Source: a virus. From it: a stretch of 64,000 bases of DNA. The translations under genes and the position numbers were made by a program. Location: IMG/VR virus record IMGVR_UViG_3300008261_000027, positions 54,318 to 118,317 of that record. One strand, given 5' to 3'. Below are positions 1 through 64,000 of the stretch, piece after piece. The notes under the pieces are model-generated. The model worked only from the letters and a program-made list of their open reading frames with translations. It was not told the origin of the DNA and searched no databases. How positions within the stretch are numbered: position 1 is the stretch's first letter; every line of letters begins with the position of its first letter.

Positions 1-1799
1 TTTAAATCATATGGGGGAAACCACATAACTCTACCACCATTCGCCCCTCTTTCACAGATTGGTAAATCCTCAACAGTGAAACCAGGCTTATTGGATGTTT
101 TCCAAGAAAGGTTTTCAATAGAAAACATATATTTTTTTGCTTTACCAGTTAATGGATCTGCGGTAATTTGTTCGATATTTGTTGAGTTTTTAAAATCTCT
201 ATCTCCATTAGAAATAGGGGCAATATTTAAATTCCAAGGTGTTGATATTACGCTATCCTTAACACCTCTTATCAATCCAGTTCTTTTCATTGTGTCAGAA
301 TAGTTCATATAAGCCCTATCCTTTGTCCAAACTCTACAATATTCTGTACCGTCTTCTTTTCCTGTTATCTTGTTTACATATTTTATTGCAGAACCTCTTG
401 AAATAAAACTATTACCTTCTTTAAAGATTCTACTAGTTTGGTCAATTACATTTCCAACATGAGATCTTGAAAGCGCACCATCCAATGGCATTGAGTTTAA
501 TAACTCTTGTGTTTTTGCTAAAATAGAATCTTGTCTAAATTCATTTCTAGTTGACACACTTTCTTCGAACTTAGATCTTTCAGATTCAAATTCTAAATTA
601 TGTTCTCCAAGTTTATTTCTTGAATTTTTACTATACCAAGTTAACTTCCCAGATATTTGTCCACCTTCTGAAATATTTTTTTGATTTGAAAATACATCAC
701 TTGCAACTGAATCAAATTTATAAGAAAGATAATATGGGCTTAATACCTTATTATCATTAAAGTCTTGTAAAATATTTAAAACATTTTCACCTCTATCATC
801 TCCAATATACGCATTACCTCTTGGTGCTTCTACACCAACTAAATTTTTTATTCCTTGAGCAATAGCATTTGGAAAATTAAACAATTTACTTGATTGTTGT
901 GATCTAGCAACTGTTGTATAATCTGGTTTATATGTTGAATATGATAAATTATCGTGTAGGATATCCTTTTGTCCGGACCCCATATATTCATACATGATGT
1001 CAGATGGTTTGCTAGATCTCTTTGGTCTTCTTTGTATACCAATTAAAGAACCTATTGCACCAGTAACATCTTGTAAAAATGCTCCAACAGCTGTTTTGGG
1101 TTCTGGTCTATAATTTATTGGATTAGCCGGATCGCTTAAATATTGTCCAGGAATTTCAGAAAATGGAAATTCTACTCCAGCAACAGTTTGAACAAAATCA
1201 ACAATCTTACCTGGAATAGATTTTGCAACAGTTACCTTATAGTTTTTTTCAACTAAATTTTCTTTACCTCTGATGATATTGATTGCTGTTGCAGTATTTC
1301 CATTAATAGCATCTAATACCCTTAGTCTACCTAATGTTGCTGTTTGTAAATTTTGTCTAATTCTAGATTGTACTGGGCCGTCTGGGCTATCTTTCAAATA
1401 TCTATTTGAAAACTGAGCTAATTTTGATTCAAATTCATAATTTTCTGAATTTAATGCCCCAATAAGACTTCTACCTAAAACATCCTGTATTTGAAAATAT
1501 GGGTATAATGCTAAATTACCAATTGCTGGTACTGTCTGAACATCTTCAATTATAACAAATTGTTTGTCGCTTTCTGGACCAAATCTATTGATTGCATATG
1601 TATCTTTTAGTAATGATGCTCTATCATATCTATCATTAACAACAACATCACCATTATTTTTATTGGCTAAATTGTTTAGATTTTGTACTGAATAGGAAGT
1701 TTTACTAAAGGTCTGAGGACCATTAGGTGCTTGTAGTGTTTTAGATATTAAAGCATCTCTAAAACTTTTTGTGCTATCAAAATTTAAATAATTTGGCAT
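1..1799 (-). CDS. Conserved tail/baseplate structural protein, partial (runs off left edge); possibly a tail-tube initiator
   Basis: Missing from the ORF track. ATG at 1799 (MPNYLNFDSTKSF...), open to base 1 (...GANGGRVMWFPPYDL). TATTTAT motif upstream; follows the tape measure gene. Confidence 0.7.
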   Translation of the reverse strand, partial: MPNYLNFDSTKSFRDALISKTLQAPNGPQTFSKTSYSVQNLNNLANKNNGDVVVNDRYDRASLLKDTYAINRFGPESDKQFVIIEDVQTVPAIGNLALYPYFQIQDVLGRSLIGALNSENYEFESKLAQFSNRYLKDSPDGPVQSRIRQNLQTATLGRLRVLDAINGNTATAINIIRGKENLVEKNYKVTVAKSIPGKIVDFVQTVAGVEFPFSEIPGQYLSDPANPINYRPEPKTAVGAFLQDVTGAIGSLIGIQRRPKRSSKPSDIMYEYMGSGQKDILHDNLSYSTYKPDYTTVARSQQSSKLFNFPNAIAQGIKNLVGVEAPRGNAYIGDDRGENVLNILQDFNDNKVLSPYYLSYKFDSVASDVFSNQKNISEGGQISGKLTWYSKNSRNKLGEHNLEFESERSKFEESVSTRNEFRQDSILAKTQELLNSMPLDGALSRSHVGNVIDQTSRIFKEGNSFISRGSAIKYVNKITGKEDGTEYCRVWTKDRAYMNYSDTMKRTGLIRGVKDSVISTPWNLNIAPISNGDRDFKNSTNIEQITADPLTGKAKKYMFSIENLSWKTSNKPGFTVEDLPICERGANGGRVMWFPPYDL

Positions 1800-1839
1800 C
1801 CTATTCTTTTACTTAATAAATAGATAAAATAAAAAAATA

Positions 1840-3789
1840 TTACGCAACAAACTCTTTCTTATTACCGAAAATGCTTTGTGCTAAATCTGATCTTAATCGT
1901 GGATTTTTATTTATTTCTGCAACAAATACCTCAGCCAATTCTGGGCTACTACTATTCAAATCAACTTTTACTGTTATACCCATCTCTCTTAAGAATTCTT
2001 TACCTTTATCTATTAGAGGTTCAGCAATTGGTTGTATTTCTCTTTTTAACCTCTCATACATTTCAGGTAAATTAATTTCATCTGGGGCATTTATAACCTT
2101 TTCTTTCGCATTTTGAAAAAACTCCAACATTTCTGGACTTATGTATTTTTCTATTTCTTTCTGAATTTGATCTGGGCTCATGTTAACTTGTTTTCCAATT
2201 TCATTCGTAAATGTGTTAAACATTTCAGCACCACTTTGAGTTGTTGGATTTAATTTCTCCATAATCTCAGAAGTTCTTTTTAGTCCATCATAGTAAGCTT
2301 GGCCAAGTGGGCCTTTCCTTTGCCCTTCCAATATTTGTAAATAAATTGCTGTAGCAACATTAAGTATTTTTGTTGTTTCATTGAATTGGTTTCTTGCGAT
2401 ATCTATTGGTTTTTCATTATCTGCGCTCTCTTGTAATTTTTGTAATAAAACTACTTGATCATCAGATAAATCACTTAAACTAACAAACCCATCTTGAATA
2501 TTTGTTAACCCCATTTTATCGGTTATATTTTTTGGAATATCAAAACCAACTTTACCGTCCTTAATTGTTGCAATATTTGAAACAAATTCCTTTTGGTCTT
2601 CAGTTAAACTAGGAAACATGTCAAGCTCACTCATTGCTTCAAATTTAGCAGCACCTTTAACCGCCATGTTTGTTAATTCTCCCATTGATATGCCAAGTGC
2701 TTCTGCCATTGCTTTTGCTCTTCTCAAGTTAGCACCAGTAACTTCAAATCTACCTTGTTCTGCGTTATATGTTGCTAAACTTCTAGCGGCCCCAATAATA
2801 CTTGTTTGTAAAGATTCAACGTTATTAGTTGCATCATACATTAGTTTAATGGGATCTGCTAAATCACCAACAGCACCTCCAACAACCTGTAAATTAGCTG
2901 ATAAATTAATAGCTTTATCGGGATCAAATAAATCATCAGCAACTCTAAAAATTTCATCCATATTGATTTTTAAAGATTGCGCTTCTTGAACCATTTTACC
3001 TAACCCTTTTATACCATTTTGGAAACCGTATTTGTTTAAATTACCTATTTGTTTTACTAATTCTTCTGAAGTGGCTTTTGCACTTAATCCTAGAGCTACA
3101 GATCTTGAACCTATTTCTGTTATAGATTTTGCTGCACCATCTAAACCAATACCAACATTTCTAAAATTTTCAACATTTTCTAATATTTTTCCTGAACTTG
3201 TTGTAAACGCTAAAGATGCAACCATGGCATCAGAAATGGTTTGTTGATTATAAATTGACATTCTTTCCGAAGCCTTCATCATAGATTCTGAAGCTTCAAG
3301 AGTTTCATTCGTAGCAACACCATATTGTTGTGCGTCATACATCGCAAGTCTAATCGACTCGCCCATTCCTGTAGCAATAGCCCCAACATATCCACCAGCG
3401 CCCCTAGTTCTTTCAATAAGTTCTTTGTCAATAGTTGCAACATCTTTCAATATTGCCTCAGTACCCCTTAATAAGCCATCAAATATTCCAGAAGCGATTT
3501 TAAGAGGGTTGAGACTTGCACTGTTTTTTATTGCATCTATTATTTTTGTACCAGTATCAGTACTAATTCTACCTATTTTACCAACTTGTTGGTCTATAAA
3601 TCCAGCTCCTAATGCCGCAGCAAGAGAACTTGATGAAGAAGACGAAGAAGATGAAGATGAGGACGTGGCGCTTCTACGAACTTCATTTAATGCTTGTTCA
3701 TATCTATTAGCCGCTTGAGTTGCATCGCCAGGCTCAACACCTAGCGTTCTGGTTAAATAGTCGTAAAATTGTGATTTAGAATCTGCCAT
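1840..3789 (-). CDS. Tail tape measure protein
   Basis: 649 aa, Ala/Gly/Leu-rich and predicted helical; canonical position after sheath, tube and chaperone. Confidence 0.7.
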   Translation of the reverse strand: MADSKSQFYDYLTRTLGVEPGDATQAANRYEQALNEVRRSATSSSSSSSSSSSSSLAAALGAGFIDQQVGKIGRISTDTGTKIIDAIKNSASLNPLKIASGIFDGLLRGTEAILKDVATIDKELIERTRGAGGYVGAIATGMGESIRLAMYDAQQYGVATNETLEASESMMKASERMSIYNQQTISDAMVASLAFTTSSGKILENVENFRNVGIGLDGAAKSITEIGSRSVALGLSAKATSEELVKQIGNLNKYGFQNGIKGLGKMVQEAQSLKINMDEIFRVADDLFDPDKAINLSANLQVVGGAVGDLADPIKLMYDATNNVESLQTSIIGAARSLATYNAEQGRFEVTGANLRRAKAMAEALGISMGELTNMAVKGAAKFEAMSELDMFPSLTEDQKEFVSNIATIKDGKVGFDIPKNITDKMGLTNIQDGFVSLSDLSDDQVVLLQKLQESADNEKPIDIARNQFNETTKILNVATAIYLQILEGQRKGPLGQAYYDGLKRTSEIMEKLNPTTQSGAEMFNTFTNEIGKQVNMSPDQIQKEIEKYISPEMLEFFQNAKEKVINAPDEINLPEMYERLKREIQPIAEPLIDKGKEFLREMGITVKVDLNSSSPELAEVFVAEINKNPRLRSDLAQSIFGNKKEFVA

Positions 3790-3820
3790 TATATAATAGT
3801 ATATCTAATAAATAGCTTTA

Positions 3821-3952
3821 TCAACTATTTTCTATTAAAGCAGTTATAATGTTATTTCTTTCGTGAATTGGTAATATTAAAATATCCCTATATGTAAACC
3901 CCTTACTTAAAAGAAAAAGTATCGCATCTATTTGATGCTTTTTATATACCAT
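3821..3952 (-). CDS. Small tail-assembly ORF (T4 gp51-like / GT-type extension), 43 aa
   Basis: MVYKKHQIDAILFLLSKGFTYRDILILPIHERNNIITALIENS*; lies in the +1 frame overlapping the end of the chaperone gene; not in the ORF track. Confidence 0.65.
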   Translation of the reverse strand: MVYKKHQIDAILFLLSKGFTYRDILILPIHERNNIITALIENS

Positions 3953-4682
3953 AGAAGGGACGAAAAAATTCCACCCCAAAGTCAACCATTACTGGGACTT
4001 TTTCTCCTGACGGGGCGATTACATCAACTATTAGGTCTAAACCTGGTTTATTTTGAGATACAAATTTTTTAAATTCTTGAGAATCTTTAATTGGTAAATT
4101 TTGAATAAACTGATATATCGCCATTTGGTCCCTCTGGCCATCAACAGACTTAATCATCATTTCAAGTCTTTTTGTGTTTATTGGTATAACAGCATTTGTT
4201 CCAGATTCTTTAATACTTTGTAATTCTTTTTCTTGTGTATTTGTTAAAAATTTAAATGTCACATTTTTTTTAGTAATAGGTAACAAAAAAGTATATTCAC
4301 CATTTGAGTCTTTTTCTAACTTGAAGTCTTTAACCTTCAATACAGATAAATCTAATTGGGCATCGAATTGTTTTTTAGTTACTGGATCTGTTAAGCTTAC
4401 AGTATATTCACTACCAAATGCTGTATTTCTTAAAAATATTAAAATAGCTTGCTTATCCTCTTCAACCAAATCATCTAAAGAAATTTCTTTATCTAAGATT
4501 TTTCTTCTTAATAGTTCTTCAATAACTGTTTCAGATTGAATCAAATTTGGAGACATTAAGATATTTTCATCAGCAGCGGTTAGGTACGCTACTCTTAATG
4601 ATTTTTTTCCATTTGAATAATGTATTCCCTGAGAAGGTAGCTGAACGACATCGTATGATATTGTTGGGTCAAAATTGTCCAT
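3942..4682 (-). CDS. Baseplate hub / tail assembly chaperone (T4 gp26-like)
   Basis: LPSQG..Y, YLTAADENIL and C-terminal GVEFFRP; sits between tube and tape measure genes. Confidence 0.7.
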   Translation of the reverse strand: MDNFDPTISYDVVQLPSQGIHYSNGKKSLRVAYLTAADENILMSPNLIQSETVIEELLRRKILDKEISLDDLVEEDKQAILIFLRNTAFGSEYTVSLTDPVTKKQFDAQLDLSVLKVKDFKLEKDSNGEYTFLLPITKKNVTFKFLTNTQEKELQSIKESGTNAVIPINTKRLEMMIKSVDGQRDQMAIYQFIQNLPIKDSQEFKKFVSQNKPGLDLIVDVIAPSGEKVPVMVDFGVEFFRPFYGI

Positions 4683-4740
4683 GTTGTATAATTTGTTTTA
4701 TAAAATATAAGTATAATTTATTTAAAAATCAATAAAACAT

Positions 4741-4757
4741 TGTTCCACGTGGAAACA
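4741..4757. promoter_or_regulatory. parS-like palindrome
   Basis: TGTTCCACGTGGAAACA versus the bacterial parS variant TGTTCCACGTGGAACA (one extra A; 14/16 ungapped); intergenic. Confidence 0.5.
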
Positions 4758-4785
4758 TGGTTATAACTAATTGAAAATCAATTAA

Positions 4786-4818
4786 ATAAAAAACCCACCT
4801 CTTAGAAAGAGATGGGTT
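4786..4818 (-). terminator. Intrinsic terminator after tail tube gene
   Basis: Minus strand AACCCATCTCTT-TCT-AAGAGGTGGGTT followed by a T run. Confidence 0.8.
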
Positions 4819-4842
4819 GGTAAAAAATATAAATTTAAAAAA

Positions 4843-5331
4843 TTAATAAACTTGAATACATCTATCCATTCTTAATGAAGCATCAATTGAAGCTAAAGCA
4901 TCTTCAGAATAGTTCAATTCACCAAAGTTTAAGCTACTTAAGAAACAACCTTCTAAAATCCACTTTTCAACCACAACTCCGGTTGGGTCTAACATTTCAA
5001 GTTCTACGTTTTTCTTATATCCAGCTGCATAACCCATTCTACCTGTTACAGATTCAGCATGTAAACGGAACCATTCCATCAATGCTTGCGAAGCAGATGG
5101 ACCAATTGGGTCTTTAAATGTAACTTTGATCTCTTCCCAAGTAAATCTACCAGCAACATAGGTTGACGTGTTTAAAAACGGAATTTCTGTTGCATTGATT
5201 TTAGCACTTGGTCTAGAGGTAGATGTTACATACCACTCATTGATACCCAAAGAAGACGGGAATCTAAGTATAAATCTATTTTTTCTTTTCGGTTCATATG
5301 GAACCGGCATTTTCATTAGTAAATCTGCCAT
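4843..5331 (-). CDS. gp19: Tail tube protein (T4 gp19-like)
   Basis: YEPKRKNRF, VAGRFTWEEI.VTF.D, WILEGCF; immediately downstream of the sheath. Confidence 0.92.
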   Translation of the reverse strand: MADLLMKMPVPYEPKRKNRFILRFPSSLGINEWYVTSTSRPSAKINATEIPFLNTSTYVAGRFTWEEIKVTFKDPIGPSASQALMEWFRLHAESVTGRMGYAAGYKKNVELEMLDPTGVVVEKWILEGCFLSSLNFGELNYSEDALASIDASLRMDRCIQVY

Positions 5332-5396
5332 TGTATTTGAATTATGTTTTTTCTTTTATTCTCTTTATAAATATTGTCAAATATTTTTTTTAATTA

Positions 5397-5428
5397 TTTG
5401 ACTTTGTCATTTTTTTTCCTTAGCTTTT
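5397..5428 (+). promoter_or_regulatory. Bacteroidota sigma70-type promoter candidate, antisense to the tail operon
   Basis: TTTG (5397-5400), 20-nt spacer, TAGCTTTT (one mismatch to TAnnTTTG). Confidence 0.4.
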
Positions 5429-5440
5429 TGCAAGTAGTAT

Positions 5441-5527
5441 ACTAGTTTACTAAAATACTAAATAACTAATCTACTAAAATACTAAATTTCTAATATACTA
5501 ATTAACTAAGTTCTAATATTCTAATTA
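5441..5527 (+). repeat. Degenerate 8-bp tandem array, 11 units, core WCTAA
   Basis: actagttt|actaaaat|actaaata|actaatct|actaaaat|actaaatt|tctaatat|actaatta|actaagt|tctaatat|tctaatta. Confidence 0.85.
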
Positions 5528-5541
5528 CAAATTTTTATTTT

Positions 5542-5570
5542 GGGTGAGCTGTTTCCAACTCACCCTTTTT
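5542..5570. terminator. Hairpin after the sheath gene; T-tract only on the + strand
   Basis: GGGTGAG...CTCACCC then TTTTT on +; on - it is a 10-bp stem with GAAA tetraloop followed by A's. Confidence 0.65.
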
Positions 5571-5571
5571 A

Positions 5572-8385
5572 TTAAATATTTTCAAAAGAAGCTCCAGTTG
5601 GAGTTATGATAAACTCAACATCAATGAATTCTAATGCTCTTGTTGGTTTAACATAAATCTTACCTCTCAATGTGTTAGCATCGATGTCTTCTGGATCATT
5701 AGATACCGTTACACGGAAATCAAACAAACCTCTTTCTTTCTTTATTGATTCAAGAATTGGATTAACCAATCTTAAGAATTCTTGTCTTACTTGTTCATCG
5801 TTTTGTTCAAACAATAATCTCACAGCAACAGCAGAAATTAACTTTCTTGCTCTCAATAGCAATCTTCTTACGTTGATTCTATCAAGTGCTGATTCTCTAA
5901 CTTGAAGTGTTTTATTACCCCAGATAATTGTACCTGTATCAGAGAATGTTGCAATTGGGTTAATTCTTGCTTTGTAAAGACTATCTCTTTCGTCCAAAGT
6001 AAGTTTCTTTTGTGCTTTGATAGCATTAACTAAACCTCTTGAATAACCTGCTGGAGCGAACCATGGATAAGAAACGTTATCTGTTAATGCGATATTTTTC
6101 AAAACCTCACCTGTTGGTGGTATGAAAAGTTGTGTTGCATTATCAGTATCTCTTACTTGAATCCAAGGCCAGTAAGTTGCTGAGTAGTTAGAATCAAACC
6201 CTAAATCTTCCAAACCTCCGATTGCCTCATCAGCTGTAGTGAAATTAGGAGAGTTGATCACATATAACGAGTCGGCTCTATCATTTTCAATAATATCAAC
6301 TGCTTGTGTTACCAAAGAACTGTTGTTGTACCAATCAATACCTGGTGTTGCAAATAAGTTAATATCAACTGCTTCTGGATTAGCAAATGTTTCAATACCT
6401 GCTAAGTAAGCATAGTAATCTGAATTACCCACCTGTGCATTAAACACACCTGCGTTTACACCGGCAGTGTATGTTGTTTTACCAAAAATATAAGAATCAC
6501 CATATGTTCTTGTATTTCTGTAAATATCCCAACCATCAAATCCGCCAAATACTGGCATTGTAAATTTACGGTTTGCAACTGTGTTCAATTTACCTTTATC
6601 AGTACCTTCTAAATTATATGCTGTTGTTTTATACAAATAGTTACCTGTTGATCCAGTAATTGTTGAAGCATTTGTCGATAAGTGGAATCCAAATGTCGCT
6701 TGTGATGCTCCAGTTCCTTTAAACTTCAACATATCTCTATCATATTCAAAATGATCACTTGTTGAAAAACCTAAAGTTACCTTTCTAACTTTATCACCGT
6801 TTGTTGTTACTGCAGCTCCGCTAGCAGCATAATATAATGTGTCTCCAGCATCATAGTATTTTGTTTTGAAGGTCACACCACCAATATTATTAGTTGTTGT
6901 AAATCCTTTAAAACCAGCAGGAACAGCGTCTGTTGGATGGTCTGAAGCCATAACCAACATAATATGTTTAGATCTTAATTCATATTCTCCATCAGATGTA
7001 CCAACTTTTCTAGCGATATATCCAGGTACATCTGGATTCATTGAACATCTAGTAAATTTCTCTAATACAACTTGATTTTCATCAGTATCATTGAAATCTC
7101 TAACAATAAGATCAAATTCACCAGTTTCCAAATCAATATTTTGAATTGTAACTTTAACATTGAAGTTAGATGCTTCGCCATCTGATATTGTTAAAATATT
7201 AAATAAATCAGAAACAATACCACCTCTAACTTCAGAAACAACTGTTGAAGAAGCCGCAGTATCCCATTGAGTTGTGAAATTATCATCATCGTCAACAACA
7301 ACTTCTGTGGTACTTAAACCTCTAATCAATCCTTGCTCAAATAAGTTTGCAACTAAATTAGGATATGCTTCATGAACATAAACTGGGAAAGCCAATTTAT
7401 CTTTATCAAAAACATCACTACCAATAACTTTTGTTACATATTTTGTTGAGCTTGAATCTAATGAACAATTAAACGTTTTCACATTAGAATCAATATCAGT
7501 TACTGATAATGTAAAATCTGATAGTGGGTTTACATCAATTGATGTACCTGTAATTTGTACAGCTGTACTTCCCGTAACTCTTTGTGTTAAAACCTCAGAA
7601 GCATAAGAGCCTCTTGATCTTAAAGCTAATACAACCTTATCGGCATAATCCTGATTTAAAGATGCACTATATTTGAATCTTGTTACTGTAAATTCTGTAG
7701 TACCGGTTGAATACACAAACAAATATGAGTACACACCATCAATTGTTGAATCAGTTGCGCCTGTTTTTGTAAAATATGTATTGTACCAGTTTTTATTATT
7801 GTTTGATCCGATTGGTGACGAAAGTTGTGTACCCGTTAATGAACTGGTTGAACTGGTTGGAACTTGTCCAATTGTAAACCAGTTATTGTGACTATAGGTT
7901 CTTCCAGATATAAATGATACAACAGAAGTACCTTCTGTAGATGTCTTTCCTGTTAAATCAGAATAGAAATCGCCATTAGCCATATCTGTAGGATCAATTG
8001 TTCCACCTGTTGATGTTGGTGTTGCATTTAAATTTACTGATACCCCACCTAATGTTTTGATTCCATATGTGTTACCGGCCATATAGCCAGTTAAACCAAG
8101 TACTCTTGTTACGAACAATTGATTTGATTCTTGCAAATATGATTTTGCAACATATGGTAATTCATATTTAGGGTTACCAGCACCGTCTTTTGTTGGTGAT
8201 GTACCTCCAAAATATGTTTTAAATTCGTCAAAGTTAGAAATTAGTATAGGTTCAAACGCTGGTCCTTTTAAAGTCTCGCCAACTAAACCAAGTGTCGTAA
8301 CTCCAACACTCTGTGCCACGAATGATAAATCTTTCTCTGATGTATATACACCCGGAGAAACGAAAATTCTGTTTGAATTTGCCAT
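5572..8385 (-). CDS. gp18: Tail sheath protein (T4 gp18-like)
   Basis: N-terminal FVSPGVYTSEKD; C-terminal PWFAPAG..RG, INPI, WGNKTL, RINVRRL, FEQND, KPTRALEFI. Confidence 0.97.
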   Translation of the reverse strand: MANSNRIFVSPGVYTSEKDLSFVAQSVGVTTLGLVGETLKGPAFEPILISNFDEFKTYFGGTSPTKDGAGNPKYELPYVAKSYLQESNQLFVTRVLGLTGYMAGNTYGIKTLGGVSVNLNATPTSTGGTIDPTDMANGDFYSDLTGKTSTEGTSVVSFISGRTYSHNNWFTIGQVPTSSTSSLTGTQLSSPIGSNNNKNWYNTYFTKTGATDSTIDGVYSYLFVYSTGTTEFTVTRFKYSASLNQDYADKVVLALRSRGSYASEVLTQRVTGSTAVQITGTSIDVNPLSDFTLSVTDIDSNVKTFNCSLDSSSTKYVTKVIGSDVFDKDKLAFPVYVHEAYPNLVANLFEQGLIRGLSTTEVVVDDDDNFTTQWDTAASSTVVSEVRGGIVSDLFNILTISDGEASNFNVKVTIQNIDLETGEFDLIVRDFNDTDENQVVLEKFTRCSMNPDVPGYIARKVGTSDGEYELRSKHIMLVMASDHPTDAVPAGFKGFTTTNNIGGVTFKTKYYDAGDTLYYAASGAAVTTNGDKVRKVTLGFSTSDHFEYDRDMLKFKGTGASQATFGFHLSTNASTITGSTGNYLYKTTAYNLEGTDKGKLNTVANRKFTMPVFGGFDGWDIYRNTRTYGDSYIFGKTTYTAGVNAGVFNAQVGNSDYYAYLAGIETFANPEAVDINLFATPGIDWYNNSSLVTQAVDIIENDRADSLYVINSPNFTTADEAIGGLEDLGFDSNYSATYWPWIQVRDTDNATQLFIPPTGEVLKNIALTDNVSYPWFAPAGYSRGLVNAIKAQKKLTLDERDSLYKARINPIATFSDTGTIIWGNKTLQVRESALDRINVRRLLLRARKLISAVAVRLLFEQNDEQVRQEFLRLVNPILESIKKERGLFDFRVTVSNDPEDIDANTLRGKIYVKPTRALEFIDVEFIITPTGASFENI

Positions 8386-8511
8386 TGATAAATGTTTGGT
8401 TAAAAATTTTTATTCTTATCAAATAAATATCTTTGTTTTTAGCAAAGATTTCCTCAATTTTTTGTATTTAGATAGTATTTTATCCTTTTTTATCTTTATT
8501 TATACTTTAGT

Positions 8512-8670
8512 ATGGAAAACAATAACAAAAACATAAAAATCAGTGAAAAACATCATGAAATGTTAAAAAAGCACTGTGAAAAAAACGGATTAAAAATCTA
8601 TAAATTTATTGAGAAGTTGATTGAAGCAAACTGCAAAATCAAAAAAACAGATTTATATGATGAAGATTAA
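8512..8670 (+). CDS. Small ribbon-helix-helix-like DNA-binding protein, 52 aa
   Basis: MENNNKNIKISEKHHEMLKKHCEKNGLKIYKFIEKLIE... shows the RHH beta-alpha-alpha pattern; divergent from the sheath; not in the ORF track. Confidence 0.65.
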   Translation: MENNNKNIKISEKHHEMLKKHCEKNGLKIYKFIEKLIEANCKIKKTDLYDED

Positions 8671-9877
8671 TATAGGTAAGTCACACCTATTTTAGAGTTT
8701 AATGCTGGTGCTGAAGATAATGTAATTTCCGCTTGACCAGAAACGTTAAACCCAACACCCTCTTCCTCAACAAGACCATTGATATCTAACGAAACAACAC
8801 TATCAATTGCGTTCATCGTTGTAAAAGCAAGAGTTGTCCCATTATAAACAAAGTTTTCTGTTGTAACTTGAACCGGTTTTCCGTAGTTATCTATAAAGAC
8901 GCTATTTCTTCCCTTATAATAAGTTATAGTAATTATATCCCCCTCAAGTGGTGGTGTTGGGAATGTTATTTTTGATGTACCAGCAATATGGAAAAAGTCA
9001 ATATCTCTCTCTTGCAACAAACCATTTATAGAAACATTAAACAAAATACCAATACTTTCACCAACACTAAACTGTGTCTGCATACCATCGGCAGTAAATG
9101 TTGCTACCGTTATATCAATTGTTTTATTAATATATTTTTTTTGATAATTTGTTCCTTTAGCAAACTCATTTAATAGGAAAAATCTACTAACAGCGGGTTT
9201 TACCTCAAATTCTTCCTGATCAATTAAAAATCCTAACATAGTAAACGAATAGTTTTGAGAATAAAATCTACGTCCATCCAATTGATCTATTGGAGAATTA
9301 TCTTCAACCTTATCCATAATAATTGGTACATAATGCCCCTTTACTATTGTGTACGCCTGTCTTGATGCAAATTTCTGAAGTACAATTTTATTAAATCTAT
9401 TTAATTCTCTAAGTTTAGTACAAACTATCGTCACGTCAAATGTAATGTCAACTGGTACAGGTTGTGGTATTTTATATATATCCGCCCCCATTTGTGTTCC
9501 GTTCCATGTTGCGACAGAAGCATAATGAAACTGTAATCTTTCGGGAATAGTTCTAATAATTGATGGATTTGTACCTGGTTGAACATCCGGTCTCCTAATC
9601 ACACCAACAAATGGAACCTGTAAATTACCATCAGAATCTGAAAATTCCCAAGTATTCATTATCTGAGCCCATCTTTGTATTGTCAATATTTTTGGTATTA
9701 TTGGTATTTTATTACCATCAGATACCACAACAAAATTTTTCTTAAATCATCATGCAAAACAGAATCGGGAAGATAGGTATCTGATTTTGTTATTTTTTCT
9801 AACAATTCCTGTCTTCTTTCAGTTAACTGTTTTCCTTTATAGATCTCTATATTGGTTTTTCTTTTAGGTATTGACAT
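8667..9877 (-). CDS. Tail completion/terminator protein (T4 gp15-like) with apparent frameshift near 9745
   Basis: ATG at 9877 overlaps the upstream stop (TAATG) and opens a 59-aa frame (9698-9877); the main 353-aa frame (PQPVPVDITF, F.ADG.QT.F repeats) opens only at about 9746. Confidence 0.6.
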
Positions 9878-10479
9878 TATTTCTTAATATGATTATACAT
9901 TATTTCTGATATATCCGTTATGTCTTTATAATTATTGTGTTTAAGTAGATTAATTATATGACTAATCATGTTTTTAAGGGTACTCAACGGCATATTTTTA
10001 TATGGTTTAACTAAACTGGATGAATTTAATTTTATTTTATCGCCGTATAATGATTGTATTTGTCTGACTTTTCTAATACCAAATTCATCAGCAACATCTT
10101 CAACATCTTTTACAAATTTTGCGGCTTTATCTAGACTAATTTCACCAGTATATATTTTATACATCACATCAATACCATATTTTTTAAATTGATATTGATG
10201 GGCTATTTCATGAAAGAGAACAAATAAAAAAAATGAAAAATCGCTACGAAGTACATTATTATTAATTAACACTCTATCATGTAAAGAAACCCCCGCAGCC
10301 GGGTAATTGAAGTCCCTAAATTCAATTCTCTGGCAATTTGATTTTTTTATAAAATCTGAAATTGTTTCCATCGCATAAACAGAATCGGGATATACCTCAC
10401 TAACCTTACTCATAAAGTCATCGAGACCTACTTGTTCCATCAGTAAATTATATTGATTTTCTTTTACTAATATTTTCAT
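9877..10479 (-). CDS. Zincin-like metallopeptidase (HExxH)
   Basis: LFHEIAHQY plus downstream EDVADEF; likely start MKILVKENQY at 10479. Confidence 0.7.
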   Translation of the reverse strand: MKILVKENQYNLLMEQVGLDDFMSKVSEVYPDSVYAMETISDFIKKSNCQRIEFRDFNYPAAGVSLHDRVLINNNVLRSDFSFFLFVLFHEIAHQYQFKKYGIDVMYKIYTGEISLDKAAKFVKDVEDVADEFGIRKVRQIQSLYGDKIKLNSSSLVKPYKNMPLSTLKNMISHIINLLKHNNYKDITDISEIMYNHIKK

Positions 10480-10480
10480 T

Positions 10481-10993
10481 TTATACCCCTCTAAATTCTT
10501 GATTTTGAGCAATAGCACAAGTTATTGTTCTGTAGTATGGTTTATGGCCAAATAAATTATGTTTATTATCAGACGTAACCTTACCGTCATTAGTTACTGT
10601 ATAGTATCTAACTTTATCCTCAGATTCTGGATATCCAATATAATCACCATAACTTATGTCAATACCTAATTCTTGTAAATGTTTCAAATAAACAGAAAGA
10701 GTTAGATTACCTGGCTCAAGGTATCTTAACATACCGCCCTTATAACCACTATTTTTAGGTTCCTCAATTTTAACCAAAGCATTAAACTCAATTGGTGGGA
10801 AATATTTAATCTCATCTAAGCCAACCTCACCATAAACATCGTCTTTATCGGTCTTTTGTCTATCAACACGATAAAGTACTAGTTTCATATTAATATCACC
10901 ATGAAGGTATTCTTGACCAACATTTATTTGAAAATCAAAGTCTTCCTGAGAGAAAAATTTACTTAATCTACTTATTGGTAGTTTATTATCCAT
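10481..10993 (-). CDS. Neck / head closure protein (T4 gp14-like)
   Basis: DDVYGE motif, I..GD.I; structural gene context with late motif upstream. Confidence 0.6.
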   Translation of the reverse strand: MDNKLPISRLSKFFSQEDFDFQINVGQEYLHGDINMKLVLYRVDRQKTDKDDVYGEVGLDEIKYFPPIEFNALVKIEEPKNSGYKGGMLRYLEPGNLTLSVYLKHLQELGIDISYGDYIGYPESEDKVRYYTVTNDGKVTSDNKHNLFGHKPYYRTITCAIAQNQEFRGV

Positions 10994-11043
10994 AACAATA
11001 AATAGTTTAATTTATGTTTGGATTTAGTTATATTATAGATAAT

Positions 11044-12795
11044 ATGGAAACTAAAATACCCGAAATAGTTGCGAAAGAAATATTATTTTCATATTCTGGA
11101 TCAAACAATCATTTGCTTGATTTAAAAAGAAAATTATTAGAAAACGACGTTTTTAACCTGACAAGGACTCAGGCTGATTATATTATAAAATATGAAAAAA
11201 CCATTCCTAAAGTAGCTAGGAAACACGTTAAGATATTTGAATCTTTTGCTGAAAAGTTAAGTCAAGAAAAATTCTTACCAAGAATCCCAGAGGAAATTTG
11301 GGTTGAAAAGTTGCTTTGTGAAACAGATAAAGCATATCATATATGGGGTAAAGTTTTAGAACACGAAAAATTGCATTCTTTTTGGATACCAAAAATGGCT
11401 ATTGTACAAGAAGAAAAAAAATTAAATCGCGAAATTGATTATTCTCCATACGATGTTAGACCACCAATGGAACACCAAAAAACGGCAATTGAAAAACTAT
11501 TGGCAAACGATAGATTTATTTTAGCTGATGATATGGGTCTTGGTAAAACTACTGCCGCGGTTATTGCTGCTTTGGAAAGTGGCGCAAAAAAAATATTAAT
11601 TGTATGCCCAGCATCTTTAAAAATAAACTGGGAAAGAGAAATTAAAAACTATACAAATAGAAGGATATTATTAATTGAAGGTAAAAAATGGGGATCAACG
11701 TTCGATTTTTATATCATCAATTATGATATTCTAAAAAACTTTCATACTACAGATAAATCTGAAGATAGTGAGGCATATAAATTAATAACAAATGAAAATT
11801 TTGATTTAGCCATAGTTGATGAAGCTCACTATATATCAAACTCAACCGCTCAAAGAACAAAGTTATTAAACGATATTCTAGATAAAATACCAAAGGTTTG
11901 GTTATTAACCGGAACACCAATGACATCTAGACCAATTAACTATTATAATTTATTGAATATTGTTGGTTCTCCATTGGCATTAAATTGGCAAAGTTATGTT
12001 AGAAGATATTGCGCTGGTTATCAATTTAAAGTAGGTACAAGAAAAGTTTGGAATACGAGTGGCGCATCTAATCTAGATGAATTAAGGGAAAAAACTAAAA
12101 ATCTTGTTTTAAGAAGAATGAAAACGGATATATTAGATTTACCCGAAAAAATCATATCTCCGGTTTATCTTGAGTTAAAAAATACTTTTTATGATGATGA
12201 ATTGGAAGATTTTATGAGGATAACCAAAGAAAACAGGCAAAATGAAAGTATTAGTGTTACTTTAAATAGATTGATGAAAATTAGACAATTAATCGCTATT
12301 GAAAAGGTTCCATACACTTGTGAGTTAATTGACAAATTCATTGAACAAGATAAGAAAGTAATTGTTTTTACTAATTTCACTGCAACGCTTGATGAAATTC
12401 ATCAAAAATATAAAAAGAATTCAGTTGTATTAGATGGTAGAATGAGTAAAGAAAAAAGACAAGAAAGTGTTGACAAGTTTCAAAATAACGATAAAGTAAA
12501 AGTTTTTATTTCAAATATAATTGCAGGTGGTGTCGGAATTACGTTAACTGCAGCAGAAACTGTTATAATGAACGATCTTTCATTCGTCCCGGCCCATCAT
12601 TCCCAAGCCGAAGATAGAGCATATCGTTATGGTCAAAAAAACAGCGTGCTTGTGTATTATCCTGTTTTTGAAAATACTATAGAAATGCAAATTTATAATA
12701 TTTTACAAAAGAAAAAAGGAATTATCGACCAAGTTATGGGGGATGGAGAATTCGGAGATACCTTTGCTAAAGAATTACTGAAAGATTTGTTCTAA
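11044..12795 (+). CDS. SNF2-family (SMARCAL1-like) helicase
   Basis: LADDMGLGKT, VCPASL, DEAH, LTGTP, QAEDRAYRYGQ. Confidence 0.93.
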   Translation: METKIPEIVAKEILFSYSGSNNHLLDLKRKLLENDVFNLTRTQADYIIKYEKTIPKVARKHVKIFESFAEKLSQEKFLPRIPEEIWVEKLLCETDKAYHIWGKVLEHEKLHSFWIPKMAIVQEEKKLNREIDYSPYDVRPPMEHQKTAIEKLLANDRFILADDMGLGKTTAAVIAALESGAKKILIVCPASLKINWEREIKNYTNRRILLIEGKKWGSTFDFYIINYDILKNFHTTDKSEDSEAYKLITNENFDLAIVDEAHYISNSTAQRTKLLNDILDKIPKVWLLTGTPMTSRPINYYNLLNIVGSPLALNWQSYVRRYCAGYQFKVGTRKVWNTSGASNLDELREKTKNLVLRRMKTDILDLPEKIISPVYLELKNTFYDDELEDFMRITKENRQNESISVTLNRLMKIRQLIAIEKVPYTCELIDKFIEQDKKVIVFTNFTATLDEIHQKYKKNSVVLDGRMSKEKRQESVDKFQNNDKVKVFISNIIAGGVGITLTAAETVIMNDLSFVPAHHSQAEDRAYRYGQKNSVLVYYPVFENTIEMQIYNILQKKKGIIDQVMGDGEFGDTFAKELLKDLF

Positions 12796-12826
12796 TTTAT
12801 GTATTTATTATATAAAGAAGAATTTA

Positions 12827-13939
12827 ATGAGTACAGTAATTAGTGCTACGGAAAAAGACAAACTATATACCCAAGTTTTACATTTGCTTGGAATGCCCAT
12901 TAGAGGCGTTGAATTGACTGAAGAACAAATGGATTCGTTTGTTGAAATGTCTATTAATGAATACGAACAATTAGTTAATGATTGGTTAATAGAGTCACAA
13001 TGGTCAGCTCTTGTTGGTTTGGATGTAGATACTCAATCTTTAAGTAGGGCTTTTACAACTAGAAGTTTAGATTACGAAACACAATACTCACATGCATATT
13101 CTAAAATCGTTGGTTTACAAGCTGGAGGTAACTGGGAATTAAAAAAGGACTACATAACACTTAGCGGAGGTACTCAAATGTATCAAGTACCCGCTGGAAG
13201 AGAAATAAACGAACTTCTTTGGTTTACTAGAGCTGAATTAACAGACTCTATTGTAGATCCATTTATAGGTGGATTTGGTGGCTTAGGCGGTGTTGGATTT
13301 GGTGGTGTTGGTGGTTTTGCACAGGTCGGTGCTTCCGGCTCATATTTTATGTTACCGGCATTTGACCTTTTATTAAGAATGCAAGATAGAAATATTAAAA
13401 ACCGTTTAATTGGTGGTGATTTAACATATAGAATAACAGCGGGCCCTAACGGAACAAAATACATTCACTTAGCAAATGTTCCTGGTGGTAAATTTGATTT
13501 TGGTTCAATTCAAAGTAATACTAGAGTTTGGTATTGGTACTATGACACAATGGATAGAGATACATGCTTAGATGAAAACAAAGACGTTGTAAAACTACCT
13601 TCTGATGTTATGACAGAACAACTTACTTGGGACGAATTAAATCGACCAGCCCAAAACTGGGTTAGAAAATATTTGACAAGTTACTGTAAAGAAACTCTGG
13701 GTAGAATTTATGGTAAATTCTCTGGTGATTTAAAAGTTCCCGATAGTGATGTTAAATTAGACTATACTTCATTATTAACCGAAGCAAAAGACGAAAGATT
13801 AAAACTGAACGAAGAATTAATGTTACGATTAGAAAGACTTCGTCCAGATAAAATGCTTGAGAGAAAGGGTAGTGAAGCAGAGAATTTAAACAAGGCTCTA
13901 AAATATAGAGCCATGCCAAATCCTTTTAATGTTATTTAA
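12827..13939 (+). CDS. Neck protein (T4 gp13-like head-tail adaptor)
   Basis: LG.P...VELTEEQ, WVRKY...CKETLG...GKF, LLTEA; late motif upstream. Confidence 0.75.
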   Translation: MSTVISATEKDKLYTQVLHLLGMPIRGVELTEEQMDSFVEMSINEYEQLVNDWLIESQWSALVGLDVDTQSLSRAFTTRSLDYETQYSHAYSKIVGLQAGGNWELKKDYITLSGGTQMYQVPAGREINELLWFTRAELTDSIVDPFIGGFGGLGGVGFGGVGGFAQVGASGSYFMLPAFDLLLRMQDRNIKNRLIGGDLTYRITAGPNGTKYIHLANVPGGKFDFGSIQSNTRVWYWYYDTMDRDTCLDENKDVVKLPSDVMTEQLTWDELNRPAQNWVRKYLTSYCKETLGRIYGKFSGDLKVPDSDVKLDYTSLLTEAKDERLKLNEELMLRLERLRPDKMLERKGSEAENLNKALKYRAMPNPFNVI

Positions 13940-16845
13940 TCTACCGGTATTGATGCATGAAATGCATAATCGTGTGCATTTCTTTCGATAGTGTCATCAT
14001 CATCCACAGTATCCTTAACACTTTTTTCCTGGAATTTGACAACCTTTCGATTGTATTCAACCCAACTTTGGTCAACATGTTCGATACTGTCTTCAACATA
14101 CATAAAGAACGGATCTTTATTAATTTTATTCCAAAAAATAACCTCACCGTCTGATAATGTCATAACTTCATCTAGGCTATCCTGCCCCTCAGCCTTTAGA
14201 GGATACCCTGAAACCAACTCACATTGTTTTTTTGTGAAATAAACTCTGTCTTTTGGATCTTCAATTAAAATATCTTCTCTAATTTCAGGATTAAAAACAA
14301 CAAGAAGAGGTTCTATTCTTTTATTAAAAATACTAATATATCTAGAAGCATTATAATCTCCAGTCATATTTGGATTATCCATCAATTCTTTTTCAGTAAT
14401 CATAAAAGAATTTATTTGAATGTATCCTGCTGGCATAGGTCTACCATATTCTTCCAAAAACTTCTCGTTTTGTTTTTTTGTTGGCTTTGTTACTTTTTGA
14501 ACATCTCCATCAGTTTTTTTCTCACCATTATTAACATAATAGATTGTTTCGCCAAGTGTTGCTGGATAGTTATTTTTTAAAACCAATTCCATGTGTGCTT
14601 GCCTTGACATAGTCGCCCCAGACTTAGTAGTCTTCTGACAATGTTTTCTATATTCTTCAACACTTTGTTTAACTCTCGCTTTATTTGCTATTTTCTCTAA
14701 TGGCATTTGTTTGTTGTAGATTTTTTCAATCGTATCATAATATAGATTTAGAAATTCTACACCATCACCATTAAGCAAATGAGTTAAACCCTCATCTAAA
14801 AAGTCAACAACATATGATTGTAACTTTTTTGATTTAATTGTATTCCCGGTTAGTTTAATTTTTTCTTTACCCTTTTTTATAAGCTTAATGATATAATTTT
14901 TTCTAGATATGTTAATACATGCGGGTGCTGTATAATCAATATCTAAACCCATCTCATTCCTCATAAAAATATCATTAAACTCTGCCGTATCAGCTTCAAC
15001 ACCAGAATACTCTTTACCAGATTCAACCATTTCATTATTACCAACACCGATATATTTGTGTGTTTCTATATCAGAAGGCATTTCAAAGTTTACGCCGTCC
15101 GTATCCATTACAAGAGGTTTATATCCTTTCTTCATAAAGAACATAATCATCATGCGTAAACATTGTCTTCCGGTACATGTAATGGTTTCGCCCATATTCA
15201 TATCAGCCCATGGAAATACTTGTGGCGCTGATAATGATCCAAAATATGCGTTAATAAAAATCTTAATTGGTAATTGTTTACGATCGTACATTTCAGATTG
15301 TTGTGGATCTTTATCCTTTAACTCACCAGCCAATCTTTTATATAGAATACGAACATTTCTAAAATATTTTAACATTGATTTTTGAACACCCATGATATCA
15401 CAATCTGGAAACACATCATAAACAAGTTGGATTGATGGATATAGTGAAGCGTAGTCAAACTTAACAATGTTTTTAGAGTAACCAACATTTAACAAACGAG
15501 ACAATCCACCAGTTATTGATCTTTTTTCATCCTTTAATGGTATTGCAAGATTATTTTCATAACTCCATGCTAACATTAATACTTTCCAAAGAGTTGCGGT
15601 ACCCATTGTTGCAATTCTTTCATATGTTGTTGGGATAACTTTTGATAACAAAAATGTTGATTGTGAGAAAGAATCATCAACAATCATTGTTTCATACAAG
15701 TCGTCGTCAAGATATTGTTCAACAATTTTTCTACCGGGCCATATTTCAAACTTTCCTGGATACTTTTCTAAAAGACCTTCAGTACCGGGCTCGCCAATTT
15801 TCTTATAGTTACCTGTTTTGGGATTAACGTAGTGACTTTCATTATCAAGATATATTTTTGATATGAACGCACCATCAACATAAACACGATTTGATTTTTC
15901 TTTTTCCAAATATTTTGTAATATACTTCAAACCCCAAGATTTAATCTCAGAGTTAATAGCCTGTGCTCGTCTAACAGCATGAGCAATATCGATAGTGCTA
16001 AATCCCCACATAACATATTGTGTATATGGTTCAACTTCATTAGCTAATTTCAAACTACCTTCTTTTACTTTTATTGGTTGGTTATTAAAAATTTTAGTTA
16101 ATTCCCTAACATCAACACCAAGTATTTCAGCTCTTTTTAAAATAAAAGGTAAGTCAAAAGCAGCTGAGTTATATCCACCAATAATTGTAGGCTTTAGTTC
16201 TTTAATAATCTCAAAAAACTGTATAATACATTCTTTTTCACCATCTTCGCCAAAAGCATTTAAAAGTTTTCTATAACCTCGATTATCTTTAAGACCAATC
16301 AAAATTATTTTTTCTTTTTCTGGGTCTAAACCAGTTGTCTCAATATCATATACCAATCTGTGTATATCTGAATAATCCTCAAAACCTTTAAACAATCTTT
16401 TACCTTTTTGAATCAAGTATTGTTCTGCAATAGATAATATTTGAAACTGAGATTTAAATTTATCACCCCAAGGGTCTATACCACCTTCCTTAAAAAAAGA
16501 AATTAATTCGCGATATCCCTTTATACTCTTAACTAGATATTTTAATCCAGCTTCTAGTCTTTCATTACCACCGGTCTCCAGTTTTACTGAAACTATACCA
16601 TATTCGGTCATTTTCTTTTTTTGTAGAGACTTACTACCGCCATAAAAATTAAAGTCTGTTAAGTCCCCAGCCCACAAAAACGGTACAAATGTATCTTCAA
16701 TAAAATACTTTCCGTGTTCTGGGTCTTGAATAATCTTAAAAATTGTGTTTGATTTGTAATCGTATTCAATACCTACGATATACTTTTCTGGATCTGAACC
16801 ATTTAGGAAGTTTTCTATAACTTCCTGAGAAATAACCTCTTGCAT
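13936..16845 (-). CDS. polB: DNA polymerase, family B
   Basis: ExoI YDIETTG, ExoII GYNSAAFD, motif A FDYASLYPSI, motif B KIFINAYFG, motif C MDTDG. Confidence 0.96.
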   Translation of the reverse strand: MQEVISQEVIENFLNGSDPEKYIVGIEYDYKSNTIFKIIQDPEHGKYFIEDTFVPFLWAGDLTDFNFYGGSKSLQKKKMTEYGIVSVKLETGGNERLEAGLKYLVKSIKGYRELISFFKEGGIDPWGDKFKSQFQILSIAEQYLIQKGKRLFKGFEDYSDIHRLVYDIETTGLDPEKEKIILIGLKDNRGYRKLLNAFGEDGEKECIIQFFEIIKELKPTIIGGYNSAAFDLPFILKRAEILGVDVRELTKIFNNQPIKVKEGSLKLANEVEPYTQYVMWGFSTIDIAHAVRRAQAINSEIKSWGLKYITKYLEKEKSNRVYVDGAFISKIYLDNESHYVNPKTGNYKKIGEPGTEGLLEKYPGKFEIWPGRKIVEQYLDDDLYETMIVDDSFSQSTFLLSKVIPTTYERIATMGTATLWKVLMLAWSYENNLAIPLKDEKRSITGGLSRLLNVGYSKNIVKFDYASLYPSIQLVYDVFPDCDIMGVQKSMLKYFRNVRILYKRLAGELKDKDPQQSEMYDRKQLPIKIFINAYFGSLSAPQVFPWADMNMGETITCTGRQCLRMMIMFFMKKGYKPLVMDTDGVNFEMPSDIETHKYIGVGNNEMVESGKEYSGVEADTAEFNDIFMRNEMGLDIDYTAPACINISRKNYIIKLIKKGKEKIKLTGNTIKSKKLQSYVVDFLDEGLTHLLNGDGVEFLNLYYDTIEKIYNKQMPLEKIANKARVKQSVEEYRKHCQKTTKSGATMSRQAHMELVLKNNYPATLGETIYYVNNGEKKTDGDVQKVTKPTKKQNEKFLEEYGRPMPAGYIQINSFMITEKELMDNPNMTGDYNASRYISIFNKRIEPLLVVFNPEIREDILIEDPKDRVYFTKKQCELVSGYPLKAEGQDSLDEVMTLSDGEVIFWNKINKDPFFMYVEDSIEHVDQSWVEYNRKVVKFQEKSVKDTVDDDDTIERNAHDYAFHASIPVD

Positions 16846-16875
16846 GTTTTTACTGTTTAAATTGACACATTAGCT

Positions 16876-16891
16876 TACCAGCAAGCTGGTA
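16876..16891 (-). promoter_or_regulatory. Hairpin in the polB 5' leader
   Basis: UACCAG-CUUG-CUGGUA about 30 nt upstream of the polB ATG; no U-tract. Confidence 0.5.
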
Positions 16892-16939
16892 GTTAGCCTT
16901 TACTCAGTAAAAATAAGAAATTTTATGGAAATAAAAAAA

Positions 16940-17308
16940 TTAAATAATATTGATATATAACTTTTCTTTTATTGGTAGAATAAGTTTTGTTGTTGGATTT
17001 GAATTAGTATCTAAAAATTGTACAATAACCTTACCCTCATATTTTCCAGATATTTGAGTTTGAGCCTCAGTAAATCTATATGTTATATAATATTCTAATG
17101 TTGTTTGATCATATTTTTTAGTTCTTGTCGTTAACAAACATTCACCATTTAAAATATGAGGTTCCCCTGTTTTGTGATCATACATTTCAAAGGTTATATC
17201 AGAATTTTCCAATAAATCATTAAACGAGGATTTATCGTTTTTTGCATCATCGATTAATTTCATTTTTAATATTGGGTCTGATGCCCCCTGTCTAATGTAA
17301 AATTCCAT
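16940..17308 (-). CDS. BppU-like (baseplate upper protein N-terminal) structural protein
   Basis: FYIRQG..P.L...L, Y.FT..QT...G.Y.G...V.F pattern. Confidence 0.55.
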   Translation of the reverse strand: MEFYIRQGASDPILKMKLIDDAKNDKSSFNDLLENSDITFEMYDHKTGEPHILNGECLLTTRTKKYDQTTLEYYITYRFTEAQTQISGKYEGKVIVQFLDTNSNPTTKLILPIKEKLYINII

Positions 17309-17320
17309 ATTTTATAAATA

Positions 17321-18310
17321 TTATGTTAATCTAATCATTACAAAACTACCACTTCTATAAAGACCCTGTAATGGGACACCCGCTGCGGAGGCTTCAATAT
17401 CGTTGTTAAAACTTGACGTCACTTGTGATAATATAGTAAACCCATCTACTTTTAATTCGTCTTGAAGTTTAACACTACCACTAAACTCATATAGATAACC
17501 AGGTGTAACAGAGTTTGTGTTAAAAGAAATTTCACTACCAGTATGAACCGTTATTTGTGGATTCTCCCAACTATTATTTGCAAATAATTTTAATTCAGCT
17601 GGATGAGACGCTCCACCAACAGTTCCAACATATAAATCTTTACCAACATTTAGCAAATACGCATCATTTTCATACCCAACATATCCACCATTGTATGTAC
17701 TTGAGTTAATACCCAGATTAACAAAATGAACAGTTTCATTTCCATTATCGGCTGTAACAACAATGTCACCACTCGCCAAACTACTAGAATTAGTGTTTGT
17801 AATATTAACTTGAGCGTAATATTCGTTATTAGCTTCAAAATGCGCAATATTAAAACTACCTGAATTTTTTACATGTAATTTTGGTGTATTTGGACCATTA
17901 GTTATTACGGGTTCCCCAATAACAACAGATCCAGAAATATACATACCTTCATTATTCCATATTCCATTAGTTATAATACTACCAGATACTCGTAAAGATC
18001 CTGTAAATCCATGGATATCATCTGAACTATTACCAAAATTAGATGAACCACTTATAGTTTCTGTAGTGATATTTGTTATTGATGAACTTAAAATATATTG
18101 TTGTGCCGTAATTGACCCACTAATTGTTAAGTTACCATTTATAACTTGACTTCCTGTGAATACATGTGACCCACTATCAACAAGCTTCTGTCTTAAATTT
18201 GACAAACTATGTTGGTACGTTATTCCTGAATAAACAACGGCTGTTAATCCACTTAAAGGTAAGTTTGATAAGGAACCGCTTGATAATTGTGATATTTTTT
18301 TTCCTGCCAT
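17321..18310 (-). CDS. Tail fibre-like protein
   Basis: N-terminal KKISQL; repeated FTGS..ISGS beta motifs; C-terminal GLYRSG. Confidence 0.6.
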   Translation of the reverse strand: MAGKKISQLSSGSLSNLPLSGLTAVVYSGITYQHSLSNLRQKLVDSGSHVFTGSQVINGNLTISGSITAQQYILSSSITNITTETISGSSNFGNSSDDIHGFTGSLRVSGSIITNGIWNNEGMYISGSVVIGEPVITNGPNTPKLHVKNSGSFNIAHFEANNEYYAQVNITNTNSSSLASGDIVVTADNGNETVHFVNLGINSSTYNGGYVGYENDAYLLNVGKDLYVGTVGGASHPAELKLFANNSWENPQITVHTGSEISFNTNSVTPGYLYEFSGSVKLQDELKVDGFTILSQVTSSFNNDIEASAAGVPLQGLYRSGSFVMIRLT

Positions 18311-18324
18311 TTATATAAATATTT

Positions 18325-19770
18325 TTAATAAATAATTACGTTATTGTCTTCGGTTAATCCGTATTCACTATCTTCTAATAAAATACCAGTAGAATAATAA
18401 CCTATTAAATCATCCTCACAGTCTTGTCCACATATGAAAAAGTCGTATTGGTTTAGTCTAGTAATGAAATTATGTCTAACATGAACAAAATCTAACGGTT
18501 CTTCATAATATTTTATTGATTTTATATTAAAACAACAAACGCCATTATGTATATTACCCATTAAGCCAGTTCCACCACCCCAAGATTGTATAAATGGTTG
18601 ACTACCTCTTTTAGATGGAACAATTTCTTCCCAATTTTCTAGTTTATATATTGGCCTACCATTTAAGTATATTTTAAGAGTACCAAGTCTTCTACTTTTC
18701 TCATCCGCCCATTTTTTATTTAACTCTTCTATAGTTTCCGAATATGTTACCAGCTGTGTCGATGTAACTGCAGTTATTTCTGTGTCCTGATATGGATTAA
18801 TTTTCCACCCAACTAAATCATTCCAGCCACCATCATTTTCAATATCACAGTCAGTGTACCTCTTGTATCTATCAAATACAATAGTAATATTAAAATCTTT
18901 TGTATCACCAGTAGTACACAATTGTGGTGTCTGACCAGACGCTATATAATATGATTCTCCATATCCTGAATTGGTTTGACAATATCCAGAATAATGATGA
19001 GCAACCCACTTTATTCTTCTATCTGATGTAAATTGAAAAGAAAGGTTATTATCGGCATATTCAGACGCATTCAGACTTCCTCTAGTCCCAAAGTAATAAA
19101 ACACACCACCACTTGACCATGGTAAAGATTCTCTATTGAAAATAAAATCGAGAGTCCATCCTTTTTCAGTTCGCCTAGAAATATGGTTAGTACATCCAGT
19201 TAAAACTGGCTCCATAAACTGATAAGCCCACGGCTTGTTATTAAGTTTATTTGGAAATGGACAACAACTGGTTTCACTACCCAATCTTTCAACGCATTTT
19301 AAAACTTGGGCCGTAAATCCGGTTATTAATTCACTTTCTGAAGACACACCAAAATCAGTATCATAACTTTGGCTCTGATTATACCCCTGAATCGAGAAAT
19401 AATGTGTTTCATCTGTTATTCCCGTATAAAAAAACACATTATCATTTAATATCTTATGTACAAATGTATTTGAAATATGATTAGTAAAATTAGTATAATT
19501 AACAGTTGCGGTTAAACCGGAATATATATAATCCGGATCATCAGCACTATAATCAATTTCATATAAAGTTATGGTATTTCTTCCACACGAAAAGTCTTCT
19601 AAATCTGTGTTTATTTTTAAAGAACTATAGGTTATCGGTGTAGATAAATCCAATACATCCGTATCAAAATCCGTCTCCACCTTTGTTATCTCATAGTCAT
19701 AAAATTCAGACGAATCCAATTTAGCGTCCAATTTTGTACCAAAAAACTTTAAAATGTTCTGTGTATTCAT
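18325..19770 (-). CDS. Virion structural protein with ConA/LamG-like domain
   Basis: GWTLDF, LKIYLNG, IKSIKYYEEPL; C-terminal LLED..LTED motif. Confidence 0.5.
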   Translation of the reverse strand: MNTQNILKFFGTKLDAKLDSSEFYDYEITKVETDFDTDVLDLSTPITYSSLKINTDLEDFSCGRNTITLYEIDYSADDPDYIYSGLTATVNYTNFTNHISNTFVHKILNDNVFFYTGITDETHYFSIQGYNQSQSYDTDFGVSSESELITGFTAQVLKCVERLGSETSCCPFPNKLNNKPWAYQFMEPVLTGCTNHISRRTEKGWTLDFIFNRESLPWSSGGVFYYFGTRGSLNASEYADNNLSFQFTSDRRIKWVAHHYSGYCQTNSGYGESYYIASGQTPQLCTTGDTKDFNITIVFDRYKRYTDCDIENDGGWNDLVGWKINPYQDTEITAVTSTQLVTYSETIEELNKKWADEKSRRLGTLKIYLNGRPIYKLENWEEIVPSKRGSQPFIQSWGGGTGLMGNIHNGVCCFNIKSIKYYEEPLDFVHVRHNFITRLNQYDFFICGQDCEDDLIGYYSTGILLEDSEYGLTEDNNVIIY

Positions 19771-19776
19771 ATTTCT

Positions 19777-19807
19777 ATAAATATCTTTCCCTCTGTTTGA
19801 TATTTAT
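19777..19807. promoter_or_regulatory. Back-to-back late promoter motifs (TATTTAT on each sense strand)
   Basis: ATAAATA at 19777-83 upstream of 19770(-), and TATTTAT at 19801-07 upstream of 19824(+). Confidence 0.65.
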
Positions 19808-19823
19808 ATAAAAATATGATTCA

Positions 19824-20567
19824 ATGAATAATTTTATTAAACAGGTTATAGAAGAAAAATTCGCATCAAAGGCTCAGCAAAGATATTTCTATGCTCAAGC
19901 TGGAAAAGGTGGTAAAAAGGGTAAAAAGTGGGCTAAATGGGCTAAAGAATTTTCAAGTAAAACCGATTTTGATCAAATACCTGATAAAATTGAAAATGAA
20001 GATGAAATTGAGGAAATTGTCGATGACAAGGGTAATATTAAAAGAGGTGAAATTCCTTTAAACTCAAAAAAATCTTCAATAGGCTCCAAAGAAAGAACTG
20101 AAAAGGTAGTTAAAAGTGGAGCTGGTGCAATGGGTGTACATGGCGTGCACGGAACTCATACAACTTTAAAGTATTGGGCTGAAAGTAAAGAGGTTAAAGA
20201 AATTGCAATGGGCGACTCATTGGGATATGATAAAAGTATGCGTCGAGATTTACCATATAAAAAGGCACTTAAATATTTTACAACTGAACTTGGTTTACCC
20301 GAAGATGAAGCTAAAGAAAGATTAGAAACTATGGGTTATATCCCCGGAGAAGAGGATGTTGTTAGATTAGTTGAAAACCCAAATCAATTTGTTAGTGATT
20401 ATTTAGAAAGCGTTTTAGTTAAAAAGTCCAAAGAAAATGAAATTATGGATAATAAAAATAAAAATGTTAATCCAATAATTTTAAAACAAATACAATCTTT
20501 GAAAAAAAGTGCAGAAAAAAATAATATGTCATTAGATGAAATTATAAATCAATTAAAAGGTGAATAG
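19824..20567 (+). CDS. Hypothetical protein (possible internal head protein)
   Basis: 247 aa; EKFASKAQQRYFY motif; several I/L-x-E sites. Confidence 0.6.
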   Translation: MNNFIKQVIEEKFASKAQQRYFYAQAGKGGKKGKKWAKWAKEFSSKTDFDQIPDKIENEDEIEEIVDDKGNIKRGEIPLNSKKSSIGSKERTEKVVKSGAGAMGVHGVHGTHTTLKYWAESKEVKEIAMGDSLGYDKSMRRDLPYKKALKYFTTELGLPEDEAKERLETMGYIPGEEDVVRLVENPNQFVSDYLESVLVKKSKENEIMDNKNKNVNPIILKQIQSLKKSAEKNNMSLDEIINQLKGE

Positions 20568-21057
20568 TCAACTTAAAGATAATGTTTACAATGTTCCAAA
20601 TGACATATTAGAGAAAATCAGTTCGACTCTTTCTAATGTGAGTGACGGATCTATGCACGGGGTACAAAGAGCAAAAACATTGTGTTCAGAAAAAAAAGTA
20701 ACATATGGCCAATTAAAAAGAATTATTCACGATATGTCTACTATAGATAAGGATAATGACAAATTAAGATATGAATTATACGGTGGTGAATTAATGGAGA
20801 AATGGGCTAAATCATTTTTAGATCAACAAAGATCTCATTTGAAAAATAAAAAAATGGCTAGCCACAAGATCAATAATAATACCGGGATAAACGGTATAAG
20901 AAAAAATCCTTTTATAAAAAACCACGAAAAAAGGGATACAACCAAAATACCAACCAATTTTTTAAAGAGTAATTCAGATGAAACATCCGTTTCACCAATT
21001 ATGTCTCTAGGAATTTTTGAAGAAATTAAAAGAATAAAAAAAATAATAAATTATTAA
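20560..21057 (+). CDS. Hypothetical protein
   Basis: 165 aa; C-terminal IFEEIKRIKKII. Confidence 0.6.
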   Translation: MNSQLKDNVYNVPNDILEKISSTLSNVSDGSMHGVQRAKTLCSEKKVTYGQLKRIIHDMSTIDKDNDKLRYELYGGELMEKWAKSFLDQQRSHLKNKKMASHKINNNTGINGIRKNPFIKNHEKRDTTKIPTNFLKSNSDETSVSPIMSLGIFEEIKRIKKIINY

Positions 21058-21058
21058 G

Positions 21059-21727
21059 ATGGCAACACAATTAGAATTAATCGCCGAGAAAGAAAGACAA
21101 ATGCATTTAGCTAGAAACTCATATGCATCTGATTCTAGTTACGCAACAACACACCCTAACGCATTATCAGATGGTGATGAAAAGGGTAAGGGTGAAAACG
21201 ATGGAAAGATCGGTTCTTCTGAAGATATACAAGCAAGACTTAATAATCTTGTTAAAAACTCATATTCAACAAAAAATGAATATGGTAACACAAATATTAA
21301 TGCGTTATCAGATGGTGATGAAAAAGGAAAGGGCGAATTAAATAACTCTATTGGGTCAAAAACAGACATTAATACTAGACAAGAATTACTTTCTAAAAAT
21401 TTATATAATAGTAGAAAGGGTTATTCAAGCATTCATCAAAATGCGTTATCAGATGGCGATGAAAGAGGTAAGGGTGAAAACAATAATAAAATTGGATCAG
21501 CCACGGATATTAATATGAGAACAGAACTACTTGCTAAAAACGCATATAGCAATGGTAAAGGATATTCTAGTGGACATCCTAATGCATTATCAGATGGTGA
21601 TGAAAAGGGTAAAGGGGAAAATGATAAAAAAATAGGTTCTTTAACCGACATCAACACAAGAACAGAATCTGTTTCAAGAAATTATTATGGAGAAAATAGA
21701 AGATACCCAGATATAACACAAATATGA
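21059..21727 (+). CDS. Repeat protein, 4 x 47 aa
   Basis: NALSDGDE(K/R)GKGE begins at 21158, 21299, 21440 and 21581 (exact 141-nt period). Confidence 0.8.
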   Translation: MATQLELIAEKERQMHLARNSYASDSSYATTHPNALSDGDEKGKGENDGKIGSSEDIQARLNNLVKNSYSTKNEYGNTNINALSDGDEKGKGELNNSIGSKTDINTRQELLSKNLYNSRKGYSSIHQNALSDGDERGKGENNNKIGSATDINMRTELLAKNAYSNGKGYSSGHPNALSDGDEKGKGENDKKIGSLTDINTRTESVSRNYYGENRRYPDITQI

Positions 21728-22725
21728 AATTAGAAGAAATTATTGAAGAACAAAATCAGGGACTTTTAAAAACAACAAAGAATAAACCATTGGTGGATGC
21801 TATTGTTAATAGACATCCTATTACATTTTATTATAGTGGACCAAGAAAACCAAAAAAGAAAAGTGTAAAAGCTGGTTATAGAGTTAAGGCCGAACCAGTT
21901 GCGCTTGGTGCGCACAAAACCACCGGAAACTTATTAGTTAGAGCGTATATCGATGACCCATCTGTTTCAAAAAGAGGAACTCCGGGTAAAGTCGGTAAAG
22001 AAAAATCTAACTACGGATGGAGAACATTTTTAGCTTCTAGAATGTCAAATGTTCAAGTTGTTAAAGATGAGACGTTCAATACAATCAGAGAAAAATATAA
22101 CGGTGGTGGTGATGATAAATCAATGAGTGTTACTTATGTTAGCACAGATTTTTCACAAACTCCACCAAAACCAAAGATTGGAGATACAAAAAAAGTAGAG
22201 CCAACAGCAAAGCCTTCCGAACCTACAGTTTCAACAAAACCCTCAGAGCCAACAATAACAAAACAAACAAGAGATGTTGATGCTGAACTTAAAAAATTTG
22301 ACACAGAACTAGAACAAATAGAAAAAGATATTAAACAAAGTCTAGAGAACTATAAAAAGTATAAAAATAGTCAAGACGAAATAAAATATGTTAATCAATT
22401 AAAGGACTTAAATAAGAAGAAAGATGAGCTCTTAACAAGAATAGCAAACACCATTAGTGATATTGGTAAAAATGTTGGTTCTGATGATAAATCTAAAATA
22501 AATAAATTTACAAATAGAGTATCAACAAAAAAGAAAGACTTAAATGTAATTGTCCCAACCCCATCAAGTAAGCCACCAAAATCTCCAAGCAAACCAGATG
22601 AACCAGAGGCAAAAGAAACATTACCAAGCGTAAAACCAAAAGAGAAACCAGAAAAAGATGCTGACACATATAATTTAAGTGAAGGCTTTATTAATAGGGT
22701 TAAAAAGCTTATTATTTATAATTAA
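21724..22725 (+). CDS. WYL-domain protein with coiled-coil / Pro-rich tail
   Basis: AIVNRHPITFYY...EPVALG...LVRAY...WRTFLASRMSNVQV. Confidence 0.75.
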   Translation: MKLEEIIEEQNQGLLKTTKNKPLVDAIVNRHPITFYYSGPRKPKKKSVKAGYRVKAEPVALGAHKTTGNLLVRAYIDDPSVSKRGTPGKVGKEKSNYGWRTFLASRMSNVQVVKDETFNTIREKYNGGGDDKSMSVTYVSTDFSQTPPKPKIGDTKKVEPTAKPSEPTVSTKPSEPTITKQTRDVDAELKKFDTELEQIEKDIKQSLENYKKYKNSQDEIKYVNQLKDLNKKKDELLTRIANTISDIGKNVGSDDKSKINKFTNRVSTKKKDLNVIVPTPSSKPPKSPSKPDEPEAKETLPSVKPKEKPEKDADTYNLSEGFINRVKKLIIYN

Positions 22726-22738
22726 TATATTTATCATT

Positions 22739-23293
22739 ATGTCACAACTATTAAACGGGCCAATCACCTCAAATGATTTAATGCAAAGATTAGCACAAGC
22801 TAAAAAGGTTATGAATAAAGTTGATTCAGGAAATTATGAGAAAGGTAATGTGAGTGAAAGCGCATTTTTAGTGCCACAAGAACCTGCTGAATACAAAGAG
22901 CAACAAGTTAAGCCTGTTTCTATAGATAAGATACAAAATTCAAAATTACCAGACGCAATAAAAAAAGCTATGATTGACAATCCTATACCTCAGATTTCTT
23001 TGAGCGAGAGTTTAGATATGGATTTTGTTAAAGGTGCTAAAAAACTTATGGAAAGAGAAGGTCTATCAAAACCAACAATTCAACAAAAAAATTCTGGTAC
23101 CGTTACAAATCCAAATATAGATATGAACGCTATTGCAACTTTGATTGAAAATACTGTTCGCAAAGTTATGGATGAGAAACTAAATCAAATACTTACTGCA
23201 CAACAAACAGCAAGTATTAATGAAAATTTAGTTTTAAAAGTAGGTGATTCTATTTTTAAAGGTAAAATAACTGGCGTAAATAAAGCCAAATAA
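22739..23293 (+). CDS. Hypothetical protein
   Basis: Likely start MSQLL at 22739, just after TATTTAT; SKLPDAIKKAMIDNPI. Confidence 0.6.
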   Translation: MSQLLNGPITSNDLMQRLAQAKKVMNKVDSGNYEKGNVSESAFLVPQEPAEYKEQQVKPVSIDKIQNSKLPDAIKKAMIDNPIPQISLSESLDMDFVKGAKKLMEREGLSKPTIQQKNSGTVTNPNIDMNAIATLIENTVRKVMDEKLNQILTAQQTASINENLVLKVGDSIFKGKITGVNKAK

Positions 23294-23345
23294 CCCTTTC
23301 TATTTAATTATTTTTTTCGTATTATTTTGACATAACATTATAATT

Positions 23346-24587
23346 ATGTCAAAATTAAAAGTTTTAGCTGTACCATCCGACAATCACGGAGTTGGTAAAT
23401 ATAGAATCCTAGATCCATATAAGTTTATTGGTAATCATTTTTCAGAAGATATTCACGTAGATATTGTTTTTACGGTGGAAGATAATGATGAAATCTTCAA
23501 TGATTATGATATCGTTGTTTTTCATAGTTTTATACACAAATTACCTGTTGAAAGAAATTTAGAAAGAATTTCCTGGTTAAGAAATAAAGGTATTAAAGTA
23601 GTGATGGATATTGATGATTATTGGAATGTTGATCAAAGACATCCAATGTTTAGTCAAATAAAAGCAAATAAAGTACCTGAATCAAAAATTAGATTATTAA
23701 AATCTGTTGATTATATTACGTGTACCACTGAATTATTTGCAAAAGAAATTAGAAATAAATTAAACTTAAAGAACGTAATTGTATTTCCAAATGCGGTTGA
23801 TGAAAATGAACCACAATTTAAACCAAATAAAACAGAGTCAGATAGAACCAGATTTGGTTGGTTAGGTGGGTCAAGTCATTTACATGATCTTGAATTATTA
23901 AAATCTGGTATTGACACAACTTTAAATTTATTTAAAGACAAATCACAATTTGTACTTTGTGGATTTGACACCAGGGGAACTATTAATGAAATTAATAAAG
24001 AAACTAAACAAGTTAGACAAAGACCAATCTTACCACATGAAACTGTTTGGGCTATGTATGAAAGAATATTCACATCAAATTATAAATTTGTAAGTGATGA
24101 ATATAAAAATTTTTTATTATCTTATACACCAACAGATTACCCGAATTTAAATTTACCATACGTAAGAAGATGGACTCAAGAAATCAACAAATATGCTTTT
24201 AACTACAACTATTTCGATGTTTCACTAGCCCCGTTGGTGGATAGTTTTTTTAATTCTTGTAAATCAGAATTAAAAGTAATTGAAGCGGGGTTTCATAAAA
24301 AAGCAATAATTGCCAGCGATGTTGAGCCATATAGCAATATATTAATTTCTGCTGTAGACGAGGGGAAATACAATGACAATGGTAATAGTTTGTTGGTTTC
24401 ACCAAGAAAGAACCATAAAGAATGGGCAAAACACATGAAAAGATTAATAGAAAGCCCAGCAATGATTGAGGATTTAGGTAATAGGCTATATGAAACAGTC
24501 AAAGATAAGTATTCTCTAAAAAACGTATCAAAAAACAGAGTCGAGTTCTTAAAATCATTAGTTGATAAGTCAGTTTTGGTTTTTTAA
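23346..24587 (+). CDS. Glycosyltransferase (GT-B, GT4-like)
   Basis: MDIDDYW, FGWLGGSSH..D, FN.CKSELK.IEAG, IIASDV.PY. Confidence 0.85.
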   Translation: MSKLKVLAVPSDNHGVGKYRILDPYKFIGNHFSEDIHVDIVFTVEDNDEIFNDYDIVVFHSFIHKLPVERNLERISWLRNKGIKVVMDIDDYWNVDQRHPMFSQIKANKVPESKIRLLKSVDYITCTTELFAKEIRNKLNLKNVIVFPNAVDENEPQFKPNKTESDRTRFGWLGGSSHLHDLELLKSGIDTTLNLFKDKSQFVLCGFDTRGTINEINKETKQVRQRPILPHETVWAMYERIFTSNYKFVSDEYKNFLLSYTPTDYPNLNLPYVRRWTQEINKYAFNYNYFDVSLAPLVDSFFNSCKSELKVIEAGFHKKAIIASDVEPYSNILISAVDEGKYNDNGNSLLVSPRKNHKEWAKHMKRLIESPAMIEDLGNRLYETVKDKYSLKNVSKNRVEFLKSLVDKSVLVF

Positions 24588-24630
24588 TTTTATTTCCTTA
24601 TATTAGTTGAAACATTAAAATTAAAAAATT

Positions 24631-24861
24631 ATGCACTATCTAGTTACAATTGGTTATGAAACCGAACAAATGGATCGAAACGGAAATCCAAGACTTCAAA
24701 AATTGAAATACATTCTTGAAGCCGAAACCGTTGAAGAAGCAACTATCGTGGCTTCAAAATACAGAGCTGGCGACATTAGAGGTAGCGAAAGCATTTCAGT
24801 TGTTAAAATGCCAATCGAGTGTGTTATTGATAGAAAAAACACACCAGAATATTACAAATAA
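24631..24861 (+). CDS. DUF4494-like protein
   Basis: Y.V.I.YE...NG....K.KY...A.T..EA pattern typical of this Bacteroidota family. Confidence 0.55.
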   Translation: MHYLVTIGYETEQMDRNGNPRLQKLKYILEAETVEEATIVASKYRAGDIRGSESISVVKMPIECVIDRKNTPEYYK

Positions 24862-24864
24862 AAT

Positions 24865-25431
24865 ATGGTTTCATTAGAAAAGCTGGAGAAAAATAAAAAA
24901 AAATTCAAAGAGGTAAACGACGAATATAAAATTTTCACAAATGAATTGGTTACTTTTTTGGGTGAAGAATTTTATGTTTCTCCGGCTTCACCTAGTACAG
25001 ATCTATACGGCTGTTACCCTGGTGGTTTATTGGAACATCTAATTAAAGTTTGTAAGTATTCATTGTTAATAAATGACATTTTACCTGAAAAAATAAAAAT
25101 AAAAAAAGAAAAAATTATTAAAGTGGCTTTTTTGTCACAAATAGGTAAAGTTTTTTTGTTTAAAGAAAACCCAAGCGAATGGCATAGATTAAACCAAGGA
25201 AAACTCTATGTTTATAACACTAAAGATAATGTTGCTTTAAAAGTTGGTGAAAAAAGTGTTTATTATGCTATTAAGCATGGGGTCCAATTAGAAGAAGATG
25301 AATATCAAGCAATTTTAAATATTGATAAAGATTCTGATGATAAAATGGCTAAATGGTATTCATCAATAATAAGTCAAATACTTAAACAAGCATTTGAGCT
25401 AGCATTAATTGAAGAAAAATATGGAAAATAA
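24865..25431 (+). CDS. YhaM-like HD-fold protein with degenerate HD motif
   Basis: SPAS....YPGGLLEH; FLSQIGK in place of LHDIGK. Confidence 0.6.
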   Translation: MVSLEKLEKNKKKFKEVNDEYKIFTNELVTFLGEEFYVSPASPSTDLYGCYPGGLLEHLIKVCKYSLLINDILPEKIKIKKEKIIKVAFLSQIGKVFLFKENPSEWHRLNQGKLYVYNTKDNVALKVGEKSVYYAIKHGVQLEEDEYQAILNIDKDSDDKMAKWYSSIISQILKQAFELALIEEKYGK

Positions 25432-26032
25432 TTTTGAAGAAATTTTAAAGAAACTTAAACAGTATGAATCATTATTATCAATTGATGATGGTGATGAGAT
25501 TGATGAAAATTTAGCGAACGAAATAAATAAAACACTAGATATATTAAACAACGAAATTAGTGTTGCCCAACAAAAAGAGAGTTCAACTATTAAGATAAAA
25601 TTCATAAATAAGTCAACAAACGAAGACCCTAAATTTGCCTATGAGGGTGATAGTGGATTTGATTTAAGAGCGGATATTGAAGAGTCTTTGGTTTTAAATC
25701 CTGGAGAGCGAGCATTAATACCAACTGGTTTATACTTTGAACTGGTTAAGGGATTAGAATTACAGGTTAGGCCCAGAAGCGGTTTGTCAATTAAAAACGG
25801 TATAACAGTATTAAATAGTCCGGGTACTGTTGATAGCCACTATCGTGGAGAAGTTAAAATACCTTTGATTAATTTAGGACAAGAACCATTTAAAATTGTG
25901 AAGGGTGATAGAATCGCACAAGCTGTTATTGCACCCGTTTATGGTGAAGGTAAAATCAATCTATTGAAAACGGACACAATAAATGAAACATCTAGAGGTT
26001 CGGGTGGGTTTAATTCTAGCGGAATTAAATGA
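25421..26032 (+). CDS. dut: Trimeric dUTPase with acidic N-terminal extension
   Basis: SGFDL, RPRSG, GTVDSHYRGE, RIAQAV, RGSGGFNSSG. Confidence 0.95.
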   Translation: MENNFEEILKKLKQYESLLSIDDGDEIDENLANEINKTLDILNNEISVAQQKESSTIKIKFINKSTNEDPKFAYEGDSGFDLRADIEESLVLNPGERALIPTGLYFELVKGLELQVRPRSGLSIKNGITVLNSPGTVDSHYRGEVKIPLINLGQEPFKIVKGDRIAQAVIAPVYGEGKINLLKTDTINETSRGSGGFNSSGIK

Positions 26033-26072
26033 TATTTATATTAAAATAAACCAAATTTAAAACTTAAAAAAC

Positions 26073-26786
26073 TTGATAAAATCTAGAGGTAAAGCCGCTG
26101 TAATAGAAGTAAAAAAAACACCACACAAAGAAAGAATTCGTGAATTAATAAAAAAACCAAAAGAAAAATTTTTAACACAATCACAAGAAGAATATTGGAA
26201 AATATTAGGTGAGAACCAAATTACTTTATGTTTTGGTCCAGCTGGTGTCGGTAAGTCTTATATTGCAATGAAAAGAGCAATAGATTTACTTCACGATGAT
26301 GATAATAAGTATGAAAAAATAATCATAGTTAGACCAGCTGTAGAGGCTGAAGAAAAATTAGGTTCTCTTCCGGGGGGGTTAGAAGAAAAATTAGACCCAT
26401 ACATCTATCCATCTTACTATCTTTTAAATAAGATAATTGGTAAAGAGGCTAGAGAAAGAATGAAAGATGAAGGTTATATTGAAGTTGCGGCATTAGCATA
26501 TATGCGTGGATGGAATGTAGATAACACTATTTTGGTTTTTGAAGAAGCACAAAACGCAACTCCAGCTCAAATAAAATTATTACTAACTCGTATTGGTTTC
26601 AATTCTAAATTTTTCTTATCTGGAGATTTAGAGCAATCAGACAAATTTAAAGACAAAACAAAAAGCGGTCTTTATGATGCTAAAAAAAGATTAGAAGGCG
26701 TTCGAGGCGTTGGTATTTTTGAATTTGGTAATCAAGACATTGTTAGAAACCCAATTATTACTGAAATCTTAAAAAGATACGAGTAA
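26073..26786 (+). CDS. phoH: PhoH-family ATPase
   Basis: GPAGVGKS, RPAVEA.EKLG.LPG, YMRG, EEAQN, GD.EQ.D. Confidence 0.95.
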   Translation: MIKSRGKAAVIEVKKTPHKERIRELIKKPKEKFLTQSQEEYWKILGENQITLCFGPAGVGKSYIAMKRAIDLLHDDDNKYEKIIIVRPAVEAEEKLGSLPGGLEEKLDPYIYPSYYLLNKIIGKEARERMKDEGYIEVAALAYMRGWNVDNTILVFEEAQNATPAQIKLLLTRIGFNSKFFLSGDLEQSDKFKDKTKSGLYDAKKRLEGVRGVGIFEFGNQDIVRNPIITEILKRYE

Positions 26787-26826
26787 ACCTATTTACTTTA
26801 TTTATTTTAAACCCTATCTTTTGATC

Positions 26827-27450
26827 ATGAGAGTTTACATATCAATAGATGGGGTTTTACGTAATTTTATAAATCGTTATCACTATCACTACGAAAACGC
26901 ATTTATAAATGTTGATGATGAAAATGGTGACACTTTTGAATATCGAGTAACAGAACCGATTACAAACCATAACATATCTGATCATTTTTTATTCCAATCA
27001 AAAGAACAAGAAGAGTATTTTCAATACATTGAATATCCAATGGAATTATATGGTCATGCACCAGTTAGTTACAATAATGTAAATAACGATTTAAATAAAA
27101 TGATATATCATCATAAAGACCATGAATTTTATTTAGTTGGTTTAGACGAATTAGGTAAAGCAAGACCAGCAACATTATTCTTTTTGTCTAGAAATGGGTT
27201 TATGATAGATAATATTAAATTTATCAAAACAGATCAAATAGAAAGCGAATGGAATAATGTTGATTTATGGATAAGTGATTCTCAGAAGATATTAACACAT
27301 AAACCAAATAATAAAGAATTTATCTTGTTTAGAACAAACTATAACGAGCACTTTACTTATGAAAAAATAATTCATAAATTAAGTGATATTAATATTGAAA
27401 ATAATATTATAACAATAAACAATGAAAATCAAAAGTTATTAGATGCGTGA
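26827..27450 (+). CDS. HAD-fold 5'(3')-deoxyribonucleotidase-like protein with degenerate motif I
   Basis: ISIDGVLRNF (first Asp of DxDG replaced by Ser); C-terminal ..YN. Confidence 0.55.
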   Translation: MRVYISIDGVLRNFINRYHYHYENAFINVDDENGDTFEYRVTEPITNHNISDHFLFQSKEQEEYFQYIEYPMELYGHAPVSYNNVNNDLNKMIYHHKDHEFYLVGLDELGKARPATLFFLSRNGFMIDNIKFIKTDQIESEWNNVDLWISDSQKILTHKPNNKEFILFRTNYNEHFTYEKIIHKLSDINIENNIITINNENQKLLDA

Positions 27451-27730
27451 TTTTATAGATAATGAATACTATGTAGATATTGATGGTATCATTGATAAGT
27501 GTAGGACCGGAGATACTATTAAAGATGAAGACGGAAAAGATGTAAATGAAATTAATATTTTTAAATATGAAATTATAAAAATGATGTTAGATCGAGTGCT
27601 AGATGAATTCGATGATGAAGGTGATGATGATGTTTTATCATCTTTAAAAGGTAAAAAAGGCTCAACTTCTTTTAACTTAGCCTTTAATACACTTTTTCAA
27701 TACGGAATAATAAAAGAAGAAAATGATTAA
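27443..27730 (+). CDS. Hypothetical protein
   Basis: 95-aa ORF in the operon. Confidence 0.65.
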   Translation: MRDFIDNEYYVDIDGIIDKCRTGDTIKDEDGKDVNEINIFKYEIIKMMLDRVLDEFDDEGDDDVLSSLKGKKGSTSFNLAFNTLFQYGIIKEEND

Positions 27731-28799
27731 TATGGAAGATAAATTAAAAAACATAGAAAAACTAGAAGAGGCATTATTAAGAATCAATTCAAAAGAGAAT
27801 ATAATTTATTTTCTTTGCTATGACACACGTGGAACCGCAAGAGCGTCGGTGAAACACATTTATGATATGGTATTAACGTTAAATGAAAACGGTTATATCG
27901 CTAAAATATTAGTAGAAGATAAGTCATATAAGGGTGTAAAATCCTGGTTAGGTGAAAAATATGATACAATAGAAATTGTATCGATAAAAGATGACAAAAT
28001 CGAAATGAAAATCGATGATATTTTAGTTGTTCCAGAACAATATGCAAATGTTTTAGAACAAGTAGCAAATATTCGATGCACGAAGGTAATGCTAATACAA
28101 CAAAAAGAATATCTTTTTGATACACTACCTATTGGTAGTAAATTTTCAGATTATGGTTTTGATAAAATAATCACAACCACCAATGCTTCAAAAAAATATA
28201 TTCAAGAATATTTTCCAGAATCATTAGTTTTTGTTATCCCACCAATTATTGAAGATTATTTTTCAAAAAATGATAAATCTTTAAAACCATTTATCGCTAT
28301 AAGCTGCAGAGATAGAATTAAACATAGAAAATTCATATCTGAGTTTTATCTAAAATATCCACAACTAAGATGGATCACATTTAGAGATATGGTTCAAATG
28401 ACAAACGAAGAGTTTGCACAAGGCTTGAAAGAATGTTTTGTTTCTTTTTGGGTTGATGATGATAGTACATTTGGTACATTTCCATTAGAATCTATGAAAT
28501 GTGGTGTTCCAGTAATTGGTAAAATTCCTTTGATGGAACCTGACTGGTTGAATGAAAATGGGTTTTGGACATATGATGAAAGTAAGTTAGTCGAATTACT
28601 TGGAACTTACTGTATAGCTTGGTTAGAAGGTGTTGAATTAAATGATGAGGTTATTTCAAAAATGAAAGAAACTCTATTACCATATGATAAAGAAATAACA
28701 AAAAATAACATTACAAATATTTTTGAATCATTTAATTTAAAAAGAAAAGAAACAATAACTAAAGGTTTAGAAAAATTAAAATTAGAAGAAACAGTATGA
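27723..28799 (+). CDS. Glycosyltransferase (GT-B, GT4-like)
   Basis: FGTFPLESMKCGVPVIG. Confidence 0.8.
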   Translation: MINMEDKLKNIEKLEEALLRINSKENIIYFLCYDTRGTARASVKHIYDMVLTLNENGYIAKILVEDKSYKGVKSWLGEKYDTIEIVSIKDDKIEMKIDDILVVPEQYANVLEQVANIRCTKVMLIQQKEYLFDTLPIGSKFSDYGFDKIITTTNASKKYIQEYFPESLVFVIPPIIEDYFSKNDKSLKPFIAISCRDRIKHRKFISEFYLKYPQLRWITFRDMVQMTNEEFAQGLKECFVSFWVDDDSTFGTFPLESMKCGVPVIGKIPLMEPDWLNENGFWTYDESKLVELLGTYCIAWLEGVELNDEVISKMKETLLPYDKEITKNNITNIFESFNLKRKETITKGLEKLKLEETV

Positions 28800-29581
28800 A
28801 AAAAATAACAGTAATATTACCTGTTCATAAATTAGAAAATGAATACAATGACATGTTAATTAAGGCGGTAGAGTCTGTTAAAATGTTTTATAATGATGTT
28901 AAATTATTAATTGTTGCGCCAGAAAAACTAAAAAAAGATTTATCTAAAGTAGATTTTGGTCAAAAACTAGAGATTAGTTTAAATTTTCATAATTCCGAAT
29001 CTGATTTTTGTTCACAAATAAATGAAGGGGCAAAAGCCTGTGATACTGAGTGGTTTTCAATTTTGGAAATCGATGATGAATATCAAAAACCATGGTTAAA
29101 AAGCATTAATGAATATATGATCGAAAATCCTGAAGCCGATGCTATTTTACCGATAATCAAAGATGTTAATCCAGAAGGTACATTTACAAATTATACAAAT
29201 GAATCGGTTTGGGCATACGGTTTTTCAGAAAAACAAGGTGTTTTAGATAACGAAGTGTTAATGGAATATCAAAATTACCAAATAAGTGGTGGTTTGTATA
29301 AAACAAAAGTTTTTTTAGATAATGGTGGGTTAAAAAACAATATTAAACTAACATTTGGTTATGAATTTTTATTGAGATTAACACATAATGGGGCAAAAGT
29401 TATTGTTGTACCTAAAATAGGGTATAGACATGTTAACTTAAGAGAAGATTCACTTTTTTGGCTTTATAAAAATGATGAAGAACTTAAATTAAAAGATAAA
29501 GAACCAAAATTTTGGGTAGAGACCGCAAAAAAAGAATTCTTTTTTAATAATAAACGAGATGTAAAATATAATGATGTTTAA
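28796..29581 (+). CDS. Glycosyltransferase (GT-A, family 2)
   Basis: ITVILPVH, IN.G, LEIDD, YEFLLRL...G. Confidence 0.85.
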   Translation: MKKITVILPVHKLENEYNDMLIKAVESVKMFYNDVKLLIVAPEKLKKDLSKVDFGQKLEISLNFHNSESDFCSQINEGAKACDTEWFSILEIDDEYQKPWLKSINEYMIENPEADAILPIIKDVNPEGTFTNYTNESVWAYGFSEKQGVLDNEVLMEYQNYQISGGLYKTKVFLDNGGLKNNIKLTFGYEFLLRLTHNGAKVIVVPKIGYRHVNLREDSLFWLYKNDEELKLKDKEPKFWVETAKKEFFFNNKRDVKYNDV

Positions 29582-30279
29582 TGCCTAGAAAACGAACCCA
29601 AAAAGTGTATTTTGGGGAAGATCAAGAAAAGGCGGTAGTTAGATACTTAGAAAGTTCAGACGAAGCAGAAAAAAACAAGATATTCAACGAATATTTACGA
29701 GAACCCCTGATTATCATGGTTGAAAGTATTATAAGAAGATACAAATTGTATAGGAAAGACTATGAATTTGAAGATCTTCATACCGACACCATGTCTTTTT
29801 TAATAACAAAAATTAACAAATTCGACCACACAAAAAATCACAAAGCTTATTCCTACTTTGGCACAATATGTAAAAATTACCTCATGGGTGCCATTCAAAA
29901 AGACACAAAAGAAACGAATAGAAGTGTGTCCTATGAGGATATTTCAGAGGATATTGAGAGTAGAGTAGATTATTCATATACAATTGATGCAACCTTTATT
30001 GATTACGGTGATGTTATTGTTCATTTGGTCAATAAACTAGAGAAATTTATAGAAGAAGAAGATTTAACTGAAAATGAGAAAAAACTAGGGTATGCACTAT
30101 TAGAAATTTTTAGCAACTTTGAAAAGATATTCCAAATCGGGGATGGTAATAAATTCAATAAGAATTTGATTCTCTTGTCTTTAAGAGAAATGACCTCATT
30201 ATCAACAAAAGAAATTAGAATTTCTCTTAAAAAGTTTAAAACTCTATACGACGGCGTTTTAGGTGGATTTTTAGATTAA
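29581..30279 (+). CDS. Phage sigma factor (T4 gp55-like late sigma)
   Basis: N-terminal YF, KFD.....AYSYFGTICKNY region-2-like motif. Confidence 0.75.
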   Translation: MPRKRTQKVYFGEDQEKAVVRYLESSDEAEKNKIFNEYLREPLIIMVESIIRRYKLYRKDYEFEDLHTDTMSFLITKINKFDHTKNHKAYSYFGTICKNYLMGAIQKDTKETNRSVSYEDISEDIESRVDYSYTIDATFIDYGDVIVHLVNKLEKFIEEEDLTENEKKLGYALLEIFSNFEKIFQIGDGNKFNKNLILLSLREMTSLSTKEIRISLKKFKTLYDGVLGGFLD

Positions 30280-30293
30280 AAATATTTATTAAT

Positions 30294-30677
30294 ATGAGAA
30301 CATCTAATAGAAAAAATATAGCTCTAGATACCGACTCTGCATTAGCTTTAATGCAAGAGATCTACAACGATATTGTTGAACAGAAAAATACAGCAACATT
30401 AATTATGAAAAAAATGTTGTCATTTATGAAGGAATCTGAAGATATGTCCGTTATCGGGCCTGTTATCAAGGAACAACAAAAAATATTAAACGAGTGTACA
30501 GAAAAGAAAATTTCTTTAGTAAAAATTCAAAACACATTAATCCAAAAGGGCGGCGCTACCGGAAAATTTGAACCCGGTAAAATGACTTTAACTGATGAAG
30601 ATAGAGATTTATTGGAAAAATTAATGAATAATGAGGATGATAAAGAACAACCAGACGGTAAAAAATATTCATTATAA
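30294..30677 (+). CDS. Hypothetical protein
   Basis: 127-aa helical ORF; late motif upstream. Confidence 0.6.
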   Translation: MRTSNRKNIALDTDSALALMQEIYNDIVEQKNTATLIMKKMLSFMKESEDMSVIGPVIKEQQKILNECTEKKISLVKIQNTLIQKGGATGKFEPGKMTLTDEDRDLLEKLMNNEDDKEQPDGKKYSL

Positions 30678-32569
30678 TGACAGATTTAAAAGCAAAACAA
30701 AGAGAAATTGGAAACAAATTTAAAGCTATACAACAAGCCAATGAATTAAAAACTGGCGTACTTAGTGCTTTAGATAGTGCAGATAGTGCTGTGGAGAATT
30801 TCCAAGATCAAATAGCATCAACATTAACTTCTTATTCATCTTCATTTAAAAAAAAACTTCCGAATACTGACAATATCTTTGATAAGATAACCAGAGATTT
30901 AAAGAATATATTACCAGAAAAAAAAGAAAATGGTGAATCTTTTATAAGAAAAATCACTAGGGAATCAATAAATGAAACGTCTGATTCAGTAAAACCAATT
31001 TTTTTAGATAATTTAAGAAAATTATTTGCTGCCAGTGACAGTGAGTTAAATTGTGGTTTGGTAACCTCAATTACGGAAGACCAATTAACAATTTCACCAA
31101 AAGAGTTTGATTATTTACATATTTTACAAACAGATCCTCAATCAGGATTAGGTAAAATCATATATGAAGGACAAGTTAATAGGGATAAAATAAAAATGAA
31201 CAAAGTTTTTTTTGAATACTTTGATTCAAGTCCTTACTCTTTTAACACCGCAGATGGAAATACTCTTTTTAGTATGCAATGGGATAGTGCAAACCAGGTA
31301 TATAATCTAAGTGGATTAACAAATAATGGTTTAACTATCGATAAATTTATAACTTCTTATTTTGAAACAATAGAATTTCCTAAAATATCTGATATTTTAA
31401 AAAATACATTATCATTAGTTGTTCCAGTTGGAGGTATTAATTCTTCTAATTCAAATTATGATATTAATTTAAATAAATTAACAAGAGTTATAAATAAATT
31501 ATGTGCAGCATGCGCGGCTCCGTCAAATGATTCGCTAACACAAAATCCAATAGATCAATTTAATGAGAATGATATTGAAGCTGAATTTATTTTTGATTTT
31601 GATGATGTAGAAGGTATTGATTTAGATGATGAAAATTTAAGATATGATAAAGTTCTTAGATTTGTTGATTGTAACAATTATAATTTACCTGTAAATCAAG
31701 ACATTATAGAAGAATTTGGTTTCTTTGCTAGTACAAAAAACGATATAACTAAAGAATTTAATGACGCGTTGGCTAAAATAGCTAAAGACGCATACAACAA
31801 TTCTTCAGATTCAACAATTTCAATTCCAATACCACAATTTCTAGCAAATTTAGATTCACAAACTATAAAAAATTTACCAAAAGCATTATTATCATCAATA
31901 TTTTCACCTAAAATGTTTTTTCCAATAGCTGTTATCTGGAAAATGTTTAAAGCGGCTACAGTTAATACAGTGACATTAATTACAACTTTAATAAGAAATT
32001 TAGTTAAGTTTCTTTATGGGCTATTAAAAGATATTTTTAATAAATTTTTGACTGTTTTTTGGCTAAAAGTTAGACCGCATATTGCAAAAATATTAAAAAG
32101 CTTAGCTACTAAAATATTAAGAAAATCTAAAAAGAGATATCTACTAATTGTAAAGGCTTTAATTGATATATTAACAGCATTAATACCTTTTGTTGGTATA
32201 AAATCATGTGAAGATTTTTATAACGCAATTTTAGCCTTATTGAATTCACTAAAAGTAGGGGTATCACAAAAAATACCAGGACTACTTTTACAATTATCAA
32301 AAAAACTTCCTGGATATAGTGAAGATAGGGCGATTATGAATATTACTGAATATCTAGAGGCAAATGGAATTCAGACTGGAGATATATTCGGTCAAGAAAA
32401 TAATATGGTAAAATTTGTTGCGTCAATAATAAAAGGTCATCAAGATGAAATGGACCAAAATTCGTTTGTACAGGTTAGTTTAGACGCAGGAAGTATTCCT
32501 GTCGCACCTCTTGGTGGAGCAGCAACAATCATTCCGGGATTATTAAAAGCACACGGAAAATTAACATAA
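30677..32569 (+). CDS. Hypothetical (probable structural) protein
   Basis: 630 aa; TAATG-coupled in a late operon upstream of the spike gene. Confidence 0.55.
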   Translation: MTDLKAKQREIGNKFKAIQQANELKTGVLSALDSADSAVENFQDQIASTLTSYSSSFKKKLPNTDNIFDKITRDLKNILPEKKENGESFIRKITRESINETSDSVKPIFLDNLRKLFAASDSELNCGLVTSITEDQLTISPKEFDYLHILQTDPQSGLGKIIYEGQVNRDKIKMNKVFFEYFDSSPYSFNTADGNTLFSMQWDSANQVYNLSGLTNNGLTIDKFITSYFETIEFPKISDILKNTLSLVVPVGGINSSNSNYDINLNKLTRVINKLCAACAAPSNDSLTQNPIDQFNENDIEAEFIFDFDDVEGIDLDDENLRYDKVLRFVDCNNYNLPVNQDIIEEFGFFASTKNDITKEFNDALAKIAKDAYNNSSDSTISIPIPQFLANLDSQTIKNLPKALLSSIFSPKMFFPIAVIWKMFKAATVNTVTLITTLIRNLVKFLYGLLKDIFNKFLTVFWLKVRPHIAKILKSLATKILRKSKKRYLLIVKALIDILTALIPFVGIKSCEDFYNAILALLNSLKVGVSQKIPGLLLQLSKKLPGYSEDRAIMNITEYLEANGIQTGDIFGQENNMVKFVASIIKGHQDEMDQNSFVQVSLDAGSIPVAPLGGAATIIPGLLKAHGKLT

Positions 32570-32766
32570 TGGACAAAAATAAAATTATCGATATCGCTAA
32601 TAATTGCGAAAATACTCCCAATAAAGATCTTGTTGAAGGTAGGGATTTTTTAATTGAGGAATTTGAAAAAACTAAAGTATTAATTATTGATTTAACAAGA
32701 CACCTTGAATCAATCGAACTTTTATATGATAAAATAAATAACGAATTAGAAAAGCGTGTAAAATGA
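32569..32766 (+). CDS. Hypothetical protein
   Basis: 65 aa; translationally coupled at both ends. Confidence 0.6.
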   Translation: MDKNKIIDIANNCENTPNKDLVEGRDFLIEEFEKTKVLIIDLTRHLESIELLYDKINNELEKRVK

Positions 32767-34253
32767 AAATAATAGAAATTGGTAAATGTCTTGATAACAA
32801 AGATCCTAGAGGCTTCGGAAGAATTAGGGCAACCAATATTGATGAGCTAGATACCGAAAGAGCGAACTCCATCCCTAATTGGCAACAATGGTCAAAAGAT
32901 GATCCGTTTGTGTATTCACCATTTCTACCAAATCATATTAATATTGTACCTAAAAAAGATCAAGCGGTTAAAATTATTAGATACGATAGTGATAAAGTAG
33001 GTCAAAACCAAGAATATGTTTCCGGGCCATTTACAACACCACACGACTTTGGTGGACAAATCCATGATCAGCAAATAACTGAAACAACATATGGTCAGAG
33101 AAGTAAAAAAACAGATCCAATAAAGTCTTTTGAAAAAAACATAAAAACATTTAGCGATGGATTTTTAAGGGCAGAGTCTGTTGCCTCAATACCAAAAATA
33201 GAAGATATTGCAATAAGTGGAAATTATGGGTCCGATGTTATTTTAACGGAACATGGTATCGTACTACGCGCAGGTAAACTGGTAGACAAAAACACAGCAA
33301 ACCAAGAAGAAAAAGATGATTTAGCATTGTTTCCAAAATTTTCACCAAAACAATCAAAAATTTCATTAAAAAAATTCCCAGAGACTGTTGAAGTAGCATA
33401 CACCGGATTTACAGATGCTGTTGTAAGTAGAACAGATATAAAGCATCTTGTTGAATATGAATTAGATGATATATCTAGCCCAACAGAAGTTAGGATTTAT
33501 CTTTATTCAATAAAACAATCTTTTGGGGAAAAATATAAAACAGACATATTTGGGCTTAATACTGCTTTAGATAGTAACACATCTAGTTTAATTTATGAAT
33601 ATACAATACCATTAGTTTCTAGTGATAAAATACAGGAATCATATATTTTAATAAGAGATTTTATTGCAAAATTAGATATTGAAAAATTAAATGTTATTGA
33701 TGCTTCGTTAGAAGATCAGTACGCGCACCCATTTTACTTTAGACCAAAAGCTTCCTTTAAAGAACAGCCAAATACTGCTAGTTTTTTAGAAAAAATCGTA
33801 TACGGGCCAAAAAATCGTAAAAGAATTACAAATGGTCTTATTTTCAGTAGAACATCAATCGATGTTCCGGTTATTCCAAATGTAATAAGAATACCATATT
33901 TAAAGAAAATTAGTGATGTTGATCAAACTTTCGCAACAATTACTGCAGATAATATATTTTATTTATCTCAAACAAATCCAGGTGTTGGCGGCAAACAAAT
34001 AGATTTTTCATCATTATCTCAATATGAGTACACTCAGGAAGATTATTTACAAAAAATTTTACCAAATACGTTTGCAACTGTGCGAGGGGAAAAATTAATC
34101 GAAATTTTAGAATTAATGACCCTAATCCTTTTAAACCATAAACACGGAATCCTAACTCCACCCAAATACTTCGAAGAAGCTATTTCCAGCCTAAGAAAAC
34201 TAATAGACAACGCAAAACAAGATATGTTAAATAATTCGATAAGAATAAATTAA
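32763..34253 (+). CDS. Baseplate central spike (gp5/gpV-like OB-fold)
   Basis: N-terminal DNKDPRGFGRIR...P...VP; C-terminal VRGE.L...NHKH (HxH tip motif). Confidence 0.7.
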   Translation: MKIIEIGKCLDNKDPRGFGRIRATNIDELDTERANSIPNWQQWSKDDPFVYSPFLPNHINIVPKKDQAVKIIRYDSDKVGQNQEYVSGPFTTPHDFGGQIHDQQITETTYGQRSKKTDPIKSFEKNIKTFSDGFLRAESVASIPKIEDIAISGNYGSDVILTEHGIVLRAGKLVDKNTANQEEKDDLALFPKFSPKQSKISLKKFPETVEVAYTGFTDAVVSRTDIKHLVEYELDDISSPTEVRIYLYSIKQSFGEKYKTDIFGLNTALDSNTSSLIYEYTIPLVSSDKIQESYILIRDFIAKLDIEKLNVIDASLEDQYAHPFYFRPKASFKEQPNTASFLEKIVYGPKNRKRITNGLIFSRTSIDVPVIPNVIRIPYLKKISDVDQTFATITADNIFYLSQTNPGVGGKQIDFSSLSQYEYTQEDYLQKILPNTFATVRGEKLIEILELMTLILLNHKHGILTPPKYFEEAISSLRKLIDNAKQDMLNNSIRIN

Positions 34254-34276
34254 TTTGATATTTATTAAATAAAAAG

Positions 34277-35647
34277 ATGTCATATTTTCGTTCTTATTTT
34301 GAAAAAAACAACACTATCTTAAAGGATTCTCAGGTTAATACAGCCAAAAATCCTAATACCGAACTTATATATGGTTCTACCTTCTCAAAATTTCTTTTTA
34401 AGGTGGATTTTACCGATTTAATTGCAAAAATAGATGATGGTGAATATGTTTTAGATAGTAATACCAAACACTACCTAAAAATGACCAACACCATATTTGG
34501 CGATGAAACATTACTTAGACAAAAGAATGGTAGGGGTAGAGATAGAACATCGTCCTTTGATTTAATTGTTTTTAAAATTACGGAATTTTGGGACGAGGGC
34601 GTTGGCTTTGATTATGAAGATTCCGTTTATGATTTTACAGACGGTAACAACACTTTTGACGAAAGACCATCAAACTGGTTCAATAGAACAACCTTAAATG
34701 AATGGGCAACCCAAGGTGTTTATAGTGATTCCCCACAAATAATAGCCACAATTCATTTTGATAATGGTAACGAAGATTTAGTTGCAGACGTGACAAATTA
34801 TGTCAATGGAATAATATCCGGAGACACAAATCATGGGCTTGGTTTAGCATTTGCTGTTTTATATCAAGATATTGAAAGCGAAGTTGATCAATCGGTAGCT
34901 TTTTTTACAAAATATACACAAACGTTTTTTGAGCCATTTGTTGAATCTGTTTTTGCGGACCGAATAGATGATAATAGACAAAATTTTGTGGAGAAAATGG
35001 ACCAAAATTTATATCTATATGTCACAAAAGGAACAAATTTTTATGATTTGGATTCCGCGCCCACAGTAGACATTAAAGATGCCTCTGGAACGGTCATAAC
35101 TGGTTTAGGTGACATTCAATCCGTTAAAGTTAGAAAAGGTATATACAAGATAACTTTTGGCTTAGATGGGGTTTTATGCGACGGTAAGAGATTCTATTAT
35201 GATTTTTGGAAAGGTCTATCCCTAGACGGAGTATCGATCAGCAGTGTTAGTCAAAAGTTTGTACCAAAACCTTATTCAGCAAAGTTTACTGTTGGGGAAA
35301 ATCAAAAAGAATTAGAAAGATATTCTGTTCAATTTTTTGGTGTTAAACTAAACGAAAAAATTAAAAGAGGTGAACTCAGAAAAATTACTATTAATTTCAG
35401 ATCAATTGATGTTCCAAAATCACAATTATTTGAAGAGGTTTATTATAGAATATATGTTAAAGAAGGTAAAACTAACGTAAATGTGTTTGACTGGACTCAA
35501 TTAGATGTTACTAATGAAAACTCATTCATGCTTGATACTTCTATTTTAATTCCTAGAGAATATTTTCTAGAAATAAAAGGTAAGACACATAGTGAATTTA
35601 TTTACTATAATAATGAAATAAAATTTGAGATTGTCTCAGAAAAATAA
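34277..35647 (+). CDS. Virion structural protein (DNRLRE-like domain)
   Basis: S.FLFK.DF, WDEG.G, DVT.YV, N.GLG; late motif upstream. Confidence 0.55.
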   Translation: MSYFRSYFEKNNTILKDSQVNTAKNPNTELIYGSTFSKFLFKVDFTDLIAKIDDGEYVLDSNTKHYLKMTNTIFGDETLLRQKNGRGRDRTSSFDLIVFKITEFWDEGVGFDYEDSVYDFTDGNNTFDERPSNWFNRTTLNEWATQGVYSDSPQIIATIHFDNGNEDLVADVTNYVNGIISGDTNHGLGLAFAVLYQDIESEVDQSVAFFTKYTQTFFEPFVESVFADRIDDNRQNFVEKMDQNLYLYVTKGTNFYDLDSAPTVDIKDASGTVITGLGDIQSVKVRKGIYKITFGLDGVLCDGKRFYYDFWKGLSLDGVSISSVSQKFVPKPYSAKFTVGENQKELERYSVQFFGVKLNEKIKRGELRKITINFRSIDVPKSQLFEEVYYRIYVKEGKTNVNVFDWTQLDVTNENSFMLDTSILIPREYFLEIKGKTHSEFIYYNNEIKFEIVSEK

Positions 35648-35661
35648 AATATTTATATATT

Positions 35662-36117
35662 ATGAAACTAGAAAACGTGATAAAAAAACACCTCAAAACT
35701 TTGACTGAAAATAAACAAGAAGATTATATTCACGAAAAGGGAACATATATGGTTTTACAAAACCTTGTTCTTATGAAAGAAAATATTGAAAAAATATTGA
35801 GTATGAAAAATCACCCAGATTTTCCTAAGTGTGTAACTGGGGAACATGCTTGGGCTGGTGATCATATCGCCACATCAAAAGATGATATTGAGGAAGTTAC
35901 TGGATTCGTAAGTTCTCGTTGTGGTAGTGATGAACAACTTAACGAAATGGAAGAAATTGATGAAAGTAAAAACTGTCCAACTGACCCAGCAAAATGGGCG
36001 GCATCAAAAGCAGCGGCAAAGTCAAAATTTAAAGTTTATCCGTCAGCTTATGCAAATGGATGGGCTGCAAAGAATTACAAAGAAAAAGGTGGTGGTTGGA
36101 AAAAATGTGAAAAATAA
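35662..36117 (+). CDS. Hypothetical protein (DUF5872-like C-terminus)
   Basis: PAKW....AAAK.KF.VYPSAYANGW....YK..GG.W. Confidence 0.6.
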   Translation: MKLENVIKKHLKTLTENKQEDYIHEKGTYMVLQNLVLMKENIEKILSMKNHPDFPKCVTGEHAWAGDHIATSKDDIEEVTGFVSSRCGSDEQLNEMEEIDESKNCPTDPAKWAASKAAAKSKFKVYPSAYANGWAAKNYKEKGGGWKKCEK

Positions 36118-36121
36118 AATT

Positions 36122-37105
36122 ATGAAAATACTTGTAAACGAAGAGGATTTAAAATACATTGAAGAGTCAATCATGACTGGTGAAGTCTTGAAAGAAGATC
36201 TTAGAAGATGGTTTAAAGAAAAATGGGTTGACGTATCTAGAAAGGTTGGTGGAAAACATCCACCATGTGGAAGAAAAGATGCAAACGGAAAAACGTACCC
36301 AAAATGTAGACCATCTAAAAAAGTTTCAAAGGAAACACCAAAAACATCAGGTTCATATAGTAAAAAAGAAAAGAAAGCAATGACAGCACAAAAAAGACGT
36401 GCTGAAAAAAAAGATCCTAAAGTTGGCAAAGGTAATAAACCAACATTTGCTAGATTTGATGAAAACGTTAATAGAGACCAAATAGTAAACCTTATTTTAA
36501 ATTCGATAAATGAGGTTAAAGTCGATAATAGAGGTCCCAGAATCGTCCTTAATGAGTCTAAATCGATAATTTCAGAATCATTAATGTATCATATAAATAA
36601 CAATTTACCTCTAACAGAAAATGTTTACAGAATTTATTCTGATGAATTTTTTAAATTGTATGTAGAGGCTAAAGATTTCATGAATAAAGGTTCAGTAGAA
36701 TTTTTTGGCGATGATCTAGATTTATTACAAACAAATATTGGTGAAGTTGGTATATTTGAAGGGTCTGAAGTTTACTTAGATATTCCATTTATTGATGGAG
36801 AAGAAGAATATCTGGTAGAAGCTAAACACAGAGGTCGAAACGTAAAATTAAATAAACCATTTAGAACCCCTGGTGGGCCTAAAAAATTCGCGGTCTATGT
36901 AAAAACTCCAGGCGGAAATATAAAAAAAGTTACCTTTGGTGACCCAAATCTTCGAGTTAGAAGCTCAAATAAAAAAGCTGCAAAATCCTTTAGAGCTAGA
37001 CATAAATGTGCTCAAAAGAAAGATAGAACAACAGCTGGTTATTGGAGTTGTAACATCTCAAGATATCGTAAAGCATTAGGTATCAAATCATCAAATCCTT
37101 GGTAA
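36122..37105 (+). CDS. Multi-module basic protein (DUF6321-like C-terminus)
   Basis: LRRWFKEKWVD..PCGR..YPKCRP and KKFAVYV..FGDP..FRARHKC..AGYWSC, separated by LxE sites; likely start 36122. Confidence 0.6.
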   Translation: MKILVNEEDLKYIEESIMTGEVLKEDLRRWFKEKWVDVSRKVGGKHPPCGRKDANGKTYPKCRPSKKVSKETPKTSGSYSKKEKKAMTAQKRRAEKKDPKVGKGNKPTFARFDENVNRDQIVNLILNSINEVKVDNRGPRIVLNESKSIISESLMYHINNNLPLTENVYRIYSDEFFKLYVEAKDFMNKGSVEFFGDDLDLLQTNIGEVGIFEGSEVYLDIPFIDGEEEYLVEAKHRGRNVKLNKPFRTPGGPKKFAVYVKTPGGNIKKVTFGDPNLRVRSSNKKAAKSFRARHKCAQKKDRTTAGYWSCNISRYRKALGIKSSNPW

Positions 37106-37106
37106 T

Positions 37107-37580
37107 ATGATTAAATTTAGTGAAATATTTGAATCCTATTACGATGATGATGAAGGTGAATACGGATTTAAAGAAAGTAGTTTTGATGATTTAAAAATCC
37201 ATTTTGAATTATTATGTTCAAAACATGAATATTCTTTGGTTAAAGATAAAAAAACAGGAATAAATTATATCACATATACCGACAATATCAACGATTCATA
37301 TCAACAGGGCTATTCGTATAAAAGTGTTGATTATGATGAAGATGGGGGTTATACATATTATGAGTTTAATGATGATACGGCAGAACTTACAGAAGACGGT
37401 ATAGCATTATTTACTCAGGAAGAAGTTAAGAATGACAGAGTAACCGAAGATGTTGAACAATTTGCAAATGGTGGTGTTGATGAAGAGGTCTTGAGAATAA
37501 CTAAAGAAAATCAAGGTTTAATCAATACTCATTTTTTAGATTTAATTAAAGAGTTTTTTAGTGAAAAGTATAGAAAATAA
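37107..37580 (+). CDS. Hypothetical acidic protein
   Basis: 157-aa ORF. Confidence 0.6.
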   Translation: MIKFSEIFESYYDDDEGEYGFKESSFDDLKIHFELLCSKHEYSLVKDKKTGINYITYTDNINDSYQQGYSYKSVDYDEDGGYTYYEFNDDTAELTEDGIALFTQEEVKNDRVTEDVEQFANGGVDEEVLRITKENQGLINTHFLDLIKEFFSEKYRK

Positions 37581-37851
37581 ATTACCGTTTATTGAAGAAA
37601 AGATTGGCTCTTTTTACGAAAGAACATTTTCTAATGAGGTTAATGAGTCGGAATTAAAATGGCATTTTGACCTAGAGGACAGAATTGTTATTTGCGAACA
37701 CGAAACGGATTGGATGCTTCAAATGGACAATCAATTACCATTTAAAATTCAAAAAAATAAACAATATTTTATTTCTGAAGGGGAATATCATCGAATAATA
37801 AAAGGTAATGGAAATCTTACTGTAAAAGTATTTAAATTAACTTCATCTTAG
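37561..37851 (+). CDS. Cupin-like protein
   Basis: WH.D.EDR...W..Q.DN..P...I..G.YHR..KG. Confidence 0.6.
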   Translation: MKSIENKLPFIEEKIGSFYERTFSNEVNESELKWHFDLEDRIVICEHETDWMLQMDNQLPFKIQKNKQYFISEGEYHRIIKGNGNLTVKVFKLTSS

Positions 37852-38146
37852 ACCAATACCACACCCTATTATCCGAATATCTACTGAGGCTTTTTGCCTC
37901 TTTTTTTTCCATTAATTTACTAATTTGTGATATATCCGCTTGGTTTCTAATATCTATACCAACATTAAACCCACCATCGGATTTTTCGTGAATAGTTTCC
38001 TTCATTGGTTCCACATACTTACCTTCATCATCTAGTTTAAGCATTTTTACCATCTCATCCTTTTTCATTTTACATTCAATCCCACGTTGGTATACCATTT
38101 TTTCAAGGACGTCTGTTCGGAGCTTGCTGTAATCTGTTTCACCCAT
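37832..38146 (-). CDS. HeH/SAP-like nucleic-acid-binding protein
   Basis: DYSKL...LE.....RGI....KK.EMV..L; start at 38146 directly after a consensus host promoter. Confidence 0.55.
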   Translation of the reverse strand: MGETDYSKLRTDVLEKMVYQRGIECKMKKDEMVKMLKLDDEGKYVEPMKETIHEKSDGGFNVGIDIRNQADISQISKLMEKKEAKSLSRYSDNRVWYWSKMKLI

Positions 38147-38151
38147 AAATG

Positions 38152-38183
38152 CAAAAATAAAGAAAATTTTAGAATATTCCAAA
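38152..38183 (-). promoter_or_regulatory. Bacteroidota sigma70 promoter (consensus)
   Basis: Minus strand TTTG-N20-TATTTTTG. Confidence 0.75.
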
Positions 38184-38186
38184 AAT

Positions 38187-38215
38187 AAAAAACCCCCGAT
38201 TTCTCGAGGGTTTTT
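38187..38215 (-). terminator. Intrinsic terminator after the major capsid gene
   Basis: CCCTCGA-GAAA-TCGGGGG then TTTTTT. Confidence 0.85.
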
Positions 38216-38234
38216 ATATTAACCTAACTTAAGA

Positions 38235-39968
38235 TTATCTTAAAGTGTTAAGATCGAAAGTTTGTAAACCACTTACGTTGATGATACCGAAGTAACGGTT
38301 GTTAACCATTTTCTTTGCATATCTTGTCATGATACCTTTGATTGGTGTCATGTTAAATGGATTGTACATTGTTGGAGTTAATTGTAAAGGTACATATGGT
38401 GCGTAGATGTAACCAGCATCCAATAATGATTTACCTTTGTGACCCACAAGGATCTTACCAGCTGGTAAGTATGGATCACGATATACTTGATAACGTCCAG
38501 CCAAAGTACCGATCTTTTCGATACCCATGTTGTACTGATCTTGCTCTGGGCTAGCATTTGATACGTGGAAATACTCTAAATCATCGAATACTGCAGAAAC
38601 TTCTGAAGATACAACGATCCAGTTAGCACCACCTCTCAAAGTTGACTTATGGATTTGAGCAGAAACCTGATTGATCTTAGTGATCAATGTTTGGTTCCAG
38701 TCTTTTTGAGTGTAACCTACAAATGGAGTGTTTCCAGTTGCACCGTATTTCCACTCATTGTAATCCCACTTAGCTGACCAAGCAGCACCTTTTCTAAGGT
38801 CACGTAAAATTTCACGGTCAACCTCAGCAGCAATTTGCTCAGATAATAAAGCTGTTAATTCAGCTTCAGCATCGATGTTATGGAACGCAGATACGTCCTG
38901 AGCAAGTTCTGGAGACCAGCTAGCTCTTAATTTTCTTTCAGTAACAGATACTGTAACTGAAGCAAGATCAAATGATACTTCACCGATATTGTCTTCAAAT
39001 TCCAAAGTCTCATATGTTCTGTAAGTTACTTTGAAGTTAGCCAAAGCTAAATCGTTAGAGCTGAAATCAGCTGCAGCGAAACCAGTAGTGCTGCTATAGC
39101 TTTCCAAATCTACATTCAAATAGATCTTACCTTCTTCGTCGCAGATGTCGTGGAATCTAGAAAGACCAGAACCACCTTTCACACCATACTCAACGATACC
39201 TTTACCATATTTTTGAGTTACAACGTTGAAGTTTTTAACACCATTGTTTGCAGTTGTGTTACCAGTAACTTCAACTTGAAGAGATGCTAAAAATTCTTCA
39301 GTATCCATAAGGTTACCATTAGCACCAACCATTTTACCTTGACCGTCTTTTGTGAAACCAGAAAGAACAATAATCAAGTTAGATACACTAGATCCACTTT
39401 CATTAGCAGTAGTTGTGCTAGCAGTACCGTTTGAGAATGTTACGAAAGCGTGAGGATTGGCTTCAACTGTTGTGAAAGCACCCTTTGAATAATCGAACAA
39501 ACCTTGATCGTTTGCGTCTGAAGACTCATAAAAACGATCGTAAAGGCTCTTCGCGTTGTCACCATAACCAGCAGTAGCTGCGTCAGAGTTACCTGGCATA
39601 CCGAATGGCTGATAGTGTGCACCACTGTTTCTATCTTGAATTTTAGGTACGAAGTAGAACAATTTACCAATTGGTAAGTTCATTGCTTGTACTGATACGA
39701 TGTCGTTTGCTAACAACTTAGAGAAAACACGACGGATAATTGGGAATACCACTGTCTCGAAAGAACCAGAAGCATCAGAAACTGCTGCTTCGTTGATTAA
39801 ATAAGACGCTTGGTTTTCATACAATTGCGCGATGTTATCTTTTTGGTGACCGTCTAATCCGTCAAGGAATCCTAGGTCATCCCATTTTTTGATGGTATCT
39901 TCTTTGATAACACGAAGGTGCTTAAGACCGATGTTACCAACCATACCTGATTCTAATAATGCTCCCAT
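38235..39968 (-). CDS. gp23: Major capsid protein (T4 gp23-like)
   Basis: VSVQAM..P.G, RKLRA.WS.E.AQD...H.IDAEAEL, YAPYVPL, P.KG.MTRY. Confidence 0.97.
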   Translation of the reverse strand: MGALLESGMVGNIGLKHLRVIKEDTIKKWDDLGFLDGLDGHQKDNIAQLYENQASYLINEAAVSDASGSFETVVFPIIRRVFSKLLANDIVSVQAMNLPIGKLFYFVPKIQDRNSGAHYQPFGMPGNSDAATAGYGDNAKSLYDRFYESSDANDQGLFDYSKGAFTTVEANPHAFVTFSNGTASTTTANESGSSVSNLIIVLSGFTKDGQGKMVGANGNLMDTEEFLASLQVEVTGNTTANNGVKNFNVVTQKYGKGIVEYGVKGGSGLSRFHDICDEEGKIYLNVDLESYSSTTGFAAADFSSNDLALANFKVTYRTYETLEFEDNIGEVSFDLASVTVSVTERKLRASWSPELAQDVSAFHNIDAEAELTALLSEQIAAEVDREILRDLRKGAAWSAKWDYNEWKYGATGNTPFVGYTQKDWNQTLITKINQVSAQIHKSTLRGGANWIVVSSEVSAVFDDLEYFHVSNASPEQDQYNMGIEKIGTLAGRYQVYRDPYLPAGKILVGHKGKSLLDAGYIYAPYVPLQLTPTMYNPFNMTPIKGIMTRYAKKMVNNRYFGIINVSGLQTFDLNTLR

Positions 39969-39999
39969 TTTTAAAATATTTGTTTTTTTTTAATTCTTA

Positions 40000-41154
40000 T
40001 TATTTTATTTTACTCATTAAATCTCTCATTCTTCTGAACTGAGGTGCTTCATAGGCTTTTGACTCAGCTAACATCTCTTGTGAAGATGATGTAGAAGGGG
40101 TTGATGTGATTTTATCAACAACAGCTTCGTTTACTGGTTTTTTAGTATCCAATTCTGCTTTGATTGAGTTAAAAAGATTTTTAGACTCACTTATAGTAGA
40201 AACGGAATCAAATCTTTTTAAAATTTCCATTTTCTCCTGTTTTGTTGTTGTATGTTCTGTAAACAATCTTGTTGCGTGAGCAAGGTTTGCATTGAATACA
40301 GCTACTTCATTCAATTTTTCTTTAAACAATACTAAAGCTTTTTTATACTCTTCGTTTTGTTTTTTAAGAGTTTGAACTTCCTCATTGATTTTTTCTGGAC
40401 GTCCAGCTGCGAAAATTTTCTTAGGTAATCCACCTTTTTGGCCAAAAGCCTTTGAGTGAGCAGCTTCACCGACTTCTTCTTCGTGAGCTTCTTCCTCAGA
40501 CTCTTCTTCAGACATTTCTTCTTCAGGCATGTCATCATCGTCGCCTAATTCGATTTCATAAACAGTCTCATCTTCTTCAGCCATTTCTTCTTCGTTCCAT
40601 TCTTCATCAACTGATTCTTCTTCAGACTCATCTAACTTAATGATGTACTCATCATCACCATCTTGTAATTCGATATTTTCGCCGTCTTTTTTAACAATAA
40701 TTCCGTCTTCATCTGACATTGCTTTGAAAACCTTTAATACTTCTTCATCAGAAGCTCCGGTTAAATCTAACATGTCATCAGAATCGTCATCACTTGGCAT
40801 ATCGTTTACTGATGGCATATCACCCATTTCTGGAGATTCGTCATCGATACCTTTTGATGGTTCATCATTTATCGAGGGCATTTCTTCATCATCAGCTTTT
40901 TCAGCATCATCTTCCTCTTCTTCATCGGAAGCTGGCTGTTCTGACATGTCTTTTGATTCCTCTTCTTCAGGATTCATAGCTTCTTCATCAGCAGCTACTT
41001 CTTCCTCTTCTTCCACTTCCTCTGATTCTTTAAGCAATTCGTTTAGTTCTTTTTTCATTACTGAAGAAAGTATACCCTTTGCATTTTGCTTTACTGCTTC
41101 TTCAAGTGTATTAACTTGAAGTAACGCTTGTTCTAAAATGGATTTTTCAGTCAT
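40000..41154 (-). CDS. Prohead core / scaffold protein (T4 gp22-like)
   Basis: Highly acidic coiled coil with many LxE sites; between protease and capsid genes. Confidence 0.8.
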   Translation of the reverse strand: MTEKSILEQALLQVNTLEEAVKQNAKGILSSVMKKELNELLKESEEVEEEEEVAADEEAMNPEEEESKDMSEQPASDEEEEDDAEKADDEEMPSINDEPSKGIDDESPEMGDMPSVNDMPSDDDSDDMLDLTGASDEEVLKVFKAMSDEDGIIVKKDGENIELQDGDDEYIIKLDESEEESVDEEWNEEEMAEEDETVYEIELGDDDDMPEEEMSEEESEEEAHEEEVGEAAHSKAFGQKGGLPKKIFAAGRPEKINEEVQTLKKQNEEYKKALVLFKEKLNEVAVFNANLAHATRLFTEHTTTKQEKMEILKRFDSVSTISESKNLFNSIKAELDTKKPVNEAVVDKITSTPSTSSSQEMLAESKAYEAPQFRRMRDLMSKIK

Positions 41155-41247
41155 TTTTTTTTATTTAATTTCTTATATAAATATGTGTATTATTAAAAAA
41201 ATCTCATCTCCACATATAGAAATGAGACATTTTTTTGTTTTTTTATT

Positions 41248-41937
41248 TTATTTTGTTAAAAAACTATCCAGTTTACCCATTAATTTTTTCATTCTATCGT
41301 CCACAATCGGCTTCTGTTCTACTGTTTCATTGAATTTATCCTTATCAGCAACATCCTGGAAAACATACGCACCGGGTGTAGATGGTGACGATACTAAATC
41401 AAAACAAACTAACTCAAAATCATCTTGAACAATATTTTGACCTTTAACCTCTTTCAACGACCCAACACCCCTTGAAGAAATTCCTAATGTGACACCATTT
41501 ATAAGTAACATAGCAGCTTGGTCACCCTTACAGCTAACAATACCCATTTTTTTAAATCCTGGAGATAACAATAGTTTTATTTTACCCATGAGTGTTTTAC
41601 CATCCCACCACGTTTCTAAAATTGTGTGAGAAACTCTATCTAAATCGATAAGAGATGATGAAGGGTGATTTAATTCATTTAGAGCCGAGCCCTTTTTAAT
41701 AATTTCTTGATATTTGGTATTTTCCCTTTTTAATAACATTTCGGGATAAATTCTACCATTCTTATTTGGGGTATCGAATTTTTGCAAAACGGCATACATA
41801 ATAAAGTCCTGATCGGTATCTTTATTCTGCATTTCCGTAATAATATTTTGATTTTGTAGATCACTAGGTGAAATATGCCCAGCGTCATATTCAATTAAAA
41901 TTCCCCTACCAATTTCATTCGGTCCTAATACTTTCAT
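41248..41937 (-). CDS. gp21: Prohead core protease (T4 gp21-like)
   Basis: N.NGRIYP, ELNHP, GISSRGVGS, FDLVSSPSTPGAY. Confidence 0.94.
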   Translation of the reverse strand: MKVLGPNEIGRGILIEYDAGHISPSDLQNQNIITEMQNKDTDQDFIMYAVLQKFDTPNKNGRIYPEMLLKRENTKYQEIIKKGSALNELNHPSSSLIDLDRVSHTILETWWDGKTLMGKIKLLLSPGFKKMGIVSCKGDQAAMLLINGVTLGISSRGVGSLKEVKGQNIVQDDFELVCFDLVSSPSTPGAYVFQDVADKDKFNETVEQKPIVDDRMKKLMGKLDSFLTK

Positions 41938-41980
41938 TTAGATATATTAATATATTGTATAAATACATCTAAAAATTAAA

Positions 41981-42409
41981 TCAGTCCTTAGTTTTGTTGA
42001 AATTAAATAAAGCTTTATTTGATAAGCAATCGTCTACAACTACTTCAGAAAGAAATTTAATCAAATTTTTCACATTAACAGACTTAACGTCAAAGTGATT
42101 TTCGACAAATAACGTAATTTCTAAGTTCATAAAAGACCTCTTATCTAATTTAATTCCTTTTGTTTTGATGTCTAAATCAACAATAGATTCTTTTTTGAAT
42201 AGATCTTTTAAATCAAACTCTCTAATTAACGCTTTTATTTCTCTTCTAGATTGGGAAATGATTTTATCAAAATTATCATCGCCATCTTTTGGCTTAACCC
42301 ATGAATTTAATTTAATATAAATTGTTTTTAAATTTTTATGGTCTACAGTACCATATCCAATTTTAATTTCCTTGTATTCACCTAAAGGAATAAATTTTCC
42401 GATTTTCAT
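41981..42409 (-). CDS. Hypothetical protein of the head module
   Basis: 142 aa; YGTVD.KN.K..YI, KRSFMNLEITL. Confidence 0.65.
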   Translation of the reverse strand: MKIGKFIPLGEYKEIKIGYGTVDHKNLKTIYIKLNSWVKPKDGDDNFDKIISQSRREIKALIREFDLKDLFKKESIVDLDIKTKGIKLDKRSFMNLEITLFVENHFDVKSVNVKNLIKFLSEVVVDDCLSNKALFNFNKTKD

Positions 42410-42503
42410 TAATTTTTACATAATTTTACATATATTATGGTGTATATATAATATACGGAATTTTATCCTAATTAAAAAATAAAATAAATAAATTTTAAAT
42501 AAT

Positions 42504-42692
42504 ATGTTAATAGTTGACGTTAAAAAAGATATTGAAATTGCACTGAAGCAATACAAAAACAAAGTACATAAGGTGAAACAGGTTCAACAGCTTAGAGAAA
42601 GACAAGAGTTTGTTAAACCGTCAGTAAAGAAAAGAAATAGTGTTCTTAAAGCTATTTTTGTTCAAAAAACAAAAGATGGTCCTAGAAATTAG
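42504..42692 (+). CDS. rpsU: Ribosomal protein bS21
   Basis: IE.ALK.YK.K......LRER..F.KPSV.KR....KA.F; Bacteroidota-type MLI start. Confidence 0.92.
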   Translation: MLIVDVKKDIEIALKQYKNKVHKVKQVQQLRERQEFVKPSVKKRNSVLKAIFVQKTKDGPRN

Positions 42693-43426
42693 TCAAGACC
42701 ATCTTTTAATTGTTTTAATCTAAAATAATTATACTTCGAAATTTCCATTTGTCCCACTTCCGAAACAACTGAATTTAATTTATTTGTTAAATCACTGTCC
42801 TTAGACTCATTTAACATGCTAGTTACTTTGGATAAAATATCTTCTTTTAGTGTTGGTATGTTTTTTTCTAAATCTTCGGTAGATAATGCTAAAATATTTT
42901 TTAATTCTTCTTTTTGATTCTCGTTTAATTTTTCTAAATACAAAGTATTAAAATTATTTGCTAAAACTGAATATAGTAAGTTTTCGTTGATTGTGAATGA
43001 ATTTACTTCATTAGTGGTATTATTTTTCTTTTTTGTTAAATGTTCTACTAGTTTTTTCTTCGCAATTATTTTTTTATCTAAGTTATTAAAATTATCCTCT
43101 TCTAAAAGTTGATCTAAACATGAATATACCTCATTTACTTCACCAGTTACGTCACCTAACTGATTATCTAGTTCCTCACAAAACTTTGATATTTTTTTTG
43201 ATTGAGTCTTTAGCAAACTATTTAATTCCTCAACATATAATTTAGCAGTATCTGAATTATCAAAAAATTTATTTTCAATTTCTTCATAAAACAAATACAT
43301 TTCTTTGAAATCTTTATTTGTAACAATTTTAGATAAAATTTGTTTCATCTCAAATTTCTCACCAGATCCAAAAGATTCTGTTAGTTTTTTTAGAATTTTT
43401 GCTTTAATAACACCTATCTTATTCAT
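42689..43426 (-). CDS. Hypothetical prohead-associated protein
   Basis: 245 aa; follows the portal gene; LxE sites. Confidence 0.6.
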   Translation of the reverse strand: MNKIGVIKAKILKKLTESFGSGEKFEMKQILSKIVTNKDFKEMYLFYEEIENKFFDNSDTAKLYVEELNSLLKTQSKKISKFCEELDNQLGDVTGEVNEVYSCLDQLLEEDNFNNLDKKIIAKKKLVEHLTKKKNNTTNEVNSFTINENLLYSVLANNFNTLYLEKLNENQKEELKNILALSTEDLEKNIPTLKEDILSKVTSMLNESKDSDLTNKLNSVVSEVGQMEISKYNYFRLKQLKDGLD

Positions 43427-43428
43427 TT

Positions 43429-45234
43429 TTAATCGTTTAAAATATCTTTTAATTTATTTTCTATTTCATAAATATTCTTCTGTGCCTTTTCTAAATTAAA
43501 AAGATCACTAATATCGTCAACATCACCAAGTACAGCTTTTATTTTACTATACTTTCTTTCACTTAAAGGTTCTGAAGCTTGATCTCCGGCCGCTGGAGAT
43601 GGTGGTGGCCCACCCATAGGCGATTCGCCCCCAGGCATTTCCGCACCCTCAGCACCCTGTGCTTCTAATTTTTGTCTTTCTTCTTCAGATATACCATACT
43701 TACTATCAACCTCGTCAAACACGCCAGATCGTTTAATAACTAATTGCGTATTAGTTAATTCAAATCCCATAGCTCTTTCAAGACGCTGTTGTTGTAAATC
43801 CAAGATAACATCGTTATCACTCATACCTAAAATATTTTTCTTCGCCCAAGTGTGTGATACTGGGAGAATACCAACTTGAGATTGATCCGAAGTGGCGTCT
43901 TTATACAATGTGATTTTTTCTTTCCATTGCTCAATTTTAAGTAAATCGGATTGTGCAGACGGATTTGTTAAACCTAATGTAAAGTTTTCCAATTCATCTT
44001 CTAAACCTAAAAGGTATAAATGAATTAATGCTATTTTATTTAATTCTTGTACCAATGATTTTTGAATTCTATTGATGGTTCTAGCAAAACGAATATCCAT
44101 CAATGCAAGATTCTTACCATCACCAACAACTTCTTCAAATCCTAAATAAGCTTTAGGTATACGAAGTGCCGCCAATAATTTTTTCTGAATATATTCAATA
44201 TCAGCAATTTCACCTAAGTTTTGTGCACCAGCTAAAGTTTCAATTGGACTAGGTGCTGCTGGATCACGAACAGGAATAAAAAAGTCTTGGTCAACCGCCA
44301 TTTGATTGTATCTCATGTCTACATTACCGTTTCTCTGATCAACAACAGTATCTCTTTTAAATTTACTTGCCACACGTTGTACATATGGTTCAATATCCTT
44401 ATCATCCATGTTACCCACAAAAACTTTAAAGACACGTCTTTCAGGTGCCCTTGATGTTCTATAAATTAACATAGCATCTTCAGCAAGAAGTAATTGTTTC
44501 CAGATTCTTCTAATTTTATCCAACATAGAAGTACCATATGGTAGTTTTCTGTCATCACCTAATAATCTAAAGTGAGCCACTTCCCATGATTGGAATTCCA
44601 TGTCTTTATTTTTCCAACTAAATCTTAATTCTCTTACTGGGGCTTTTATATCACCCTGATTTGGTGTTCTGGATTGAGCACCTTCCCATCTTTCTATTTC
44701 AATATTAGGTAGTTGTTGACAACCAATAATACCCTTTTCTGGGTCACTTTTCAAATAAACAAAATTATCACCGTACTTACATAGGTTTCTAGCCCACATT
44801 TGTAAGTTTGTATTAACATCTAACTTATTCTCAAACAAATCTGTTAAAATATTTTTAACTCTTTTTGATTCTGAATAAACTGTTAGAATATCCCCCTTTT
44901 CAGAAACTGTTGTAGATTCCTCAGAATATATGTCTAACGCTGCAGATATTTCTGGAGTAAACTCCATTGATTCATAATCATAATATGCTGCAAGTCTATT
45001 TGGTTCGTAATATACAGATTGATTATATAATGAATTATCCAATTTCGCCCATTTATCATGAAGAAATTGTGATTGTTGAGCCTGTAACTTCGCTTTTTCA
45101 AATTCAACAGGATCATCAGTTTTTAGTAATTCTTCTCTAGAAAAATTAAACGATGGTTGATTAATCGCTTTAGCATTATCAAAACCAAAAATTTTTGTTA
45201 ACCTTTGAAAAATTGTTAAATCGTTATTTGCCAT
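43429..45234 (-). CDS. gp20: Portal protein (T4 gp20-like)
   Basis: EDAMLIYR..RAPERRVF...VGN, DFFIP.R, IETL.G.QNL, LRIP. Confidence 0.96.
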   Translation of the reverse strand: MANNDLTIFQRLTKIFGFDNAKAINQPSFNFSREELLKTDDPVEFEKAKLQAQQSQFLHDKWAKLDNSLYNQSVYYEPNRLAAYYDYESMEFTPEISAALDIYSEESTTVSEKGDILTVYSESKRVKNILTDLFENKLDVNTNLQMWARNLCKYGDNFVYLKSDPEKGIIGCQQLPNIEIERWEGAQSRTPNQGDIKAPVRELRFSWKNKDMEFQSWEVAHFRLLGDDRKLPYGTSMLDKIRRIWKQLLLAEDAMLIYRTSRAPERRVFKVFVGNMDDKDIEPYVQRVASKFKRDTVVDQRNGNVDMRYNQMAVDQDFFIPVRDPAAPSPIETLAGAQNLGEIADIEYIQKKLLAALRIPKAYLGFEEVVGDGKNLALMDIRFARTINRIQKSLVQELNKIALIHLYLLGLEDELENFTLGLTNPSAQSDLLKIEQWKEKITLYKDATSDQSQVGILPVSHTWAKKNILGMSDNDVILDLQQQRLERAMGFELTNTQLVIKRSGVFDEVDSKYGISEEERQKLEAQGAEGAEMPGGESPMGGPPPSPAAGDQASEPLSERKYSKIKAVLGDVDDISDLFNLEKAQKNIYEIENKLKDILND

Positions 45235-45279
45235 ATAATATAAATACTATTCTAATTAATCTAATTAAAAAATATCAGA

Positions 45280-47058
45280 TTATAAACCCTTTTTATTTGT
45301 ACCAAATAACCATGAATATTGTTGATATTGATTTTTACCTGGGTTTGTTGTTGATGTGCCATTTGGCGACCCGTCTATAGACATTGCGCCAATTTGGTCT
45401 AATGTTCCACCATATGAGTAATGTGTAGTATCTGGTTCGTATGTTCTTTCTGACATGACCCAAGATTCTAACATCGCTTTATTTTGTTGTTCATTTCTTT
45501 TTAACTGTGTAAAAGATATGTCACCAGCGTACATCGCAATAGCAATACTCATAATGGCATCATCATGAGCCCCCTTCATATGATTTGGTTTCCCGTTTAT
45601 ATAAACAAAAGTGTTTAGTTCATTTAAAAGTCTATTTGATCTTACAATAAACCCATGTCTAAGCTGCTCTTCAAAACAAGCCACTATTTGTGTTCTCTTG
45701 TTATTAAAATTTATACCCGGTATTTTTTCTAATGCTTTTTGATTAAACTCCCACACATTTTTGGTGTTAAATCCGTCAATAAATAAATCTTTATAATTCA
45801 TTTCCTGCAACTTTCTCGATGTCGCAACACCCATTCCACCAGTAATATCAATCACAATAAATGCGTTATATAATACACCCCATTTATATGCAACAGAAGC
45901 TAAATCATCCGGTGGCATCTTGCCAAGATATTCCAACACTTGCTCTCTTTCATCAAAATCAATAATATTAATTGCGGAAAAATCATCACTATCACCTCTA
46001 CTAACATCGACCCCCATAATATATCTGTGTCCTTCTATTGGCTCTTTCCATTGCCAAAGTGTACCCTGCATATATTTTTCATTAGGAGTTTTAATCATTG
46101 TTTTAGCAATTCTCTCCATTGCTTCTGCAGGTATAACACTATCCCCTGATCCCAAAAAGTCACACTCCAATTCTTGCGCAATCTTTCTTTTATCATATTT
46201 GAATTTTTTTGACATTGATTCAAACCAACTTGAATATGGTTGATACCCATCATTCATTAATTCTTCGTAATTCTCAATATCAAAATCCCTCAATACGACC
46301 TCATTGTCATCGTACTGTTCTCTATTAAGCATATAATGAACAATATCAGGAACTTTAATCCAAACCAAATCTTTTGTGTATCTTGGATCTTTAAACCACC
46401 TTAAATCGGTTATATGGAAATCATTAATACCTTTAATTGCTTGCTCATAAACACCATAGTAAATTGGATCATAACCATTTGGTGTTGAAATTAATATAAT
46501 CTTACCACCGGTAGATAATGACGCCATAGAAGCCGCCCAAAAGTCTTCCCCAGCCTCAATATAAGCAGCTTCGTCGAATACAAGTATAGTTGGGGTATAA
46601 CCACGTAACGCATCCGCAGAAGTTGCTACGGCTTTAACTTCACAACCATTATTCAAACGATATCTACTTTCAGAGTTTTTATCAGCAGAAAAACCAACAT
46701 TAATCCAATCTGGCCATTGATCTAAAAAGTTTCTAACTTTATTAGCCATTTCAATTGCGGTATCTCTTTTGTTTGCAATGATCAAAACTCTCTCAGGATT
46801 TTCTGGTTTTGCTAGTTGTAATCTTTTTGAAATCCACGCAGCTGTTACTGTTGTAACACCCGCTTGTCTGTATTTTCTGGTTATGTTTTCATTGTATTGT
46901 TCATAATCCTTGAGTAATTGGATTTGATCTGGAAACAATTCTAATGGAACATATTTCTTTTGAGTATTATCATATGTTTGAAGATATGTCTTCAAAGCAT
47001 ATGGAGTATCTTTAATAATACGAGCATACTCTTTTAATTGTTCAATTTTGTTGTTCAT
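45280..47058 (-). CDS. gp17: Terminase large subunit
   Basis: RQAGVTT Walker A variant, LVFDEAA, ISTPNG, QELEC.F, GVDVSRG, HDDA.MS. Confidence 0.95.
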   Translation of the reverse strand: MNNKIEQLKEYARIIKDTPYALKTYLQTYDNTQKKYVPLELFPDQIQLLKDYEQYNENITRKYRQAGVTTVTAAWISKRLQLAKPENPERVLIIANKRDTAIEMANKVRNFLDQWPDWINVGFSADKNSESRYRLNNGCEVKAVATSADALRGYTPTILVFDEAAYIEAGEDFWAASMASLSTGGKIILISTPNGYDPIYYGVYEQAIKGINDFHITDLRWFKDPRYTKDLVWIKVPDIVHYMLNREQYDDNEVVLRDFDIENYEELMNDGYQPYSSWFESMSKKFKYDKRKIAQELECDFLGSGDSVIPAEAMERIAKTMIKTPNEKYMQGTLWQWKEPIEGHRYIMGVDVSRGDSDDFSAINIIDFDEREQVLEYLGKMPPDDLASVAYKWGVLYNAFIVIDITGGMGVATSRKLQEMNYKDLFIDGFNTKNVWEFNQKALEKIPGINFNNKRTQIVACFEEQLRHGFIVRSNRLLNELNTFVYINGKPNHMKGAHDDAIMSIAIAMYAGDISFTQLKRNEQQNKAMLESWVMSERTYEPDTTHYSYGGTLDQIGAMSIDGSPNGTSTTNPGKNQYQQYSWLFGTNKKGL

Positions 47059-47070
47059 ATATATAAATAC

Positions 47071-47096
47071 AAAAAGTGGTCAAATTTGACCACTTT
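47071..47096 (-). terminator. Intrinsic terminator
   Basis: AAGTGGTCA-AAT-TTGACCACTT then TTT; downstream of the 47119 gene. Confidence 0.7.
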
Positions 47097-47118
47097 AAGT
47101 TATCTCTTGTTTTAATTT

Positions 47119-48396
47119 TTATTTAAATGCGTCACTTATGTCAATATCATCCGGATTAATATCATCCTCTTCATCGTCATTGTATTCATCATATTCACGT
47201 TTTAATGTCATAGCTTCTCTCATAACCTCAACAAATTTTGCTTGCGCCAATCTATTTTTTGATTCGTCTGCGCTTACAACATTAGATATTATTTTTAAAA
47301 ATTCTTTTGCGGGTATTTCATATAAAACCTGCTCAAACCAACTAATCAATCCTTTGTTTTCGTCTAAAAACATTTCATCCGGTAATAACATTCGTAATTT
47401 TTCATACAATTCTGGACCCATTCTTAATTGAATTGGTTCATTACTTAACACATCGGTTTGGCCCATTACCTTTTGAGCCATCGTTACGTCTTTTGGTAAA
47501 CCATGTCTAGCAGTCGCTTCTTTTATACCTTTAATTAATTCATGGCACAAAACAGGGAACATAGTTGCTTTAGCAACAATTTTTGTATCCACTGGATGTT
47601 CGTCTTCACCACCTTCATCGCCACCACCATCTGCCTGATCCAAGTAGTTTTGGCCAATAACACCACTACCGGTTTGGCTCATTCTATCTATCATTTCATC
47701 CATAGTGAAATACATGAAATCTGTTATAGACATAACTCTTCTATAAAGTGGATGTAAAGCCGGATCAATTTCATCTAATCTAGCTTTTACTTCTGGCTTT
47801 TCGTATATGTGATGTGCTTTTTTTGCTGCACCCTGAACAATTGCATTAATTATATTTCTTTTATGTTTTTCTAATTCAAGCTGTTCTTGTGGTGTTAAAT
47901 CCTCAATATCAAATGATGGTATTTCTACACCTGTTTGGGAAGTTTCTTGCTCTTCATCATCACTTTCCTCTTCTGGAGAAAATCTAAATTTAGATGTATT
48001 AATATCGTTAGCATTTAAACTAAGTTCAAATTGATACCAATTAGGGTTAATCTCAGTTTCTTCAATACAAGCTTCAAGAGCCAATGCTTTTAAAGCTGGA
48101 ATATGTCTATTCTCAATTTGTACAATTCGTGAAAAACCATTCATCATTTCTCCAAACAACATTTGTTGTACTTGTCCAGAGCTTAAATCTTGAATATTTG
48201 TAACTCTTCTTAAATGATCAACAATTTTTTTAAATCTCTCTCCAATTAAACGTTCTACATCTTGAGGGCCTCTACCCATAGCTGGGTTTGAACCATATAA
48301 ACTATCTGGGCTACCAGCTGTTCTTTCTAAGTTGCGACCCATCCTTTCTGGATAATCACCATAATCGATAGCCTCTTTAATCTTTTTACTTTTCAT
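47119..48396 (-). CDS. Hypothetical protein
   Basis: 425 aa; KR.IINA..QG, FPVL.HELIKG..E. Confidence 0.65.
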   Translation of the reverse strand: MKSKKIKEAIDYGDYPERMGRNLERTAGSPDSLYGSNPAMGRGPQDVERLIGERFKKIVDHLRRVTNIQDLSSGQVQQMLFGEMMNGFSRIVQIENRHIPALKALALEACIEETEINPNWYQFELSLNANDINTSKFRFSPEEESDDEEQETSQTGVEIPSFDIEDLTPQEQLELEKHKRNIINAIVQGAAKKAHHIYEKPEVKARLDEIDPALHPLYRRVMSITDFMYFTMDEMIDRMSQTGSGVIGQNYLDQADGGGDEGGEDEHPVDTKIVAKATMFPVLCHELIKGIKEATARHGLPKDVTMAQKVMGQTDVLSNEPIQLRMGPELYEKLRMLLPDEMFLDENKGLISWFEQVLYEIPAKEFLKIISNVVSADESKNRLAQAKFVEVMREAMTLKREYDEYNDDEEDDINPDDIDISDAFK

Positions 48397-49034
48397 TAGT
48401 TTTCTCTAAAAATTTTATCAATCATACCAATTATTTTAGATTTAGCTTCATCGCCGCTTATCTCTTTTGCGCCTGCTTTTGGTACTGGATCTGGTAATGG
48501 TTTTTTATTTGGATCTTGAGGTCTTTGACCAGGATGTCTTGGTCTTTCTCTTTTTGGTGTATCTGTGTCTGGTTTAGATGGCGCCGGCTTAACATCTGGT
48601 TTAACAGCTGGTTCACCCATTTCAAATTCACTTATCTGTGAAGCACCAATTTTTTCTTTAACCAATTCAGAAATTTCACCTTTTGTTGTTAAACTATGAT
48701 ATTTTTTATCAACAACACTTTCAACAAATTCATTTAATTTTTTAAGATCTAAACGTTTTATTTTGTTTTTACTAGCAATTTCTTTTACGTCCTTTTTGGT
48801 CATTTTCTTAACCTTTGGTTCCATAGTCTCTTCCTCAGGCACTACAGTAACATCCTTATCCTTTAATTTATCCGCTAGAGCCGGATCAGCTTTTAAATCA
48901 TCAGCTTTAACTTTCAATCCCTCACCCAATATTTTATCCGAAAACTTCTTTAATTGATTATCGTTGAATCTAATTAAAGTTTTTTCTGAAAAACCTTCTT
49001 TAACAAGTTTTGTAATTATCTCGTTTCTATTCAT
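48396..49034 (-). CDS. Hypothetical protein (Pro-rich, LxE sites)
   Basis: 212-aa ORF in operon. Confidence 0.6.
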   Translation of the reverse strand: MNRNEIITKLVKEGFSEKTLIRFNDNQLKKFSDKILGEGLKVKADDLKADPALADKLKDKDVTVVPEEETMEPKVKKMTKKDVKEIASKNKIKRLDLKKLNEFVESVVDKKYHSLTTKGEISELVKEKIGASQISEFEMGEPAVKPDVKPAPSKPDTDTPKRERPRHPGQRPQDPNKKPLPDPVPKAGAKEISGDEAKSKIIGMIDKIFREN

Positions 49035-49432
49035 TTTAATTTAAATTTTATTTCTTCATTAATTAGTCTGAGACCCTTTGTTGCTAATTTTTCAGTCACG
49101 CTATCTAATTCTTCACCAAAATGAAAAGAAATTCTTATTGGTCTCTCTTCAGCATTTATATCAAATGATTCCCACCCTAAAGCAACAATCCCATCTACAG
49201 CGTCTATAACACCAAAATAATCTGAATTTTGAACTAACTCAAGTTTTAAATCTGAATTCTTTAATAAACCTACTAAGTCTATGTCCTCAATTTCCGGTGG
49301 TATCGCTCTTCCTGCAGATGGGATTATGAACCATTCTTCAACCAATGTATCTGGATCATTACCAAAGATAAATTCATATTGTCTTTGGCCTTTATAATCT
49401 TGACCTAATTCATTGATATAAAGAAGATACAT
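49031..49432 (-). CDS. Hypothetical protein
   Basis: 133 aa; YEFIF, DA.DGI.ALGWE. Confidence 0.65.
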   Translation of the reverse strand: MYLLYINELGQDYKGQRQYEFIFGNDPDTLVEEWFIIPSAGRAIPPEIEDIDLVGLLKNSDLKLELVQNSDYFGVIDAVDGIVALGWESFDINAEERPIRISFHFGEELDSVTEKLATKGLRLINEEIKFKLK

Positions 49433-50545
49433 TTATTCAAAATATTTGCTTAAAGTTGTATTAATACTTTCATTTATATCATCTAGTTCTGGAGTAATCG
49501 CGATATCTTCTTCATCTTCATCATCATACATGCGAGGCGGCTTGTTATCTATTTGATAATCATCCATCGGATCATAATCTAAATGCGTTTTATCTTCATA
49601 AGCTGAATCAACATCTGGGAAATAATCGTCATATTCCGTTAAATCTTTTTCTTCTTCAGAATAAAATTTTGTGTTGATCAATTCTTCTAATTTTGAAATT
49701 CTCTCAGCCAAATCATCTTCCGGAGCGGCTTTAGTCTTTTCATCTGAATCATCTTCTTCTGGTGCCGGTTCCATTTCTGGTTCTGGTTCTCCAGCAGCCT
49801 CGGGCTCTGAAGCCATTTCCTCGTCTCTTTCAAACTTTTTACCAATCTCTTCGATATCATCATCTTCCAATTTATCTAAATCAACTGCAGATATAATCAT
49901 GTTTAAAACATACTTAATATCATCGCTTTCCATTTTTGGTTGTTGATCCCTCAATTCTTGACCTAATTTACCCGCAAATTTTTGAACTTCAGCCATGTAA
50001 TCAGAACGCTTACCCTCTTCTGATGAAGGCGACATTCCCGAATCATCAATTGATGGCTCTGGTGATGCGTCCTGAGGTACAGAATCTGTTGGAGCAGCCA
50101 TAGGCTCTGGGCTAGGCTCAGAACTATCTGCTGGAGGTAATGCCGGAGGCATTGCATCAACAGAATCCTGAGGAAGTGATGCCTCTTGTTTAGATTTATT
50201 TTGTTTTAAAACATATTTTGTCACATCTTCATTAATCTCTTGAGATTTTAATAATTCAAGTCTTTTTAATGCTTCAGCATATGAATTAAATCTGTTTTTA
50301 TTTTTCATAAAAAGACCACCGATGTAATCCAAGGTACCTTCATTTAGTCCCTTCTTTACATAGTATCCGTCCTTTTCTCTTACAATACCATAAACGCCAT
50401 TAGAGCTTTCCTTAATTAATTCTGCTTTCTTAGTGGTATTATTTTCGTTTACCGTATTTTGTTTGTAGTAGGTTAATTCAAGGATTCTTTTGATTTTATC
50501 ATCACCTTGAAGTTTTTCGCTACCGATAGGTTTTAAATCTCCCAT
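49433..50545 (-). CDS. Acidic prohead-core-like protein
   Basis: Likely start MGDLKPIGSEK at 50545; Pro/Glu-rich with many I/L-x-E sites; late motif upstream. Confidence 0.6.
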   Translation of the reverse strand: MGDLKPIGSEKLQGDDKIKRILELTYYKQNTVNENNTTKKAELIKESSNGVYGIVREKDGYYVKKGLNEGTLDYIGGLFMKNKNRFNSYAEALKRLELLKSQEINEDVTKYVLKQNKSKQEASLPQDSVDAMPPALPPADSSEPSPEPMAAPTDSVPQDASPEPSIDDSGMSPSSEEGKRSDYMAEVQKFAGKLGQELRDQQPKMESDDIKYVLNMIISAVDLDKLEDDDIEEIGKKFERDEEMASEPEAAGEPEPEMEPAPEEDDSDEKTKAAPEDDLAERISKLEELINTKFYSEEEKDLTEYDDYFPDVDSAYEDKTHLDYDPMDDYQIDNKPPRMYDDEDEEDIAITPELDDINESINTTLSKYFE

Positions 50546-50618
50546 TGTTTTTAAGTTAAAAATAAGATTATTCTTATTGTATAAATAGTGTAGAAAAGAA
50601 AAAAAATACAGTTTGCAA

Positions 50619-51404
50619 TTATGATAGAGATAATTTCTTATCAGAAACATCTTTTTTCAAATTCATCAATTTTTCGATGTACCCATTTCTTCTTAATAAT
50701 TTAAATGTAAGGTTTTCATATGAATACTCACCACCTCGAGTTAAGCCACTTTTTCTAAATTTTTTAAGTTTATCTTTCACATCATTAATGGAGTTAGAAA
50801 CATCTTCTCCAGCTTCATATTGACTAACTAATTTATCTATATGCTTTGCAAAATATTCACCCTTTTCTAAGATTTTTTTTGTGTCTATTTCTTCTTTTTT
50901 ATTCGATGGTTTTGATATCCATTCATTGTTTAATATGGAATAAACCCCAGAAGAGGTATATTCATCGTCTATGTCCTGAACGTATATTTCAACATCAAAC
51001 CCCTTTATCTTTATATCATGTTTCTCATTCCACAAACCCTTTTTGGCATCAAAAAACTCTCTCACAATATCAATTAACGCAGTAGATGGTTTATCACCCT
51101 CATTTAATTCATCCATGTCAACCAATATGTGTAAATCAACATCCGAATACTCTGACCAATTGTAATTGGCTAAAGACCCCATTAAAACAACATCATGAAT
51201 AAAAAAGTCAACTCCAGCAAAATCGATAAAATCATCTGTTATTTCCAACAATCTAGTAACTATTTCATTTTTCATTGTATAGTTTGTTTCCCCTCCGTCA
51301 AATATTTCGGGACACAAACGATCCTTCATTTCAAATGTTTTGATAATTTTTTTATCGGTATCAGGGTCAGATAATTCTAAAAGTTCATCTACTAAATTGT
51401 CCAT
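50619..51404 (-). CDS. Nucleotidyltransferase (Pol beta superfamily)
   Basis: GSLANY.W..YSDVDLH; third acidic strand VEIYVQ. Confidence 0.85.
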   Translation of the reverse strand: MDNLVDELLELSDPDTDKKIIKTFEMKDRLCPEIFDGGETNYTMKNEIVTRLLEITDDFIDFAGVDFFIHDVVLMGSLANYNWSEYSDVDLHILVDMDELNEGDKPSTALIDIVREFFDAKKGLWNEKHDIKIKGFDVEIYVQDIDDEYTSSGVYSILNNEWISKPSNKKEEIDTKKILEKGEYFAKHIDKLVSQYEAGEDVSNSINDVKDKLKKFRKSGLTRGGEYSYENLTFKLLRRNGYIEKLMNLKKDVSDKKLSLS

Positions 51405-51649
51405 TAATTAAATTTTTTAAAACTATATTTGTTTTTAATATTAGCATTTAAAAACGCGCCCTGGGAATCAGCCATTCTAAATTTTGTAAAAAGCTCCCAC
51501 GGAACATTCTCGTATTCATAAATACTTCCATTATTAAACACAATTGTCAATAATGATGTTTCTGTGTTATATGTCGCGGATTTGATATTTGATGATTTAA
51601 TATCAACGTGGATTAATTTACCTTCAATTCTTTCGGATATAATAGCCAT
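51404..51649 (-). CDS. KTSC domain protein
   Basis: SSNI....YN.....L...F.NG..YEY..VP......F..A.S.G.F.N..IK. Confidence 0.9.
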   Translation of the reverse strand: MAIISERIEGKLIHVDIKSSNIKSATYNTETSLLTIVFNNGSIYEYENVPWELFTKFRMADSQGAFLNANIKNKYSFKKFN

Positions 51650-51690
51650 AATAGTTTTTTATAAAATATAAATAATTTTTGTAAAAAAAT

Positions 51691-51713
51691 AAAGCCCCGA
51701 TTTCGGGGCTTTT
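51691..51713. terminator. Intrinsic terminator after Hsp20
   Basis: AAAGCCCCGA-TT-TCGGGGCTTT with flanking T/A runs. Confidence 0.8.
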
Positions 51714-51715
51714 AT

Positions 51716-52078
51716 TTAATTTAAACTAATCAATCTTTCTAAAGTCTTCTTTTTACTTATCGGTAGATTGATTGTTAAAAGACCATTTTCGACTTTACCA
51801 GAAATCTCTTTTTCATTCACATCGTCTGGTATATCGTAAGATTTATTAAAAATTGGAACAAAGTGGTTTGTTTCAGATTTTTGATCTCCATCAAAAGATA
51901 TCTTTAAAACACCTTCTTTGGTCATGATTTTTAAATCATCTTTTGTTAAACCAGGAACAGCTATCATGATTAGGTAGCTATCATCTGTTTTATTAATTTT
52001 TGTTTTTGGTCCGAGATGGTCGATTGTTGCGAACTCATCTAAAATGTTAAAAAACGGGTCTTTAAATAACTTAATCAT
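51716..52078 (-). CDS. Small heat shock protein (Hsp20)
   Basis: VPGLTKDDL.I, F.KSY.IP..V....I.....NGLL.I.LP. Confidence 0.92.
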   Translation of the reverse strand: MIKLFKDPFFNILDEFATIDHLGPKTKINKTDDSYLIMIAVPGLTKDDLKIMTKEGVLKISFDGDQKSETNHFVPIFNKSYDIPDDVNEKEISGKVENGLLTINLPISKKKTLERLISLN

Positions 52079-52146
52079 AGTTTTATTTTTTTATTTATTT
52101 TATTATTACTACCTTATAAACAAAAATAAAACCAAACGATTGATAA

Positions 52147-52190
52147 TGACATTTAGACATTAGTTAGACATTTTTTTAGACATTTTGTCA
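52147..52190. promoter_or_regulatory. Repeated GACATT operator-like boxes between hsp20 and clpC
   Basis: TGACATT, three TTAGACATT copies, then inverted TGTCA. Confidence 0.55.
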
Positions 52191-52200
52191 GAACATATCT

Positions 52201-52231
52201 TTTGTTTTTAAAAAAATAATCATTATTATTG
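52201..52231 (+). promoter_or_regulatory. Bacteroidota sigma70-type promoter for clpC
   Basis: TTTG-N19-TATTATTG. Confidence 0.55.
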
Positions 52232-52253
52232 CAATATAAACAAATAATAAATT

Positions 52254-54272
52254 ATGTCGGTAGATTTCAGTTACGAGGATTCCCCAAAACAAAACACCAA
52301 AAACAGAAGAAGTGCAACTAATACACCGGTATTAGACAACTTCTCTAGAGATCTTAACAGATTAGCCAAAGAAGGTAAAATTGATCCTGTGGTTGGTAGA
52401 GATAAGGAAGTTAAAAGAATTGCTCAAATTCTTTCTAGGAAAAAAAAGAATAACGCTGTTATTGTTGGTGAAGCTGGTGTTGGTAAGTCAGCATTGGTTG
52501 AGAAGCTAGCTCTATTAATAACAAATGGCGATTGCCCATCAAATTTAATAGATAAAAGAATTGTTTCACTAGATCTCACTTCATTAGTAGCTGGTACAAA
52601 ATATCGAGGTCAATTTGAAGAAAGAATCAAGGCAATATTACATGAGTTACAGGAAAATACTGATGTAATTGTCTTTATCGATGAATTACACACAATGGTT
52701 GGTGCCGGAAATGCCAGTGGATCAATGGATGCTGCAAACATTTTAAAACCAGCATTGGCTAGAGGTGAAATTCAATGCATTGGAGCAACAACTTTTGATG
52801 AATTTAAAAAACATATTGAAAAAGATGGTGCATTGGTAAGAAGATTTCAAAAAATAATCTTGAATGAACCCACGGAAGCCGAAACTGTTGAAATTCTAAA
52901 TAATCTTAAACAGTCTTATCAATTTTATCATAAAGTGAATTATGAACCAGGGGTTATTGAGACAATAGTTAAGTTATGTTCAAGATATATAACAGATAGA
53001 CAATTTCCCGATAAAGCAATTGATATTTTAGATGAATTAGGATCGGAGAAAAGAGTCATTACTAAAGTACCTGATTCAATAGAAAAACTAAATAATGAGG
53101 TCTCCGAATTAAAGTTAAAAAAGATTGAGGTTGTTAAAAAACAAAACTACGAAATAGCCGCAAAAATAAGAGATGAAGAAAAAAGGGTTGAGAAAAAATT
53201 AGAAGAGGAAAAAGCAAAATGGTTAGACAAGCAAAAAAATAATTTGATTCCGGTTACAATAGAAGATGTTTATACCATGATATCATCAACAACCGGTATT
53301 CCAATCAATAAGATCGATAGTAAAGAGGTTTCAAATTTATTAAATCTGGAATCTATTTTATCTGAAAAAATTATTGGGCAAGACAAAGCAATATCAACAA
53401 TATCTAAAGCGATACGCAGAAATAGAGTTGGTATTAAAGACGGTGCAAAGCCAATAGGATCATTTATATTCCTTGGTTCCACAGGTGTGGGGAAGACATA
53501 CTTAGCTAAAACATTGGCTGAACAAATCTTCGGTTCTCAGGATAAAGTTGTTAGAGTCGATATGAGTGAGTTCATGGAGAAGCATGCCGTGTCTAGATTG
53601 ATTGGCTCACCTCCAGGTTATGTTGGATATGATGAAGGTGGTCAATTAACTGAAAAAATAAAAAATAATCCTTTTTCAGTAATACTATTTGACGAGATTG
53701 AAAAAGCCCATAAAGATGTGTTTAATATTTTGTTACAAATATTAGATGAGGGTCATTTAACAGATTCATTTGGTAGAAAAGTAAACTTTACAAATACCCT
53801 AATTATAATGACATCAAATGTTGGTGCTAAGAAAGTTTCTGAATTTGGTGGTGGTGTCGGATTTGCAACAAATGGTAGCGATCTCCAAAAGGACATTGTT
53901 AAGAAAACCATGATTCAAAAAGCGTTGAAACAACAATTCAATCCTGAGTTCTTGAATAGAATTGATGATATCATTTTATTTGACCCATTAGAAAGCGACA
54001 CATTGAAAAAGATTGTCAAACTAGAGTTAGATAAATTGGTTAAAAGATTAAAAGAAAAAAATTATATTATTTCTTTTGATCAAAGTGTTGTAAATGAAAT
54101 TTTAAACATGAACACTGAAAAAGAATTCGGTGCAAGACCAATAAAAAGAATAATCCAGAATTTATGTGAAGATTTTATTAGCGACGAGATCTTAAAAGGT
54201 AATATTTTAGAAGATAGTCTGGTAAAACTCACTTTTAAAGATGGTTTACAGATAAAAACGAAAATAATATAA
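52254..54272 (+). CDS. clpC: ClpC-like Hsp100 ATPase lacking the N-terminal Clp repeat domain
   Basis: GEAGVGKS/FIDELH and GSTGVGKT/LFDEIEK; UVR-type middle domain (QNYE.AA..RD.E); VGF ClpP-docking loop. Confidence 0.92.
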   Translation: MSVDFSYEDSPKQNTKNRRSATNTPVLDNFSRDLNRLAKEGKIDPVVGRDKEVKRIAQILSRKKKNNAVIVGEAGVGKSALVEKLALLITNGDCPSNLIDKRIVSLDLTSLVAGTKYRGQFEERIKAILHELQENTDVIVFIDELHTMVGAGNASGSMDAANILKPALARGEIQCIGATTFDEFKKHIEKDGALVRRFQKIILNEPTEAETVEILNNLKQSYQFYHKVNYEPGVIETIVKLCSRYITDRQFPDKAIDILDELGSEKRVITKVPDSIEKLNNEVSELKLKKIEVVKKQNYEIAAKIRDEEKRVEKKLEEEKAKWLDKQKNNLIPVTIEDVYTMISSTTGIPINKIDSKEVSNLLNLESILSEKIIGQDKAISTISKAIRRNRVGIKDGAKPIGSFIFLGSTGVGKTYLAKTLAEQIFGSQDKVVRVDMSEFMEKHAVSRLIGSPPGYVGYDEGGQLTEKIKNNPFSVILFDEIEKAHKDVFNILLQILDEGHLTDSFGRKVNFTNTLIIMTSNVGAKKVSEFGGGVGFATNGSDLQKDIVKKTMIQKALKQQFNPEFLNRIDDIILFDPLESDTLKKIVKLELDKLVKRLKEKNYIISFDQSVVNEILNMNTEKEFGARPIKRIIQNLCEDFISDEILKGNILEDSLVKLTFKDGLQIKTKII

Positions 54273-54325
54273 TTTTTTTTGGTAAATACTTTACTTTTTA
54301 CCAAAAACACATATATTTATATGTC

Positions 54326-54425
54326 TATAGGTTATCTTTGCCGAAAAACCTTTTCGTTTTAAAAGTAAGCGGGGTTGAACCCGCCGAAAGACCTAAACCC
54401 CGACATCCTGTTGGGGTTTTTTTTT
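54326..54425 (+). ncRNA. Candidate structured non-coding RNA with its own terminator
   Basis: Late motif at 54314-20; GC-rich stems GCGGG/CCCGC and TTTTCG/CGAAAG; terminator AAACCCCGACA-TCC-TGTTGGGGTTT plus T run; no credible ORF. Confidence 0.5.
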
Positions 54426-54470
54426 ACCATATTTTGTTGTTTGGATATTTTTGTTTATATTTACAATAGT

Positions 54471-54641
54471 ATGAAAAAATATACATTCATTTTGGCCATT
54501 GGTGCTGCATTAGCATTAACGGCGTGTGGTTCAGGATCTTCCACAAACGAAGCAACAGATTCTACTGCTGCACAAGTTGATACAGCTGCTGTTCCAAGCG
54601 CTGACACGACAAGTGTTGTAGACACTTTGGCTGTAAAATAA
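54471..54641 (+). CDS. Small lipoprotein, 56 aa
   Basis: Lipobox LTAC; Asp/Ser/Thr/Ala-rich mature part; own promoter TTTG-N19-TATATTTA (54433-63). Confidence 0.8.
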   Translation: MKKYTFILAIGAALALTACGSGSSTNEATDSTAAQVDTAAVPSADTTSVVDTLAVK

Positions 54642-54661
54642 GCTAAATGTTGTGAAATTAG

Positions 54662-54686
54662 ATGGGGGTTTAGGCCCCCATTTTTG
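54662..54686 (+). terminator. Intrinsic terminator after the lipoprotein gene
   Basis: ATGGGGGTT-TA-GGCCCCCAT then TTTTT. Confidence 0.75.
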
Positions 54687-54730
54687 TTTTTCTAAAAAAA
54701 AATTCTTATCTTTAATTAATCTTAAGTTGT

Positions 54731-54874
54731 ATGAAAAAAGAAACATATACAATATCGTTATTTATAATAACAATGGTAATGCTTTGCATGGTTTTTTTTA
54801 TTGCAAAACATTATAAAAATGAAGTAGCGAATCTGGATAAGAGAATTAAAAAATTAGAAACATTAATAAAGTAA
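54731..54874 (+). CDS. Small membrane protein with coiled coil, 47 aa
   Basis: MKKETYTISLFIITMVMLCMVFFIAKHYKNEVANLDKRIKKLETLIK*; not in the ORF track. Confidence 0.6.
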   Translation: MKKETYTISLFIITMVMLCMVFFIAKHYKNEVANLDKRIKKLETLIK

Positions 54875-54875
54875 A

Positions 54876-55298
54876 ATGGACAAAGAATTTACGGGTGATT
54901 TAATTTTATTACGAGGGGTTCCTGGATCAGGTAAAACAACCTTGGGTGAAATTATTTTAAACTGTCCCCAACCATCTGGTACCAAAGTATTATCAGCTGA
55001 TGATTTTTTTATTGATCAAGAAGGTAACTACAACTTTGATCCAAGTAAATTAAAGGAAGCTCATAACCTATGTCAGCAAAAATGCGCTGAAAACATGAGA
55101 AACGGCATTTATAAAATAGTGGTGGCAAACACTTTTACACAAGAATGGGAAATGGAAACATATTTTAAAATGGCGGAAAGGTACAGCTATAGAGTACATA
55201 GTGTTATTGTTGAAAACAGGCATGGTAGTCAAAATATTCATGACGTACCTGACGAAAAGATTCTTCAAATGAAAAATAGATTTGAAGTCAAAATCTGA
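54876..55298 (+). CDS. P-loop polynucleotide kinase-like protein (AAA_33)
   Basis: LILLRGVPGSGKTT, SADDFF, VV.NTF, H.VP. Confidence 0.85.
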   Translation: MDKEFTGDLILLRGVPGSGKTTLGEIILNCPQPSGTKVLSADDFFIDQEGNYNFDPSKLKEAHNLCQQKCAENMRNGIYKIVVANTFTQEWEMETYFKMAERYSYRVHSVIVENRHGSQNIHDVPDEKILQMKNRFEVKI

Positions 55299-55310
55299 TG
55301 AGCAAGTTTA

Positions 55311-56429
55311 TTGTTTCATTTACAAAAATTACTAATCCACCACAAACCCCAACAAAAATTGGAATTTTTAAATACATTAGAAAAATATTATCAAGATGGT
55401 TTGTTGTTAAAACAAAAACACCCAAAATTTGATTTAACCATCTGGAATTATTCTCCAAGAGTTCAATATGAAAGATTGTGGGATGATATAACTTTACAAT
55501 GTCGCGGATTAGTTACCAATTCAAAAGGTAATATTGTTGCAAGACCATTTAAGAAGTTTTTTAACTATGAAGAGCATAAGCCAGAAGATATACCAAATGA
55601 AAATTACGTTGTTTATGAAAAACTAGACGGTTCGTTAGGAATTCTTTTTAATTATGAAAACGAATGGATATTGGCCACTCGTGGGTCATTTACATCACCA
55701 CAAGCAATTAAAGGTCGCCAATTGCTTGAAAAATATAATTATAATAGATTAGTATCTGGTTATACATATTTGTTTGAAATAATTTATCCGGAAAATAGAA
55801 TTGTGTGTGAATACGATTTTGAAGATTTAATTTTATTAGGTATGATTAAGACTGAAACTGGCGATGAAATCGATATTCATAACGATAATAATGAAGATAT
55901 TAGATTAAAAAATCTAATAAAAAATTTAAATCTAAAAATTGTATTATTATATAAAACTTGGGGTGAGTCTTATGATTTACTTAAAGAAGAAATTAGTAAG
56001 GATAAAGAGGGATATGTGATTCGTTTTAAAAATGGTTTTCGCATGAAAATCAAGGGCGAAGAATATAAGAGACTACATAGAATACTAACAAACGTTTCTA
56101 ATAGAGATATTTGGATGTATCTTAAAAATGGTGATCCTTTTGATGATTTACTCCATAAAGTACCTGATGAATTTTATAATTGGGTTTCAAATACCGCAGA
56201 CAATCTAGTAAAAGGATATGCTGAAATTGAAAAAAAATCCTTTTTAGATTTTGCCAAAATTAAAAAAAGCTGTAATATTGAAGATAGAAAAAGTTTTGCA
56301 TTAGAAGCATTAAAATGCGATAATCCATCCATTTTATTTTCAATGTTAGACAATAAAGATTATAGAGATATAATCTGGAAGATTATTTATCCATCCTACA
56401 CAAAACCATTTAAAAATGACGAAAATTAA
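55311..56429 (+). CDS. RNA ligase 1 (T4 Rnl1-like)
   Basis: CRGLV, RPFKKFFN, EKLDGS, FEII, EGYV, KIK..EY; start uncertain (TTG at 55311 or 55359). Confidence 0.9.
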   Translation: MFHLQKLLIHHKPQQKLEFLNTLEKYYQDGLLLKQKHPKFDLTIWNYSPRVQYERLWDDITLQCRGLVTNSKGNIVARPFKKFFNYEEHKPEDIPNENYVVYEKLDGSLGILFNYENEWILATRGSFTSPQAIKGRQLLEKYNYNRLVSGYTYLFEIIYPENRIVCEYDFEDLILLGMIKTETGDEIDIHNDNNEDIRLKNLIKNLNLKIVLLYKTWGESYDLLKEEISKDKEGYVIRFKNGFRMKIKGEEYKRLHRILTNVSNRDIWMYLKNGDPFDDLLHKVPDEFYNWVSNTADNLVKGYAEIEKKSFLDFAKIKKSCNIEDRKSFALEALKCDNPSILFSMLDNKDYRDIIWKIIYPSYTKPFKNDEN

Positions 56430-56778
56430 AATCCCAAGAGAATTTGTTGTTAACATTGTTGGGGAATATACTGACTATGAAGATTTTTTTGAAAAAAATA
56501 AAACAAAAATCTATACCGGAATTGTCCAATGTTTCATATTACTAAGTAATAGTAATAGAAAAACAATAAAATATATTGTATCCGCATCAACAAAAAGTAA
56601 ACGAAATGGTATTATTGAATTTAATACCGAATTTTTATTTCGTAAAGACGAATGCGATTTATTGGTTGATTACATTTTAGAACACTTTGAAGAAATTGAA
56701 GAATATGAAAAATGTAAAGACATAATTATTTTATACAATAGCTTGACTAATTCAAAAAAAGAAACTATATTTAAATAA
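56416..56778 (+). CDS. Hypothetical protein (UVR-like C-terminus)
   Basis: HFEE.EEYEKC..I. Confidence 0.6.
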   Translation: MTKIKIPREFVVNIVGEYTDYEDFFEKNKTKIYTGIVQCFILLSNSNRKTIKYIVSASTKSKRNGIIEFNTEFLFRKDECDLLVDYILEHFEEIEEYEKCKDIIILYNSLTNSKKETIFK

Positions 56779-56818
56779 CTAACGTTTAGAGACACGTTTA
56801 GTTATTTCTTGCCAAATT

Positions 56819-56849
56819 TACCCCATATTTTTATATGGGGTATTTTTTT
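56819..56849 (+). terminator. Intrinsic terminator between convergent genes
   Basis: TACCCCATAT-TTTT-ATATGGGGTA then T run. Confidence 0.8.
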
Positions 56850-58299
56850 ATAACATCATTCTAGATCCTACTAAAAAATTGTGTAATATCGGCGTTCCAG
56901 GGGTTGTATTTAAATTGGCTTTATAATTTATACTTAGCCCGAAACGCTTACTTATTTTATAATCAAAACTACTACCCAATAAAAAACCAAAATTACGGTT
57001 AACAGTTGTTTGCCCAGTGACCGTATTATATGCGATTGGTGATGACATAGCAAATACTTGTGGTGATAATGTTATCTTCTTACTATATTGATATGGTTTG
57101 GTCCAGAAAACAACCATTGAAGATGATAATGACACATCATACCTCTTCTCAACATTTTTTGTAAACAAAGAAATTAAACCCACGTTATATCCATAGGTAC
57201 CTCTTTTAATATCTGGTTTAACCCAAGTATACCCCATTAAATTCATTAATGTTCCATTAAGATATGCAAATGTTGATGAATAACTATTAATTGCGTTTAA
57301 TTTTCCATTTTTAAAATCCATTTTTGTCATTCCGCCAGACAATGCAAATTGATTTAAAGAAGACCAAATCATTGCATTTGCGCTATATGATTTATCACCC
57401 ATTAAAGATGATTTACTTAAACCAAGTGATAATATAACATCAAATTTACCATCGATATTTTGTGCCGTGGTTAAATCAGACGCCAATAATAATGGATTTG
57501 TATTCTGTTGTTTTTTCTTTTCCTCTTTTTTCTCTTCTTTCTTTTCTTCTTTCTTTTCTTCTGATTTAGATTCTTCTTTTTTCTCTTCTTTCTTTTCTTC
57601 GGACTTGCTTTCAGATTTTGATTCCTCTTTAGATTCTGATTTACTCTCTGATTTACTTTCTGATTTAGTTTCACTTTTTTGTTCAGAAGAAGATGACCCA
57701 CCACCACTTTTATTTTCCGATGATGATGATGATGATGATGAACTAGAAGAGTTATTTGATGAACTACCACTTGCTGGTGGAGCCGAAGATGTTGATCCTG
57801 CCGAAGCTCCACTGCTTGCTGCAGACGAACTTGCAGAACTACTTGCTGCTGATGATGCTGATGAGCTTGCAGCAGTACTAGCAGAAGAAGACGCGGCATT
57901 ACTCGCAGCCGATGATGCTGCCGATGATGCTGCTGAAGATGCTGCCGCACTGGCAGCTTGAGATGCTGCTTGTGAAGCCGCCTGAGATGCTGCCTGTGAA
58001 ACAGCTTGTGTTACCGTTTGTTGAACAACAATATTTGTTGGGCAAGCCCTGGAGCTGTATGATAGATAAGTTGCCTGCAGCCAAGTATTCATAGCACCAC
58101 TTTGTACTTCTAGTTGTGTAAAAGTTTTAACTTGATCATAAAATGACACTATTGCATTTCCATTAACATATGTTGTAGTTGCAACTTTTATTTCACCGGT
58201 ACACTTATCAACAAATGTTTGTGTAAAAGTCTGACCATTAACTTTTAACGAAAAAAGTATTAAAAAAAATGTTAAATAAAATAATTTATTTTTTTTCAA
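56848..58299 (-). CDS. Secreted protein: small N-domain, low-complexity stalk, C-terminal beta-barrel-like domain
   Basis: Signal peptide ending VNG|Q; Cys pair; QAAS/SAAS/ESKS/EEKK repeats; alternating beta-strands in the C-terminal ~215 aa. Confidence 0.7.
   Translation of the reverse strand: MKKNKLFYLTFFLILFSLKVNGQTFTQTFVDKCTGEIKVATTTYVNGNAIVSFYDQVKTFTQLEVQSGAMNTWLQATYLSYSSRACPTNIVVQQTVTQAVSQAASQAASQAASQAASAAASSAASSAASSAASNAASSSASTAASSSASSAASSSASSSAASSGASAGSTSSAPPASGSSSNNSSSSSSSSSSSENKSGGGSSSSEQKSETKSESKSESKSESKEESKSESKSEEKKEEKKEESKSEEKKEEKKEEKKEEKKKQQNTNPLLLASDLTTAQNIDGKFDVILSLGLSKSSLMGDKSYSANAMIWSSLNQFALSGGMTKMDFKNGKLNAINSYSSTFAYLNGTLMNLMGYTWVKPDIKRGTYGYNVGLISLFTKNVEKRYDVSLSSSMVVFWTKPYQYSKKITLSPQVFAMSSPIAYNTVTGQTTVNRNFGFLLGSSFDYKISKRFGLSINYKANLNTTPGTPILHNFLVGSRMML
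57515..58005 (-). repeat. Coding low-complexity tandem repeats (12-nt units)
   Basis: (QAAS)n, (SAAS)n, poly-S, (ESKS)n, (EEKK)n in series. Confidence 0.85.
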
Positions 58300-58304
58300 T
58301 TAAT

Positions 58305-59123
58305 TTAAAAATTAACTCCCAAACCAAATGTTGTGTTTGTTTGAATTGGGTCATAATCAACTTTTATTGTCATATTCTTAAAATCGTGTAGAGCGCCAAC
58401 TTTAACTGTTGTAAAACGATTTGAATATTTTGGGAATGTTATATAACCATCGGCATCTTTTCCACGGTATCTCACAATCTCGTTAATACTACCCACCATA
58501 AAATGGACTCCAGTTCTCTTAACCCTTTTTCCCAAGCCAACATAAAATGAGTTTAATTTAATCAAATCATTAACAAGTGGAAAATCAATAAGGTCTAATC
58601 TTCCATATGGGTAAAAAGTTGATTTATCAGGTGTGAAATTATATTCAGTAATAAAATATCCTTTATTTCCTATTGTGAAAAAACCACCTATTTGATTATC
58701 TGTTGATTTTTGTAAACCGAAACTAATTACAGGTTTTTTCCCTCTAATTGTATCGCGTTTACCATCATCATATACATAAATTCTTGCTGGTTGTCTATAC
58801 CCCCAATCATTCCAATAAAAAGAAGGTGACCAAAAATTCCAACCAAACGTTGGAGCACCCCACATATTCCATCTATTCCAACCCCAACCCCAATCATTCC
58901 ACAACCAAGGATTGTTATTAATTATTATATTTGATCCTGGTTTCGTTTGTTTTGGTCTGTTAAATTCTCTTGGTCCATCATTTCTCCACATACTAATATC
59001 ACTTCTTTGTCCCTGAATCGATGGTATAGATCTTGATGGTGACGGCGGATTAGTTCTCCATGAACTTGTTTGACCAATTGTCAACAATGGCATTAAAAGT
59101 AGAGCAAATAAAATCTTTTTCAT
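58305..59123 (-). CDS. Outer-membrane beta-barrel protein with Trp/Gly-rich N-terminal region
   Basis: Signal peptide LTIG|Q; WGWGWNRW repeats; C-terminal beta-signal FGLGVNF. Confidence 0.75.
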   Translation of the reverse strand: MKKILFALLLMPLLTIGQTSSWRTNPPSPSRSIPSIQGQRSDISMWRNDGPREFNRPKQTKPGSNIIINNNPWLWNDWGWGWNRWNMWGAPTFGWNFWSPSFYWNDWGYRQPARIYVYDDGKRDTIRGKKPVISFGLQKSTDNQIGGFFTIGNKGYFITEYNFTPDKSTFYPYGRLDLIDFPLVNDLIKLNSFYVGLGKRVKRTGVHFMVGSINEIVRYRGKDADGYITFPKYSNRFTTVKVGALHDFKNMTIKVDYDPIQTNTTFGLGVNF

Positions 59124-59154
59124 AGCTTTAATGTTTTATATAATATAAATATTA

Positions 59155-59181
59155 AAAAAGGGGATCTTAGACCCCCTTTTA
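59155..59181 (-). terminator. Intrinsic terminator after the CsgG-like gene
   Basis: GGGGGTC-TAA-GATCCCC then TTTTTT. Confidence 0.75.
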
Positions 59182-59206
59182 TTTTTTATTGATATTTTCT
59201 TTTTAA

Positions 59207-59923
59207 TTATTTTGTGAATATTCCCTTTTTAATCATTCTATCTAATATTCTGGCACAAGCAATATCTAATGCTTTTTTTGTTGCGATAGAAATAGTTGAT
59301 TGATTGAATTTAACCTCATCAACTGTCGCATCTGATAATAATGTTAATTCTCTAGTTGTTTTTGCCTCACCTAAACCAGATCCAGAAAAAACAACACCAG
59401 TTTCCGCATCAGTAAATCTAACCTGTAAACCGATTCGAGTTACCATAAGATTTTTAACACCATCTTTAAGATTTACCGTTTCATCTTCAGATACGGAATA
59501 ATCATAGCATTCAATTGTTACGAAATATTTCGCTAAGTTAATTTTTCCTCTACCATCTAATTTATTTTCGGAAATACCAGCTTGCGATGCTTGGAATTGC
59601 TTAACCATTCTATTCTTAATTTCCGTTTTATCTTCGGTAAATTTGAAACGATTAAGGTTTTCCAAATATTCCATTGAGATATTTGCTACACCAAGACCTA
59701 CTCTCTTTTCTTTCAATTCAGGATACATCTCATACATCTCATCCGAAATACCTGCTTTAAGTATTTGGATAGGAATTTGAGGTCCTTCATAATCTAAAAA
59801 TTGAGAAATATCAATAGCAGTTTCGAATGATGCTTTATATTGTTCTGTCTTTGTGCTTCCCACAGTTTGGGCAGCGGCACTCATACTCAAACATATTCCT
59901 AATAATACTAATAGCTTTTTCAT
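59207..59923 (-). CDS. CsgG/HfaB-like secretion channel protein
   Basis: Signal peptide SAAA|Q; NRF.F.E, G.I..A.Y.V......Y, IGLQVRFTDAETG.V; start MKKLL at 59923. Confidence 0.7.
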   Translation of the reverse strand: MKKLLVLLGICLSMSAAAQTVGSTKTEQYKASFETAIDISQFLDYEGPQIPIQILKAGISDEMYEMYPELKEKRVGLGVANISMEYLENLNRFKFTEDKTEIKNRMVKQFQASQAGISENKLDGRGKINLAKYFVTIECYDYSVSEDETVNLKDGVKNLMVTRIGLQVRFTDAETGVVFSGSGLGEAKTTRELTLLSDATVDEVKFNQSTISIATKKALDIACARILDRMIKKGIFTK

Positions 59924-59924
59924 A

Positions 59925-64000: not shown

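What the first reader, a model, noticed from the sequence alone, without database searches (positions are those of the whole stretch)
5397..5570. Promoter, 11 x 8-bp array and terminator: a tiny antisense unit between sheath and tube genes (origin or decoy RNA?)
Seen: a host-type promoter candidate on + (TTTG-N20-TAGCTTTT), then 11 WCTAA-core octamers with only two G on the + strand, then a hairpin whose T-tract exists only on +. This predicts a ~130-nt non-coding transcript made mostly of ACUAA repeats, antisense to the tail operon. Known: T4 origins are a promoter plus an AT-rich unwinding element that forms an R-loop, and iteron arrays mark origins. Inference: replication origin/primer RNA, or a repeat RNA that sponges a protein.
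Basis: partly seen in the sequence, partly recalled or inferred. Interest (0 to 1): 0.78.

Follow-up and report, generated by a model that had tools for sequence, protein, structure and literature searches.

The report
Promoter-driven repeat array between phage tail genes
Between the tail-sheath and tail-tube genes of an uncultured freshwater giant phage lies a conserved, gene-less unit (bacterial-type promoter, a row of eleven 8-base boxes, terminator hairpin) that may start replication or gather proteins on the DNA, but its role is unproven.

Summary
There are eleven boxes (10 CTAA, 1 CTAG) spaced 8,8,8,8,8,8,8,8,7,8 nt at 5440-5526, with only 2 G on the + strand. No other such array exists in the 118-kb record.

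The promoter pattern alone occurs at chance frequency in the window. However, TTG-N20-TAnnTTT is invariant in 56 of 57 distinct relatives' sheath-tube spacers and scores at least 20 bits in 39 of 42 in a second sample. It matches the Bacteroidota sigma-A pattern and points away from the tube gene. The hairpin is two-way in relatives.

So a conserved, single-copy antisense non-coding unit is well supported by comparison, though no strand-specific RNA data exist. The regular array is confined to the closest subclade; one relative has period 7. Farther relatives carry CTAG/CCAG boxes in both orientations, often with a parS-like site, and 7 of 54 have almost no boxes.

Function is open. I favour an origin-like or DNA-organising site (promoter plus AT-rich boxed tract, as in T4 oriE/oriF). 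Skew gives no support. A syntenic RHH-like protein is only a weak candidate binder. This scan has noted the same module before in other genomes.

The parts
4742..4756 (.). parS-like palindrome GTTCCACGTGGAAAC in the next spacer (tube to hub gene). In many farther relatives the equivalent site lies inside the sheath-tube module.
   Evidence: 1 match, 0.04 expected; parS-like site inside the module in 20 of 42 sequences of the second sample; same relocation in G001
4843..5331 (-). tail tube gene, 162 aa
   Evidence: (phrog_4542, E 1.2e-26)
5366..5374 (-). phage late-promoter-like motif ATATTTATA ahead of the tube gene, back to back with the host-type promoter
   Evidence: 16 copies in the record, most 5-40 nt before an ATG on the same strand; conserved in relatives' spacers
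5398..5428 (+). host-type (Bacteroidota sigma-A-like) promoter: -33 TTG at 5398-5400 and -7 box TAGCTTTT at 5421-5428. A palindrome TGAC-TTT-GTCA (5399-5409) overlaps the -33 element.
   Evidence: consensus and box position -12 to -5 from passages of PMC9723704
5433..5571 (+). predicted non-coding transcript of about 140 nt. The start is inferred from the -7 box position and the end from the hairpin plus T-tract. It has not been observed.
   Evidence: inference; one search shows only that an RNA-library contig covers 5427-5577, with no strand
5440..5526 (+). array of 11 boxes, W-W-CTA-A/G plus an AT-rich spacer, period 8 (one unit of 7), all in one orientation
5542..5570 (.). GC-rich hairpin (5542-5565) with TTTTT on + (5566-5570), abutting the sheath stop codon. 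It is the 3' hairpin of the sheath mRNA and the likely terminator of the antisense unit.
5572..8385 (-). tail sheath gene, 937 aa
   Evidence: (phrog_23, E 1.8e-63)
8512..8670 (+). 52-aa ribbon-helix-helix-like ORF, divergent from the sheath gene. It is a candidate, weakly supported, binder of the boxes.

Best explanation
The array is the local form of a clade-wide, one-per-genome, non-coding module. A promoter read by the host's own RNA polymerase (Bacteroidota sigma-A type) fires early, away from the tube gene. It transcribes 90-230 nt of very AT-rich DNA studded with short boxes and stops at the two-way hairpin behind the sheath gene. In this phage's lineage the boxes were amplified by unit duplication into a regular, one-orientation 8-bp array.

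I think the module most likely acts on the DNA rather than through its RNA. I read it as an origin-like or genome-organising site built like phage T4 origins. T4 oriE has an early promoter plus evenly spaced direct repeats. T4 oriF and oriG have a promoter plus an AT-rich unwinding element in which the transcript forms an R-loop that primes DNA synthesis. On this reading the boxes serve as landing sites for a protein that gates or assembles on the site.

Shown: the anatomy, its conservation, its single copy, and its AT-richness. Inferred: that the promoter fires, that it fires early, that the RNA or R-loop primes replication, and that any protein binds the boxes.
For: The promoter is the best-kept part. 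TTG and TA..TTT are invariant (100% columns) in the best sites of 57 distinct spacers, and 56 of 57 score above 15 bits. Spacing is always 17 in the 39 of 57 that match the strict regex. In a second sample, 39 of 42 new distinct spacers score at least 20 bits. The site is single-copy in this record, with no other site above 14 bits. In a 251-kb relative it scores 38.3 bits against a next best of 21.1.

The transcribed tract is not conserved in sequence but stays AT-rich. In the window it is 17% GC, within the lowest 0.6% of 100-nt windows. Seven of 54 relatives keep the promoter and hairpin with almost no boxes. This is what a sequence-independent unwinding element predicts. [quoted passage not shown]

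Boxes occur in both orientations in farther relatives (188 forward, 184 reverse). That fits DNA recognition better than a single-stranded RNA motif. A bacterial-centromere-like parS site sits in or beside the module. The unit ends at a hairpin with an antisense T-rich tail in 67 of 82 relatives. The module lies about 5 kb inside the start of a very long one-direction late-gene block. The phage is a distant T4 relative with T4-type replication genes: helicase phrog_62 and gp32 in the relative G001.
Against: There is no direct evidence of replication initiation. Cumulative GC and AT skew show no turning point at the array in this record. In the 251-kb relative the local minima lie at 99.5 and 98.9 kb, which is the gene-strand switch, 12-13 kb from the module. 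The tract is AT-poor in stability but not unique, since about ten other places have equal or lower GC. The predicted RNA is almost G-free, which does not favour stable R-loops (established knowledge, not tested here). Transcription from the promoter was not shown. The one RNA-library contig over the array starts at 5427, upstream of the predicted start at 5433, and carries no strand. No initiator protein was identified. Position-specific conservation of the box core shows selection on the boxes themselves, which a plain unwinding element does not explain. The record is only 38% complete by CheckV's estimate and the relative 75%.
Confidence: 0.33

Rival explanations
1. Operator or centromere-like array only. 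The boxes are coated by a small dimeric DNA-binding protein, which could be the syntenic 52-aa RHH-like protein or a host factor. This would resemble ParG on the parH/OF tetramer-box arrays of plasmid TP228. The coat blocks or tunes the antisense promoter, or builds a nucleoprotein complex, with no role in replication.
For: The anatomy matches closely. [quoted passage not shown] The window has 11 direct boxes with a 3-4 bp invariant core and AT spacers over 87 bp, starting about 7 nt after the predicted start site.

An RHH-like ORF sits 3 kb away on the same strand in 47 of 47 loci with enough flank. Its best Pfam hits are two RHH families, both under their cut-offs: RepB-RCR_reg at E 0.0011 (19.3 bits, cut-off 21) and ParG at E 0.057. 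Thirteen of the 120 listed family members carry a precomputed PF10723 hit. Weak profile hits to solved RHH proteins are SvtR at 0.11, ParG at 0.27 and Reg576 at 0.59. The only two Foldseek rows are Arc and omega repressors, at E 7.6 and 8.6. The AF2 monomer shows an extended N-terminus plus two helices, pLDDT 70.
Against: The RHH-like gene is also present in 5 of the 7 box-poor relatives; the other two loci do not reach that far. Its ribbon residues (K-N-V/I-K-I-S) are the same whatever the box type. Its own upstream region carries a different repeat, AGATA/TATCT boxes and an ATCTTTG palindrome, which is the more usual target of such a repressor. Period 8 changes to 7 in a close relative, which is awkward for a phased protein coat. 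No ParA-type ATPase (PF13614, PF01656), ParB_N or TrpR was found in this record or the 75%-complete relative. All RHH assignments are below significance thresholds.
Confidence: 0.25
2. Small non-coding RNA. The roughly 140-nt + strand transcript made of UACUAA-type repeats is the active product. It would be a decoy or sponge for a single-strand RNA-binding protein, or a regulator.
For: There is a conserved promoter and a conserved terminator on the same strand. In the closest subclade the boxes have one orientation (113 forward, 6 reverse). Unit length is flexible, with period 8 and once 7, as tolerated by proteins that read motifs on a flexible strand. An RNA-library contig covers 5427-5577 without mismatch. 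In relative L061 a gene with no promoter of its own in view is inserted downstream of the same promoter.
Against: The transcript sequence is not conserved across the clade. Farther relatives have boxes in both orientations, and 7 of 54 have almost none. There is no Rfam family at gathering scores in the window, and only chance-level rows at permissive thresholds. The + strand RNA folds no better than shuffles (z -1.5). The consensus folds of relatives show only invariant or local stems, with covariation limited to the terminator. No partner protein is known. The contig begins upstream of the predicted start and has no strand.
Confidence: 0.15
3. Local transcription control. The divergent host-type promoter exists to act on its neighbour, the tube late promoter 25-40 bp away. 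It could do this by promoter competition early or by transcription-driven supercoiling later. The repeat tract would be a tolerated, slippage-prone spacer before the terminator.
For: The host-type promoter and the late motif lie back to back in all relatives. A second such pair sits at the sheath/RHH-like gene spacer. The transcribed sequence is free to vary. The array changes by unit gains and losses between close relatives.
Against: Spacing between the promoter box and the late motif varies from about 23 to more than 40 nt. The box cores are under position-specific conservation, and box motifs recur across lineages at several times the shuffle expectation. Neither is expected for a neutral spacer.
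Confidence: 0.15

Closest known systems
Phage T4 replication origins oriE, and oriF/oriG (review PMC3016281; passages read)
   Same: [quoted passage not shown] In oriF/oriG the tract's sequence is not important. The phage here is a distant T4 relative.
   Different: The repeats are 8 nt here, not 12. The site lies between late tail genes, not at the T4 positions, and is single-copy rather than one of five or more. No replication data exist, and there is no skew turning point at the site. The promoter is of Bacteroidota sigma-A type, not MotA-dependent.
parH centromere and OF operator of plasmid TP228 with the RHH protein ParG (PMC3130281; passages read)
   Same: Both are about 90-100 bp arrays of 4-bp boxes with 4-bp AT-rich spacers, with eleven direct boxes next to a promoter. 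A small RHH-like protein is encoded nearby, and box orientation is free across the family.
   Different: No ParA-type partner was found. The RHH-like gene lies 3 kb away and has other repeats at its own promoter. The array lies downstream of the promoter, not over it. Binding is untested.
Bacteroidota sigma-A promoters, -33 TTG / -7 TAnnTTTG (PMC9723704; passages read)
   Same: TTG-N20-TAnnTTT is invariant across relatives. The host type also fits the near absence of Shine-Dalgarno motifs, with SD-like 4-mers before only 4 of 108 genes.
   Different: The last base of the -7 box is T, not G, in the window. The -33 region carries an extra conserved palindrome (TTGAY-N3-RTCAA) and a T-rich spacer, which hints at an added regulator site.
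Tandem 8-bp operator repeats of MetJ (metboxes) and TrpR (CTAG-centred half-sites), and heptad arrays of omega repressor. These are recalled, not checked in any call.
   Same: Short boxes are repeated head to tail at 7-8 bp and read by small dimeric repressors. TrpR sites are centred on CTAG, like the boxes of the farther relatives.
   Different: No TrpR family match was found in this record or the relative. These are resemblances from memory only.

Membership tests
T4-type transcription-primed origin (oriF/oriG, oriE) | Promoter active before the late phase, directed into the element | tested here: met
   A host-type promoter pattern is conserved in 56 of 57 and 39 of 42 distinct spacers. Its activity and timing are inferred, not measured.
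T4-type transcription-primed origin (oriF/oriG, oriE) | A+T-rich unwinding tract just downstream (oriF/G) or evenly spaced direct repeats (oriE) | tested here: met
   The tract is 17% GC, within the lowest 0.6% of 100-nt windows, and holds 11 boxes at 8-nt spacing. The regular array occurs only in the closest subclade.
T4-type transcription-primed origin (oriF/oriG, oriE) | R-loop formation and start of DNA synthesis at the site; autonomous replication of a plasmid in infected cells | not testable with these tools
   This needs infected cells. The only proxy available, cumulative skew, shows no turning point at the site.
RHH-coated tetramer-box array (TP228 parH/OF with ParG) | Array of about 4-bp boxes separated by AT-rich spacers of about 4 bp | tested here: met
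   compared with passages of PMC3130281
RHH-coated tetramer-box array (TP228 parH/OF with ParG) | A ribbon-helix-helix protein encoded with the array | tested here: inconclusive
   A 52-aa ORF is syntenic in 47 of 47 loci. Its Pfam RHH hits are under the cut-offs, its PDB and Foldseek hits are all RHH but not significant, and the AF2 model has pLDDT 70.
RHH-coated tetramer-box array (TP228 parH/OF with ParG) | Same boxes at the protein's own promoter (operator) as in the array | tested here: not met
   The upstream region of the RHH-like gene carries TATCT/AGATA boxes, not the array's boxes.
RHH-coated tetramer-box array (TP228 parH/OF with ParG) | ParA-type ATPase partner | tested here: not met
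   There is no PF13614 or PF01656 match in G000 (38% complete) or G001 (75% complete). The incomplete records leave room for a missed gene.
Known RNA families (Rfam 15) | Match at the family's gathering score | tested here: not met
   There are 0 matches in the 64-kb window. Permissive searches of the locus and of 7 relatives' loci gave only sub-threshold rows.
Intrinsic (hairpin plus T-tract) terminator on the + strand | GC-rich stem-loop followed by a T run | tested here: met
   The hairpin at 5542-5565 is followed by TTTTT. The antisense tail is T-rich in 67 of 82 relatives' hairpins and the sense tail in 48 of 82. The consensus scan tool did not list it, which calls for at least 5 T within 8 nt starting 0-2 nt after the stem; why it was missed was not examined.

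The most novel reading that the evidence does not exclude
The module is the replication start and genome-organising centre of a large, uncultured clade of freshwater giant phages of Bacteroidota. A host-polymerase promoter opens an AT-rich boxed tract to prime DNA synthesis. A phage or host protein counts or gates firing through the box array. A copied host centromere site (parS) beside it recruits the host's chromosome-handling machinery to the phage genome.
Probability: 0.2. Interest if true: 0.75.

Novelty: new variant of a known kind. Interest (0 to 1): 0.5.

Why it matters
Origins and genome-organising sites of giant phages outside the T4 and phiKZ models are essentially unmapped. A one-per-genome non-coding module with a host-type promoter is a concrete place to look for the start of replication. 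It is equally a place to look for a phage-borne protein-DNA switch. The 8-bp array in this lineage offers a clean substrate for binding and replication assays. If it proves to be only a promoter with a slippage-prone leader, it is still a useful marker of how these phages use the host polymerase inside their late region.

Tried and rejected
RNA reads. X2 has a read-length contig over 5427-5577 (depth 2, no mismatch). X1, X3 and X4 have none over the array apart from a 35-nt piece with 4 mismatches. This gives no strand, no ends and no exclusion of DNA carry-over, so it is not used as evidence of a + strand RNA.

Homodimer test of the 52-aa protein. The outcome was no verdict, with a score of 0.39 against a mark of 0.42. 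It is not used either way.

gp32 idea. I asked whether a 7-8-nt lattice could serve the phage single-strand binding protein, as in the T4 gene 32 leader. No gp32 gene lies in this record. The gp32 gene of relative G001 has no such repeats in its leader. Dropped.

Base-pairing idea. The array unit is complementary to the start region of the RHH-like gene, but only in the window and in L050 among the 28 sequences shown (27 loci plus the window). I treat this as chance.

Covariation between RHH ribbon residues and box type: none was seen.

Long-range RNA stem. In one subgroup a 9-bp stem (ACCCAGUA...UACUGGGU) is predicted but invariant, so it is uninformative. In the larger subgroup no long-range stem is predicted.

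Second copy of the -33 palindrome in G001, at 39,140. It lies between two ordinary genes and offered no clue.

Cultured relatives. The best tube matches are Microcystis phage Mel-JY01 (39%) and Flavobacterium immuto phages (34%). Their sheath-tube gaps are 94 and 45 nt with no module. The RHH-like protein has no tblastn match at E up to 1 in 50,697 phage records.

CTAG avoidance. It does not apply in this record (ratio 1.17). Across the first 78 loci, CTAG is 6.19 per kb in the module against 1.35 outside.

Two first attempts to score T-tails were confounded because A and T tracts were folded into the stem. One search replaces them. This also corrects my notebook line that the T-tract is on the sense strand in most relatives; it is on both.

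Literature. A full-text search for phage + tail sheath + tail tube + intergenic + direct repeats + antisense (at least 5 of 6 terms) listed 7 papers. None is about such a module by title or abstract. I saw no paper describing it, and supplements are closed.

Full report
WHAT IS THERE. The window is the right-hand 64 kb of a 118,317-base virus record (31.7% GC, one contig, 38% complete by CheckV's estimate). All genes around the finding lie on the - strand. The tail sheath gene is at 5572-8385 (937 aa; phrog_23, E 1.8e-63). The tail tube gene is at 4843-5331 (162 aa; phrog_4542, E 1.2e-26). The 240-nt spacer between them (5332-5571) is one of the longest gaps in a record that is 96% coding by a crude ORF call.

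The spacer, read on the + strand, contains in order:
- the reverse complement of a late-promoter-like motif for the tube gene (ATATTTATA on -, 5366-5374);
- TTG (5398-5400), 20 nt, then TAGCTTTT (5421-5428);
- eleven boxes at 5440-5526;
- a GC-rich hairpin at 5542-5565;
- TTTTT at 5566-5570;
- the sheath stop codon.

IS IT MORE THAN CHANCE. The array is. TRF reports period 8, 11.1 copies. Box cores lie at spacings 8,8,8,8,8,8,8,8,7,8, and the + strand holds 2 G in 88 nt. The CTA core is invariant in 10 of 10 eight-base units, while flanking positions vary. None of 100,000 composition-preserving shuffles reached the observed 10 CTAA. Nothing comparable exists elsewhere in the record. The position-specific conservation argues for selection on the core rather than a fresh duplication. 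A 24-nt higher-order period shows growth by multi-unit duplication. The promoter pattern alone is not significant, with 9 matches in the window against 8.6 expected.

HOST TYPE AND PHAGE TYPE. SD-like 4-mers precede only 4 of 108 genes. The motif ATATTTATA occurs 16 times, mostly 5-40 nt before start codons. The nearest cultured tube proteins are 34-39% identical: Microcystis phage Mel-JY01, Flavobacterium immuto phages and Rhodothermus RM378. This is an uncultured distant T4 relative, probably of a Bacteroidota host. The cultured relatives have sheath-tube gaps of 94 and 45 nt and no module.

RELATIVES. A scan of viral contigs with the tube protein found 597 relatives, of which 80 were kept. 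Of these, 78 hold both genes. Their spacers are 254-479 nt in 76, with 941 and 1,922 nt in two that carry inserted ORFs. Together with the window this gives 57 distinct spacers.

A weight matrix built from the strict matches finds the box in 56 of 57. TTG and TA..TTT are invariant, and the two are always 20 nt apart. The one outlier has the same elements by eye with a 21-nt gap. This invariance pattern (T, A, n, n, T, T, T) is that of the flavobacterial sigma-A -7 box TAnnTTTG at -12 to -5 (passages of PMC9723704). That places the start near 5433.

A second scan seeded from a divergent tube protein gave 68 loci with both genes and 42 new distinct spacers. Of these, 39 of 42 score at least 20 bits. 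The box is single-copy in this record and in a 251-kb, 75%-complete relative, G001. The promoter always points away from the tube gene, toward the boxes and the hairpin.

THE ARRAY IS A LINEAGE-SPECIFIC FORM. Period-8 self-similarity (z 3.2-8.0) is seen only in the window and its closest relatives (L001-L017). L007, whose promoter and hairpin are nearly identical to the window's, has period 7 (z 5.9). Farther relatives have no period. They carry CTAGTA, CCAGTA, TACTGG and CTAGAA boxes at several times the shuffle expectation. Many also hold an inverted pair ACCCAGTA...TACTGGGT and a parS-like palindrome GTTCCACGTGGAAC inside the module. The parS-like site occurs in 20 of 42 spacers of the second sample.

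In the window and in G001 the parS-like site sits instead in the next spacer, after the tube gene. Box orientation is one-way in the near group (113 forward, 6 reverse in 12 distinct spacers) and balanced in the far group (188 against 184 in 42). Seven of the 54 have two boxes or fewer.

THE HAIRPIN. In the window it is stronger on the - strand, with ten pairs and a GAAA loop, but only the + strand has a T-tract. Among 95 distinct spacers of at most 600 nt, 82 have a GC-core hairpin by my criteria. The tail is T-rich (at least 6 of 10) on the antisense side in 67, on the sense side in 48, on both in 37 and on neither in 4. It is therefore a two-way terminator shared by the sheath gene and the antisense unit.

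Two relatives carry a gene inserted in the antisense direction between the parS-like site and the hairpin. L061 holds a 217-aa GDS(L)-motif hydrolase-like ORF with no promoter of its own in view. L148 holds a 234-aa ORF with an L,D-transpeptidase-like motif, preceded by its own late motif. The names for both motifs are from recall. A third relative, L067, has a 509-aa ORF in the sense direction. The slot thus behaves as a transcription unit in that direction.

RNA DATA. Sixteen metatranscriptome runs hold parts of the 5-kb stretch. Laying the four best gave only assembled contigs. One run has a 151-nt contig over 5427-5577 without mismatch at depth 2, and the other three do not cover the array. 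This shows presence in an RNA library only.

ORIGIN TESTS. Skew follows gene direction. There is no turning point at the array in this record. In G001 the local minima lie at the strand switch near 99 kb, 12-13 kb from the module. The tract is in the lowest 0.6% of windows for GC, but about ten places match it. [quoted passage not shown]

PROTEIN-BINDING TESTS. It is present in 47 of 47 loci with enough flank. Its residues K6, N7, K9 and I10 and the two helices are conserved. Its family resemblances are all to RHH proteins, but none is significant. Thirteen of the 120 listed homologues carry a precomputed PF10723 hit.

The array's anatomy matches the ParG-coated parH/OF arrays (passages of PMC3130281). 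Several points weigh against the link:
- the gene persists in box-poor relatives;
- its ribbon does not vary with box type;
- its own upstream region has other repeats;
- no ParA, ParB_N or TrpR family member was found in G000 or G001.

RNA-LEVEL TESTS. There is no Rfam family. The + strand RNA folds no better than shuffles (z -1.5). The - strand's z of -5.75 owes much to the terminator. There is no covariation outside the terminator and the parS-like palindrome.

SYNTHESIS. Three features are universal across 99 distinct spacers: the promoter, an AT-rich tract free to change, and the two-way hairpin. Boxes are usual but not universal, and their orientation is free. This pattern fits a function of the DNA, or of the act of transcription, better than a sequence-specific RNA.

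I rank the readings as follows:
- origin-like or organising site: 0.33
- protein-coated operator only: 0.25
- repeat RNA: 0.15
- local promoter control with a tolerated repeat spacer: 0.15
- the remainder for something not considered

The first two are not exclusive.

NOVELTY. The parts are of known kinds: host-type promoter, iteron-like boxes and terminator. Their conserved combination between sheath and tube genes is not described in any paper that my one search for the module itself listed. Earlier notes of this scan describe the same module on other genomes of the clade. The window adds the regular one-orientation 8-bp form with the parS-like site moved to the next spacer.

Noticed in passing
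window 4742-4756: A parS-like palindrome GTTCCACGTGGAAAC sits in the tube-to-hub spacer. In many farther relatives the equivalent site (GTTCCACGTGGAAC; one relative has TGTTTCTCGTGAAACA) lies inside the sheath-tube module. No ParB_N gene was found in this record or in G001, so a host ParB would have to read it.
   Followed up: partly
window 8386-8511: The divergent spacer between the sheath gene and the 52-aa RHH-like gene is almost invariant across relatives. It holds a perfect -7 box TATCTTTG, an ATCTTTG...CAAAGAT palindrome, and three to four TATCT boxes plus one inverted AGATA. It is probably the small protein's own operator.
   Followed up: partly
window 52152-52186: Three to four TTAGACAT-type direct repeats, followed by a -7-like TATCTTTTG, lie in the 175-nt divergent spacer between an Hsp20-like gene and an ATP-dependent-protease-like gene (phrog_432, phrog_4871).
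   Followed up: no
whole record (G000), e.g. window 5366-5374, 17313-17321, 19776-19784: ATATTTATA occurs 16 times, mostly 5-40 nt before start codons on the same strand. It is a likely late-promoter motif of this clade. It reads as the reverse complement of T4's late motif TATAAATA plus one base (T4 motif recalled, not checked in any call).
   Followed up: partly
L061:1532-2185 (-), L148 spacer, L067:903-2432 (+): Three relatives carry cargo ORFs inside the sheath-tube spacer. They are a GDS(L)-motif hydrolase-like ORF (217 aa), an ORF with an L,D-transpeptidase-like motif (234 aa, with its own late motif), and a 509-aa cysteine-rich ORF. Motif names are recalled and were not scanned.
   Followed up: partly
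whole record (G000): SD-like 4-mers lie before only 4 of 108 crude gene calls, and GATC is under-represented (ratio 0.76 to a Markov expectation).
   Followed up: no
window 21299-21633: There is a 141-nt tandem repeat, 2.4 copies at 74% match, inside a coding region (TRF). Another note of this scan already flags it.
   Followed up: no
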